From the NCBI GenBank assembly GCA_951406725.2, contig OX597818.1, positions 134,168,001 through 134,232,000 on the forward strand: a stretch of 64,000 nucleotides of DNA. The letters are read 5' to 3'. The position numbers were made by a program, and so were the translations under genes. This document shows positions 1 to 64,000 of the stretch, one piece after another. Position 1 is the stretch's first letter. The number at the start of each line of letters is the position of its first letter. This stretch comes from Octopus vulgaris (lineage: Eukaryota). Below the pieces are notes generated by a model. It had not been told where the DNA came from. It did no database searches and saw nothing but the letters and a program-made list of their open reading frames with translations.

Positions 1-150
1 ATCATCATCATCATTTAACGTCCGCTTTCCATGCTAGCATGGGTTGGACGTTCAACTGGGGTCTGGGGAGCCCGAAGGCTGCACCAGGCCAGTCAGATCT
101 GGCAGTGTTTCTACAGCTGGATGCCCTTCCTAACGCCAACCACTCCGAGA

Positions 151-193
<43 letters not shown>

Positions 194-1883
194 GTATGTG
201 CGTGTATATGTTTATGTGTCTGTGTTTGTTCCCCTAGCATTGCTTGACAATCGATGCTGGTGTGTTCATGTCACGTAACTTAGCAGTTCGACAAAAGAGA
301 CCGATAGAATAAGTACTGAGCTTACAAAGTATAAGTCCCGGGGTCGATTTGCTCGACTAAAGGCGGTGCTCCAGCATGGCTGCAGTCAAATGACTGAAAC
401 AAGTAAAAGAGAATAAAGAGTTTAATGAAAATCAGAAATTAGAATGTCATAAAGTTGAAAGAAAAGCTGCTTTTAGCTGTTGTGTGATGTTACGCAGAAG
501 AAAAAAAATTATAATTACAAATATAAAAATATATATATATATATTAGTTAAAATTTTAGACTTTAATTTTAATATACTTAACTTTATACAAGTTATTTAC
601 AAAGTCAGAAAACAGCACAGATCCCATGACTTCAGGAAACATTTTTTCACGCTGAGAGTTGCTGAAGCATGGAACAAACTGCCGGCATCAGTTGTTAGTT
701 GTCGGAGCATTGCATCCTTCAAAACTTCCATGCTTTCTGAGATTTGCCAACACTACACCTGATTTTCTCCCCTCCATACACACACAAGCATGTATCTGAC
801 TCATACATTGTTCGCTTTCCAGACATTTCTACATTACTGCATGTACTTTATATGCACTTTCTGACAAGTTGTGGTGCACCTGAGCACTGTATACAATAAT
901 TTCATTATTATTATTATTATTTTATACAAGCCTGTCTCAAGCCTTCAATGGCAAACTGAATAATAATTTGAAACCTGCCTGAGCAAGTAATTAATTATAG
1001 TGATGTAAAATATCTAATCTTCAATTAAGCATAATGTAGAATTCTTATTCTGTAATTATCCACTGAGATCATCAAGATTTATATATATTATTAATTATAG
1101 TAATTTTTCTATAATTATGTAATAATCTTAATTCATATAAAAGGACATAATATAAAAATAAAAAGGTATTTAATTATCTTATCCCTTATCTTTATTTATT
1201 AGTTATCTAGTGTAGTCATCAGTAATTATATACATCTTATTATTCATTATAACTTTTCAATTATTATATGATAAGGTTAACCCTTTAGTGTTCAGATTAT
1301 TCTATCAAACATAATGCTTATTGATTCATATTGATTTGAATTAATCATGCATTATCTCATATCTTCAAGATGTTGATGATGTAAATACTTAATGTAGAAT
1401 AACATTGTAGGGTAGGTGTGAGAGTCTGGATTGGTCAGTTTGAACATAAAACAGATTAGATATTTTGGCCAGATATGGCCGGTTTAAATACTAAAGGGTT
1501 AATTCCTATATAAGAGCTTATTATAATGAATAAATAGATATTTCATTGTCTTTTCTGTAATTTTCATTTTTTAATTATCCATTGAGAACCACAATGGTTG
1601 TATACGTCGCTGAATATAATTCTTCAGTTATTATAAAATAAGGTTAATTCCTATACAAGGATTTATTATATGAAATCAATAAATAGGTAATTAATTATTG
1701 CGATGTAAGTTATATAAGTTTCAATTAAGAATTACATAGAATTATTATCTGTAACTTTTATTCTTTAGTTATCTATTAAGTGTAATGTAGAATCTTTGTT
1801 TGCGGTTTTTGTTCTTTAGATATCCAGTGACATCATTAATTTTAGTAGATAAATATACTTGCTTTCTACATTAGCCCTTTTTT

Positions 1884-2250
1884 ATTACCTACACATTAGT
1901 GAAGGTGAAGGTATTGTTTACAGTTGTGTTTGTTTATTTGTCTGAGGACAAGATATCTCAAGAACTGCCAGACAGATTCACATGAAACTTTCAGGGATGA
2001 TTGGCCTCATGACACATGAACTGATTAGATTTTGGGATCGATTTGGCACCGGATAAGGATTCTGGATTATTTTTCTTGTTTTTTTACTTAATTTTTGAGA
2101 GTGATTGGGTTCATTTTTAGTATTCTTGGTTGTGAGAGCAGTCAAGTTTATTTCAAATATTCTCATTTTAAAATTCATCTGTGGCTAATCATTGAGAAGA
2201 CATTGGTGTTGCCTTGGCAGAGGTTTGCACTCTCTGAGTGCTCTTGTTTT
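1884..2250 (+). mobile_element. Helentron-associated (HINE/DINE-1-like) element
   Basis: TTTTTATTACCT start, (GTTT/GTCT) microsatellite, ATGAAACTT core, 3' GCACTCTCTGAGTGC stem-loop and poly-T. Confidence 0.55.
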
Positions 2251-2699
2251 TTTTTATGTCTATTTCAAACTGTCGCAAAGTATGTAGTTAGTAGTGTATT
2301 TTTTATATTTTATTTTCATAGACTAAGTTAGTCATTCAATGACATTGCTCTTGGTTGAATGAAATGTCTAAAGTTAAATTTGGTTTGGTGTTTCTTTTTG
2401 TTAGCATTTTTTAACAGCTAAAATTTTTTCAAATGTTCAGTTAGAATTTTACCAATATAGATTACCTCAATAATGTTGTGTTGACATAAATTTTCATACA
2501 TATTATTATTATTAATTTTAACAATATCATGTGTATATATATACCTTACATCACAATAATTAATTACTTATTTATTTATTTAATATAATAAATCCTTGAA
2601 TAAGAATTAACCTTATTTTATAGTAACTGAAGAATTATATTCAGCAACATATACAACCATTACTTACTCTTTATATTAAGCACTTTAATAGAAATTAAC

Positions 2700-3705
2700 C
2701 TCATTATATAATAAATGATTAATCAAAATATTATTATAATTAATAATTAAAATATTTGAATGTCTTACTAAATTTATGGCAACATCTTAAAGTTAAATTC
2801 TCATTAAAGTTCAATAAAATTAATTTAGAAGTAATTATAAAATATAATTCTTTGGGGGCAAAGATCACAAGTAGAATTACCAATATTATATGATGGTGCA
2901 TAACTAATAATAAACCACTTTAAATCATATGTAATATTGTTATCCTTTAAATTCCAAATGTATTTACTAAGGATTAGTAGAATTACATTTTTTTCTATAT
3001 TTAAAGGGTGGCTATAAAATCTAGATTTCCAACTAGTAGCAGAAGAACCAATATGCCAATACTTATGATGTCTAGTTACTTTACACTGATATACTATATT
3101 CTTCTTTAAACACTGATTTCCTAAAAGGCATCAAGTTTTTTTGTTTTTTTTTTACACAATTACACATGGATTTCTTCACTTTTAGATAGTTATAAGAATT
3201 TCTTCAAGCACCTGACTGTAAAATAGGTGATAAGGTTGGATTATAATTATTATTATTAATAGAATTAATATTAATACGAAGTAAAAGACCTACTATATTA
3301 TCAGCATTTTGCCCAATTATAGAATCTAGACCTTGTTCTGAATGATTATCAATAACATTAATTTCACTATACATATTATCAGTTCTACAATTATTTATAG
3401 ATTTAAAATTTAGATATTCTCTAATTCTCTGTTTATTTTGTGCTGCAATAATCTCAGCTAAATTTCTAGTGGTTGAACATGAAAACTTAACACTATGTCT
3501 ATTAAATAAATTCTCATATTTTCTTGAAGATGGAAAATACCTATCTAGCACCGCAAAGAATTTATGAGGGATATTAGAAGCTATTGAATATGAAAATGGA
3601 GCATTATGTCATATAATGCTTGTTGAGCTATTATTCTTATTATTTCTATAAACTTTTTTGTCAATATTACTTTTATTAAAATTGGGTTGTTTTCTATTAT
3701 AATTT
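2700..3705 (-). mobile_element. Penelope-like element (Naiad-like) ORF remnant: linker plus GIY-YIG endonuclease
   Basis: Minus-strand translation gives HNAPFSYSIASNIPHKFFAVLDRYFP...LFNRHSVKFSCSTTRNLAEII, then CNC...CLLGNQCLKKNIVYQCKVT...HIGSSATSWKSRFYSH. Frameshifted and contains stops. Confidence 0.75.
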
Positions 3706-3711
3706 TTACTC

Positions 3712-4552
3712 ATAAAAATGCTTCAGATGTCTGGTTAACAGTTTGACCAACAGGAACAAATTCTGTGTGGGCAGTTCCTTTCACATTGATGAAACAAATG
3801 ATCATTGTCTTCCACTGCACTTTACTTGACCTACCTTTTGGGGGCATGGAGACATTGAATGCTTCAATTGACTTAATTGCTGCTTCATTTCTGGGAGAGC
3901 TGTAAGACCAGCTTTCATCACCAGTGATGGCCTTCAAAAAAATGGTTTGGACCAACTTCCAACTGTTCTTTCAGTTCACAACATGCATTCAATCATGACT
4001 ACTGTTGATCTTCTGTGAGCAAGCGAGGCACAAATTTTGGTGCAACCTTTTCATTTGCAACTCCTCACTCAAAATTCGTTGGGAGGAGCTCCAGGACACA
4101 CCAGCCATATAAGCAAGTTTGTCAATTATTTTCAGCGACAGTCCTCCAAGATCAGTTCATGAATTTTCATGATGTTTTCATTTGTTCAGTAGGTTGATGG
4201 TCGCCCTGAACAAGCAACAAGTGACCATTCCTAAAGTGTGGAAACCACTTGTAAATTTGTGTTTTGCTCATGGCAGCATCCTTGTAAGCTGTTTGAAACA
4301 TGACAGTTGTTTCAGCCACCGTTTTCCCCTGCAGAAAACAGAATTTCACGGAAACACACTGTTCCATTGTTACAGCCATCTCAAAAATCAATGAACTGTA
4401 AAACAAAGACACACTATGACTTCAGTTGATGCTGCTGGTTGGCAGACTGATGTCTGAGGGTCGCATCAAGTGGATTCTTGTGGTGAAGCCTGAACTACAA
4501 TGGGCGTGTCCCACAGAGAACGTTTCCAGTTACTTTTGGGTACCCCCTTGTA
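3712..4552 (-). mobile_element. Mariner transposase remnant with left terminus
   Basis: EQC.SVKFCFLQGKTVAET...IYKWF..F and ITGDESW motifs. Terminus TACAAGGGGGTACCCAAAAGT. Related fragments at about 31095-31450 (-) and 50270-50950 (+). Confidence 0.85.
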
Positions 4553-4718
4553 TATATGAATGTATGTATGTATATATGAATGTATATATACATATATATA
4601 CGTACACACACATGCACACACACACACACATACAGACACATAGTGCTCCAGCTTGACCACAGTCATATGGCTGAAATGAATAAAAGAATAGGTATATATA
4701 TATATATATGTATGTATG

Positions 4719-4764
<46 letters not shown>

Positions 4765-5665
4765 TACATGTATGTATATGTGTCATGTGCTTGATATATT
4801 TACATGCAGCAGAACAAAATATAAGATCAAAATGGACTAATGGAAGAGAAAATTCTTTACCAAAGAATTGTCCCTTTATCTCTGGGATAGAGGAGAGAAG
4901 ATTTCCCCCAAAGCATATAGACACATGCCTACTGGTACACCTTGACCCCATTCTGCAGAGCCTGATAGTATACTTTGGTATCCAGTATGGATGGAATGAC
5001 GTCTTGTTAGATAATACAGTTTACTCTGATTGGTATGTCATGGTCTGCCGTTCAATAAAGTCAATTTCTTGATTATCCATACACACAGGTCTGACACTGT
5101 TTGGTATATTCAAGTAGATTATGAATGAAAACATGATATATGTATAGTTAATCAATCAAACTGTTTGTCTACAACTTCATGCTAAGCCAGCCAAGGGATT
5201 AACACACCTCCCCAGAGATGTATGTGCAACACTTAATGTCAGGTATTGTGCTTAGCAACAAACTTCATCTTTCAAAATAACAAAATGAAAGTGGATTATA
5301 TGAATATGGTGTATTTGGGTTATATAGAGGACTGTTACTTGTCAACCATTACAACCTATATCTAGAAATTGATTTTATTGTGAAACATGCATCAGAATTA
5401 TGAAGTTTTGAATTATAATTCATGACAGTCAAAACGAATTTATCAGCCACTATGTGTGTGTGTGTATATGTGTGTGTGCATGCGTGTGTGTGTGTATTTA
5501 TACTCTACCATCCTGTCTATGCTCTGAACCCCATTCATTGTGAGTACACCCTGGCACTTCACCATTATCTCTCTCCTGCTCTCTCTCTTGCACTCTTGCT
5601 GTCTCTCCCTTGCTCTTCCCTCTGTCTGGGTGGCCAAATATGCTTCTACTCTTCAGAACTAGCTA

Positions 5666-6124
5666 CCGTATTTGACGGCATATTAGACGCACTGGCATAT
5701 TAGACGCACCCTCATTTCAGCAGGTCAAATTCAGGAAAAAAAGTTTTAAGTGTATTTAAGCATATATTGTTGAAAGCAGTCTAGCAGCACATTACAAAAG
5801 CAGAAAACATTGCTGTATAAAAGCAAGCATACAAAAGGAAAGCATACCAATTACAATAGTAATCATCTTTAATCATCTTTTTAACCAGAAAACTCTTCAT
5901 CATCTTCTACACCAGAAAAGTCTTCATCATCTTCAAAACAAGGAACATCTTCATCACTACTGCTGAAATCACTGTCTTCAAATAATGCATCATCTTCTGT
6001 GCCATCAAGGGCATTGCTAATGATTAGCCTACGGGAGGGTCTTGACTTAGCATATTAGACGCAGGGCGATTTTTTGAGCCAAATTTTTTGGAAGAAAGTG
6101 CGTCCTATATGCCGTCAAATACGG
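5666..6124 (-). mobile_element. pogo/Tigger-type non-autonomous element retaining the transposase acidic C-terminus
   Basis: TA|CCGTATTTGACGGCATA...TATGCCGTCAAATACGG|TA TIRs with TA TSD. The minus strand encodes ISNALDGTEDDALFEDSD...EDDEEFSG*. Confidence 0.85.
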
Positions 6125-7356
6125 TAATTACAAATCTATTCCATCCAATACACTTGTCTCTCCTCTTCATTATCCATTCTGTGTCTTCCTTTCCATAATC
6201 CACACTAACTACTAATACCAATCCTTCATCTCCTGAATATTATCTTTCTTCAAGTCCTGTTCTGCATATAGTTTCCCTGAAGATGTTGACTTTTAGATCA
6301 AGTGAGATTTAACATGGTACATACTCTTTAGCTCATCACAAACTTATGCTGTTCAATAAAACATTTGGTCTCTATTTTAAAGAGGGTAGGAATTTTTCTT
6401 TAAGATCTTACCTACTGAAAGAAACCCGTCGTGTGTGTGTGTATGTGTGATGTGTCTGCCCAATCACCCAACTGCTTGACCAATAATGTTGGTTTGTTTA
6501 CAGCCCTGTAACTTAACAGTTGTGTGTGTGTATCTATGTTTCCTCCTCCTCACTACTTGACAACCTGTGTTGGTTTGTTTATGTCCCTTCAACTCTGTAA
6601 TTAGGTAAAAAAAAACCCAACAGAATACATATCAGACTTAAAAAAAAATTATAAGTAGTGGGGTCAATTTGTTTCACTAAACCTTCCAAGGTAATGCTCC
6701 AGCATGGCCGCAATACAATTCCTGAAAAGATTAAAAGATAAAGAATCCAGTTATTGAAATTTGCAAAAAAAACTTCACCATGAAAAGAAAACTAATTCTA
6801 GCAACATAGAGAATGGTATTTGTAGTAATGGATTCTGATTCTATATGTGAAGAGGTTGTACAAAATCTATATGCTGATAAGCAATTTTTTAACTCGAACA
6901 GAGTATTCCACATCAACCCACCAGAAAATAACTGATGCTAGTAATGAGGATAAAATGATAAAAATTGCTGAATTTTTATTCTATCAAAAAAATGTAAAAA
7001 TATGAACCTTTATGAGTTTTATTTTAGCTGATATTTTACTCAAAAGTTACCAGGTAGCTATTTCTAAGATATGTATTAGGTAGAAATTTGAATAAAGTGT
7101 TTTCATTAGATGATGCGATGTCTGTAATGGTAGATTGTTTATCGACATTCAATGAACTACAAATAAAATATTTTGATCTTTAATTAATTTTACAATAGAT
7201 GTAGAGCTTCTGTCATGTTTTTCAAAATTTTGACAAAAATGTACTTGTTTTTATTCTTTTATCTTTGTCTGAAATGTTTTTCTTTCCTTATTGACTTCTT
7301 CAGAGACAGCTGGGTACTTGACCCATGGAACCTTTCAGCTACGAAGATGCATAGTT

Positions 7357-8952
7357 ATGGCCGAACCAGAAAGCTTCAGATTAAATTTATCAGACTCTAA
7401 CAAATTTTTAGGTAATAATAATGATGACAATGATGACGATGATGACGACGATGATGATGATGATATCCGAAGTGTTTGCAGTCAGTTAAATGATGATCAA
7501 GACACTCATAGAACTTTGGATGACTCTATAACTCACTCTCAAAGAAAACCTGATTTAAGCTCTGGTGATTATGAAAGAAAAATAGAAGGGAACTTGTTAG
7601 AAGCCCATTCTGATAGATCTGAAAATTCAAAATCTTTATATTCAAGAAAGAGTTCCAATAAAAATATGGCAACAGTCCAACGTGGTTTAGAAAAGATTCC
7701 TAATATGTACAATATTCATAGAGAAGAAATGGTAGAACTGGTTCAGGAACAAGTTTATCAGAGAGAACTACAACAACGAATTTCTCACAATGAAAATGTG
7801 GACGCCAGATTTTCCTTCCAAAACCACCCAATGAAAGATACCAACGACGATGAATGTGATGATAGGTCTGAAAATAGAAATGGTAGTTATGAAGATCTTT
7901 ATGATTCTCTTGAAGCAAATGGCCAATATAAAGAAGAAGAAGAAGAAGAAGAAGGTAATAATGAAATCAAAACTTCTCAAAGTAAATTTGATGATCGTTT
8001 GGATCAATTCTACTTGAAGAGTCCTCAGAAAGAAAATAGAGTTTTGGGACCCATAAAAGGGGACCATGAGATTAGTGTTCAGAAATGGTCTGAGGAACAA
8101 CTATTCAATGAGTTTAAAAAGATAGCTGATGGGTATGATGAAAACAGTGTAGGAATGCATCATCAACAATCACCCAGACCCAGTTTGGAAACAAGTAATA
8201 ACTACTGGCAACTAAATTCAAATAATAAAAGCACAAAACATAGAACATATTCAGGTAAAGAGAACATAGACTATTTACCTTTGGTTAGAAAACCAAATGG
8301 TCCCTCAAAGCCCTCAATGAACTATGTGGAATTCAATAAATTCAATTATGATAAACCTATTAAGAACCAATCTTACAAAGACTTACATTCTCAAAGAAAA
8401 TATAGCTCTAAACCAGAAAGTTTTCATCGAAACAGCAGTTCAGGAAGAAGCGAACCTGCACTAAGTCATCAAGAAATAACAAGGCCTTTACTTCAGAAAA
8501 AACCAGCTTCTGCTGAGGATCTGTGGAGAAAGCGCTCCACACAACTTGTCCATGAACTAGAGCGCAAGTTACCACCAGTTGGGAAGCTTCAAAAATTTCC
8601 TAGTGACAGTAAAGTCAACTATCAGACTACTAAACCTTACCATTTACAACCATTGAAGCCAATTCCTCCCCCAGCTTCACAATCACCGAGGGATATTTAT
8701 GGGGGTAATGCTCCATTGTACCAGACTAAAGTCATTGATTTGGATCCGATTTCTAAGGACTTTCTCACAGACGATGGTCAACGCATAAGTGTTGACATCA
8801 ACTTGAAGCTGCTTTCTCCACCAGCTTCAACTCGTTACCATCATGCTGATGGTATGCAAACTTTTGGATTTCCACCTCCAGATAGCAACTATAAAGTCTT
8901 CCCAAAAATGGCAGATTATCAAAATATGGATGAAGTTGCCAATTATGAAAAG
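7357..8952 (+). CDS. JHY: JHY (C11orf63)-like protein, large N-terminal coding exon; start codon uncertain
   Basis: 563-codon open frame in AT-rich DNA. Acceptor ttcttcag ends at 7303, first in-frame ATG is at 7357 (MAEPESF), donor is AAG|GTAAGA at 8952/8953, phase 0, compatible with the next exon. The frame is open from 7304, so an upstream coding exon is possible. The protein is low-complexity with poly-Asp and poly-Glu runs. Confidence 0.8.
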
Positions 8953-8988
8953 GTAAGAATTATTTTTCCATTTGTTTCTTGACATGGT

Positions 8989-9414
8989 TGTAACGAAGGA
9001 TCTGTTATCGAAGCACTGAAAGGGTGTCGATATCCGATCTAGTCACATATAAAATTTTAGAAAACAATACAGACGAAGTCAGGTTAAAAGGTGAAAAGAC
9101 AGTAGTTCTGGTTTATTGATTGCGATGTCGTACGTTGTCTGGTGGGAGAAAGACAGCCTCTGATATACAGCTTCATGTTAGGTGTTGAAGTTGGTTGATG
9201 GTCGTTGGCGCTATGTCGTAGCACGAGTGGTTGTCAGAGCCTGTGAATTCGCATCCGATCGCAATGCTGTCTTAGCCGAAGAGGGAGATTTAAGCTTTGC
9301 GGGCTCGAGGGAACGTTTTCCCGCACATGCGCATGGGGAAGACTTCCGGTGGCCACCCGGAAGTAGTCCCATTCTGCGCATGCGCGCCGAACCCTACACA
9401 GTAGCATCACTACA
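8989..9414 (-). mobile_element. Solo LTR (Gypsy-like, 4-bp TSD)
   Basis: TGTA...TACA termini flanked on both sides by TGGT (8985-8988, 9415-9418). CpG-rich, with AATAAA on the minus strand near 9112. Confidence 0.8.
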
Positions 9415-9479
9415 TGGTAATTCTTGTATAACTTGCTTTTGAAACAGAATCCTTTTCTATCTTAATGTGTAGACATGTC

Positions 9480-9524
<45 letters not shown>

Positions 9525-9756
9525 ACGTGTGTGTGTATGAATGTGTCCACATGGCATTGGAGTAGGTGTGGACATGTCCATGTGTCTGTGTGTGTGTGGA
9601 TATGTTTCTTCATTTGTGTGTGTGTTTATGAGGGGTACATGTTTATTTGTGGGTGGTACACATGTGTATGTGTGTGGGCACCTCTTCATATTTGTATCTA
9701 CATGTACATGTGCAGTACACATTTATACATGTGTGTGACCATGTCTATGTGAATAT

Positions 9757-9966
9757 AAGGCGGCGAGCTGGTAGAACTGTTAGCACGCCGGGCGAAATGC
9801 GTAGCCATATTTCGTCTGCCGTTACGTTCTAAGTTCAAATGCCGCCGAGGTCGACTTTGCCTTTCATCCTTTCGGGGTCGATAAATTAAGTACCAGTTAC
9901 GCACTGGGGTCGATTACATCCTTGTTTGTCCCCTCTATGTTTAGCCCCTTGTGGGTAATAAAGAAA
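9757..9966 (+). mobile_element. SINE family B (AAGGCGGCGAGCTGG...GCCTTTCATCCTTTCGGGGTCGATAA)
   Basis: B-box-like GTTCAAATNCC. Copies at about 11278-11513 (-), 34663-34875 (+), 36079-36318 (-) and 46605-46740 (+, partial). Confidence 0.85.
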
Positions 9967-11524
9967 CAAATATATATGTAAATGTGTGTGTGTGCACTTT
10001 GTGCAGGTCTGTATCCTGGTGTGTTTGTATATATCTGCACACACTACTATTCTATATCAATTTCACATGTGATTGTGAGATAGTGTGGCTGTCACTTCCA
10101 TCACTGTCTCTTTATATTATGACTATCTTTACCATTACTGACCACAAATGGTAGGGATGTTTTTCCTATCAGTTACTGCAGATGTAGCTGTTTTCCACTG
10201 ACTACACTTGGTATGGCTGCTCCTCCCAACACTGACCATATGTCATATAGATGTCCTTCCTGCACTGACTGGGTGGAATGGAAGCACTCCGTCAGTTACG
10301 ACGACGAGGATTCCGGTTGATTCGAATCAACGGAACAGCCTGCTCGTGAAATTACCCTTAACGTAGTTCTCGGGGATATTCAGCGTGACACAGAGAGTGA
10401 CAAGGCCGGCCCTTTGAAATACAGGTACAACAGAAACAGGAAGTAAGAGTGAGAGAAAGTTGTGGTGAAAGAGTACAGCAGGGATCACCACCATCCCCTG
10501 CCGGAGCCTCGTGGAGCTTTTTAGGTGTTTTCGCTCAATAAACACTCACAACACCCGGTCTGGGAATCAAAACCGCGATCCTATGACCACGAGTCCGCTG
10601 CCCTAACCACTGGGCCAGTGCGCCTCCACTGCACTGACTACAGATTGTCTGACTAACCCTCTTGCCGCTATCCACTCAACTACGAATTGGGCTCAAAGCC
10701 TGCCTTTATGTTCATCAAAGTAATTCAGGAAAGTTAGAGTTAGGTGCTTAGCTCAGAGGTACCACATGATGACCAAATGGTCAGTCGTCCAGCATGGTTT
10801 AAATCTGCCATCTGGCACTTGGTTGCCTTTAGCAGAGTCCACAGAGGTGCAAATAACTTTAACTACTGACTGAAAGCTATAGCAATGGTTATGCAACCTT
10901 ACTTTAAGTTTCATGCTGCAGGCACTTACATAAACAGACCAGGATACATTTGTAGATACTAAACACCTGAATATGATGTGCATAACAAAACATTGTTCAT
11001 GGGGCAGCAGGACGGGTATTTCTAGTGGCTGAAGTGAGTTGACTCTTCACTTTTCTCCTTGCAACAATGGCTTACACCCATAGCTAATCCAACCTGAAGA
11101 AAACCCATATCTCCTGTCTGAGTATACACATTGAGTTGTTCTGTGTCCCTTCATCTCCCCTGACCAAATGTGGAGACCTTTCACCAAACAAGTCACAAAA
11201 TATGTTTGTATGTATGCAGGGATAAGTTTAAATATCTAATATCAATGCATGCATGGAAAAGTGGGTGTTTCATATATACCTATTTCTTTACTACCCACAA
11301 GGGGCTAAAGACAGAGGGGACAAACAAGGACAGACATAGGTATTAAGTCGATTACATCGACCCCAGTGCGTAACTGGTACTTTATTTATCGACCCCGAAA
11401 GGATGAAAGGCAAAGCCGACCTCGGCGGAATTTGAACTCAGAACGTAGCGGCAGACAAAATACCGCTAAGCATTTCGCCCGGCGCGCTAACATTTCTGCC
11501 AGCTCGCCGCCTTTGTTTCATACA

Positions 11525-11563
<39 letters not shown>

Positions 11564-12502
11564 TAGTGGTGGTGGTGGTGGTGGTGGTGGTGGTGGTGGA
11601 AGTCGAGTAGTGTGGTCCAAAAAGATCTTGGTACAGGTACCTAGTAAGCATCAAGCATGTGTACGGCTTGTGTAGCTGACATAAAGTGAATGATACTTAT
11701 CAAACAAGCTTATTAATCAATATGTATTATACACTTCATCCCATGCTGACTTAGATGGAGATTTCAAAAAAACGACAGCTGCTCTATACAACTCACAGTC
11801 TAGTAATGAAGATTGCTAATTACGTAATCATAAGTTAAAGGGTGTTGGGGATGGAGAAAGCAAATCTGTACTACATATGTTTCCAAGTCACCTCGAACAT
11901 CAAAGGTGTAACATTATATACTCTTTTACTCTTTTATTTGTTTCAGTCATTTGACTGTGGCCATGCTGGAGCACCGCCTTTAGTCGAGCAAATCGACCCC
12001 AGGACGTATTCTTTGTAGGCCTATTACTTATTCTATCGGTCTCTTTTGCCGAACCGCTAAGTTACGGGGACGTAAACACGCCAGCATCGGTTGTCAAGCG
12101 ATGTTGCGGGGGACAAACACAGACACACAAACATATACACACACATACATATATATATACATATATACTACACTCACGGAGTGGTTGGCGTTAGGAAGGG
12201 CATCCAGCCGTAGAAACACTGCCAGATCTGACTGGGCCTGATGAAGCCTTCCGGCTTCACAGACCCCAGTTGAACCGTCCAATCCATGCTAGCATGGAAA
12301 ACGGATGCTAAATGATGATGATGATGATGATGATGATGATACGATGGGCTTCTTTCAGTTTCCGTCTACCAAATCCACTCACAAGGCTTTGGTCGGCCCG
12401 AGGCTATAGTAGAAGACACTTGCCCAAGGTGCCACGCAGTGGGGCTGAACCCAGAACCATGTGGTTCGTAAGCAAGCTACTTACCACACAGCCACTCCTA
12501 TG

Positions 12503-12538
<36 letters not shown>

Positions 12539-12752
12539 GCTCTCACATTCCCAATACCTACATTCTTCCCCCTTTAATAAACTTAACCCTTTAGCATTTA
12601 AACTGGCTTTATCCACCCAAAACGTTCAGTCTGCTTTATGTTGAGACTGGCCAAATCTGGCCCCTCACACCTATCCAACAATGTCATTCTAAAAATAAAT
12701 TGTCCTGTCATCAGAATCTTGAAGCTACAAGATATTTCAATGATTATGAATA

Positions 12753-13153
12753 AAGGCGCAGGAGTGGCTGTGTGGTAAGTAGCTTGCTAACAAACCACAT
12801 GGTTCCGGGTTCAGTCCCACTGCGTGGCATCTTGGGCAAGTGTCTTCTGCTATAGCCCCAGGCCGACCAATGCCTTGTGAGTGGATTTGGTAGGCAGAAA
12901 CTTAAAGAAGCCTGTCGTATATATGTATATATATATATGTGTTTGTGTGTCTGTGTTTGTTCCCTTAGCATTGCTTGACAACCGATGCTGTTGAGTTTAC
13001 GTCCCCGTCACTTAGCGGTTCGGCAAAAAGAGACCGATAGAATAAGTACTGGGCTTACAAAGAATATGTCCCGGGGTCGATTTGATCGACTAAAGGCGGT
13101 GCTCCAGCATGGCCGCAGTCAATTGGCTGAAACGAGTAAAAGAGTAAAAGAGT
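12753..13153 (+). mobile_element. tRNA-derived SINE family A (about 400 bp, internal TA/TG microsatellite, (AAAAGAGT)n tail)
   Basis: A box TGGCTGTGTGG and B box GGTTCAGTCCC. Copies at about 190-420 (+), 11921-12170 (-), 12342-12504 (-), 18817-19092 (+), 24022-24380 (+), 24432-24833 (+), 32337-32737 (+), 37358-37753 (-), 39640-39975 (+), 44905-45292 (-), 56935-57337 (-) and 60913-61220 (+). Confidence 0.9.
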
Positions 13154-13541
13154 AAATAAGCATTTCATTTAACAGAATAATCTGAATGCTAAAGGGTTGA
13201 ACACACTTTTTGCACTCACCTGTTGCTGATGACGAATTTCATTGGTCAATTGACAGAGCTCTTTCTAATTACCATTCTGCTGTGGCTGGAGTTAATAGAT
13301 TCTTACCTTGTCTCCTTGCAACAATGACTTACACGCACAGGTAGTCCAACCTGAAGAAAAGCCAAGCTGTATGTATGTGTTACACCTTTGATGTACGTGA
13401 AGCATGTTCAGACTGGCTTGGAGACATATTTAGTACCAATTGGCCTTCTGCATTCTTTGCACCTTTTAATATATATGTATTTATCTATATCTTTATCTAT
13501 CTATCTATCCATCTCTTGCTCTCTCCCTCTCACTCACTCAC

Positions 13542-13614
<73 letters not shown>

Positions 13615-13719
13615 GGGTGTGTGTGTGTGTGTACGTGTGTGTGTGTATGTATATCTATGTATATATATATGTATATATATATGCATATATATATATGAAT
13701 ATATATATTTATATATATT

Positions 13720-14700
13720 ATACAAGATAAGTGTACATAAAGGAATGTACATAAAAAAGTGTACATAAAAAAGTAATGTTGTATAATAAGTAGAATATGT
13801 ATAAAAGAGAATATAAATACAAGTAAATATAAATATAAGTATAAATTAGATCTTACAGCTGTTTTGGCCATGTCGATAATTATGTCTCATTTTACCAATA
13901 TTAACCCTTTATGGTTGGTCAATATATAGATATAAATGAGACATTAACAAAAATATCACAAGACCTCTTCGGAGATTATGTAATATAACTCAGTCTACAT
14001 ATATACCCACATGGGTGTGGGTGTGTACCCACAATACAACATATATATATATATACATATGAGTGCATATACTCACACTCCTATACATATAAAAATATAC
14101 ACTTACATAATGATATAAATAAATAATATAAATTAGTAAACATATATATGTGTTCCACATTCAATGTCTCAGTTTTTCGACTTAATACTGTGATAATAAA
14201 CATACACAGATTAATACCTAGATGCAAATATACATAGTCAATAGTACATTATATTACTTCATAATAGTTTCTAAAGTGTCATTAAAGTTAGTATCAATGA
14301 TAACATTAATGGTATTGACAACGATAATGATACTAACTTTAATGATACTTTAGAAACTATTATGAAGTAATATAATGTACTATTGACTATGTATATTTAC
14401 ATCTAGGTATTTTTATATTTAACCCTATAGTCTCTTATGTGGTGGTTTAATAAAGTATGTGATTGAGTATTATCTGGTAATTGATATTTGATTTAGATGT
14501 ATTTCTCCATTTTCTTATCTTGTATTAGTAATTTGCGGTAAATCATTTTACCTTTGCCCATATAATACAGTAAATGAATTGATTGCATCGCAATCATTAA
14601 CATTTATGTATTAACTTTGTTGGGTACTTCACTAGCAGTATATTGGATATACGTTATCCCATAGAGGGTTGCATTTACAACCCCTATCTCAATTTGTATA
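13720..14700 (-). mobile_element. Penelope-like pseudo-LTR remnant with hammerhead motif and long palindrome
   Basis: AT-rich segment containing the degenerate hammerhead (13848-13977) and an inverted repeat with about 85-bp arms (14213-14411). Confidence 0.4.
13848..13977 (-). ncRNA. Degenerate type I hammerhead ribozyme motif
   Basis: Minus strand: AAUCU CCGAAGA GGUC [long hairpin] GGCC AAAA CAGCUG UA AGAUC. Palindromic stem III CAGCUG. The core carries U4>C and G12>A changes. Confidence 0.55.
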
Positions 14701-14726
14701 TATATTATATATATGTATATATATAT

Positions 14727-15772
14727 ATAAGGGACTAAAGCCATCTGAATATGGCTAGGGACAGGGCAGGGTGGTGGGGGTGTTACTGTTGCATTTAGCC
14801 CCAGGCGAACATCGACGTCACCAGAAAGGCTCGACACCGTCACGGTGCCCTTAACCTGCAAAGGGAGGTAATTCCCCGATGAAGCGGAAACCACACACGG
14901 ACCATGGTTTCAAGGTGTATTGCCTATCGTCGGCATGTGGTAGGCTTCCGCTTCCTCGACGAATCCTCACTCTGCAGGATATTCATATATAGATTTTCAA
15001 GCAAAATACATTTGCTGATTTCGAAAATCTGTTCGAAAGCAATAATAATTCTCTAAAAGAGATATAGACAGTAACTGCTCGATAACATAAGGGACTAAAG
15101 CCATCTGAATATGGCTAGGGACAGGGCAGGGTGGTGGGGGTGTTACTGTTGCATTTAGCCCCAGGCGAACATCGACGTCACCAGAAAGGCTCGACACCGT
15201 CACGGTGCCCTTAACCTGCAAAGGGAGGTAATTCCCCGATGAAGCGGAAACCACACACGGACCATGGTTTCAAGGTGTATTGCCTATCGTCGGCGTGTGG
15301 TAGGCTTCACCCCCACCACCCTGCCCTGTCCCTAGCCATATTTAGATGGCTTTAGTCCCTTATGTTATCGAGCAGTTACTGTCTATATCTCTTTTAGAGA
15401 ATTATTATTGCTTTCGAACAGATTTTCGAAATCAGCAAATGTATTTTGCTTGAAAATCTATATATGAATATCCTGCAGAGTGAGGATTCGTCGAGGAAGC
15501 GGAAGCCTACCACACGCCGACGATAGGCAATACACCTTGAAACCATGGTCCGTGTGTGGTTTCCGCTTCATCGAGGAATTACCTCCCTTTGCAGGTTAAG
15601 GGCACCGTGACGGTGTCGAGCCTTTCTGGTGACGTCGATGTTCGCCTGGGGCTAAATGCAACAGTAACACCCCCACCACCCTGCCCTGTCCCTAGCCATA
15701 TTCAGATGGCTTTAGTCCCTTATGTTATCGAGCAGTTACTGTCTATATCTCTTTTAGAGAATTATTATTGCT
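14727..15772. repeat. 360-bp unit in tandem (14727-15308) and inverted tandem (15309-15772) arrangement
   Basis: Exact 360-bp period (14731/15091 and 15309/15669), near-identical copies, flanked by (TA)n on both sides. Confidence 0.95.
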
Positions 15773-16178
15773 ATATATATATATATATATATATATGAAT
15801 ATATATATGTATATATATGAATATATATATGTATATATATGAGTATATATATGTATATATATATATATATGAGTATATATATGTATATATATATATATGA
15901 ATATATATATGTATATATATGAATATATATATGTATATATATTATATATATGTATATATATATATGTATATATATATATGTATATATATATGTGTGTGTG
16001 TATATGTGTGTGTGTGTATGTGTGTGTGTGTATATATATATATATGCGTATATATATATGTGTGCGTGAGAGTGTATATATGTCTGTGTGTGTGTGTATA
16101 TATATATGTATGTATACATACATATATATATATGTATGTATGTATGTATACATATATATATATGTATGTATATGTATG

Positions 16179-16217
<39 letters not shown>

Positions 16218-16299
16218 GTATGTATATATATGTATGTATATGTATGTATATGTATGTATATATATGTATGTATATGTATGTATATATATGTATGTATAT

Positions 16300-16341
<42 letters not shown>

Positions 16342-16343
16342 CT

Positions 16344-17203
16344 TAACCAGCTATCTTGGTTGAAGGAACAATTCTGAAGATAGTAGACAAGTTTGTCTAC
16401 CTGGGCAGCACACTCAGCCATTCTTGCTCCTTGGATGAGGAAATATCTTTCAGGTTGCAGAGAGCAACTAATTCCTTCCGGTTTCTTCAGTCTCATGTCT
16501 GGTCCCAACATGGCATCGCAAGGAGAACAAAAGTTGCTGTGTACCGTGCTTGTGTACTCACGTCGCTTCTCTACTCATGTGAGACATGGACTCTGTACAA
16601 ACGTCAGGTAAGGGTCCTTGAACATTTTCATCAGAAATGTCTCAGATACATTCTCAATGTTGGCTGGACCTCAAACATTCCAGACACACAGATCCTGAGG
16701 CCAGCTGATATCTTGATTATTGAGGCGATGGTACACAAGCACCGGTTGCATTGGACTGGACACCTTATTAGAATGGAGGATAGAAGGATTCCTAAGCAGA
16801 TGCTCTATGGAGAACTTGTGAATGGAAGGAGACTCCAGCAGAAACCAAGGCTGCGATTTAAGGACTGTGTCAAGTCCTCGTTAAAGGCTTTTGATATGCA
16901 GGACACTGACTGGGAGAACAATGCCTGTCATCGCCACAGATGGAGGAAGCAGGTTAAGGAGGGGATCGACACTTTTGAGAAAGCACGTATCCAGCATGAA
17001 GAACTTAAGTGAGCTGCGCGAAAGCGCACGGCTCGTATAGTGAATGGGGAGAGCTTGGTCTGCAATGTTTGCAGTCATGTATGCTTGTCAAGAGCAGGGC
17101 TCATTAGCCACCAACGGAGCCGCAAATGCAAAATATAAGCTAGTCCTAGAGCGCACAATGTTCCTGAAGGTCGGCAATGGTCTTGTTCGGTCACGAGTGG
17201 ACG

Positions 17204-17206
<3 letters not shown>
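16344..17206 (+). mobile_element. RTE-clade LINE, 5'-truncated, inserted in a (TA)n microsatellite
   Basis: VDKFVYLGS...LLYSCETWT...W.GHLIRM..RIPKQMLYGEL..G.R. After a TGA at 17010 the frame continues into [19 protein letters not shown]. (AT)n tail. Confidence 0.92.
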
Positions 17207-17246
<40 letters not shown>

Positions 17247-17359
17247 ATATGTATGTATGTATATATGTATGTATATGTATATATGTATGTATATGTATAT
17301 ATGTATGTATATGTATATATGTATGTATATGTGTGTGTATATATATATATATATATATA

Positions 17360-18690
17360 CTAGCAGAGATACCCGGTGTTGCCCGTGTTACATGCAATTG
17401 AAGAATGAGACTTTTCTGTTATATTTTCTGTAATAAACTGGAATATCTATGTTTTGAATTTCATCAAAATTGCAGATGAGGGTTCTTTCCCTCTTTACAC
17501 ACCCTAACAAATTGTAATCGTGCCACATGTATCCCATACTACTGATTTTTTATGCGCATATTCCAAAATTCCAGTCTTATTGAACCTGTTAAAAGGATTA
17601 TGCTCCTGAAAATGAAGGTCATGGAGCTGTAAAATATGAGAGTTAAGGCCCCTGTTGGGGGTGGGTGTCTTAATGTCAACCAGAGAAGTTGAATTGTTGA
17701 GAATCTTTTTAACTTGGGTCTTATATCTATTGTTTGAACTTCTTTGAAATAGTGAATATATGTTCACTGGGTTTGTAAAAGAGAGCAAAGCTACAGGAAA
17801 CCAAAAGACGAATGATCACAATAAGCAGTCAGCTACCCTACCATAGTCGTTACCACTCTCAATGTAGGATTCCTCACAATCCAGGTGACAGGCACAGCAG
17901 TAAGATGCATGACAAATCTATAGCAATTGGAAGGGCATGACCCAACTGAAATAAACATTAACAACTGTGTGATGTGAGGGCTAAGGAGAAATGAAAGTGT
18001 CACCTCTAGAGTTTGCAAATGACCACTATACTGATACCCAACTGGACAGAATAAATTTACAATCTATAAATGTCTTTGAATAACCAGTCACTCATCTGGG
18101 AAGGCCTTGAAATCAATGTTACCATCTGGGGACTATGTGTGACCCAGTGATAATAGAAAGACTGAAAGGAGGTCTGCGATCAAATAACTTTACTCAACAC
18201 TTTGCAACTAAATCAGTGGAGGCAAAGATGCCTCTCATTTACTTGACAATTTATGCACCACATTGCAGAAATCACAATGTAAGTGTATGTCAAAGCAAAC
18301 TGTTACACTGTTGTACCATTGAATTAGAAATAATGCTCCATCTTTTATGCTCGGGTGACCCTACAGCTTCCAAGAGTACAACTGTATTCGTCTTTGCTTA
18401 GATAAAATGACAAAATTGTGGGTGTTAAGTCCACATAGAGGGGTCTTTCTGTCTTGTAAGAAGATTAAATTTCATAAATATTACTTCATATGTGTCTAAT
18501 ATCTATGGTTAACATTTCATCAACAGCAAAAATATATGAATTGTCATGGGGGTTATGGCCCTTATGCATGGAATATAATTTCCAAATTTCATAAAGATCC
18601 ATTCAGTACTTTTGACCTAGTTTTGGATCATGAAAGAAATGACTAAAATTTGGGAGTTAAAGCCCCCATCAGGGTGTTATATATATAGAG
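17360..18690 (-). mobile_element. Old Helitron-like element with degraded internal sequence
   Basis: CGGGCAACACCGGG hairpin plus CTAG|T at 17360 on -. Probable TCTCTATATA start near 18690. Confidence 0.45.
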
Positions 18691-21001
18691 AGAGAGAGAT
18701 AGATCGATAGATAGATAGATAGATAGATAGATACAGACACACACACAAACAAAGATAAATTGATAGATACAACTATATATATATATGTATGTGTGTATAT
18801 ATATATATATATATAAAGCCTTGTGAGTGAATTTGGTAAACGGAAACTGAAAGAAGCCCGTTGTATATATGTATATGTATATATATATATGTGTCTGTGT
18901 TTGTCCCCCCCAACATCGCTTGACAACCGATGGTGGTGTGTTTACATCCCCGTAACTTAGCGGTTCGGCAAAAGAGACCAATAGAATAAGTACTAGGCTT
19001 ACAAAGAATAAGTCCTGGGGTCGATTTGCTTGACTAGCGGTGGTGCTCCAGCATGGCCACAGTCAAATGACTGAAACAAGTAAAAGAGAGAGAGTTGTTT
19101 TCTTATGTTAACCTGAGATATATACTTATAATAATTTGTAGATAATTGTATATCCATGGGTGAAAATGTTTTTGTCTATTAAATGTAATATTTTGTTGTT
19201 AATTGACTATGTGCTATTTATAATGTTCAAGCATTAAATTTCAGTACATTCAGCATTTTACCTCATTTAGTACTTTTGCCCATGTATATCAGTCATGATA
19301 AACATGTCAAATGTACTTATTTTGTAGTAAAACTTTTCTTACAACAAAATTCTATATCAGTAGGCCAAATATCAGTAAAAATGTATCAGAATGTTCCTGA
19401 AAAATGGCGGTTAATTTATTCATGAAATATATCAGATTACATTGTGTTTTATAGTATGTGAATATCAAAGGAGATGGGGTCATGTTTAGACTTGTCAAAA
19501 TATTTTATTATTATCAGAATATCATCTTATCACAAAACAAATAGCAGAAAACCCTGTTCAAATGATCTTGTATTGTATTGTATTTTTTGTAGTCTACCAT
19601 ACACTTGCTGTGATGGAAGCACTCCGTCGGTTACGACGACGAGGGTTCCGGTTGATCCGACCAACGGAACAGCCTGCTCGTGAAATTAACGTGTAAGTGG
19701 CTGAGCACTCCACAGACACTTGTACCCTTAACGTAGTTCTCGGGGATATTCAGCGTGACACAGAGGGTGACAAGGCCGGCCCTTTGAAATACAGGTACAA
19801 CAGAAACAGGAAGTAAGAGTGAGAGAAAGTTGTGGTGAAAGATTACAGCAGGGATCACCACCATCCCCTGCCGGAGCCTCGTGGAACTTTTAGGTGTTTT
19901 CGCTCAATAAACACTCACAACACCCGGTCTGGGAATCGAAACCGCGATCCTATGACCACGAGTCCGCTGCCCTAACCACTGGGCCATTGCGCCTCCACAC
20001 ACTTGCTGTACACTTATATGTACATGTAGTACACGTACACATCCATAATGTATGAGTAGAAAATAAATGGCTCCAAAGTTTAAACCCTTGTTCATCTTTA
20101 TTGTCACAGTGGTGATTATGACCCTACCTGCCTAGATTTCTACACGAAGCAGCAACATCCTTCCTAATGCCAACCACTTTACAGAGTGTACTGGATGCTT
20201 TTTACATGGCACCAACACCTGTGCTATTTATGTAGCATCAGTGTGCATTTTATGTGGCACCAGCACTAGTGTTTTTTACATGGCACCAGAACCAGTGCTT
20301 TTTAAGTGGCACCAGTACTTTTCACATGGTACCAGCACCAACAAGGTTGCCAAGTACTGTGCAAGACAAGAAGCCCTCAACAGCGAGGTGGGGAGTAGTT
20401 TTGATGGGGTGTGGCTTTGTACCAAATGAAAAGTTTAAGGTATAGAGGGGGCAAGTTTATATTCTAAAAGTGGGGATAAAGGAATGCTAAGATTTTTCAT
20501 TTCTTCATGTACAAAGGTTATGGGGTTTGTAAGATGATAGCACAACTATACAGTTTACAACAAATACTGTTTGAATCTTGCAAATAATGTTGCAGGATTT
20601 TTATGCCTTATATGATATACATATACATACATACATATATATATATATTATCTTTTATTAAACTTTTAATACTTTTGATATATATTTTAAAAAAATATAT
20701 AAATAAATAAATAAATTAATTAATTAATTAATTAATAAATATAAAAATATACATACATACACATATATATATATTTGTATATATATATATATATAAAATT
20801 TATAAGTTTAAATTATTTAAATAATTTTTTATTTTTAACTCAATTTTATGTATTGGCTTATGTTTTTCACTGTTTGATTTGCCTAATAGTGGTTTTATCT
20901 CTAATTTAATTTAATATAATATAATATAATATATTTATACTATAAAATTGGATTTAATCCTAAATCTCATTTTTCCCTGTAAGTTTGGAATTATTCCCTA
21001 A

Positions 21002-21037
<36 letters not shown>

Positions 21038-21479
21038 TACACACACACATTGGTTATTGGAAATGAAGGATCACTCGAGCAATGTGAAGACAAGGAGACA
21101 AACATACATGCACTCATAGTCACACATATACACACATACCCTCTCTTTCTCTCTCTCACACACACACAGGTGAAGGCATGTGGCCTAATGGTTAAGGTGT
21201 TGCACTCACAATCTCAAGATTGTGGCTTCAATTCCCAGACTGGCAGCGTTGTAGATACAATTGGTACCCAGTTTGACTTACGTGTTTATTTCATTTATAT
21301 TAAATTTAATCCATTGTGCACTCTCCTATTCTTCACTTTATACTACGATAGTTATTTTATTTACCTTCATCTCTGAAATCATTATTTTCTTCCCCAGTTC
21401 TAAAATTATCATTAATGTGAACTTCATATAACAAATACCAGCTTCCACAATTCATTATATCACTCTACATAATGCTTCA

Positions 21480-22680
21480 AATTCCAGCTACCTTAGAAGA
21501 TAGTTTTTGTGTGTGGCAAATGCTCAGGGGCAATAAACACTGAAAATGTGCAGAGAACAACTTCTGCCACATTCCAGGGAGAAAAACTTAGAAGTAGTTG
21601 ACAGCTTTCGTTACCTAGGTGACCAAGTCAGTTGCGAATATGGATGCTCTGAGAGTGTAGCTGCTAGGATAAGAATAGCCTGGGCAAAGTTCAGAGACCT
21701 CCTACCTCTGCTGGTGACAAAGAGCCTCTCGCTCAGAGTGAAAGGTAGACTGTATGACGCATGTGGTTGAACAGCCTTCCTACATGGCAGTGAAACATGG
21801 GCTGTGACTGCTGAGGACATGCGTAAACTTGCAAGTAATGAAGCTAGTATGCTCTGCTGGATGTGTAATGTCAGTGTGCATACTTGACAGAGTGTAAGAA
21901 AAGAAGCATCAGATGTGGTGTGCGAAAGAGACAACTGTGCTGGTATGGTCATGTGTTGCATATAGATGAGGACAGTTGTGTAAAAAAGCACCACACTCTA
22001 ACAGTAGAGGGAACCTGTGGAAGAGGTAGACCCTGGTAGACTTGGGATGAGGTGGTGAAGCACAACCTTCAAATGTTCGGCCTCATGGAGGCGATGACAA
22101 GTGATTGATACCTTTGGAGATATGCTGTGCTTGAGAAGAACCAGCAAGCCAAGTGAGATCATAACTGTGACTTATGCCAGTGCAGCATAACCGGCCCATT
22201 TGAGACTACCCTTCAATCATTGGGTAATAAACTGCACTTGCAAACACGTGTTGAGTCAAGTGAAGTCATTGTCATGGCCGATGACATTACTGCCTGATTG
22301 GCACCCATACCAGTGGTATGTAAAAAGCACCATTTGAGCGTGTTCGAATCCAGTACCACCTAACTAGTCCTGTGCCAGTGGCACGTAAAAAGCACCATTC
22401 GAGTTTGGTCGATGCCAGTGCTGGCTGACTGGTCCCGTACCAGTGGCACATAAAAAGCACCATTTGAGTGTGGTTGTAACAAGCACTATTCAAGCGTGCT
22501 GGTGGCATGTAAGAAGCACCCACTACACTCTGAGTGGTTGGTGTTAGGAAGGGCATCCAGCTGTAGAAACTTTGCTAGATCAGATTGGAGCCTGGTGCAG
22601 CCTTCTGACTTGCCAGCCCTCAGTCAAACTGTCCAACCCATGCCAGCATGGAAAGAGAACATTAAACGATGATGATAATG
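21480..22680 (+). mobile_element. RTE-like LINE 3' part with tandem-repeat 3' UTR and (GAT)n tail
   Basis: LEVVDSFRYLGD...ARIRIAWAKFRDLLPLL and RGRP.KTW remnants, GTGGCACGTAAAAAGCACC repeats, and a GGAAGGGCATCCAGCTGTAGAAA motif. Confidence 0.85.
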
Positions 22681-23986
22681 AGGATTTGAGCATACACTTA
22701 TTGATATTGTCAGTTAATATACCAATTTTAAAATATTACTGTTTACTATATTATGCTACTTTTATACTCAAATTAATCCATACTCATATAGTTTTTATTT
22801 AATTTGTAATTTTAAGTATTAAATCTTCATTCTTACAATACATTAATTATTCAGGTAGCTATCAACAATTGTGTACATTTAAAGTGTACTCACTGCCCTC
22901 ATCAAATACGCTATAGTCTATAAATATTTTCCTATCAACTGAACAAATCCCGTATATCCACCACTGTAACCTAAATTCTGTCGTAATAAGATGATTTATA
23001 ATCCATTATTCCATCATAATAAGATGATTTATAACACTTTATCTTTTCCTTAACCTCTCTTTCCTCTTCTATTTAGCTTAACCCTTTCTTATCTACACAC
23101 ATTACACTGACCAACCCACTACACAGCCAGTTATTCTTAAATATACTTTATTTTGGTAACTTATCACTCTACTCTGAAATTTAAGGGTTCCACCCCATAC
23201 TGCCCCCTCTGGCTAGTCTAGCTAACTAACAAGTCCAATTATTCACCCCTCTGCTATTGCAATTCTACACACTGTCTCATCCACACCATCCTCCTTAGTA
23301 TACAATAAGTCCGCAACTACATTGGGATATGGAAGCACTCCGTCGGTTACGACGATGAGAGTTCCGGTTGATCCGACCATTTTTAATTGTTAACATCCAA
23401 ATGGATCACTCAAGTATTTGCTGAAAAATCAATACTTCATTGATTGTTGCTAGCAAACATTAATGTATGTTTGTTTGTGTGTTTGTATGTGTGTGGTGGA
23501 AGCGCTCTGTCGGTTACGACGATGAGGGTTCCGGTTGATCCGAATCAACGGAACAGCCTACTCGTGAAATTAACGTGTAAGTGGCTGAGCACTCCACAGA
23601 CACGTGTACCCTTAACGTAGGTCTCGGGGATATTCAGCGTGACACAGAGAGTGACAAGGCCGGCCCTTTGAAATACAGGTACAACAGAAACAGGAAGAAA
23701 GAGTGAGAGAAAGTTGTGGCGAAAGAGTACAGCAGGGATCACCACCATCCCCTTAAAACATCATAACAGTTAGTCAAAGTCCTTTCATTGCCATTCACAA
23801 TCTCTTCAATGACATGCCCTCTCTCTTCAAGGTTTGCCCTGGGCCTTATTTTCATCTCTTTAAGTTTGGTACTTATTTTATTGGGCTCTTTTGACAAACC
23901 ACTAAGTTACAGGTATGTAAACACATCAACACTGGTTGTGAAGCAGTGGTGGTGGGGACAAACACAGACACCAAGATGCACACACA

Positions 23987-24021
<35 letters not shown>

Positions 24022-24381
24022 CAGGAGTGGCTGTGTGGTAAAAAGCTTGCTTCCCAACCACATGGTTCCGGGTTCAGTCCCACTGTCTGGCACCAGCCAA
24101 AGCCTTGTGAGTGAATTTGGTAGACGGAAACTGAAAGAAGCCTGTTGTGTGTGTGTGTGTGTGTGTGTGTGTATTTGTGTGTGTTTGTTCCCCCACCATC
24201 GCTTGACAGTCGATATTGGTGTGTCTATGCCCCCGTAACTTAGCAGTTCGGCAAAAGTCACTGGTAGAATAAGTATTAGGCTTACAGAGAAGAAGTCCTG
24301 TGGTTGATTTGTTCAATTAAAGGTGGTGCTCCAGCATGACTGCAGTCAAAATGACTGGAACAAGTAAAAGAATAAAAGAAT

Positions 24382-24434
<53 letters not shown>

Positions 24435-24833
24435 CGCAGGAGTGGCTGTGTGGTAAGTAGCTTGCTAACCAGCCACATGGTTCCGGGTTCAGTCCCACTG
24501 CGTGGCATCTTGGGCAAGTGTCTTCTGCTATAGCCCTGAGCCGACCAATGCCTTGTGAGTGGATTTGGTAGACGGAAACTGAAAGAAGCCCGTCGTATAT
24601 ATGTATATATATGTATATGTATGTATGTGTATGTGTTTGTGTGTCTGTGTTTGTACCCCTAGCATTGCTTGACAACCGATGCTGGCGTGTTTACGTCCCC
24701 GTAACTTAGCGGTTCAGCAAAAGAGACCGATAGAATAAGTACTGGGCTTACAAAGAATAAGTCCCGGGGTCGAGTTGCTCGACTAAAGGTGGTCTCCAGC
24801 ATGGCCACAATCAAATGACTGAAACATGTAAAA

Positions 24834-24882
<49 letters not shown>

Positions 24883-25292
24883 AGGTTCAATCCCCCTGAT
24901 GGAGAGGATTCATCAGCAAGAATTCTGTACTGGTGCCACATAAAAGGCACTTGTGGCACTGTTACATTTAAGTGCCTGTTTAATGCCATTTAAAAGTGCC
25001 CACGAGGTGCCACGTAAAAGCATCTGTGTGGAGCCACATAAAAGTGCCCGTGTGGTGCCATGTAAAATGTAATGATATATATATACGTAATGATATATGT
25101 AATGATATATATACGACAAGCTTCTTTCAGTTTCCATTTATGAAATCCACTCACAATTGCTTTGGTTGCTCATGGCTCTTGTAGAAGACACTTACCCAAG
25201 GTACGATGCCATGGGAGTGAACCTGGAACCATGTGGTTGGGTAGCAAACTTCTTTACAACACAGCCATGCCTGATGTATATATGTATGTATG

Positions 25293-25358
<66 letters not shown>

Positions 25359-25371
25359 CATACATATATAT

Positions 25372-25427
<56 letters not shown>

Positions 25428-25438
25428 TACATATACAT

Positions 25439-25492
<54 letters not shown>

Positions 25493-25524
25493 GTATATAT
25501 ATACACATATATAATATATACATA

Positions 25525-25555
<31 letters not shown>

Positions 25556-26128
25556 ATATATATATATACATATATAGACCCCAGCACAGAAATTACCATT
25601 TTAAGTCTGGTATTTATTCTATCAGCCCCTTTTGCTGAACTACTAAGTTACAGGGATGTAAACAAACCAATACTGGGCTATCAAACAGTAGCAGGGACAA
25701 ACTCAGAACACACACACACACACGCATGATGAATTTCCACACTTTCTACCTACTAAATTCACTCACAAGGAATTGGTCATTCTAGGGCTTTAGTAGAAGG
25801 CACTTACCCAGGGTGTCATGCAGTGGGACTGAACCCCCAAACCGCATGACTGCAAAACAAATTTCTTAATTACACAGTTATGTCTCCTCAAATTTTCTCC
25901 CTGCTTATTTTTTTTTTCTTGCCGCTGTCAGCTTGCAGCAGTTCCTGTAGATCATTGACAACATTGATGTAACCAGTCTCAGAGAACCTATGAAAGCTAT
26001 GGACACCTCTTTCTTTGGATAAAATAATTTTTAAGGAAAAAAATTCCTGCTTTGCTGTTGTAATATAAACATTTCTCAGTGATGCTGTTTGAAGTATATA
26101 TTAATTGTTTTATTTGTGTAATTCATAG

Positions 26129-26398
26129 TTTTTCCGGAGTTCTGAATTACTGAAGAGAAAAGATATTGACACAGGTGAAGGAAATTCAGGGAATTTCCTG
26201 AACAATAGTTTGCATGGATCTGATGAGAGATTACTGAAAACTGAGGATGATACCAGTTATGCGAGCCGATACCAGAAGATGCGCAATGCAGACTTTAAGT
26301 ATAAAGTGTACACAGTTGATGATTACAGAAAAATGCAGAAAGAAGTGAAGTTAGGAAGACTCGGACCTGATCTTGATAGTGAGAACTTGAAAGAAAAG
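26129..26398 (+). CDS. JHY: JHY-like coding exon 2 (FFRSSELL...YKVYTVDDYRKMQKEVKLGRLGPDLDSENLKEK)
   Basis: Acceptor ttcatag, donor AAG|GTGAGA, 270 nt, phase 0/0. The YK.YT..DY...VKLG.LGPD motif matches the recalled JHY C-terminal domain. Confidence 0.9.
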
Positions 26399-27952
26399 GT
26401 GAGATCTGAATTTCTAAAATTATTTATGTACATCTAAACACATCCAAACACATACACACACATCATTATCATCGTTTAACGTCTGTTTTCCATGCTAGCA
26501 TGGGTTGAACAGTTCGACCGGGGTCTGGGAAGCCAGGAGGCTGCACCAGGCTCCAGTCTGATCTGACAGTGTTTCTACAGCTGGATGCCCTTCCTAACGC
26601 CAATCACTGCATGAGTGTAGTGGGTGCTTTTTATGTGCCACCGGCACAGGTGCCAGGGGAGGCTGGCAGCAGTCATGATCGGTTGGTGCTTTTTATGTGC
26701 CACCAGCACAGAAGATAGTCAAGGCGGCGCTGGCATCGGCCACATTCAGATGGTGCTTTACACACATACATATAATGTTCGTATGGTGCTTTACACACAT
26801 ACATATAATGTTCGTATGGTGCTTTACACATATATATATATAAACATGTGCACATATTTAAACACACACACACACGCAACTACAAGTAGATTTGATAAAC
26901 TGCTATTCCACATATACATGTTGTCAGAGTTTATATTTTGCTTCATGGGGTGAAGTGGATTCAGGATGAATCTCTTCCTGAATTGGACAGTTGTCTATTA
27001 TTGAAGTTATCATTCCTAAATGATCTGATACCCATTGTCAGCAATGACAAGATAGATAAAAATAACAATCTCTGAACTATAATGAAATGCTTGTAGTGGA
27101 TTTGAACCAAGGTCCTTGAGAGTAAGAGGACCAGTATCTTATCTATTTAACCATCCAGCATTTATTACTCAAATATTTCTGCACACTCACACATGATCAC
27201 ACAATGTATCCAAGGCCATTAAAAACTATACTTTTCTGAAGAATTCTAATAGTACTGAATCATATCCAGAGTCGTTTTTTACTATTTTACCAGAATTAAT
27301 CATTAAGTAAATGATTCTTCTTTGCTATTAATGTAATTTTATCAATTAAAATTCCTTGTCTCCTTACAACATTTGGAAGTAGGTTAGCAATGGCATTACC
27401 AATGATTTATAGGTGACAAGAAATTGGATTTTGTAGTAGTCATGCTATTCTCAGTGACATCTGCAAGATTAATTAAAAGAACTAGATTTGATTCATCTAA
27501 GCTCCGGCGTCTGGCGACGGACTTGGTAAACACCCACAAAGTTATCAACCACCTCACCAACAACAACACTGAACACCTTTTTGATCTCCGTGTGTCTAAC
27601 ACACGTGGACATGCCTACAAAGTCAGAAAACAACACAGCTCCCATGACTTTCGGAAACATTTTTTCACGCTCAGAGTTGCTGAAGCATGGAATAAACTGC
27701 CTGCGTCAGTTGTTGACTGCCATGACACTGCATCCTTTAAGGCCCTCATGCTTTCCGAAATCCGCCGAAACTACACCTGATTATATATACACTTTAGATG
27801 AGTTGTAGTGCACCTGAGCACTGTACACAATGTTTTTATTATTATATTATTATATAATATATCTTACTCTCTGAATATAGATGAAGTGAACTATTATAAT
27901 GTCTATGAATTGTGAATTAACTTTGTCATCAAGTTTTAAATGTTGCTTTCAG

Positions 27953-28093
27953 CTTGAGAAACGTCAAAGACAAGCAGAATATGCTCGCAGAGTTCACGAA
28001 GAAAATAAAACATCACTCAGTTCCAAACCGTTAGCTCCTCCCCCTTGTCCACCACAGTCATTTACAAAAGAGCAGGAAAACAGGAGAAAAATG
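27953..28093 (+). CDS. JHY: JHY-like coding exon 3 (LEKRQRQAEYARRVHEENK...QENRRKM)
   Basis: Acceptor tgctttcag, donor ATG|GTAAAT, 141 nt, phase 0/0. Q.EYA..V.E.N motif of the JHY domain. Confidence 0.9.
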
Positions 28094-28143
28094 GTAAATA
28101 TTACATATGTGTGTGTTTATATATATAAATATATATGTGTGTG

Positions 28144-28183
<40 letters not shown>

Positions 28184-28227
28184 AATTATTTAGTGATTTA
28201 CAACAGAATGTGAAAAGAGACAATGAT

Positions 28228-28610
28228 ATCATCATCATCATCATCATTGTTTAACGTCCGTTCTCCATGCTAGCATGGGTTGGACGGTTCGACCAGGGAT
28301 CTGGGAAGCCAGAAGGCTGCACCAGGCTCCGGTCTTATCTGGCAATGTTTCTACAGCTGGATGCCCTTCCTAACGCCAACCACTCCGTGAGTGTAGTGGG
28401 TGCTTTTTACATGCCACCTGCACTGGTGCCAGGCAGGGCTGGCATCGGCCACGGTCGGATTGGTGCATTTTACGTGCCACCGGCACGGAAGCCAGTCGAG
28501 GCAGCACTGGCTTCAGCCACGATTCGGATGGTGCTTTTTATGTATCTCCAGTCCAGGGGTCCTGGCATCTGCCGGGTGCCAGTCATAGGATTGGTTCAAT
28601 TTCGATTCCG
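28228..28610 (-). mobile_element. Family D: detached 3' end of the RTE-like LINE or a related SINE, with (GAT)n tail
   Basis: (ATC)n GTTTAACGTCCG...CTGGATGCCCTTCCTAACGCCAACCACT. Copies at about 1-155, 12170-12340 (+), 26461-26830, 38066-38235, 38568-38990 and 55985-56150. Confidence 0.8.
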
Positions 28611-28647
<37 letters not shown>

Positions 28648-28665
28648 TGTCAAATGATGGAAATG

Positions 28666-28724
<59 letters not shown>

Positions 28725-28903
28725 GGGATGGTTGCATCCAAGGAAATATTGGTTTTATACCTAGTAATTTTGAGAAATGAAATTTCTTTAAATCAGTTGG
28801 TGTGTATTAAGAACAAAGTTCTTTTTCAGTTAAATGAAGGAAAGAAAATAGCGAATTAAGATAATGATAATTATTCATTATTAAAAAAATTGGTAATCTT
28901 TAC

Positions 28904-28999
28904 TTCTTACAGTCATTTCCATTAGTCCTCAATAGGTAAATTACAAATATCTGTTTTAAATTTGCATTTATATATTATGAACATAATTTCATCAGAGAA
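28904..28999 (-). ncRNA. Possible degenerate hammerhead ribozyme motif
   Basis: Minus strand: UUCU CUGAUGA ... GAAA UGACUG UA AGAA. Stem I is 4 bp and stem II pairs poorly. Confidence 0.35.
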
Positions 29000-29340
29000 A
29001 GATATACATTAAGATATTACATGTGGACCCTCTGAACATGAACTTTATATATAAGATATATATATATTTCCAAAAATGGTTTGAAAGAGATATGTAATCT
29101 TAGCAGTTACCATGTTTACTCTTTAATGGGTTTTAAATACTGGCTAACCACAGTTGGTGATATCTGAGTTAGTAATAAGTTACTTGACTCCAGTAATTAT
29201 TCACACTTGGTAAATCCGAGTGTCATTTCTGGGACTGCGTAGTTTCCGTAGAGTAAGTAATAGTATTAATAATGGTCAGGTAAACAGAGATTTTCCTCCT
29301 CTATCATTTTATTAAATAGTTATTAGCACCATTCTTTCGA

Positions 29341-29425
29341 GGACCTACACATGTTTCAACTGCATCAACTGCACACTGTTAGGTGTACATTTTGTGGTAT
29401 TGTATATGCAGCTTCTTCAGGGTCC
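29341..29425 (-). ncRNA. Type I hammerhead ribozyme of the Penelope-associated type, intact core
   Basis: The minus strand reads GGACC CUGAAGA AGCUGCAU...AUGCAGUU GAAA C AUGU G UA GGUCC: stem I GGACC/GGUCC, complete core, extended stem II, minimal palindromic stem III (ACAUGU), GUA cleavage triplet. Confidence 0.8.
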
Positions 29426-29747
29426 AGTATTTACTGACATTCAAAGTTAAGCTGAAGAAATCAAAAAGCTGAATGAATAGAGTGTTTTTAGGAGGTGTTG
29501 GTATTACTATAAATAATATCATTCTTAACCCAAGGTTTACCTTTGCTAGTTTGGTATAATCTTAAAAATAGTTCAAGGTTAGGAGTTTCTGTAGGTTCAT
29601 TAGTATTAATATTATCTTATTTGAGAGAGGATTTTTATTTTTAGAGGTATGTATTCAATTTTGGTTTATTATTTATTTTTGTTTTCACAATTCTTATTCT
29701 ATTAATTTATAATTTTCTTGCTTAAATAAATATAATGCATTTATATC

Positions 29748-30080
29748 CATGGCTCAGTGGTTAGAGCGTCGAGCTTACGATCGTGAGGTTGTGAGCTCGA
29801 ATCCCGGACCGGGCTGCGTGTTGTGTTCTTGAGCAAGGCACTTTATTTCACGTTGCTCCAGTTCACTCAGCTGTAGAAATGAGTTGCGACGTCTCTGGTG
29901 CCAAGCTGTATCGACCTTTGTCTTTCCCTTGGACAACACTGGTGGCGTGGAGAGGAGAGGCTGGTATGCATGGGCGACTGCTGGTCTTCCATAAACAACC
30001 TTGCCCGGACTTGTGTCTAGGAGGGTAACTTTCTAGGTGCAATCCCATGGTCATTCATGACCGAAGGGGGTCTTTACCCT
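29748..30080 (+). mobile_element. tRNA-derived CORE-type SINE (family G)
   Basis: TGGCTCAGTGGTTAGAGC A box, CTCGAATCCC B box, TTGAGCAAGGCACTT core-like motif, TTTATATC duplicated at the flanks. Confidence 0.8.
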
Positions 30081-30292
30081 TTATATCAATCAATTAAACA
30101 TAAGTTTACTATTCTACTCATTTGGAAGAGAATTTTAATTTTTAGAGGTGTTCAACTAAATTTGGTTTATTATTTGTTTTTTGTTTTCACTGTTGTTATT
30201 CTAGTAATAAATAATTTATAATTTTCTTGCTTATTATCTATAATATGTTTATTTGAATCTATTAGACGTACACTTATTTGCATGGATGCACC

Positions 30293-30521
30293 TTAACCCT
30301 TTAGCATTTAAACCGGCCATATCCAGCCAAAAGTATTCTGCCTGTTTTATGTTCAAACTGGCCAGATCTGGTCTCTCACGCCAACCCTACAATATCATTT
30401 TAAAAATTAACAGCTACCTCATCAAAATCTCATAACTACAAGATAATGCATGATTAGTTCAAAACAATGTGGATAAAAAAGCATTAATTTTGGCAGAACA
30501 ATGTGAACACTAAAGGGTTAA
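30293..30521. mobile_element. piggyBac-like MITE (TTAA TSD, CCCTTTAG TIR)
   Basis: TTAA|CCCTTTAG...CTAAAGGG|TTAA. Other copies at about 1277-1502, 12582-13199 (with SINE inserted), 35405-35624 and 36794-37022. A related family occurs at about 51081-52700 (interrupted) and 61380-61601. Confidence 0.85.
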
Positions 30522-30589
30522 ACCATGCTGAATGAATAGAGTGTCTTTTAGGAGATATGAGAAAGATAATTTATTTTATAAAATCCTAG

Positions 30590-31050
30590 AGTGTATTGCA
30601 GACTTTCGTTCTTCAAGACTGTGCTGATTGGAACCAGTGGGAGAAGTAGTGTTGGTAATGAGGGGGCAGTTGTGGCAGCAGAATCTGGAGCACGGGAAGG
30701 ATCTGGGTGGGGCTGGAGGGGTGAGGAGAAGGTGCTACAGACCAGAAGATCGCATAGGTTCCGGGCACATTTAAAGGGGGACAAGGGTGGGTTGGGGAAA
30801 ATGTGATGGGATGATGGGATCGAGCTGGAGACGATGGAAGGCCTGTAGGATCCTCCGACAAAGGGGTAAGGTGGAGGGGTGGAAAAGGAGGGGAAAGGGG
30901 GTGCGGTTAGGGGGTTGATGTGGGGAAGGAGAAAGGGCAGTGGTGCGATCGATTCGACGAGCGCAGGCCAGGGTAGTTTGGACAAGGGTTGAGGGGTATC
31001 CTTGATGCCTGAACAGGTGGGCAAGGTACTGGGACTGGGTCTCAAAATCC
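30590..31050 (-). mobile_element. Penelope-like element ORF remnant (region after the RT domain)
   Basis: Minus-strand translation gives LFRHQGYPSTLV...LLFHPS...FKCARNLCDLLVCS, matching the F..RGYP and R..NLRD.LVRS motifs of PLEs. GC-rich island. Confidence 0.65.
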
Positions 31051-32814
31051 TGGTCCCTTAGAGTTTATCAGATTTCATTTTGAAATGTAATCTGATAAGC
31101 TTGCATGTCTTGCAAATGCTTCAGAACTGCCAAGTAAAATGTCTGGTTAACAGTTTGACCCAGGAGGAACAAATACTGTGTGGACAATCCCTTTCTCATC
31201 GATGAAACAAATCAGCATTGTCTTGACACTGGACTTCACTTAATGCACTTTTTGGGCACTGGTGACACTGAATGCTTCCGGGTCATAGCCGTAGCACTGG
31301 CTTTCATCACTAGTGATATGACCTTCAAAAGAAGGTCATATCAACTTTCAGTTCGCAAAATTCATTCAGTCATGACTGCTTTTGATCATCCACGCGCAAG
31401 TGAGGCAGAAATTTTACTGCAACTCTTTTCATTTGCAATTCCGCATTTTTGTAGGTTTCCATCACTGTCTACAATTTTGTTCCAGTTTTTTAAAATTTGG
31501 TATATGGATTAAATTTTGTATACTAATTATGAAAATGAAAATCATTTTCCCTATAAATTCATAATTTAAAAGTTATTAGCCTTTAAAATTTGCAAAATTT
31601 GGGTATTTTAACCAATTAGAAGTGAGTATTTTACACATCACAGTGAAGTTCTGTTAGCATAGTAAGCAAAGAAGCACCAGATGTTCCATAGCTGATTGTG
31701 AAGAACTCTGTTTCCATGGTAATCAAAGATGCTGCACAAGGAGAGTAAACAAGGACTGCATACAACACTGAGTTCTTCCAGGAATCACTATCTTCAGTGA
31801 CCTGTTGCGAGCTTATAATCATATACCAGAAATCGTGAGCCATGATTTCAAACATAAAACTGTGAGCCATAGCATTGAATTTATAAACTCAAAAGCTGGG
31901 ACTTATCTTTAAATAATGATAATAATAGTAATTATTATTATTATTGTCATTTTGTGTTTATTCCAAATTTTCTGTTTTTATGTTCGTGTACATTCTTTGT
32001 GTTATTTCTCAAATCATCGAGACAGCAACAGAAATCTTTCAATGGAGAAATGATCAGGTGACTCATGGTTTGAGCTGCTCCACAATCACACCACAAAAGG
32101 GATTACATGTGTCTTCATTTCACTTTGGTGTCTCTGGTTAAGCCTAATCTAATTTGATGAAGACATTTCCAATTACATTATGTGGACTATGAGCTCTTTG
32201 ACAAATTTTTTGGGATGAGCATTTTCATCACAACACTAGTCAAAAATGTTTTACAAATAATACAAACTTCATTTTCAGTTTAATTTATAACCTTGACAGT
32301 AATATGCAGTCTATAAATATGTAAAAATACAACAATAGGCACAGGAGTGGCTGTGTGGTAAGTAGCTTGCTAACCAACCACATGGTTCCGGGTTCAGTCC
32401 CACTGCGTGGCATCTTGGGCAAGTGTCTTCTGCTATAGCCCTGGGTCAACCAACGCCTTGTGAGTGGATTTGGTAGACGGAAACTGAAAGAAGCCTGTCG
32501 TATATATGTATATATATTTATGTATGTGTGTGTTTGTCCCCCTAGCATTGCTTGACAACCGATGCTGGTGTGTTTACGTCCCCGTCAATTAGCGGTTTGG
32601 CAAAAGAGACCGATAGAATAAGTACTGGGCTTACAAAGAATAAGTCCCGGGGTCGATTTGCTCGACTAAAGGCGGTGCTCCAGCATGGCCATAGTCAAAT
32701 GACTGAAACAAGTAAAAGAGTAAAAGAGTAAAGAGTAACTATATTATCAAAAGTTGATCGTTTTTTTTTTTTAATACATACATACATATATATATATGGT
32801 GTTTCTTCTGACAG

Positions 32815-33045
32815 GCCATTGAATATTCAAAAACAGTTCCCAAACCTGCGGTAAAACCAGTTCCTTTGAAAGAAGAGAAACAGAGACCAGTTCAGAAAAC
32901 ATCTCCTTTAAAAGATGATGCCCCAGTTTCGAAACCTTCTTCTATATTGTTTAAGACAGATGAAATTGAAAAGTTACGTGAGCAACACGAACAAGACAAG
33001 AAGGCTGCAGAAGCCATACGACAAAGATTAAATGTGAAAAGTTGA
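32815..33045 (+). CDS. JHY: JHY-like terminal coding exon (AIEYSKTVPKP...LREQHEQDKKAAEAIRQRLNVKS*)
   Basis: Acceptor tcttctgacag, phase 0, TGA at 33043-33045. A.EY.K..PKP and H..E/DK.A motifs of the JHY C-terminus. Absent from the ORF track. Confidence 0.9.
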   Translation, partial: AIEYSKTVPKPAVKPVPLKEEKQRPVQKTSPLKDDAPVSKPSSILFKTDEIEKLREQHEQDKKAAEAIRQRLNVKS

Positions 33046-33194
33046 AAATGGCATCAAAATCCAGGTTACTGAACAGTATATACCAACACTGATCTGTTGG
33101 GACCACAGCATTATATACACACATATATATATACAATCTGAATAATATATATATATATATCAACACTGACCTATTAATACACATATATCTCTAT

Positions 33195-33699
<505 letters not shown>

Positions 33700-34103
33700 A
33701 AAAAGAACAAAACAAATCAGCTGAACAATATATATATCAATACCGATCTGTTTGAATAGATTAACTTTTCAGTTTCTAATACTACCATAACCACCACTTC
33801 AAATGTACAGTATTTTTCTAGCCTGGTGTCTATATTCAATTAAATCTGATATTATTCAGATTACATGTCTATTAGATTCAGTTGTGAAAAGACAAAAAAA
33901 TATCCAGTCATATGGAAAAGACTTCTATTGAATACTTTATCAATCCAAATATACACACACACACACACATACATACATACTCGTGTGTGTGTGTATATTT
34001 ATCTATATTTGTCTATCTATATATTTACACACACACACACATGTATACATATATATATATACGCACACATATGACTTCACAAATATTGGATTTGACTTGT
34101 AAT

Positions 34104-34120
34104 AATAAATCTCTAATAAA
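34104..34120 (+). terminator. Candidate polyadenylation signals of the JHY-like gene
   Basis: Two AATAAA hexamers (34104, 34115) followed by a GT/T-rich tract, about 1.06 kb after the stop codon. Confidence 0.45.
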
Positions 34121-34149
34121 AAATCTCTTGTATTTGTTTTATTTTGTAA

Positions 34150-34535
34150 TGTGGAGGCGCAATGGCCCAGTGGTCAGGGCAGCGGATTCGCGGTCGTAGG
34201 ATCGCGGTTTCAATTCCCAGACCGGGCGTTGTGAGTGTTTATTGAGCGAAAACACCTAAAGCTCCATGAGGCTCCGGCAGGGGATGGTGGTGATCCCTGC
34301 TGTACTCTTTCACCACAACTTTCTCTCTCTCTTACTTCCTGTTTCTGTTGTACCTGTATTTCAAAGGGCCGGCCTTGTCACTCTCTGTGTCACGCTGAAT
34401 GTCCCCGAGAACTGCGTTAAGGGTACACGTGTCTGTGGAGTGCTCAGCCACTTACACGTTAATTTCACGAGCAGGCTGTTCCGTTGATTCGGATCAACCG
34501 GAACCCTCATCGTCGTAACCGACGGAGTGCTTCCT
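34150..34535 (+). mobile_element. tRNA-derived SINE family C (tRNA-Arg-like head, resembling octopus OR-type SINEs)
   Basis: TGGCCCAGTGG A box, TCG anticodon-like loop, GTTTCGATTCCC-type B box. Minus copies at about 10278-10629, 19613-19998, 23497-23752, 48565-48936 and 56355-56703. Confidence 0.88.
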
Positions 34536-37139
34536 CCCTCCTTTATTTTGTTATGCTTTACATATTGAGCAGTCATTGTGGTTGTGGTGCAGTTGTGTTC
34601 TCTGGTAAAATATCCTGTGGTATTATGTTACCATTTTCTTATGGCAATATTTTTTACTTTGTTAAAGCGGCTAGCTGGCAGAGATGTAGCACGTCGGGCG
34701 AAATGCTTAGCAGTATTTTGTCTGTCTTTATTTTCTGAGTTCAAATTCTGCCAAGATCAACTTTGCCTTTCATCCTTTCAGGGTCGATAAATTAAGTACC
34801 AGTTGCGTATTAGGGTCGATCTAATCAACTGGCCCCCTCCCCAATAATTTTGGACTTTGTACCTAGAGTAGAAAAGAAAAGAATATTTTTTATTTTGTCA
34901 TATGTAATCATTGCAAGCTCTCTCTTCCACTACTTCTACCTTCTCTCACCAATCATTCTGCCAAATGCTTCGCATTCTTTTTTCTCATTCTGTTATTCCG
35001 GCTCTTTTATCATCAAGCTCTCTTATATTCACAGTCACATTACCTTTATCAAATTGGGATATAAAGTAGAATAGTGAGGACTCTTTAATTTTGTTGGGGT
35101 AAAAGATAACATCCTTAGAGCTGATGCAATGATAACATGCACCCAATATACTCCATAAAATAGTTGGTATTTTGGGAGTTCAGCTACAGAAACCATGCCA
35201 GAAGACCAGATTTACAAGTGACCTATCTTGAAAAATAATTCTGAATAAGAATTGACTCAGAGTATGACAACCCAATTTGGTTCATGACAGCAAGGAAAGT
35301 GGATGTAAAATGATGTTGATTTATATCTTGGTGTTGCCATTAATATCGTAATGTTACAAATTTCATTTAATGTCAAGAAGTAACCCAATGAATATAGTTA
35401 GGTTTAACCCTTTAGCATTCAGATTTTTCTATCAAATATAATACTTATTTATTCACTTTGTTTTGAATAAATTAAACATTACCTTGTAGCTTTTGAGATT
35501 TTGATGATGTGAAACACTTATTTTTTAGAGTGACATAGCAGAGTAGGTGTGAGTGACCAGATCTGGCTAGTTTGAACATAAAACAAGTAGAATAGTGTGG
35601 CCGGTTTGAATGCGAAAGGGTTAAGCTTTGACCACTGATAGGTCAATGAATCATTGTAAAACATACTGAGAATGGTAAGTAAAATCCCAAGCTGGCGATT
35701 GGAAGAGGAGGCTGTCCTCTCAACCAATATGCTGTTGAGGGTGCCACTGGATGATGGACTGTGGTGATGATGTTATTCCGTGCTTTCTGATCCATGGTGC
35801 TGGCCTTAGCATGCTTGAGGTCAAGACTCTGCAACTTCAGGTTTTCTCATTTTGCTTCGCCCATGTATTCCTTGGTGCGCTGCACTGGATTCTCTGCTGT
35901 TGACGCCACTTTCTTCTCCACAACCAGTGAGCTGAGATATTTGAACACCTGGGCCTGCTCAGTCGGACCAAACCTTTTGTTAGTGATGCTGTACAATAGA
36001 ACCATAACACTTTAAATCTCATGTAACCATTCTGCTTGAGTTACAATTTGTAACACTAGGAAGATTACATCTTTGTAATACCTATTTCTTTATTACCCAC
36101 AAGGGGCTAAACACAGAGGGGACAAACAAGGACAGACATAGGTATTAAGTCGATTACATCGACCCCAGAGCGTAACTGGTACTTAATTTATCGACCCCGA
36201 AAGGATGAAAGGCAAAGTCGACCTCAGCGGAATTTGAACTCACAACGTAACGACAGACGAAATACCTATTTCTTTATTACGCCACAAGGCGTGCTAAACA
36301 CAGCCAGCTCGCCGCCTTTTTTTGTAATACCAATGACAGACATAGCTAGTTAGTCAACATACAGTGAGTAACTGGCTAAGAATAAATTACTATTCGACCC
36401 CGAAAGGATTGGGCAAAGTCGATCTGACAGGAATTTGAACTCACAACGTAACTTTGAGACTGAAGATACCGCTATGCAGTTCGCCCGGCGTGCTATCATT
36501 CATTTATGCCATGCCGCCTTAATAATAATAATAATAATACCAATTGATGTACAGTGTTCAGGTGCAGGCAACAACTCATCTAAAGTGTATATATAATAAG
36601 GTGTACTATTCCTGGCTTTCAAAGCATGAGGGCCTTAAAGGATGCAATGGCAGTCTGACAGGAGTTTATTCCATCATTCAGTAACTCTGAGCGTGAAGAT
36701 AAATATGAGTTGAAAGCTATCATTAATTTATGCATGCATATGTATTCAAATGGTTGATAACTTTTCCATGAGAAGTCTTAAAAGGTGCTTTATTTAACCC
36801 TTTGGTGTTTAAGCCAGCCATATCCGGCCCAAATATCCTACAAGTTTTACATTCAAACTGGCCATATCTAGCCCCTCACACCTAACCTACATTGACATTC
36901 TAAGAATAAACTATCACACCATCGAAACTTCAAAGCTGTAAGATAATGTATGATTAATTGAAAATAATTTGAGTGAAAAAAGTATTACATTTAACAGATT
37001 AAGCTGAACACTAAAGGGTTAAAGAAAATACAAACAATGAGCATTTAGAAAATGTTTAACTTTTTATTTTACTTGAAATGAGAAAATTCAATATTTGACA
37101 ATAAATAGAACTGTAAAATTTCTTTAACACTTGTGGCTA

Positions 37140-37262
37140 TCATCTTTTGCTGGCATTGTGTTCTTCAATTATTGAAGGGGCATAACAGGCATCAAACAAT
37201 TCTTTAGCAGTGAACTGTGACTGTACAACATCAGGAACTTTGTAAGAGACATATGGCTTCAG
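37140..37262 (-). CDS. MRPL41: MRPL41 terminal exon (LKPYVSYKVPDVVQSQFTAKELFDACYAPSIIEEHNASKR*)
   Basis: Acceptor tttctttctaatccacag, phase 0. LKPYVSY motif of mL41. TGA is followed by TAG, and there is an AATAAA on - at 37063-37068. Confidence 0.92.
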   Translation of the reverse strand: MKPYVSYKVPDVVQSQFTAKELFDACYAPSIIEEHNASKR

Positions 37263-39249
37263 CTGTGGATTAGAAAGAAAATCACGTATTAAATATTATC
37301 AATAACAAGATTATATCACTTTATGTCATTTCATTTCCTTTTGCTTCATTCTAATATACTCTTTTACTTGTTTCAGTCATTTGACTGCAGCCATGCTGGA
37401 GCACCGCCTTTAGTCAAGCAAATCGACCCCGGGACTTATTCTTTGTAAGCCCAGTACTTATTCTATCGCTCTCTTTTGCCGAACCGCTAAGTGACGGGGA
37501 CGTAAACACACCAGCATCGGTTGTCAGGCGATGTTGGGGGGGACAAACACAGACACACAAACATATAAACACACATATATATATACATATATACGACAGG
37601 CTTCTTTCAGTTTCCGTCTACTAAATCCACTCACAAGGCATTGGTTGGCCCGAGGCTATAGCAGAAGACACTTGCCCAAGATGCCACGCAGTGGGACTGA
37701 ACCCGGAACCATGTGGTTAGTTAGCAAGCTACTTACCACACAGCCACTCCTGCATATTTTTTTTGTTTTTATTTAAATACATCACATATTTCATAAATAG
37801 ATAATATCAATAAAGTCCCAAGGTCAACTACAGATGGTGAAACAGGATGTATTAAGCCTGACGTTTGATTGCAAACAATATGCAAAAGTCAATTGTATTT
37901 ATAGACAATACATTACATATTTAGAGCAGAAGATGTAATAGACAACAGCATAATTCCAGGATGTTTTAGTAAAGTCGATAATATACGTATCAAACTGAAT
38001 TTAAGATATTTATTTCCCAGTCAGTTGTCTTATAAAAAATACAAATGTTACAGCCATAATAGATTCATCATCATCATCATCGTTTAACGTCTGTTTTCCA
38101 TGCTGGCATAGATTGGATGGTTCGACTGGGGTTTGGGAAGCCAGGAGGCTGCACCAGGCTCCAATCTGATCTGGCAATGTTTCTACAACTGGATGCCCTT
38201 CCTAACGCCAACCACTCTGAGAGTGTAGTGGGTGTTTATGTACAATAAGTACTGGGGTCAACTCATTCAACCAAAATTCTCCAAGGTGATGCCCCAGCAT
38301 GGCCACAGTCTAATGACTGAAACAAGTAAAAGATGAAAGATGACCCAGAATAATATTAAGATGTTAGTGAGTGAAAGTGTACTAACCAACCAGGTTTCTT
38401 TTAGCTACAATCTAAAATGTATGAGAGTAGCAGCAGCTTCAATATCAGCATATACCCTACTACAGGAATGGGGCTACTGCAGTTTCACACTACACCTTTT
38501 TTGAAAAACTTTCTTCAGATTCCTGGGTTTTAGATTTTGAAAATTAAGAATATGCAAAAAAAAAAAATCATCATCATCGTTTAACGTCCGCTTTCCATGC
38601 TAGCATGGGTTGGACGAATGACTGGGGGCTGGCGAACCAGATGGCTGCACCAGGCTTCAATCTTGATCTGGCAGAGTTTCTACAGCTGGATGCCCTTCCT
38701 AATGCCAACCACTCCGAGAGTGTAGTGGGTGCTTTTACGTGCCACCGGCATGGGGCCAGTCAGGCGGTACTGCAACGATCTCGCTCGAATTTTTACACTT
38801 GCCAGTAAGGTGATGCTGGTAACGATCACGCTTGAATGGTGTTGTTTACATGCCACCGGCAGAGAGGCCAGATAGCCGCTCTGGCAACGATCACGCTCGG
38901 ATAGTGCTCTTAATACTCTACTAGCACGGGGCTCGAGTGCCAGTAAGGCAATGCTGGCAATGATCACGCTTGAATGGTGCCTTTTAAGTACCACATTTTC
39001 AAAATTTTAAACCCCACTGCCAATTTAAAACTTTCTTTTGAAATTTTTTTTCCCAATCTACATGGAAAAATAGAGGGATTTAAACAAAAATTTCTACAGT
39101 TTAGCCAAATGAATATAGAAAGTGCACTTGACATATCTGCTTTAATGAAATTTCCACACTTCAATATACAACAAACAATACATTAAAAATCGAAAGTGAA
39201 ATGACTATCAAATAAACGATCTACAATTTAAAGATACATGAAGCAATGT

Positions 39250-39640
39250 TATGCCAGACATGATAAAATGCATTTGTTTCAAATTGCCGAGCCCACATAA
39301 ATTCAGGTAAATGCTGGTCAATTAGTTGTCTATTTGTGGGTCCATTCATTGCTTTAAATTTGGCTTTAGCATTTGCCCACATAACTTCTACTGAGTTTCT
39401 ATGGCAACCAGTAAAGGGGTCAACAAAATTATTAGAATGGTTGACACTGTAATGTTCTTATACGAACCCCATTTATCGGAATAGATTACTGATCCCGGCT
39501 CAATCCATTCTTCTATTAATGGCAACAAAGTTTCTTCTTTCCTATCACCAACTGAAATAAGAAATCCTTTTTTTATGTGCTTTGCAATTTCCTCCAAAAA
39601 TCCATTGCTCATTTACCAATGAAGCCCATATTATATTTCT
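39250..39640 (-). mobile_element. Merlin / IS1595 (ISXO2)-type DDE transposase fragment
   Basis: V.DRKEETLLPLIEEWIEPGSVIYSDKWGSY, then after a frameshift VNHSNNFVDPFTGCHRNSVEVMW. Confidence 0.8.
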
Positions 39641-39977
39641 TAACCAACCACATGGTTCCGGGTTCAGTCCCACTGCGTGGCATCTTGGGCAAGTGTCTTC
39701 TGCTATAGCCTTGTGAGTAGATTTGGTAGACGGAAACTGAAAGAAGCCTGTCGTATATATGTATATATATATAAGTGTGTGTGTATATGTTTGTGTGTCT
39801 GAGTTTGTCCCCTGATGCTGGTGTGTTTACGTCCCCGTCACTTAGCGGTTCGGCAAAAGAGACCGATAGAATAAGTACTGGGCTTACAAAGAATAAGTCC
39901 CGGGGTCGATTTGCTCGACTAAAGGCGGTGCTCCAGCATGGCCGCAGTCAAATGACTGAAACAAGTAAAAAGAGTAT

Positions 39978-40890
39978 AATAATAATAATAATAATAATGA
40001 AATTATTGTATACAGTGCTCAGGTGCACCACAACTTGTCAGAAAGTGCATATAAAGTACATGCAGTAATGTAGAAATGTCTGGAAAGCGAACAATGTATG
40101 AGTCAGATACATGCTTGTGTGTGTATGGAGGGGAGAAAATCAAGTGTAGTGTTGGCGAATCTCAGGAAGCATGGCAGTCTTGAAGGATGCAGTGCTCCGA
40201 CAACTAACAACCGATGTCGGCAGTTTGTTCCACGCTTCAGCAACTCTCAGCGTGAAAAAATGTTTCCTGAAGTCATGGGAGCTGTGCTGTTTTCTTACTT
40301 TGTAAATATGTCCACGGGTGTTAGATGGGTGGAGTTTGAAGAGGTGCTCAGAGTTATTGTTTGTGCGATGGTTGATAATTCCTACAATGATGTTGTGTCC
40401 ACCTATTTTTGTAGGGTTGTTTATAACTTGCTCAACTGCTACATCTCTGCAAAGCTGGATTGTGGCACATGTCTTCACTAACACATGTTATGGAGCATTG
40501 CTTTATGGTTGTATATTACACTTAACTGGTAATGCAAAGATAAAATCATTAAAAATAGAGACCCATGGACATATTTACAAAGTAAGAAAACAGCACAGCT
40601 CCGATGACTTCAGGAAATATTTTTTCACGCTGAGAGTTGCAGAAGCATGGAACAAACTGCCGACATCGGTTGTTAGTTGTCGGAGCACTGCATCCTTCAA
40701 AACTTCCATGCTTCCTGAGATTCGCCAACACTACACCTGATTTTCTCCCCTCCATACACACACACACGCATGTATCTGACTCATACATTGTTCGCTTTCC
40801 AGACATTTTTACATTACTGCATGTACTTTATATGCACTTTCTGACAAGTTGTGGTGCACCTAAGCACTGTATACAATAATTTCATTATTA
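39978..40890. mobile_element. Inverted pair of CR1 3' ends in MRPL41 intron 2
   Basis: Minus copy 39978-40380 and plus copy 40560-40890, highly similar over about 320 bp. Confidence 0.9.
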
Positions 40891-41012
40891 TATATAACAT
40901 TCACTTATATGAGAGGTGTAATATTAAAACTGAAGAATTATCTGAGATATCAAACGAGATGAAAGAGATATTTTCTTGGTTTTACAGTGAAAGAGATGAA
41001 ATATTTTCTTGC

Positions 41013-41113
41013 CTCACAATCTGTAAGATCAGGAACAACAATATTTGGTATCATTTCAGGAATAATGCAGTACTTCCCAGTTTTTCTGGAAAATCCACCA
41101 ACTTCAGGTACAA
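41013..41113 (-). CDS. MRPL41: MRPL41 exon 2 ((I)VPEVGGFSRKTGKYCIIPEMIPNIVVPDLTDCE)
   Basis: Acceptor ttttgttttttag, phase 1. PEMIP.IVVPDLT is the mL41 family signature. Ends at GAG|GCAAGA, a GC donor. Confidence 0.9.
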
Positions 41114-41227
41114 CTAAAAAACAAAATAAAAAAGGGGAAAATTTCTTGTGTGTCTTGTTATACAGGTAGATATCCTAATAACCAATTATAGTATAAAACT
41201 GAATCTTTGATTTTTGTATTATTAGCA

Positions 41228-42412
41228 AAGGTAGACTGTATGATGCCGGTGTGTGAACAGCCATGCTACAAGGCAGTGAAACATGGGCTGCGACTGCTGA
41301 GGATAGGCATAAACTTCAAAGAAATGAAGCAAGTATGCTCCACTGGAATTTTAATGTATGTGTGCATATACGACAGAGTGTAAGCACCCTGAGAAAAAAG
41401 TTGGACATATGAAGCATCAGATGTGTTGTATAGGAGCACTCCGTCGGTTACGACGACGAGGGTCCCAGCTGATACGATCAACAGAACAGCTTGCTCGTGG
41501 AATTAACGTGCAAGTGGCTGAGCAATCCACAGACACGAGTACCCTAAACGTAGTTCTCAGGGAGATTCAGCGTGACACAGAGTGTGACAAGGCCGGCCCT
41601 TTGAAATACAGGTACAACTCATTTTTGCCAGCTGAGCAGACTGGAGCAACGTGAAATAAAGTGTCTTGCTCAAGAACACAATGCATCGCCGGGAATCGAA
41701 CTCACGACCTTACAATCGTCAAGATGTGTTGTGCAAGAGAGATGACTGCGCTAGCATGGTCATGTGATGTGTATAGAGGAGGACAGACAGCTGTGTGAAG
41801 AAGTGTCACATGGTAACAGTGGAGGGAACCTGTGGAAGAGGTAGATGCAGGAAGACATGAGAAGAGGTGGTGAAGCACGACCTTTAAATGTTGGGCCTCA
41901 CAGAGGCAATGACAAGCGACTGAGACCTTTGAAGACATGCCGTGCTTGAGAAGACCCGGCAAGCCAAGTAAGATCGTAGTCATGGTCGATACCAGTGTTG
42001 CATAACTGGTCTGCTTAAAAGCACACTTCAATTGTTGGGCAATATGTTGTGTTTGTGAAGACATGTTGAACCAAGTGAAATCGTAGCTGTGGCCGATGCC
42101 AGTGCTGTCTGACAGGCACCCATACCGGTGGAACGTAGCACCATTCAAGTGTGACTGATGCCAGTGCCACCTGACTGGCAACCGTGCTGGTGGCACGTAA
42201 AAAGCACCATTTGGGCATGGCCAATGCCAGTGGCATGTAAAAGCACCCACTACACTCTCGGGGCAGTTAGTGTTAGGAAGGGCATCCAGCTGTAGAAACC
42301 TTGCCAAATCAGACTGGAGCCTGGTGCAGCCTTCTGGCTTGCCAGTTCTCAGTCAAACTGTCCAACCCTTGCCAGCATAGAAAGCAGACATTACAAGTCA
42401 GTGGCGATGATG
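41228..42412 (+). mobile_element. RTE-like LINE 3' part, interrupted by a SINE at about 41433-41720
   Basis: Same family as 21480-22680. The insertion is flanked by an AGATGTGTTGT duplication. Confidence 0.8.
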
Positions 42413-42685
42413 AGAATATTAAGTCAAATCTGTTGGATAAACCTTGTTACAAAGTTCCACAAGGAAATACGATGCTTCTACAACAATTTACAGACATACA
42501 TAAACAGACACAATAAAATCAGAATTGTTTCCATTTCATTTTTCAACTTCTGTTATTTCTTTTACTCATGACCATTGTTTTAATGTCCAATTTTCCATGC
42601 TCACATGGTTCAGATGGAATTTGTTGAGGTGGATTTTTCTACAGCTGGATGCCCTTCATGTCACCAACTCTCAACTATATTAAGA

Positions 42686-43121
42686 CTAGCAGCATAGCCC
42701 GGTGTTGCCCGGGTATGTAAGAGCCCCTAGTAGGCAACGACTAATCCCAATCTAGTCCTTTCCCTATAGGGAATGAAGGCGCATGTGTAGGTTGCAATGT
42801 CTTCTCTTCACTCGAATACTTCTATGTATACGATGTTCCTAGCTGTCCCTATGGGCGATAAAATGGTCGAGTTGTGTCCCCTAGACAGAAAATGTGTTGC
42901 ATATAAAAAGCTTAGATTCTCGACTCCATGTCGAATTTATCGATTTTTTTCAGAACTGGGGGAACTTTTCAAAATTTTCGCTGCGTTAGTTTTGAATTAT
43001 GACATTGGGCTATGTGTGTGTCAAGTTTCATCAGAATCGGTTGAAAGCCGTGGTCAGGGTGAGGGTACAACCTGACAGCCACACAGACAGACAAACTGCC
43101 GTTTATATATATATATAGAGA
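42686..43121 (-). mobile_element. Non-autonomous Helitron, related family
   Basis: Minus strand: A|TCTCTATATA...CCCGGGCAACACCGGG...CTAG|T. Confidence 0.75.
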
Positions 43122-44273
43122 TAATATTTCCCCATGACCAGACATCTTTCACAGAAGACTGGAAATGATGGACATCAATTGTATAATGGTGATATTCATT
43201 TAAAACCAATGAAATGAAGTGCCTTACTAAAGAACATGATATGCCACCTGTTCCAAGAGCCAAACCTCCCAAACTTATGATTGTGAGGCCAACGCCCAAA
43301 ATACTAGGCCACATATATGTGTATGCATTTGTGTGAATGTTTAAAATCTGGAGCTTCACATGGAAGCACCGAGTTAAAACACATAGTGGTTTTTGTTGAC
43401 ATTCTCTGTCAATAAATATCAACTCTCAGCCCAGTGCTTTCAAATACAAGAATAAGAAAAAATCCCTTACTGGAAAGGTATTGGACTCTAAAACTGTACC
43501 TCAATAACATGTATTCATCATATCTGTTTTGCAATAGAAAAATAGATATAAAATGAATGCACAATATGAGTGTGCCATCATAAACATTGTCATCATCTTA
43601 ACATCTACTTTTCTCATACCTGAATGGATTAGATGCAATTTATTGAGGCAGGTTTTCTATGGCCTGATACCCATCCTCACCTTTTTCCAAGCAAAGTGAT
43701 ATTTCCCTATGGCCAGATATGTTTTCACAGAATGTGTGCACATGCATTTGCATGTCTGCCAGTATCTTCTCACTGAAGCCATTTGGGCAACGGTGACGTT
43801 TGTTTACATTTCCCAGAAACGTCTTGTAGTTTTGATTAGTGGAAACTAGTAGAATTTTTTTTTTTAAATACCTTACAAGAAATACAAAGGACTGCTGACT
43901 GGAATGAATGTTCCTTTAGTAAGTCTCATCCAACCATGCCAGCATGGAAAAAGCAGATGTAAATATGATACTACGCAGAACACAAAATAAAAGCAGTCGT
44001 CCTTCGTTTTCACCTGCAGACATAAAAGCTTATTTTACCAGTCAGATATTATTGATATAAGGGGTCCGACAATATCGTCTGCGAATTGTAAGAAGACCGT
44101 TTCACAATCTTTTTCTTAAAAGTCAGTTTATAACTAGTATATACTATTATGTCAGATTTTGTGCCAGAACGGGAAATTTTTTATGTTATGACCTTATTTC
44201 GTCTCGGAAGATATTTGGGAACAACGGAAAAGGCCAATAACTGGTGTAGAAAATTTGGATTACAAGAAATTTG

Positions 44274-44683
44274 GGATCTTTTCGGTTTGACCGGCAGTTT
44301 TTAAAAATAATTTCCACATAACTAAACACTTTTAAACTTCGTATACTAGTAGAATATGTTTATAAAACATCTTTTTCTCTTGGCTTTATTGAGAAAATTC
44401 TATAGTTTGTAAGATATTTGTTGTTTTCTTTCTTCTTCAATTTCTGTAATTTCAACCAATCAGTGACGTCTATTGAGGTGAAAACATTCTGTGCCGTATG
44501 AATATGTCCCTCATTTAAGAAACAGATTGAGTTTATTTACATTTCTGAAGAAAAAAAAAGATACCCTTCACTCCACCCCTAAAACAGATTGAAATGCAAT
44601 AGATCGATACTAGGGTCATAATTATGGGTGACAATTTCATATGACACTGCTAGAAAAAACTGTCGTTCAAACCGAAAAGATAC
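44274..44683. mobile_element. MITE with GGATC-type TIRs and 8-bp TSD (Merlin-like)
   Basis: GGATCTTTTCGGTTTGA...TCAAACCGAAAAGATAC flanked by GAAATTTG at 44266-44273 and 44684-44691. Confidence 0.85.
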
Positions 44684-45638
44684 GAAATTTGTAGTTGAGT
44701 GCCTTAACTTGCATACGCCTTAAACGTATTTACTGTATTGTTTTATAATTATTTCTGTTGTACATCACAATAAAATGAGCGAAGGTTTAAGCGCTCCATA
44801 TAACCACCACTCATCAGTTTTGTATCTTTTGGAATTTTCAGAAAATTCTTGCGAATTTGTCCAACACATGAGAATTCATACGATTATTCCTGATGCGTAT
44901 ATTTACTCTTTACTCTTTTACTTGTTTCAGTCATTTGACTGCGGCCATGCTGGAGCACCGCCTTTAGTCGAGCAACTCGACCCCGGGACTTATTCTTTTG
45001 GTAAGCCCAGTACTTATTCTATCGGTCTCTTTTTGCCGAACCGCTAAGTGATGGGGACGTAAACACACCAGCATCGGTTGTCAAGCAATGCTAGGGGAAC
45101 AAACACAGACACACAAACACACACACATACATATACATATATACGACAGGCTTCTTTCAGTTTCCGTCTACCAAATCCACTCACAAGGCATTGGTCGGCC
45201 CGGGGCTATGCCCAAGATGCCATGCAGTGGGACTGAACCCGGAACTATGTGGTTGTTTAGCAAGCTACTTACCACACAGCCACTCCTGCGCCTTATGTGC
45301 GTGTGTTTTAATTTAAGGTTACGAATATAATAAAATAACGATAAATAAATATCATTTTAGTGCGGTTGCTGTTCTAGAAGGCACATGAGGGAGGGAGAAG
45401 ACATTTAAAAACATCTTAAAGTCTCCTTTCCATTGCTCTAGTGTTTGTGATAGAGAAAAAATTGGTAAATCACAACCAAAACATAGAAATTCTAACTTTC
45501 GTCAGACAGCTATTCGGCAAGTCCAAAACATTTCGAATTAACGAGTTTTTATCAATACCCAATCATAGTTTAAAAATTTAGGCGCTAAGCGCCAAAATTT
45601 ATTTTACGGAAGTAAACTGAACAATTATTCAACATTAA

Positions 45639-46037
45639 TCTTTATATATAAAAGTCAAGTTGTGTGTGTGTCTCCTACGATTTAGATTCCTAACTACTCC
45701 CACATTTTGCAGTGCAGTTTAACCAAAACCTGGTATCTTATAGTCGTGATTCATATCGAGCCCTTCTGGGTATTAGCGCGCGTCCACGATGAGTCTACGA
45801 TTTAAAAAAAAAATTATCATCAATTTTTTTTCGATTTTAATGCATTTTTTCGCTATTATATAAGGGAAGTAACTCTCTAAAAATATCTACGATGAGTCAA
45901 CGATTTTAAAACAAATTTACCATAATTTTTTTCCATTTTTGATGCATTTTTTTGCTAGTTTTTGGCTATAACTCTCTAAAAATGCTTATATAGTTATTTC
46001 CCTTACAAACCCGAGCAACGCCGGGCGATACTGCTAG
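45639..46037 (+). mobile_element. Non-autonomous Helitron
   Basis: A|TC start, subterminal hairpin CCCGAGCAACGCCGGG, CTAG|T end, no TSD. Confidence 0.85.
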
Positions 46038-46143
46038 TTGTATATAAAAAAAAAAAAGTGGGGTCGGATATACTTTTTAACACTAGCTAATTATACTAGC
46101 TATCAACTTAATTATCAACGAAGGACACATGGTAGGTACTCAC

Positions 46144-46309
46144 TGTGTTTAGCAAGAATACTTTGCACCTGTTTATGGTGCGGTTTGTCACGTTTTGCAT
46201 GTTTCCCAGTAACCTCAAAACGTTGATCGAAAGGATCGCGAGTTTTCTTGCCCAGGGAAAAGGAACTTGTTCGCAGAGATCGAACAAATTGTAACGTTGA
46301 CCCCTGCAT
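46144..46309 (-). CDS. MRPL41: Mitochondrial ribosomal protein L41 (mL41), exon 1 with putative targeting peptide
   Basis: MQGSTLQFVRSLRTSSFSLGKKTRDPFDQRFEVTGKHAKRDKPHHKQVQSILAKH has an Arg/Ser-rich N-terminus with no acidic residues. Donor A|GTGAGT, phase 1, matches exon 2. Confidence 0.85.
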
Positions 46310-47093
46310 GACTACTAAAAGTCATCGATATCAGAGACACCGCTTAACGGCTCTCAACTAAATAATGACTTCAAAAATTTTGTTCCGGGTATTATTTATC
46401 GTTGTTAAATTTCCTGCTGTCTTTCCTGCTACTGGTAATGTTGTTGTTTAGCCCCATGTCAACCGTGACTGAGCAAATCAATGATCAAACGAATTCCATC
46501 TATGCTTAACCTGCTAGGGTCGTTTTAACAGCATTAAAGGCCTCTAACAACCAAATAATACGTAGATTAGCTTTGGGCCTCCATTGTGTCCATGAATTGA
46601 CGATCGAGGTCGACTTTGCCTTTCATCCTTTCGGGGTCGATAATTTAAAGTACCAGTTACGCACTGGAGTCGATGTAATCGACTTAATACCTATGTTTGT
46701 CCCCTCTGTGTTTAGCCCCTTGTGGGTAATAAAGAAATAGATATTTAGGTCTATTATCTAATATAGGAACTTGTTAAATTTTTCGAAACACTACCACTTG
46801 AAGTTTTTCAAATTTTCACAAAATTATTTTCAAATAATGTACTTCTGATGCAGTTTTGCCTGCTGATAGCGAAAATTGCATTTATTGTTTCTATAAATAA
46901 GTAATAAAGAAATTACAAGCATTGAAAGTTATGTAATTTTAGCCCGTTGGAAGCGTCCTTTGCCAATAAATCAGAAGTCACAAGAGTTGTCATGGAAATC
47001 AGCAAAGACAAATTAAGACAAGAAAGATGAAACCTTTACGTAGACCCAACATGTTAGAAGTAGTAGCCGAATCTTCCTTAAATTATACCTTAA

Positions 47094-47996
47094 CTAGCAG
47101 TATCGCCCGGCGTTGCTCGGATTTGTAAGGGAAATAACTATATAAGCATTTTTAGAGATGTAAAGTATAATAGCCATCTCAATATGGCTAACCACAAAGG
47201 GGGGTGGGGGTGTTACTGTAGCATTTTACGTTCTGAGATTTAATAAATTTTTAGAGAGTTACTTCCCTTATAAATGCCAAAAATGCATTAAAAATGTGAA
47301 AAATTGATGTAAATTTTTTTTTTAATCGTAGACTCATCGTAGACGCGCGCTAATACCCAGAAGGGCTCGATATGAATCACGACTATAAGATACCCGGTTT
47401 TGGTTAAACTGCACCGCAAAATGTGGGAGTAGTTAGGAATCTAAATCGTAGGAGACAGACAGCACACAACCTTACTTTTATATATAAAGACTAGCAGTAT
47501 CGCCCGGCGTTGCTCGGGTTTGTAAGGGTATTAACTATATAAGCATTTTTAGAGAGTTACTTCCCTTATAAATTCGGGCTTTCTTAGCCATTTTTGTTTT
47601 GGTGTCTTCAAGCCATGAAGTCGTTGTTCTAAAAGAACGCTGGTTTCCTTCACAACGCATTACGACGTTGATTTCTTTACACTCCCTTCCCCACAGCTTC
47701 ACGAGGGAGGGAAGGGGGAGAAGCAAACAGGTGCAACTGTGAGCGTGGACGCCAACTCCGCCGCCATCGACACACGATGCATTTTATGCATTAAAATGGA
47801 ATTAAAAATGATGTTAAATTATTTTTAAAATCGTAGACTCATCGTTGACGCGCGCTAATAGCCAGACGGGCTCGATATGAATCACGACTATAAGATACCC
47901 GAATTTGGTTAAACTGCACCGCAAAATGTGGGAGGAGTTAGGAATCTAAATCGAAGGGGACAGACACTCACACAACTACAGTTTTATATATATAGA
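47094..47996 (-). mobile_element. Two head-to-tail non-autonomous Helitrons (47491-47996 and 47094-47490)
   Basis: Same termini as 45639-46037. The junction at 47490/47491 reads CTAG|TC on the minus strand. Confidence 0.85.
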
Positions 47997-49094
47997 TATC
48001 TAAACAACGAAAAGAACAACACATTATTAACATGGTTGGAGGTATTGGATTGTTCATTCATTAGAGAACTAATGGTCTTAAATTCACAGCAAAACTAAAT
48101 ATGTTTATTATATGTAATCATAAGCAACATGTGGGTATGTCTACAAAGTCAGAAAACAGCACAGCTCCCATGACTTTCGGAAACATTTTGTCACACTCAG
48201 AATTGCTGAAGCATGGAACAAACTACTTGCATCAGTTGTTAATTGCCGAGACATTGCATCCTTTAAAACCTCCATGCTTCCTGAAATTCGCCAACACTAC
48301 ACCTGATATCACCCCTCTATACACATGTATATCATGACGCTTACACTGTTCACTTTCCTGACTTTTGTACATAATTCTATGTACTGTATATGCACCTTTG
48401 ATGAGTTGTAGTACACCCGAGCACTATACATAATAATTTCATTATTATTATATTATTATTATAAGCACATGGAACGAAAAATTAGCATGTTTATCATACA
48501 CTTACTGATAGATATTTTGAAGTAGTTTTATAGGAGAAAATTTATGAGCTTGTACTTGTAAATGGGAAGCACTCCGTCGGTTACGACGACGAGGGTTCCG
48601 GTTGATCTGAATCAACAGAACAGCCTGCTCGTGAAATTAACGTGTAAGAGGCTGAGCACTCCACAGACACGTGTACCCTTAACGTAGTTCTCGGGGATAT
48701 TCAGCATGACACAGAGAGTGACAAGGCCGGCCCCTTGAAATACAGGTACAACAGAAACAGGAAGTAAGAGTGAGAGAAAGAGTACAGCAGGGATCACCAC
48801 CATCCCCTGTCAGAGCCTCGTGGAGCTTTAGGTGTTTTCGCTCAATAAACACTCACAACGCCCGGTCTGGGAATCGAAACCGCGATCCTATGACCGCGAG
48901 TCCGCTGCCCTAACCACTGGGCCATTGCGCCTCCACACTTGTAAATACAAAAGCTGTGACAGAATACTGGGAAAAAGTACGAAACCACAAATTTAACATG
49001 AATTGTATTTCAGTTTTTATCTTCCTTTAGATTAATTGTATGGCTTTTTGTGTTTTGTTCAAGAGAATTACCATACAGCTGCATAAAGTGGTGA

Positions 49095-50262
49095 TTCTAA
49101 ATGTGGAGGGAACCTGTGGGAAAGATAGATTCGGTAAGACATGGGACAAAGTGGTGAGTAATAATTTCCAAATGCTGGGCCTCACTGAGGAAATGACAAG
49201 GGACCAGGAGTTGTGGCAATTTGCTGTACTTGAGAAGAGGTAACAAGCTATGTAAAATTACTGTCATCCATACATACAGGCTGGACCTATACTGGTGCTG
49301 GTGCCACATAGAATACACTTGTGCTGCTGCTGCACAAATGCACCCATATTGGTGGTATGTAAATGGCACCCAGCACACTCTGTAAAGTGGTTGGCATTAC
49401 AAAGAGCATCCAGTCATAGAAATCATGCCACAACAGACAATTCTGGCCAGTTCCTGTCAAACTGTCCAAACCATGCCAGCATGGAAAGCAGATGTTAAAC
49501 AATGATGATGATGTTATGCCCAAATCTTTGACTATGGTGTTTGATGTTTTCTGTAACTGCAATCAGCTATTAGGATTATGCACCATTCCTACAGTTTTGC
49601 TGTCATTGCAATAACTCATTGCAAATAACTGACAGGCAGATGAAAGTTTAACATGCCCTTTCATCCTTCCTGGAAAATTTTCATTGAGATAATTAAAAAA
49701 TGTCATTTCCTCTGTGAGCCCCAACATCCTAAGATCGGTCCTTACCAGTTCATCCCATGTCTTTCTGGGTCTCCCTCTTCCACGGGTACTATCCACTTTC
49801 AGTAACAGGCACTGTCTTCATTCATATGCATCACATGTCCAAACCAACACAATCTCCTCTCTTGCATACCACATTTAATCCCTCTTATGCCTAACTTTTC
49901 TCTCAACACAGTTGTGCTTTGTTGGTCATGCACACTGATGTTGCAAATCTAATGGAGCATACTACCTTCATTCCTCTCCAGTTTATGCATGTCTTCAGCA
50001 TTCAGAGCCCATGTCTCACTACCATGTAACATAGCCATTCTCACACAAGCACCATACAATCTACCTTTCACTCTGAGAACTTTTGCTGCCAACAGAGGTA
50101 GTAGTTCTCTGAACTTCCTCCATTCTTATTCTAGAAACAATACTTTCAGAGCATCCACCACCATTACTAATTTAGTCACTTAAATAGCAGAAACTATCTA
50201 CTACCTCAAGAGAGCATCCTGGGCATTTGAGAGAGTTAAAGTCCTTCATGCTCTTAGTACTT
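49095..50262. mobile_element. Two RTE-like LINE fragments in opposite orientation (+ 49095-49512, - 49703-50262)
   Basis: VEGTCGKDRFGKTWD on + and RGRGRPRKTWDELV / LEVVDSFCYL on -. Confidence 0.75.
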
Positions 50263-51198
50263 ATTGAATGAAGACATCCTGAAAATTCATGAACTGATCT
50301 TGGAGGACTGTTACTGAACAATTGGCGATATTGTTGATATGACTGGTGTGTCCTGGAGCTCCTGCTAATGAATTTTGTGTGACGAATTGTGAATGAAAAA
50401 GAGTTGCAGAAAAATTTGTGCTTTGCTTGCTCAAGGAAGATCAAAAGCAATCATGACTGAATGCATGTCATGTACCTAAAGAACAGTTGAAAGTTAATTT
50501 GGACTTTAATTCAAAGGTCACTATTGGTGATGAAAGCTGATGCTATGGCTACAACCTGGAAATGAAACAGTAATCAAGTCAATAGAAAGAAGCATTCTGT
50601 GTCACTGCGCCCCAAAAAAGCGCATCAGGTGAAGTCCAATGTCAAGGCAATGCTGATTTGTTTCATTGATGTGAAAGGAATTGTCCACACACAATTTGTT
50701 CCTCCTGGTCAAACTGCCAACTAGACATTTTATTTCGCAGTCCTGAAGCATTTGTGAGACGTGGTTAGACAAAAACATCTTGACCTGTGGTGAAGTGGAG
50801 AGCAGGAGTTTCATCATGACAATGTACTTGTGTATGTTGCCTTGAGTGTGAGACAGTTACCCACTTACCCACCCTCTATTCACCAGATCTTGCTCCCCGG
50901 GACATTTTTTTGTTCCCTTGAATGAAAAAAGTCCTTAAAGCAAAGTGTGATGTTTACCTTATAAATAGCATCACAATTTCTCTGAATAATCAGTTAGTAC
51001 ATACTTAGAGAGATCATCTTCAATAACTTGAAGATCTTTATTTTCTTTTTGAGAGAGTTCAGTTCTTATATGCAAGTTCTTTAACCCTTTTGATACCAAC
51101 CTGCATGAAACCACCTCTGGCTCTGTAGTACAAATGTCTTGTTTTCAAAAGTTCTGAATTAAAATCTTCTACCAAACATTAGTCACAATTTATGTTCT

Positions 51199-52633
51199 GG
51201 ATCTATTCACAGAATATCTCAATCATAGATTTTTTTAATTAATTTTTTTTAACTAAACAGTTTGAAACTTCGAATACTGATAGAATTTTTCACATAGAAC
51301 AGAGTTTACTCTGAACGTTTTTGACCAAATTTTGCATTTTAGAAGTTATTTTGTGTTAACGTTGTTGTATTTGGGTAATTTTAACCAATCAACAATGCGT
51401 ATTTGGTTGAAAAAATCTACTGCTGTTTGCGATAGTAATCAAAGACTAACAACTTCTGGGTCATCTCTACTAAATGTCGCCATGAGTTCGCAGCTAGCTT
51501 TTTTGTTATTGATGTATATGTAATTTCAAAATGCCTTATTTTACATCTATGAGATGTATTGTTATTGTCACGATCTTATCTTACTATAATCAATATCAAA
51601 TACATTTTGTCAATATAAAAGTCTTTATTAGATAAAAAATAACTTTATCAAAATATGAAGGTAAAACAAAACAAATATGCTTTGTTTTCTTCCAGGCACC
51701 AATGTACTGTAGCTGTAAGCCACACTCTAGATTTTCCAGGTAAAAAATAGTGGCTTATACACTGGAAAATATGGTAATTGCATTGGCAGTGACAAGTTTG
51801 CTCGCTGGTTAGTTAGTTAGTTAGTTAGTTAGTTAATTTGGCTCAAAAGCAAATAGCAAGGCCATGTAGGGGGACATGGAGTTAAGTACAGGGTGGTGTT
51901 CATGTAAAGAGTTCAGGCCACTTGAGGTCCAGGGAGGCTTTGAACAAAGTGGTCGTCGGCATCTTCACCATCTCGTCTGGCAGCTTGTTCCACGGATCCG
52001 CAACCCGGACGGAGAAAGCTCCTCTCCTTCGATTAAGATGAAATCGTCGCAGGTAGAGCTTTTCGGAATGACCCCGCAGCCGACGCTCTGGAGCAGGAGT
52101 GAAGAACAGCTCTTTCGAGAGGTTACACTTTCCGCTTATGATGTTGTGGGCGAGAATGAGATCACCACGGCGGCGGCGTTTTTCAAGAGAATAAAGGTCG
52201 AGCGTCCTCAGCCTTTCTTCGTAGGACAAATTTTTGAGACCATGATACTTGATAGTTTAGAAGGGAGGGAAAGAGTAAGGAATGCACAGTGATGGCTACT
52301 TGAAAGAAAGGATAAAAGTGGCATCGTCTTCACACAACATAAAAATAGAACAGAGTAGTGACATTTAGTAGAGATGACCCAGAAGTCGTTCCTCTTTAAT
52401 TACTATTGCAAACAGCAGTAGCTTTCTTCAACCAAATACACATCATTGATTGGTTGAAATTACTCAAATACGACATCTTTAACATGAAATAACTTCTAAA
52501 ATATGAAATTTGGTCAAAAACATTTAGAGTAAACCATGTTCTACTTGAGAAATTCTACCAGTATTCAAAGTTTCAAACAGTTTAGTAAAAAAAATTTTTT
52601 TTTTTAAATCTGCGCTTGAGATGGAATAGATCC
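51199..52633. mobile_element. Long-TIR non-autonomous DNA element with GGATC ends and 8-bp TSD (Merlin-like)
   Basis: GGATCTATTC...GAATAGATCC flanked by TATGTTCT (51191-51198, 52634-52641). Imperfect TIRs of about 280 bp (51199-51480 vs 52360-52633). Confidence 0.85.
51808..52240 (-). mobile_element. CR1-clade LINE 3' end, second family, with (CTAA)n tail
   Basis: SYEERLRTLDLYSLEKRRRRGDLI...LRGH...FSVRVADPWNKLP. Confidence 0.92.
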
Positions 52634-55600
52634 TATGTTCTTAACACTAGATTAATGATAACTAAGTTATTTTACTAAATTCTTTGTTGTATTTAAAATT
52701 TGCACATGTGTAATTTACACTGTTGATTTTCAGGATAAAAATTGTTAAAAAAAACGCTTCTACTTGTGTAAAATTTGCATCAGAATTGCCGATATGGCCA
52801 GGGGAAAAAGGTTTTCAATTTAGTTGTATTTAGCATAATTTCACTTACTTATGATTAGATTTCATTAAATTTTCATCAAGTAAAACTCATTTCTGTTTAA
52901 CAGGTAAAAAGCTATTAAATTACGAAGTGTTTGTGTTGTTTATAATAAACTTTATTTTACATTTCTTGCCCATAAGAGATTATGTCTGATCTTTAGCACA
53001 TTTCTGTATGCCTTCTCAAATCACAATCACAGGAAAAGTTGTTGATAATTCTTACCAACAAAATCAAAGCTGATAATTATGCACAAGTGTTGCAAAATAA
53101 GCTTAATTACCAATAAACATCAGCTCGGATGACACTTTACTCAACCGACAGAGGAAGGTGACCAATCAACCTGATTATGGAAACAGAATTTTGATTGGTT
53201 GAAAGTGTCTTCTTGTTTCTAGCTCTGATTTTCTGCCTATCCTTGTCAGAACCTTTGATACAGAGTATCGAATTTTTATCCCTTTCACACTTATAAAATG
53301 TCAAGCAAACTTTAAAATTTATCATTACCGCTTTAGCCAGGAGACCACCTTGATAGTTTGGTAACCTGCTAAAATGAACATTAAAAATTGAAAGGAGAAA
53401 ATAAACAGCTTTGCAAATTTAAATCAGTGTTTATTGAACAAGAGAGAGGTGGGAAATTCAAGAAGCAACTTCTTAGAATATATATGTCTGTGAGGAGACA
53501 TAAACAAGAATAGCAAAAATCTACTATACCAAAAGAACTGGTAATACATACATTACAAGTGTTCTATGAAGAGAACATAAGATTGCTGCATAATTCAACA
53601 TGAATGTGTAACAACATTAAACATCGTATAAGGTAAAAGAAGGTTTCTATAGGAACACTAAGTCATATTCACTTAGTGAGTATACATGCACAAGGATGAA
53701 TTATGATGTTGTCGTCGGTGTTAGATGCAGTAAGAGCTGGTCGTGGTGATGTCAGTGGTGATGAATTTCATTGTCCTAACATGGAGAAAGTGAGCAATAG
53801 GTTCCTGGAGGCAAACACAAGCTAGACTTCTTAAGTGAAGAAAAACTGATCTATTTAAGGAAATTGCTGGGTTCCATTGTGAAAGGTAGAAACTCCAAGC
53901 AAAGTAAAATATGGCCCAGACCATGATTACCAGCATGAACGTCAAACTTCAAAAAGTAGTTAACCATTTAATGGTTTTAGTAAATTTATATGGAAAATGT
54001 AAGTATTATACCGTCCAGCATAAATAAAAGTCAACTTCATTATACTTTTTCTGTAAAAACCTTTTCTGTAATTAAATGAGTCAACTTCTGATACAAATGT
54101 TTAGTTTTGTACATCATTTTACAACAAAACAAAATTTCTAAACAATTCTGGAAATGATCTACTCATGTAATTTACCCACCCCCTAAAGTTTATTTTTGTT
54201 TTTGTGAAAAAAGTGCGTAAATTACATGGGTTTTTATGGTAATTGAAAGAAACACAGAATATCTCAACAGAAATATGGTAACATATGAGAGTTGCTGAAG
54301 CATGGAACAAACTGCCAGCATCAGTTGTTAGTTGTCGGAGCACTGCATCCTTCAAAACTTCCATGCTTTCTGAGATTCGCCAACACTACACTTGATTTTC
54401 TACCCTCCATACACACCCAAAAATGTACCTGACTCATACACTGTTCACTTTCCAGACATTTGTACATTACTGCTAATATTTTAAATGCACTTTCTGACAA
54501 GTTGTGGTGCACCTGAGCACTGTATACAATAATTTCATTATTATTATAAAAGGGTTAAATTAGACAACAAAGTTCTAAAAGTCCTAGTATTCATTTGAAA
54601 ATATATCTGGATGATCTGTGCCCATTTCTTCTGGGGTTCATAAAGGAGCATGTAACAAAATTGTTCTAGTGTCACAACAAACTACCTACCATGGAATATG
54701 AATTCACTGTCTTTGAGTTTGTAATTGAAAATAGTTTACTTCATCAGTTTATCTTTATCCAACTTTCCATGTCAACATGGCTTGGACGAGCTTGAAACAC
54801 CTTAACTGTCTACATTTTTCAGCCGTTAATAAATACAATACCAACATGCTGTATATTCAGTGTTTGTAAATATGAAATATGCAAGTCATCTGGTTGATTA
54901 TTATTTAAGTCACCTTGATATTACAACCTTACCAACACTTATTGCTGTTGTAAGTATCTAGGTTAGATAGTACAATACTGTTCTTTTTTTTTTTTCGTTT
55001 TCACTTGCTACAAAGGCCTCCAATTCCCTGACCTAGAACATTATGAACTATCCCCATGGAGGCATGTCTTTTGTGTCATTCCTACTACTTCTCCTTCATT
55101 TCTCCTCTAGACTATGCACAAATCATTCCTTCTGAGTGCTCTAACCCTTTGGAATTCTTTTGCTGCCCAGATTTTCCTAACAACATCAATGTCCGTAACA
55201 TTAATCTGAACATCAACAGTATTAACCCCTTACCCGGCAGAAACGAATATATGCGTTTTGACCGAAATCGTTTTTTTCTATCTCTGGCGAGTTAACTCGT
55301 CAAAAGATAGACTCGCCAAAATCGACAGCAAATGAGTTCCTTTGTCTATTATAAACTCTTTTTTGACATATACGAGTATATTCGCTCACTTTATACGTCT
55401 GGCAGTGACGATTTCTGCCACCTTTCGCTTGAGTAAGGCATTGAAGACCGAGTATGATTTAGTCACCTGGAGACAGTCGAAGGGTTGGAAGGCACATTTT
55501 ATGAATAGAAGTATTCACTTTATTTTTACGTTGTTTTTTTTATACCTTTATATTATAACCCCACCATGTCGATAACCAAATAAAATAACATGATTTTTTG

Positions 55601-55854
55601 TAAAAGTAATATGATTTATGAAAAAACCGGGTTAACTCGTTTCTGCCCAAAGCGGTAATTTAAAATCAATATTATTGAATTAAAATTCATAATAAATAAG
55701 GTTTGAAATATACCTCGAAATCACCATTCAAAACATAGTAAAATAAAACAATTAAAAAATATGTCTGAAAAAATACATTTATTTTCAAAATAATTGTTGG
55801 GTAAGGGGTTAATTTTATTTGTCTGAGAAAGACTCCATGCATGTGTGAGCTGAC

Positions 55855-55985
55855 AGTCATCATCAACATTGTCGTCTTCATTGTTGTTGTCGTTGCCACC
55901 ATCATGTCCATCGTCATCACTGTCATTGTTGCCATCGTCATCATTGTTGTCACCGCTGCTGTCATCATCATTGTTGTTGTTGTTT
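55855..55985. repeat. Degenerate trinucleotide (TCA/TGT) microsatellite
   Basis: Mixed TCA/TCG/TTG triplets. A (TAG)n(TGG)n array also lies at 11525-11598. Confidence 0.8.
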
Positions 55986-57899
55986 GATGTCCACTTTCTA
56001 TGCTGGTATGGGCTGGACTGTTTGACAGGATTTGGCAAGCAGCAAGGCTACATTCGGCTTCAAAGTCAGCTTTGGCATGGTTTCTATGGCTGGATGCCCT
56101 TCCTAATGCAAACCACTTTATACAGTGAAGAGGGTGCATTTTTCATGCCACTAACTCTAACGAGGTTGCCAAGTGATTTGCAAGATAAAAAAAAAAAAAA
56201 AAAACAGGAAAAAGCTTTCTGTATTAAATAAGGAGTATTTGAGATGGGAAGGTAGCTTTATGCTGAATGTTGAGAGTCTAAAGAGAGAGGGACAAGCATA
56301 GGTATATAGGTGGTTCACCATCTCCTACACCAGGACCCTCATAGTTAGGAAGCATGAGGGTTCCGGTTGATCCGAATCAATGGAACAGCCTGCTCATGAA
56401 ATTAACGTGTAAGTGGCTGAGCACTCCACAGACACGTGCACCCTTAACGTAGTTCTCGGGGATATTCAGCGTGACACAGAAAGTGACAAGGCCGGCCCTT
56501 TGAAATACAGGTACAACAGAAACAGGAAGTAAGAGTGAAAGAAAGTTGTGGTGAAAGAGTACAGCAGGGATCACCACCATCCCCTGCCGGAGCCTCGTAG
56601 AGCTTTTTAGGTGTTTTCGCTCAATAAACACTCACAATGCCCAGTCTGGGAATCGAAACCGTGATCCTATGACCGCGAGTCCACAGGGCCATTGCGCCTC
56701 CACTACCCTCATAGTGCATGTCTTGGCTTTATATTGTTTAGCATCATGCTACATCTGGATGTAAGTTCCCACTCCAACTCCATCAAAGCAGCTTCCAACA
56801 CTGCTGTAAGATAGAGGGATAACAGTGCTGGATCACTCTTGTTTAATTCCATTTGTCACCTCAATACTCACTTGAGGTATTGCTATTTTCTACTACAAAA
56901 TTCAATTGTGCAGGGACCTAACCAAGTTACTCTCTCTTTACTCTTTTACTTGTTTCAGTCATTTGACTGCGGCCATGCTGGAGCACCACCTTTAATCGAG
57001 CAACTCAACCCCGGGACTTATTCTTTGTAAGCCCAGAACTTATTCTATCGGTCTCTTTTGCCGAACCGCTAAGTGACAGGGACATAAACACACCAGCATT
57101 GGTTGTCAAGCAATACTAGGGGGACAAACACAGACACACAAACACACACGCACATATATATATATACATATATACGACGGGCTTCTTTCAGTTTCCGTCT
57201 ACCAAATCCACTCACAAGGCTTTGGTCGGCCCGAGGCTATAGTAGAAGACACTTGCCCAAGATGCCACGCAGTGGGACTGAACCCGAAACCATGTGGTTG
57301 GTAAGCAAGCTACTTACCACACAGCCACTCCTGCGCCTGTTGGTGAACCTTCTTAAGGAACATGGCTGTCCTTGAAGGTTCAAAGTCTTGTGAATGAATT
57401 TGGTAGATGGAAGCTGAAAGAAACCTGTCATGTGTGTGTGTTGTGCACGTGTGCATGTGTTTTCTACCAGTGCTTGACAACCAATGCTGGTTTGTTTATG
57501 TCCAGTTGGTTCAGCAAAACAGACTGATAGAATAGGAAACAAGATTTAAAAAATATGTAATGGGGACGATTTGTTAGACTAAAACCCTTCAAGGTGGTGC
57601 CTCCAGTATGGTCACAATCCAATGACTGAAACAGGCAAAAGGTAAACGAGAGTGCCTTTGACAAATATAGGATTTAAGTTAGGGTGGAGCTGGCACCGAA
57701 CATAAAAGTAATAGCTTTGATTAAACAAAGTTAAGAACAATTGATTGAATACAATGATTTCGTTTCTAAAGTACTCTTTCAATTGAATTCTGGTATTTTC
57801 CTCTCCTAAAATTTAAACACAATCCTGCCTAGACCAGCCCAATTTACGACAGAAAACTGAATTTGGGTCATCACCGATTTTAAAAGTAAACACTACAAT

Positions 57900-58679
57900 A
57901 TGGCTGCCAACATCCAGTCGATGTGTCAATTCTGGAAAGATTTCGATTTAACCGAATTACAGAAGAATTTAGACACAACAGCTACAGTAATTGCTAACAG
58001 ACAAGATGAAAGTGACGCTAGTCGTAAAAAACTTGTCGATTTGAGTCGAGATTTTAAAAAGAACACCCCGGAAGATATACGGAAGGTAGTCGCGCCTTTG
58101 TTGCGTAGTTTTCAAAGCGAAATTGATAATCTCTCTAAGAGGAGTAAATTCGGTGAAACTGCCTTTCTCTCTATCTATAGGAAACTTATTGACTTACCTG
58201 ATCCCGTACCGATACTAGAACATGCCATCAGCATCCAGAAAAAAGCTCAGAAAGTTCAAGATTTTGAAATTGAAAACAAACAACTTCGGGAAACTCTGAC
58301 GGATTACAACCACGAATTTGCTGAGGTGAAAAATCAAGAAGTGACAATAAAACAACTGAGAGAGAAATTAAAAGAATATGAAGAGCGTATGGAAGCTACG
58401 GTGGAAATCAGGGTTAAGGAGAAAGAGAAGGAAATTCAGAAGACTTTTGCTGAAAAAGAACGCCAACTGCAAGAAACTCAGTTGGCCGTGGCTAAAAAAC
58501 TTGGAGAAGCTGAACAAAAAGTGTCCATCCTTCGCAGTAACTTAGAGTCTGTCCAGTCGGAGTTGTTCGACGTTAAGGCCAAATACGACGAGGCAACGGC
58601 TGCAAAATCCGATGAAACTGATATGCTTATGGCAGACCTGGAGAGGGCAAATGAAAGAGCAGTGGCGGTTGAACGACAG
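57900..58679 (+). CDS. CUX1: CUX1/CASP (Cut-like homeobox / golgin CASP) shared N-terminal coiled-coil, first coding exon; gene continues beyond the window
   Basis: MAANIQSMCQFWKDFDLTELQKNLDTTATVIANRQDESDASRKKL...KNTPED.RK.VAPLL.SFQ.EID.LSKRSK...EFAEVKNQEVTIK closely matches the recalled human CUX1/CASP N-terminus. Donor CAG|GTTAGT at 58679/58680, 260 codons. Confidence 0.93.
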
Positions 58680-60369
58680 GTTAGTAGTATGTTATTAGGG
58701 CGATCTTTCGTCTCTAGCGAAATCTCTTTCTTTCTTTCACACATTACTCTGTCTCTTCACACACACTAACAGAAGCACTTCACTTACACAACATACTGTC
58801 TGTCTCCCACACCCCATCAAACACACACATGTACATCAATGCTTCCCATGCATGGTAACTTCAAAAGAACTTCCCTCGTCATACAATCGCTTTCTCTTAG
58901 TCTCTTTCGCTCTCATTACTTCAAAAGTTCCCGCAAGCCCATATGTAAAAAAAAAAATATTTTTACGGAAATCGACGGAAAGGTCTACTAGAGACGAAAG
59001 ATTGCCTATTATTAGATTGACACGTATACACCAAAGTGTCTCTATTTTCCCTTTATTTGATAACGCATCCGGACATAAGATACGTTTGTTTATTATTACA
59101 TGTCACAACATCACATCACATATATACCCGCGCACAAAGACGCGAAGAGAAGAATAATCGTAAAAGCAATATATACAGAAAGGTTACAGGTGAACGATTG
59201 ATTACAGGTGAACAGCCTTCCAGAGCTGTTAGCGCTGATCGAGCAGACATCATTATTGTCATCGGGTTCCACAACTGTAATCATTCGGACCTTTTCTCAG
59301 ACACTACAATTTCGGATTAATGTGTCTTTATCTAAAACTGTTGAGTGTTATTTGAGCAGATTAAGGCACCTTTGTTGGCTCACATGTTTCTGTATAGATC
59401 CTGGTGAAGCAGGAAAAAAAACCTACTAGGCGTGTATTGTTTTTTGTAAATAAAGAGTGGGACTGATTTAGTAATGGGAAAAGGGTAATGTGCTGTAGCT
59501 TTCGTAGTGTACACCTAACAGAAACTGTCGATTATCATCGTAATCATCATTCCTATAGGTATTTAAATGAACGGTGATGGTCTTTGTGGTATTATATAGA
59601 CTGATGAAAAGGCGTAAATAAAGTCGAACAATTTAATGTGAGAAATATAAATAAATGTGGCCAGTAAAGAACAACAGGAAAATATAATGTCCAAACGGGG
59701 AGGCATTTCAAATAGGTAAACAAATATTGGCATGGCAGGTAAAAATCTCCATTCAAAGTAAAGGATGTTAGAAGCAAAAGATTGAAAATCTGTTGGACTC
59801 AATGTGATAAAGATTTCAATTTCATTAGTGTATGCATACAATGAACGACGTTATATGGCCCAGGGTGTGGTGGTTGATGCCTTTTTTCCTATTCCTTTGG
59901 TACCATGGAAATATTTTGTTGTTGACGTAGGGGGGGGGGGGTCATCGAAGAGATGTCTGATATATTGTCTCAGCCGTTCGACTTAAATTGGATTTTGTGG
60001 CATAGTTTCCGGATTAGGGAGTATTCATTTTTTTATGTAACCCCTAAGGGTAATTCCGAATACTAGTTCTGTGGTTGTACAACACAAGTAGGCCTTTATT
60101 GTTGCACGCACATAGAGCAATAGGGATCAGTTTATGCCAGTGGTTAGCATTATGATTTGTGAACGAATGAAATGTCAAGGAAGAAATCAGTGACAAACTT
60201 AATCACAAAACTTTTAATGACGTAATCACAATTAATTTGGCCAGGCGGTGCAAAGCATGTAGTTAAGGCATTATTGATAGTATCAAATCACACGAATGCA
60301 CTTTTTTTTTTATCACTGTGATATGTTTTTGTTATTATTTTATACTTTATAATTGTTAAGAAAACTTGT

Positions 60370-60529
60370 GGATCTTTTCCAATTTTTAAACAACGTTAAA
60401 CTTAGAAATTACAATTCCGTTTTCCTTTTGGTTTACAATTATGTTTTCTTTTGTCACATTCTACCAGTATACGAAGTTTCAAATTGTTTAGTTAACTAGG
60501 AAAATCTGGCTTTCAAAAGGAAAAGATCC
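60370..60529. mobile_element. Short GGATC-TIR MITE remnant
   Basis: GGATCTTTTCC...GGAAAAGATCC. Only CTTGT is duplicated at the flanks. Confidence 0.55.
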
Positions 60530-61614
60530 CTTGTCTTGATAAACTGTTATTTATTTAATGTTGAATGGAAGCAAAGGTTCTATATTATTTAGGGACGAGC
60601 GAAGGGGAAAAAACTGTTCCAGTTAGCATTTCTCGAGGATATTAAAATTGCTTACATATAGTTTAACCGTGCTTATGTTCGAAAAACATTGCAGCTTCGA
60701 TCATTCCATTATTAGGACTATATTCTCTTCCTTTCTTAAGACAGTCAAGTCTAATTTGATGAAGATTTTGCTGCTATTTTTAGTAGGTCAAGCGGCCATG
60801 TAGAGCTCCGTCTGCTATTGATAGGAAACCGATGTTAGAGTCATTAGTACTATAAGCAGAAATACAACAGCCACCTGAAAGTGGTGTTTCCTAGACAATC
60901 CTTGTGAATGTTGGCTGTGTGGTAAGTAGCTTGCTTACCAACTACATGGTTCTGCCTCGGGTCGACTAAAGCCTTATGAGTGGATTTGGTTGTCGGAAAC
61001 ATATATATATATATGTGTGTTTGTCCCCCCCACCATCGCTTGACAACCGATATTGGTGTGTTTACATCCCCTGTAACTTAGCGCTTCGGCGAAAGACTCT
61101 GATAGAATAAGTACTAGGCTTACAAAGAATAAGTCCTGGGGTCGACTTGTTCAACTAAAGGCGGTGCTCCAGCATGGCCACAGTTAAATGACTAAAACAA
61201 ATAAAAAAAAAATAAAAGAATGTAAACAAACACTGAAATTATTACAGGTATGGGTGGATGGTTAAGAAGTTTACCTGTTTCAAATTCACCCCCACTATAC
61301 AACATCCTGGGCGAGTGTCTTCTGCTATAGCTCCTCCAGGCTGACAAAATCTTTGTGAGTGAATTTGGTTGTTGGAAACCTAACCCTTTTGTTACTGTTA
61401 TTATTTTGAGATGCTCTGTGTTTCTTTCAATTACTTTAAATATGATAAAGAATTTAGTAAAATTACTTAGTTATCATTAAGCTAATGTTAGGAACATAAA
61501 TTGCGACTAAGGTTTGGTGGAAGATTTTAATTCAAAACTTATGGAAACAAGACATTTGTACTCAGAGCCAGTTTCAGCCGGGTTGGTATTGAAAGGGTTA
61601 AAGAAGTCAGTTGT

Positions 61615-63050
61615 ATCATCATCATCATAATCATCATTTAGCATCTGTTTTCCATGCTGGCATGGGTTAGATGGCTTGACTGGAACTGGTAAGCCAGAGA
61701 GCTGCACCAGGCTCCAGTTTTTGTTTTGACTTGGTTTCTACAGCTGGATGCTCTTCCTAACACCAACCACTTCACAGAGTGTACCAGTTGCCTTTAACTT
61801 GTCACCAGCAACGGGTGCTTTCAATGTGGTACTGGCAAGAGTACTTTTTACGTGTCACCAGCACTAGCCGCGACTATGATTCCACTAAGCTTGATGTGTC
61901 TTCTCAAGCACAACAAATCACCAACAATCTCGGTCACTTGTCATCGCCTCTGTGAGACTTAACATCTGAAGATGGTATTTCACCACCTCATCCCACATCT
62001 TCCTGGGTCTACCTCTTTCACAGGTTCCCTCCACAGTTAGATATTGACATTTCTTTATGCTGCTGTTCTTGTCCTTACACATCACATGGCCATACCAGCA
62101 TAGTCTTCTCTCTTGCACACCACATATGATGCCTCTTGGACCCAATTTTTTTCTTAAGGTATTCACACTCTGTCATATGCGCACACTGACATTGTACATT
62201 CAGTGGAATATATTGGGTTGTCCGGAAAGTTTGTGTCGATTTTTAAAGGAAAGTAAAAGGTCAATAAATACTTGCCATTACATTTTTAATCAACCAAATG
62301 TGAACCATTTTGTTGCACAATGTGTCTCCATCTTTCCTTTAACTTGAAAATACCCTCTTCCTAGAATTGAGGTGGTTTCATGGCAAAGAATTCATCAAGG
62401 TATCTTTTTACGTCATCCAAGGAATTGAAATTTTTACCATTAAGACTATTCTGCAGAGACCTGAATAAGTAGAAATCCGAAGGAGCCATATCTGGTGAAT
62501 ATGGAGGGTGGGGTAACACATCCCAGCTGAGCTGCAGCTATTTTTGTCTGGTTCCCAAAGCATCAAGTGCTGAAAATGAACTCTCTTATCTTCCATTTTA
62601 GAGGGTTCAGAATTAACACAGGTTATAGGAACATAAACCTTCTTCCACGAAAAGATAGCTTAAACTGTGCTCTAAATGGAGGTGTGGTCATATCCTATTT
62701 TATGGACTCAACCATGTTCTAAAATAAGTCAAAAGTTAAGCTACTATAAATCGACACGACCTTTCCAGACAACCCAATACTAGCTTCATTTCTTTCAAGC
62801 CTTTGCGTGTCCTCTGCAGTCACAGCCCATGTTTCACTGCTATGTAGCATGGCTGTTTGCACACGGGCATCATATAATCTGCCATTTAAAGGGAGAGGCC
62901 CTTTGTTACCAACAAAGGTAGCAGTTCCCTTAACTTTACCCAGTCTGCTCTTAGAGTATCCACCTCCACTGCTGATTTGCTCACCTAGGTAATGGAAGCT
63001 ATCTACTACTTTTAGATATCCCCCTGGGCATTTGATGAAGTCTATTCTTT
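61615..63050 (-). mobile_element. RTE-like LINE remnant interrupted by a mariner fragment (about 62210-62590)
   Basis: LKVVDSFHYLG, HSSETWAV and RGRPRKMWDE on -. The mariner part has a TATTGGGTTG TIR and an HPPYSPD motif on -. Confidence 0.8.
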
Positions 63051-63052
63051 TT

Positions 63053-63570
63053 ACGTGCAACCAAAAGAATACCCTCCATCAGGCATTTGCCATATCCTGA
63101 ACGCCTTACTTCCCTGGGCATGGACACATTGAAACTCCGACGTCTGGCAGCTGACTTGGCAGACACCCATAAAATTATCAACCATCTTACAAACAATAAC
63201 TCTGAGCACCTTTTCAAACTCCACCCATCTAACACCCGTGGACATATTTACAAAGTCAGAAAACAGCACAGCTCCCATGACTTCAGGAAACATATTTTCA
63301 CGCTGAGAGTTGCTGAAGGATGGAACAAACTGCCGGCATCAGTTGTTAGTTGTCGGAGCACTGCATCCTTCAAAACTTCCATGCTTCCTGAGATTCGCCA
63401 ACACTACACCTGATTTTCTCCCCTCCATACACACACAGGCATGTATCTGACTCATACATTGTTCGCTTTCCAGACATTTCTACATTACTGCATGTACTTT
63501 ATATGTACTTTCTGACAAGTTGTGGTGCACCTGAGCACTGTTTACAATAATTTCATTATTATTATATTAC
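63053..63570 (+). mobile_element. CR1-clade LINE 3' end (longest copy of an abundant family)
   Basis: PYPERLTSLGMDTLKLRRL...SNTRGHIYKV...FTLRVAE.WNKLP with (ATT)n tail. Other copies at about 596-920 (+), 27500-27855 (+), 36520-36700 (-, degraded), 39978-40380 (-), 40560-40890 (+), 48143-48460 (+) and 54287-54547 (+). Confidence 0.92.
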
Positions 63571-63719
63571 ATTCTTAATATTGATTGTGCAAATACACCT
63601 GTCATACACAAAGATTACTTCCTCTGTTATCCCTCCTCTGATACTGCTGCACCCTACACCCTACATCTTTGCTACATATCGAGCAGGGCTGTCTCCTTGA
63701 AGGGATTTGTGACTTGTCT

Positions 63720-64000
63720 TTTTTCTTACTTTCTAAGACTTTGATCTTTGCTAAATTAACTGTAAGATCCTGTAACAGATGCCATATACAGAGATGTTTC
63801 TAATAGGGTAAAGCTGAAAAAGAGGTAATTTCTACTCTTCTCCTCTGGAAGCCATCTACTCGCAATACCAGAGGGCGCACACTCTCCTACTCTGATGTAA
63901 TCTCCAGGGATATAGGCATCCAGCAACAGGACCTCCCTAATGCCATGATGGACCGTGAAGTCTGGCATAGCATGGTAAATTCCATTGTCTCGACCACGGT
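63720..64000 (+). mobile_element. RTE/RTE-X LINE C-terminal remnant
   Basis: LLLWKP...TRGR.LSYSDVISRDIG...AMMDREVW. Confidence 0.6.

Follow-up and report, generated by a model that had tools for sequence, protein, structure and literature searches.

Short non-coding repeats that carry hammerhead ribozymes are a kind of element already known from mussels, corals, and salamanders. In the mussel Mytilus galloprovincialis, tandem 350-390-bp hammerhead repeats make circular RNA molecules (Cervera and de la Pena, 2020; PMC7229834), and a 2026 preprint reports that animal retrozymes are derived from the pseudo-LTRs of Penelope elements (bioRxiv 10.64898/2026.07.22.740005), in which hammerheads have been located (PMC4209133; PMC8557442). 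The metazoan type I hammerhead is described as having a helix I of 6 bp, a helix II of 4 bp, and a helix III of 1-2 bp with a palindromic loop, a build that cuts best as a dimer (PMC4209133). An axolotl retrozyme has U·U at the base of its helix II (PMC7229834), and U10.1-U11.1 and weak palindromic stems III have been noted in natural hammerheads (PMC3088659).

Penelope-like elements form partial tandems with an inverted, 5'-truncated copy and a 30-40-bp tail at one end, and they use (TA)n targets; the paper that sets out these traits names the origin of the tandem and inverted structures and of the microsatellite bias as unsolved (Craig et al., 2021; PMC8557442). Octopus vulgaris is described as having 31 recently active Penelope-like families, and the word "ribozyme" is absent from the available text of that 2026 repeat annotation (PMC13282606). 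The literature searched, which covers part of the field, contains no report of a cephalopod retrozyme or of an octopus hammerhead element.

Here we describe a repeat at positions 14727-15772 of a 64-kb window (the whole stretch of Octopus vulgaris DNA that was analysed). Since the kind of element is known, the element itself is no surprise. In our assessment, this locus quite probably represents a single, young insertion of a metazoan non-LTR retrozyme that is non-coding and non-autonomous and whose hammerhead core is a variant.

Structure of the locus

The element is built from a 360-bp unit with 46.7% G+C, whose position 1 is set at 14727. In block A (14727-15308, 582 nt), 1.62 units stand in direct order and read unit 1>360>222. 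Block B (15308-15772, 465 nt) contains 1.29 units as the reverse complement of unit 312>360, 1>360, and 1>56; the two blocks have one C (15308) in common. The initial annotation had proposed about 1.6 direct and 1.3 inverted units of exact 360-bp period, with few mismatches and with (TA)n on both sides, and each of these points was borne out. Only three single-base differences occur among the copies (14935, 15343, and 15574), and (TA)n-rich sequence extends over 14697-14729 on the left, as a target remnant that has an ATA microhomology with the element end, and over 15772-16341 on the right. Microhomologies are 3 nt at the left junction, 1 nt at the middle, and 1 nt at the right. The strand that bears the hammerhead motif described below is the minus strand in block A, where it runs right to left with its 3' end at the left TA tract, and the plus strand in block B, where it runs left to right with its 3' end at the right TA tract; thus, the two blocks are directed outward, with their 3' ends next to the TA tracts and their 5' ends joined at 15308.

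The inverted arms form two pairs, of which the first (14727-15142 and 15308-15723) matches over 416 nt at 99% and the second (15038-15308 and 15502-15772) spans 271 nt. Alignment of the arms and the unit leaves 49 nt (unit 360>312; 15724-15772, plus strand) past the terminal inverted arm on the right, an extension that the left end lacks and that is similar to the one-sided tail of Penelope-like insertions. The four block ends fall at unit positions 1, 222, 56, and 312, so that all breakpoints differ, as the initial annotation had stated; the outer ends, however, are not scattered, because they lie 49 nt apart on the unit circle. All four ends lie away from the predicted ribozyme cut site (unit 174/173), which is intact in each of its three copies.

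The element lacks an ORF longer than 101 aa, an RT plus GIY-YIG ORF, and, in its layout, an LTR pair. Neither a pol III B box (≤1 mismatch), as had been noted earlier, nor AATAAA is present on either strand. The 360-bp unit lies within all of the limits taken here for retrozymes, namely a short tandem unit of ~150-450 bp, G+C below 50%, and no coding capacity.

A G-quadruplex-like motif of four runs occurs on the cDNA strand at 14758-14780 (plus strand), at 15118-15140, and on the minus strand of block B. The inner end of block B (unit 56) is two bases past this motif, and the inner end of block A is at the outer stem of the hammerhead; the motif and the stem could be stop sites for reverse transcriptase. 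An AT-rich, near-perfect palindrome of ~200 bp (14213-14411) lies 300 bases left of the element and has no second copy in the window.

A 569-aa ORF (7273-8982, plus strand) precedes the element, and exon-like ORFs at 26129 and 27964 follow it. The ORF at 27964 gave a weak Pfam match to JHY (27890-28210; E 0.019), which falls short of the cut-off. If the element lies in a JHY intron, as presumed, the block B hammerhead would be on the sense strand of the pre-mRNA. In the predicted fold of 14727-15772, 45 of the 46 bases of the block B hammerhead are paired with the antisense copy in block A, and, on this model, the inversion would mask the block B ribozyme by an antisense copy transcribed just before it. 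Of the duplex in the JHY pre-mRNA that the initial annotation had proposed, the long duplex is therefore predicted by folding, and the JHY label depends on the match at E 0.019. We infer that the 416-bp duplex could also be a substrate for A-to-I editing. Elsewhere in the window, the end of a 221-aa LINE-like ORF, which we take to be RTE-like, occupies 16347-17012 (plus strand) directly after the right TA tract and has no Pfam match, and a CUX1/CASP N-terminal exon or gene at 57861-58769 (plus strand) forms one uninterrupted frame of 302 aa (Pfam CUX1_N; E 3e-43).

Hammerhead motif and folding of the unit

The informative strand of the unit is its minus strand, which carries a type I hammerhead motif that the initial annotation missed. 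A type I descriptor search of the 64-kb window returned four sites, three of which are in the element, at 14933 (minus strand), 15293 (minus strand), and 15517 (plus strand); the fourth, outside the element, is weak. The outer stem of the motif is 7 bp long and stem I is 6 bp, with an internal loop between them; U·U opens stem II, and the short stem III has an eight-base palindrome, for which a self-duplex of -11.2 kcal/mol is calculated. This build agrees with the metazoan type I form described in PMC4209133. The core reads CCGAYGA, with C instead of U at position 4 in three of three copies, and the remaining core positions match CUGANGA, GAAA, and UH. We class the hammerhead as a variant rather than a canonical type I motif because this one core position (C4) differs. 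Among 3000 dinucleotide-shuffled units, two matched the 6-bp stem I together with the observed core, and ten matched when any one-mismatch core was allowed. We take the loop sequences to resemble those of the Schistosoma hammerhead.

Copy 1 (14886-14949, minus strand) has core position C3 at 14933, a predicted cut at 14900/14899, and one U·G pair in stem I that results from the private change at 14935. Copy 2 (15246-15308, minus strand) has its core at 15293, a predicted cut at 15260/15259, and an outer stem clipped by one base at the inversion junction. Copy 3 (15501-15564, plus strand) has an outer stem at 15501-15507/15558-15564, an internal loop UAC/U, and stem I at 15511-15516/15551-15556, followed inward by the core at 15517-15523 (C at position 4), stem II at 15524-15538, GAAA at 15539-15542, the palindromic stem III, and C17 at 15550. 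Block A thus holds two hammerheads in tandem, one unit apart, which implies that a minus-strand transcript of this block could release a new 360-nt monomer (15259-14900) by double self-cleavage at the positions given by the hammerhead search.

An Rfam search of the window, which the initial annotation had suggested as a check, returned no hammerhead family at the gathering score or at E values up to 10; the matches in the window up to that E value were only TA-driven or hairpin-driven chance matches. A look-alike on the plus strand of the unit (CCGAUGA...GAAA) lacks stem I and was therefore not accepted as a hammerhead, and visual inspection also led us to reject a SECIS element there.

On both strands, the unit forms a more stable fold than its shuffled versions (z -3.61 for plus and z -5.95 for minus; 0 of 100 shuffles as good). 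A central 132-nt hairpin has a z of -9.45 and forms a long, imperfect stem with the hammerhead at its tip (15468-15599, plus strand; also 14851-14982, minus strand). The extensive internal pairing reported in the initial annotation is consistent with these values, except that the two hairpins that it described as enclosed are replaced by an unbranched stem in the minimum-energy fold of the plus strand.

In the unit circle, the active hammerhead fold is calculated to be 8.2 kcal/mol above the minimum (-110.0 versus -118.2), which on this model may mean that the circle is blocked from cutting or that the motif is dead. A U4C change in a viroid "considerably decreases activity in vitro" and yet sufficed in vivo (PMC3088659). 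In the octopus unit, C at this core position is likely to slow the ribozyme without killing it. Eight of nine predicted Xenopus retrozymes are reported not to have cut in vitro (bioRxiv 10.64898/2026.07.22.740005).

The repeat family and a shared 58-nt module

The unit was present in 20 of the 24 listed sequencing runs (10 studies, four organism codes; contigs only, with no run recorded as RNA). Four runs picked by their likeness to this locus (X1, X2, X5, and X14) were aligned to one exact unit, with variants listed down to a limit of 5%; X2 is probably genomic, and X5 is RNA by guess only. X1, X5, and X14, from three studies, each contain one 390-nt contig that closes as a 360-nt cycle (in X5 as 358 plus 2 letters between), a form that can equally come from tandem DNA, since contigs do not separate a circle from tandem DNA. 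X2 contains 1514 contigs on the unit, with a summed depth of 1.3e5 to 1.3e6 that is not a copy number, tandem joints, and several common alleles. One of the loose ends in X2 starts at 15141.

Across the four runs, 13 variant sites were listed, two of which (14929 and 14935) are inside the 46-nt hammerhead motif at frequencies of at least 5%. Position 14929 is the free core position N7 and varies in 58% of the X2 depth and in X14, and at 14935 all four runs have the base that gives a Watson-Crick pair. At core position 4 (14932), no variant was among those listed in the four runs, which implies that, within the resolution of a 5% limit on contigs, C4 is the norm for the family; likewise, no variant was listed at core positions other than N7. 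Unit position 239 is T in 98% of the X2 depth and in X1, X5, and X14, and is C in both blocks of this locus (14965 and 15485). The alleles fall into two sets, with X1 and X5 near this locus and X14 having the set commoner in X2, in runs that were picked by likeness to the locus.

Stem pairing was compared at nine variant sites, where the best partner was kept in four of nine on the hammerhead strand and in three of nine on the other strand; the other four of the 13 sites were excluded, and almost all of their signal came from diverged X1 contigs. The tested sites showed one-sided changes only, with no two-sided compensatory change among these very close relatives.

Scans of other collections gave 0 matches in one metagenome scan, five in another, all five by chance, with unit similarity of at most 19-31 nt, and 0 matches in viral contigs. 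Six diverged X1 contigs that align to 15006-15191 of the window share parts of the half of the unit without the hammerhead and then continue into other sequence, pointing to what may be related repeat families.

A 58-nt module consisting of a small hairpin and a G-rich run is present at 14739-14796 (plus strand) and again at 15099-15156 and 15654-15711. It matches 47172-47226 at 83% (E 8e-11), so that the likeness of about 55 nt to a Helitron noted in the initial annotation is real. The matching stretch belongs to one of three non-autonomous Helitron-like copies at 45636-46039 (minus strand), 47090-47495 (plus strand), and 47490-47996 (plus strand), two of which are in tandem. Two of these copies carry different inserts of ~95 nt between short direct repeats, and the module sits in the variable insert of copy 47090-47495 only; 45636-46039 and 47490-47996 lack it. 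Diverged X1 contigs carry the module in other contexts, which implies that several repeat families share it.

Origin of the insertion and relation to known systems

If the locus is a retrozyme insertion, as we favor, tandem copies would be transcribed on the minus strand of the unit, and the hammerheads, which probably dimerize via the palindromic stem III, would cut out 360-nt monomers for ligation into circles. An endonuclease/reverse transcriptase of Penelope-like, probably Neptune, type would nick both strands of the (TA)n tract, and because (TA)n is identical on both strands, two nicks would yield two like primers. Each 3' end would prime cDNA synthesis on the RNA, at sites 49 nt apart, with copying continuing for 1.3 and 1.6 rounds, and the two cDNA ends would join through one shared base. 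The outcome would be a head-to-head, tail-out, greater-than-unit insertion without a visible target duplication.

Since both blocks share the rare C at unit position 239, they imply one template lineage and, most simply, one event. Moreover, as no end coincides with the cut site and each block is longer than one unit, the blocks imply copying from a ligated circle or from an uncut multimer. The circular template envisaged in the initial annotation is supported in its retrozyme-like form by a hammerhead in every unit, the position of all ends away from the cut site, and 360-nt cycles in three runs. Twin priming on a single circle would leave the same layout as reverse transcription of a linear multimer or of two RNA molecules, and all of the insertion traits, including the tandem and inverted arrangement with a one-sided tail in a microsatellite, come from this single locus.

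A more specific proposal, which we advance only tentatively, is that this cephalopod retrozyme family is abundant and has moved recently, that its core is fixed for U4C, giving a damped ribozyme that cuts as a dimer in the multimer, spares the circle, and is unseen by standard CUGANGA screens and by Rfam, and that at this locus a Penelope-type reverse transcriptase primed two times on a single circular RNA, using both strands at one (TA)n nick. If this were true, double priming on one circular RNA would explain the inverted, tailed insertions of Penelope-like elements. A family-wide core change would imply that hammerhead censuses based on the canonical core undercount animal retrozymes, and a 360-nt passenger with many copies would make breakpoint statistics and an in vitro template easy to obtain.

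The presumed partner class is present in the window, as a decayed Penelope-like remnant at 2828-3608 (minus strand). It consists of an RT thumb piece and then a GIY-YIG-like endonuclease piece, which align in order to a 723-aa RT-endonuclease protein. No hammerhead was found near this remnant, and the unit has no detectable DNA similarity to it. As it is both decayed and without such similarity, the remnant is not the shown partner of the element. Pfam gave no match for the remnant or for five of its relatives, and a "longer" protein search gave none either; in the Atlas, the endonuclease piece was assigned to a GIY-YIG cluster at 0.93 (42% of members) and the thumb piece to nothing.

We considered whether the unit is instead an ex-retrozyme with a dead ribozyme that spreads as satellite-like DNA, inverted here by a template switch in DNA replication beside the TA tract. 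The apparent fixation of C4, an active fold that is not the minimum-energy fold, and the tandem joints and very high summed depth of X2 (again, not a copy number) are each in line with this explanation, and template switching could likewise account for the microhomologies of 1-3 nt at the junctions. However, a lone insertion of 1 kb within a TA tract, its two RNA 3' ends facing outward and its tail on one side only, is in keeping with Penelope-type integration; between the arms there are just three base differences, and no variant is listed at the core positions except N7. On balance, a satellite-like origin seems unlikely.

Less probable still is that the unit represents no more than an autonomous Penelope-like element's 3' pseudo-LTR, left as 5'-truncated partial tandems and having no circular life of its own. 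The two readings are close, since animal retrozymes are reported to be pseudo-LTR derivatives (bioRxiv 10.64898/2026.07.22.740005), and the insertion layout is that of Penelope, whose pseudo-LTRs contain hammerheads (PMC4209133; PMC8557442). Random truncation would vary the period, though, and a period of 360 recurs as a closed cycle in three runs from three studies. In addition, the element has no ORF above 101 aa, its hammerhead is of the canonical two-loop type and not of the minimal pseudo-LTR type, and no obvious ORF is reached among the six X2 loose ends listed, with 81 more beyond the listing.

An assembly or library fold-back could have created the inverted block from a real unit, and no strand-change joint was listed in the four runs, where a junction from a single locus would fall below the 5% limit in a family this deep and where 1526 pieces and 81 loose ends lay outside the listing. 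We regard such an artefact as very improbable: the flanks beyond the element are not mirrored, the gene-like ORFs on both sides stay on the plus strand, and block B has two private differences and the 49-nt tail that is missing at the left end.

Fixed ends with CTAG and a 3' hairpin are characteristic of Helitrons. A rolling-circle DNA repeat of Helitron origin would explain the 58 nt shared at 83% with copy 47090-47495, rolling-circle DNA being the other circular template offered in the initial annotation. This origin can be set aside almost entirely, as that match is internal and confined to a variable insert that the other copies lack, the unit has neither Helitron end, and the hammerhead would be left unexplained.

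The initial annotation had suggested that the element could be undescribed, which is too strong in view of the published mussel hammerhead repeats (PMC7229834) and Penelope traits (PMC8557442). As in the metazoan non-LTR retrozymes described from mussel and axolotl (HHR_Amex2), the unit is non-coding, tandem, and 360 bp long with 47% G+C and one type I hammerhead per unit (PMC7229834), and it further resembles them in its strong self-pairing, the U·U at the base of helix II, and its many copies. Unlike the retrozymes in that account, it has C for U at core position 4 across the family, and it shows an inverted block and a (TA)n target here; the words "inverted" and "microsatellite" are absent from the main text of PMC7229834. 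The available text of that study gives no cephalopod example, and cleavage and circular RNA, demonstrated there, are predicted from the sequence here.

With Penelope-like elements of the Neptune/Naiad type, the locus shares the partial tandem with an inverted, 5'-truncated copy and a tail at one end (PMC8557442; PMC4209133), as well as a (TA)n target without a visible duplication and a type I hammerhead with a palindromic helix III. It differs from these elements, as described, in having no RT or endonuclease ORF, a fixed period of 360 nt, and a canonical rather than minimal hammerhead build, and its tail is 49 nt, compared to the 30-40 published for Penelope-like elements (PMC8557442). Finally, the core change is the same as in a natural U4C hammerhead of a plant viroid (cited in Perreault et al., 2011; PMC3088659). 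In the viroid, as reported there, U4C is a rare variant, whereas in the octopus unit it is apparently the family norm in an animal genome.
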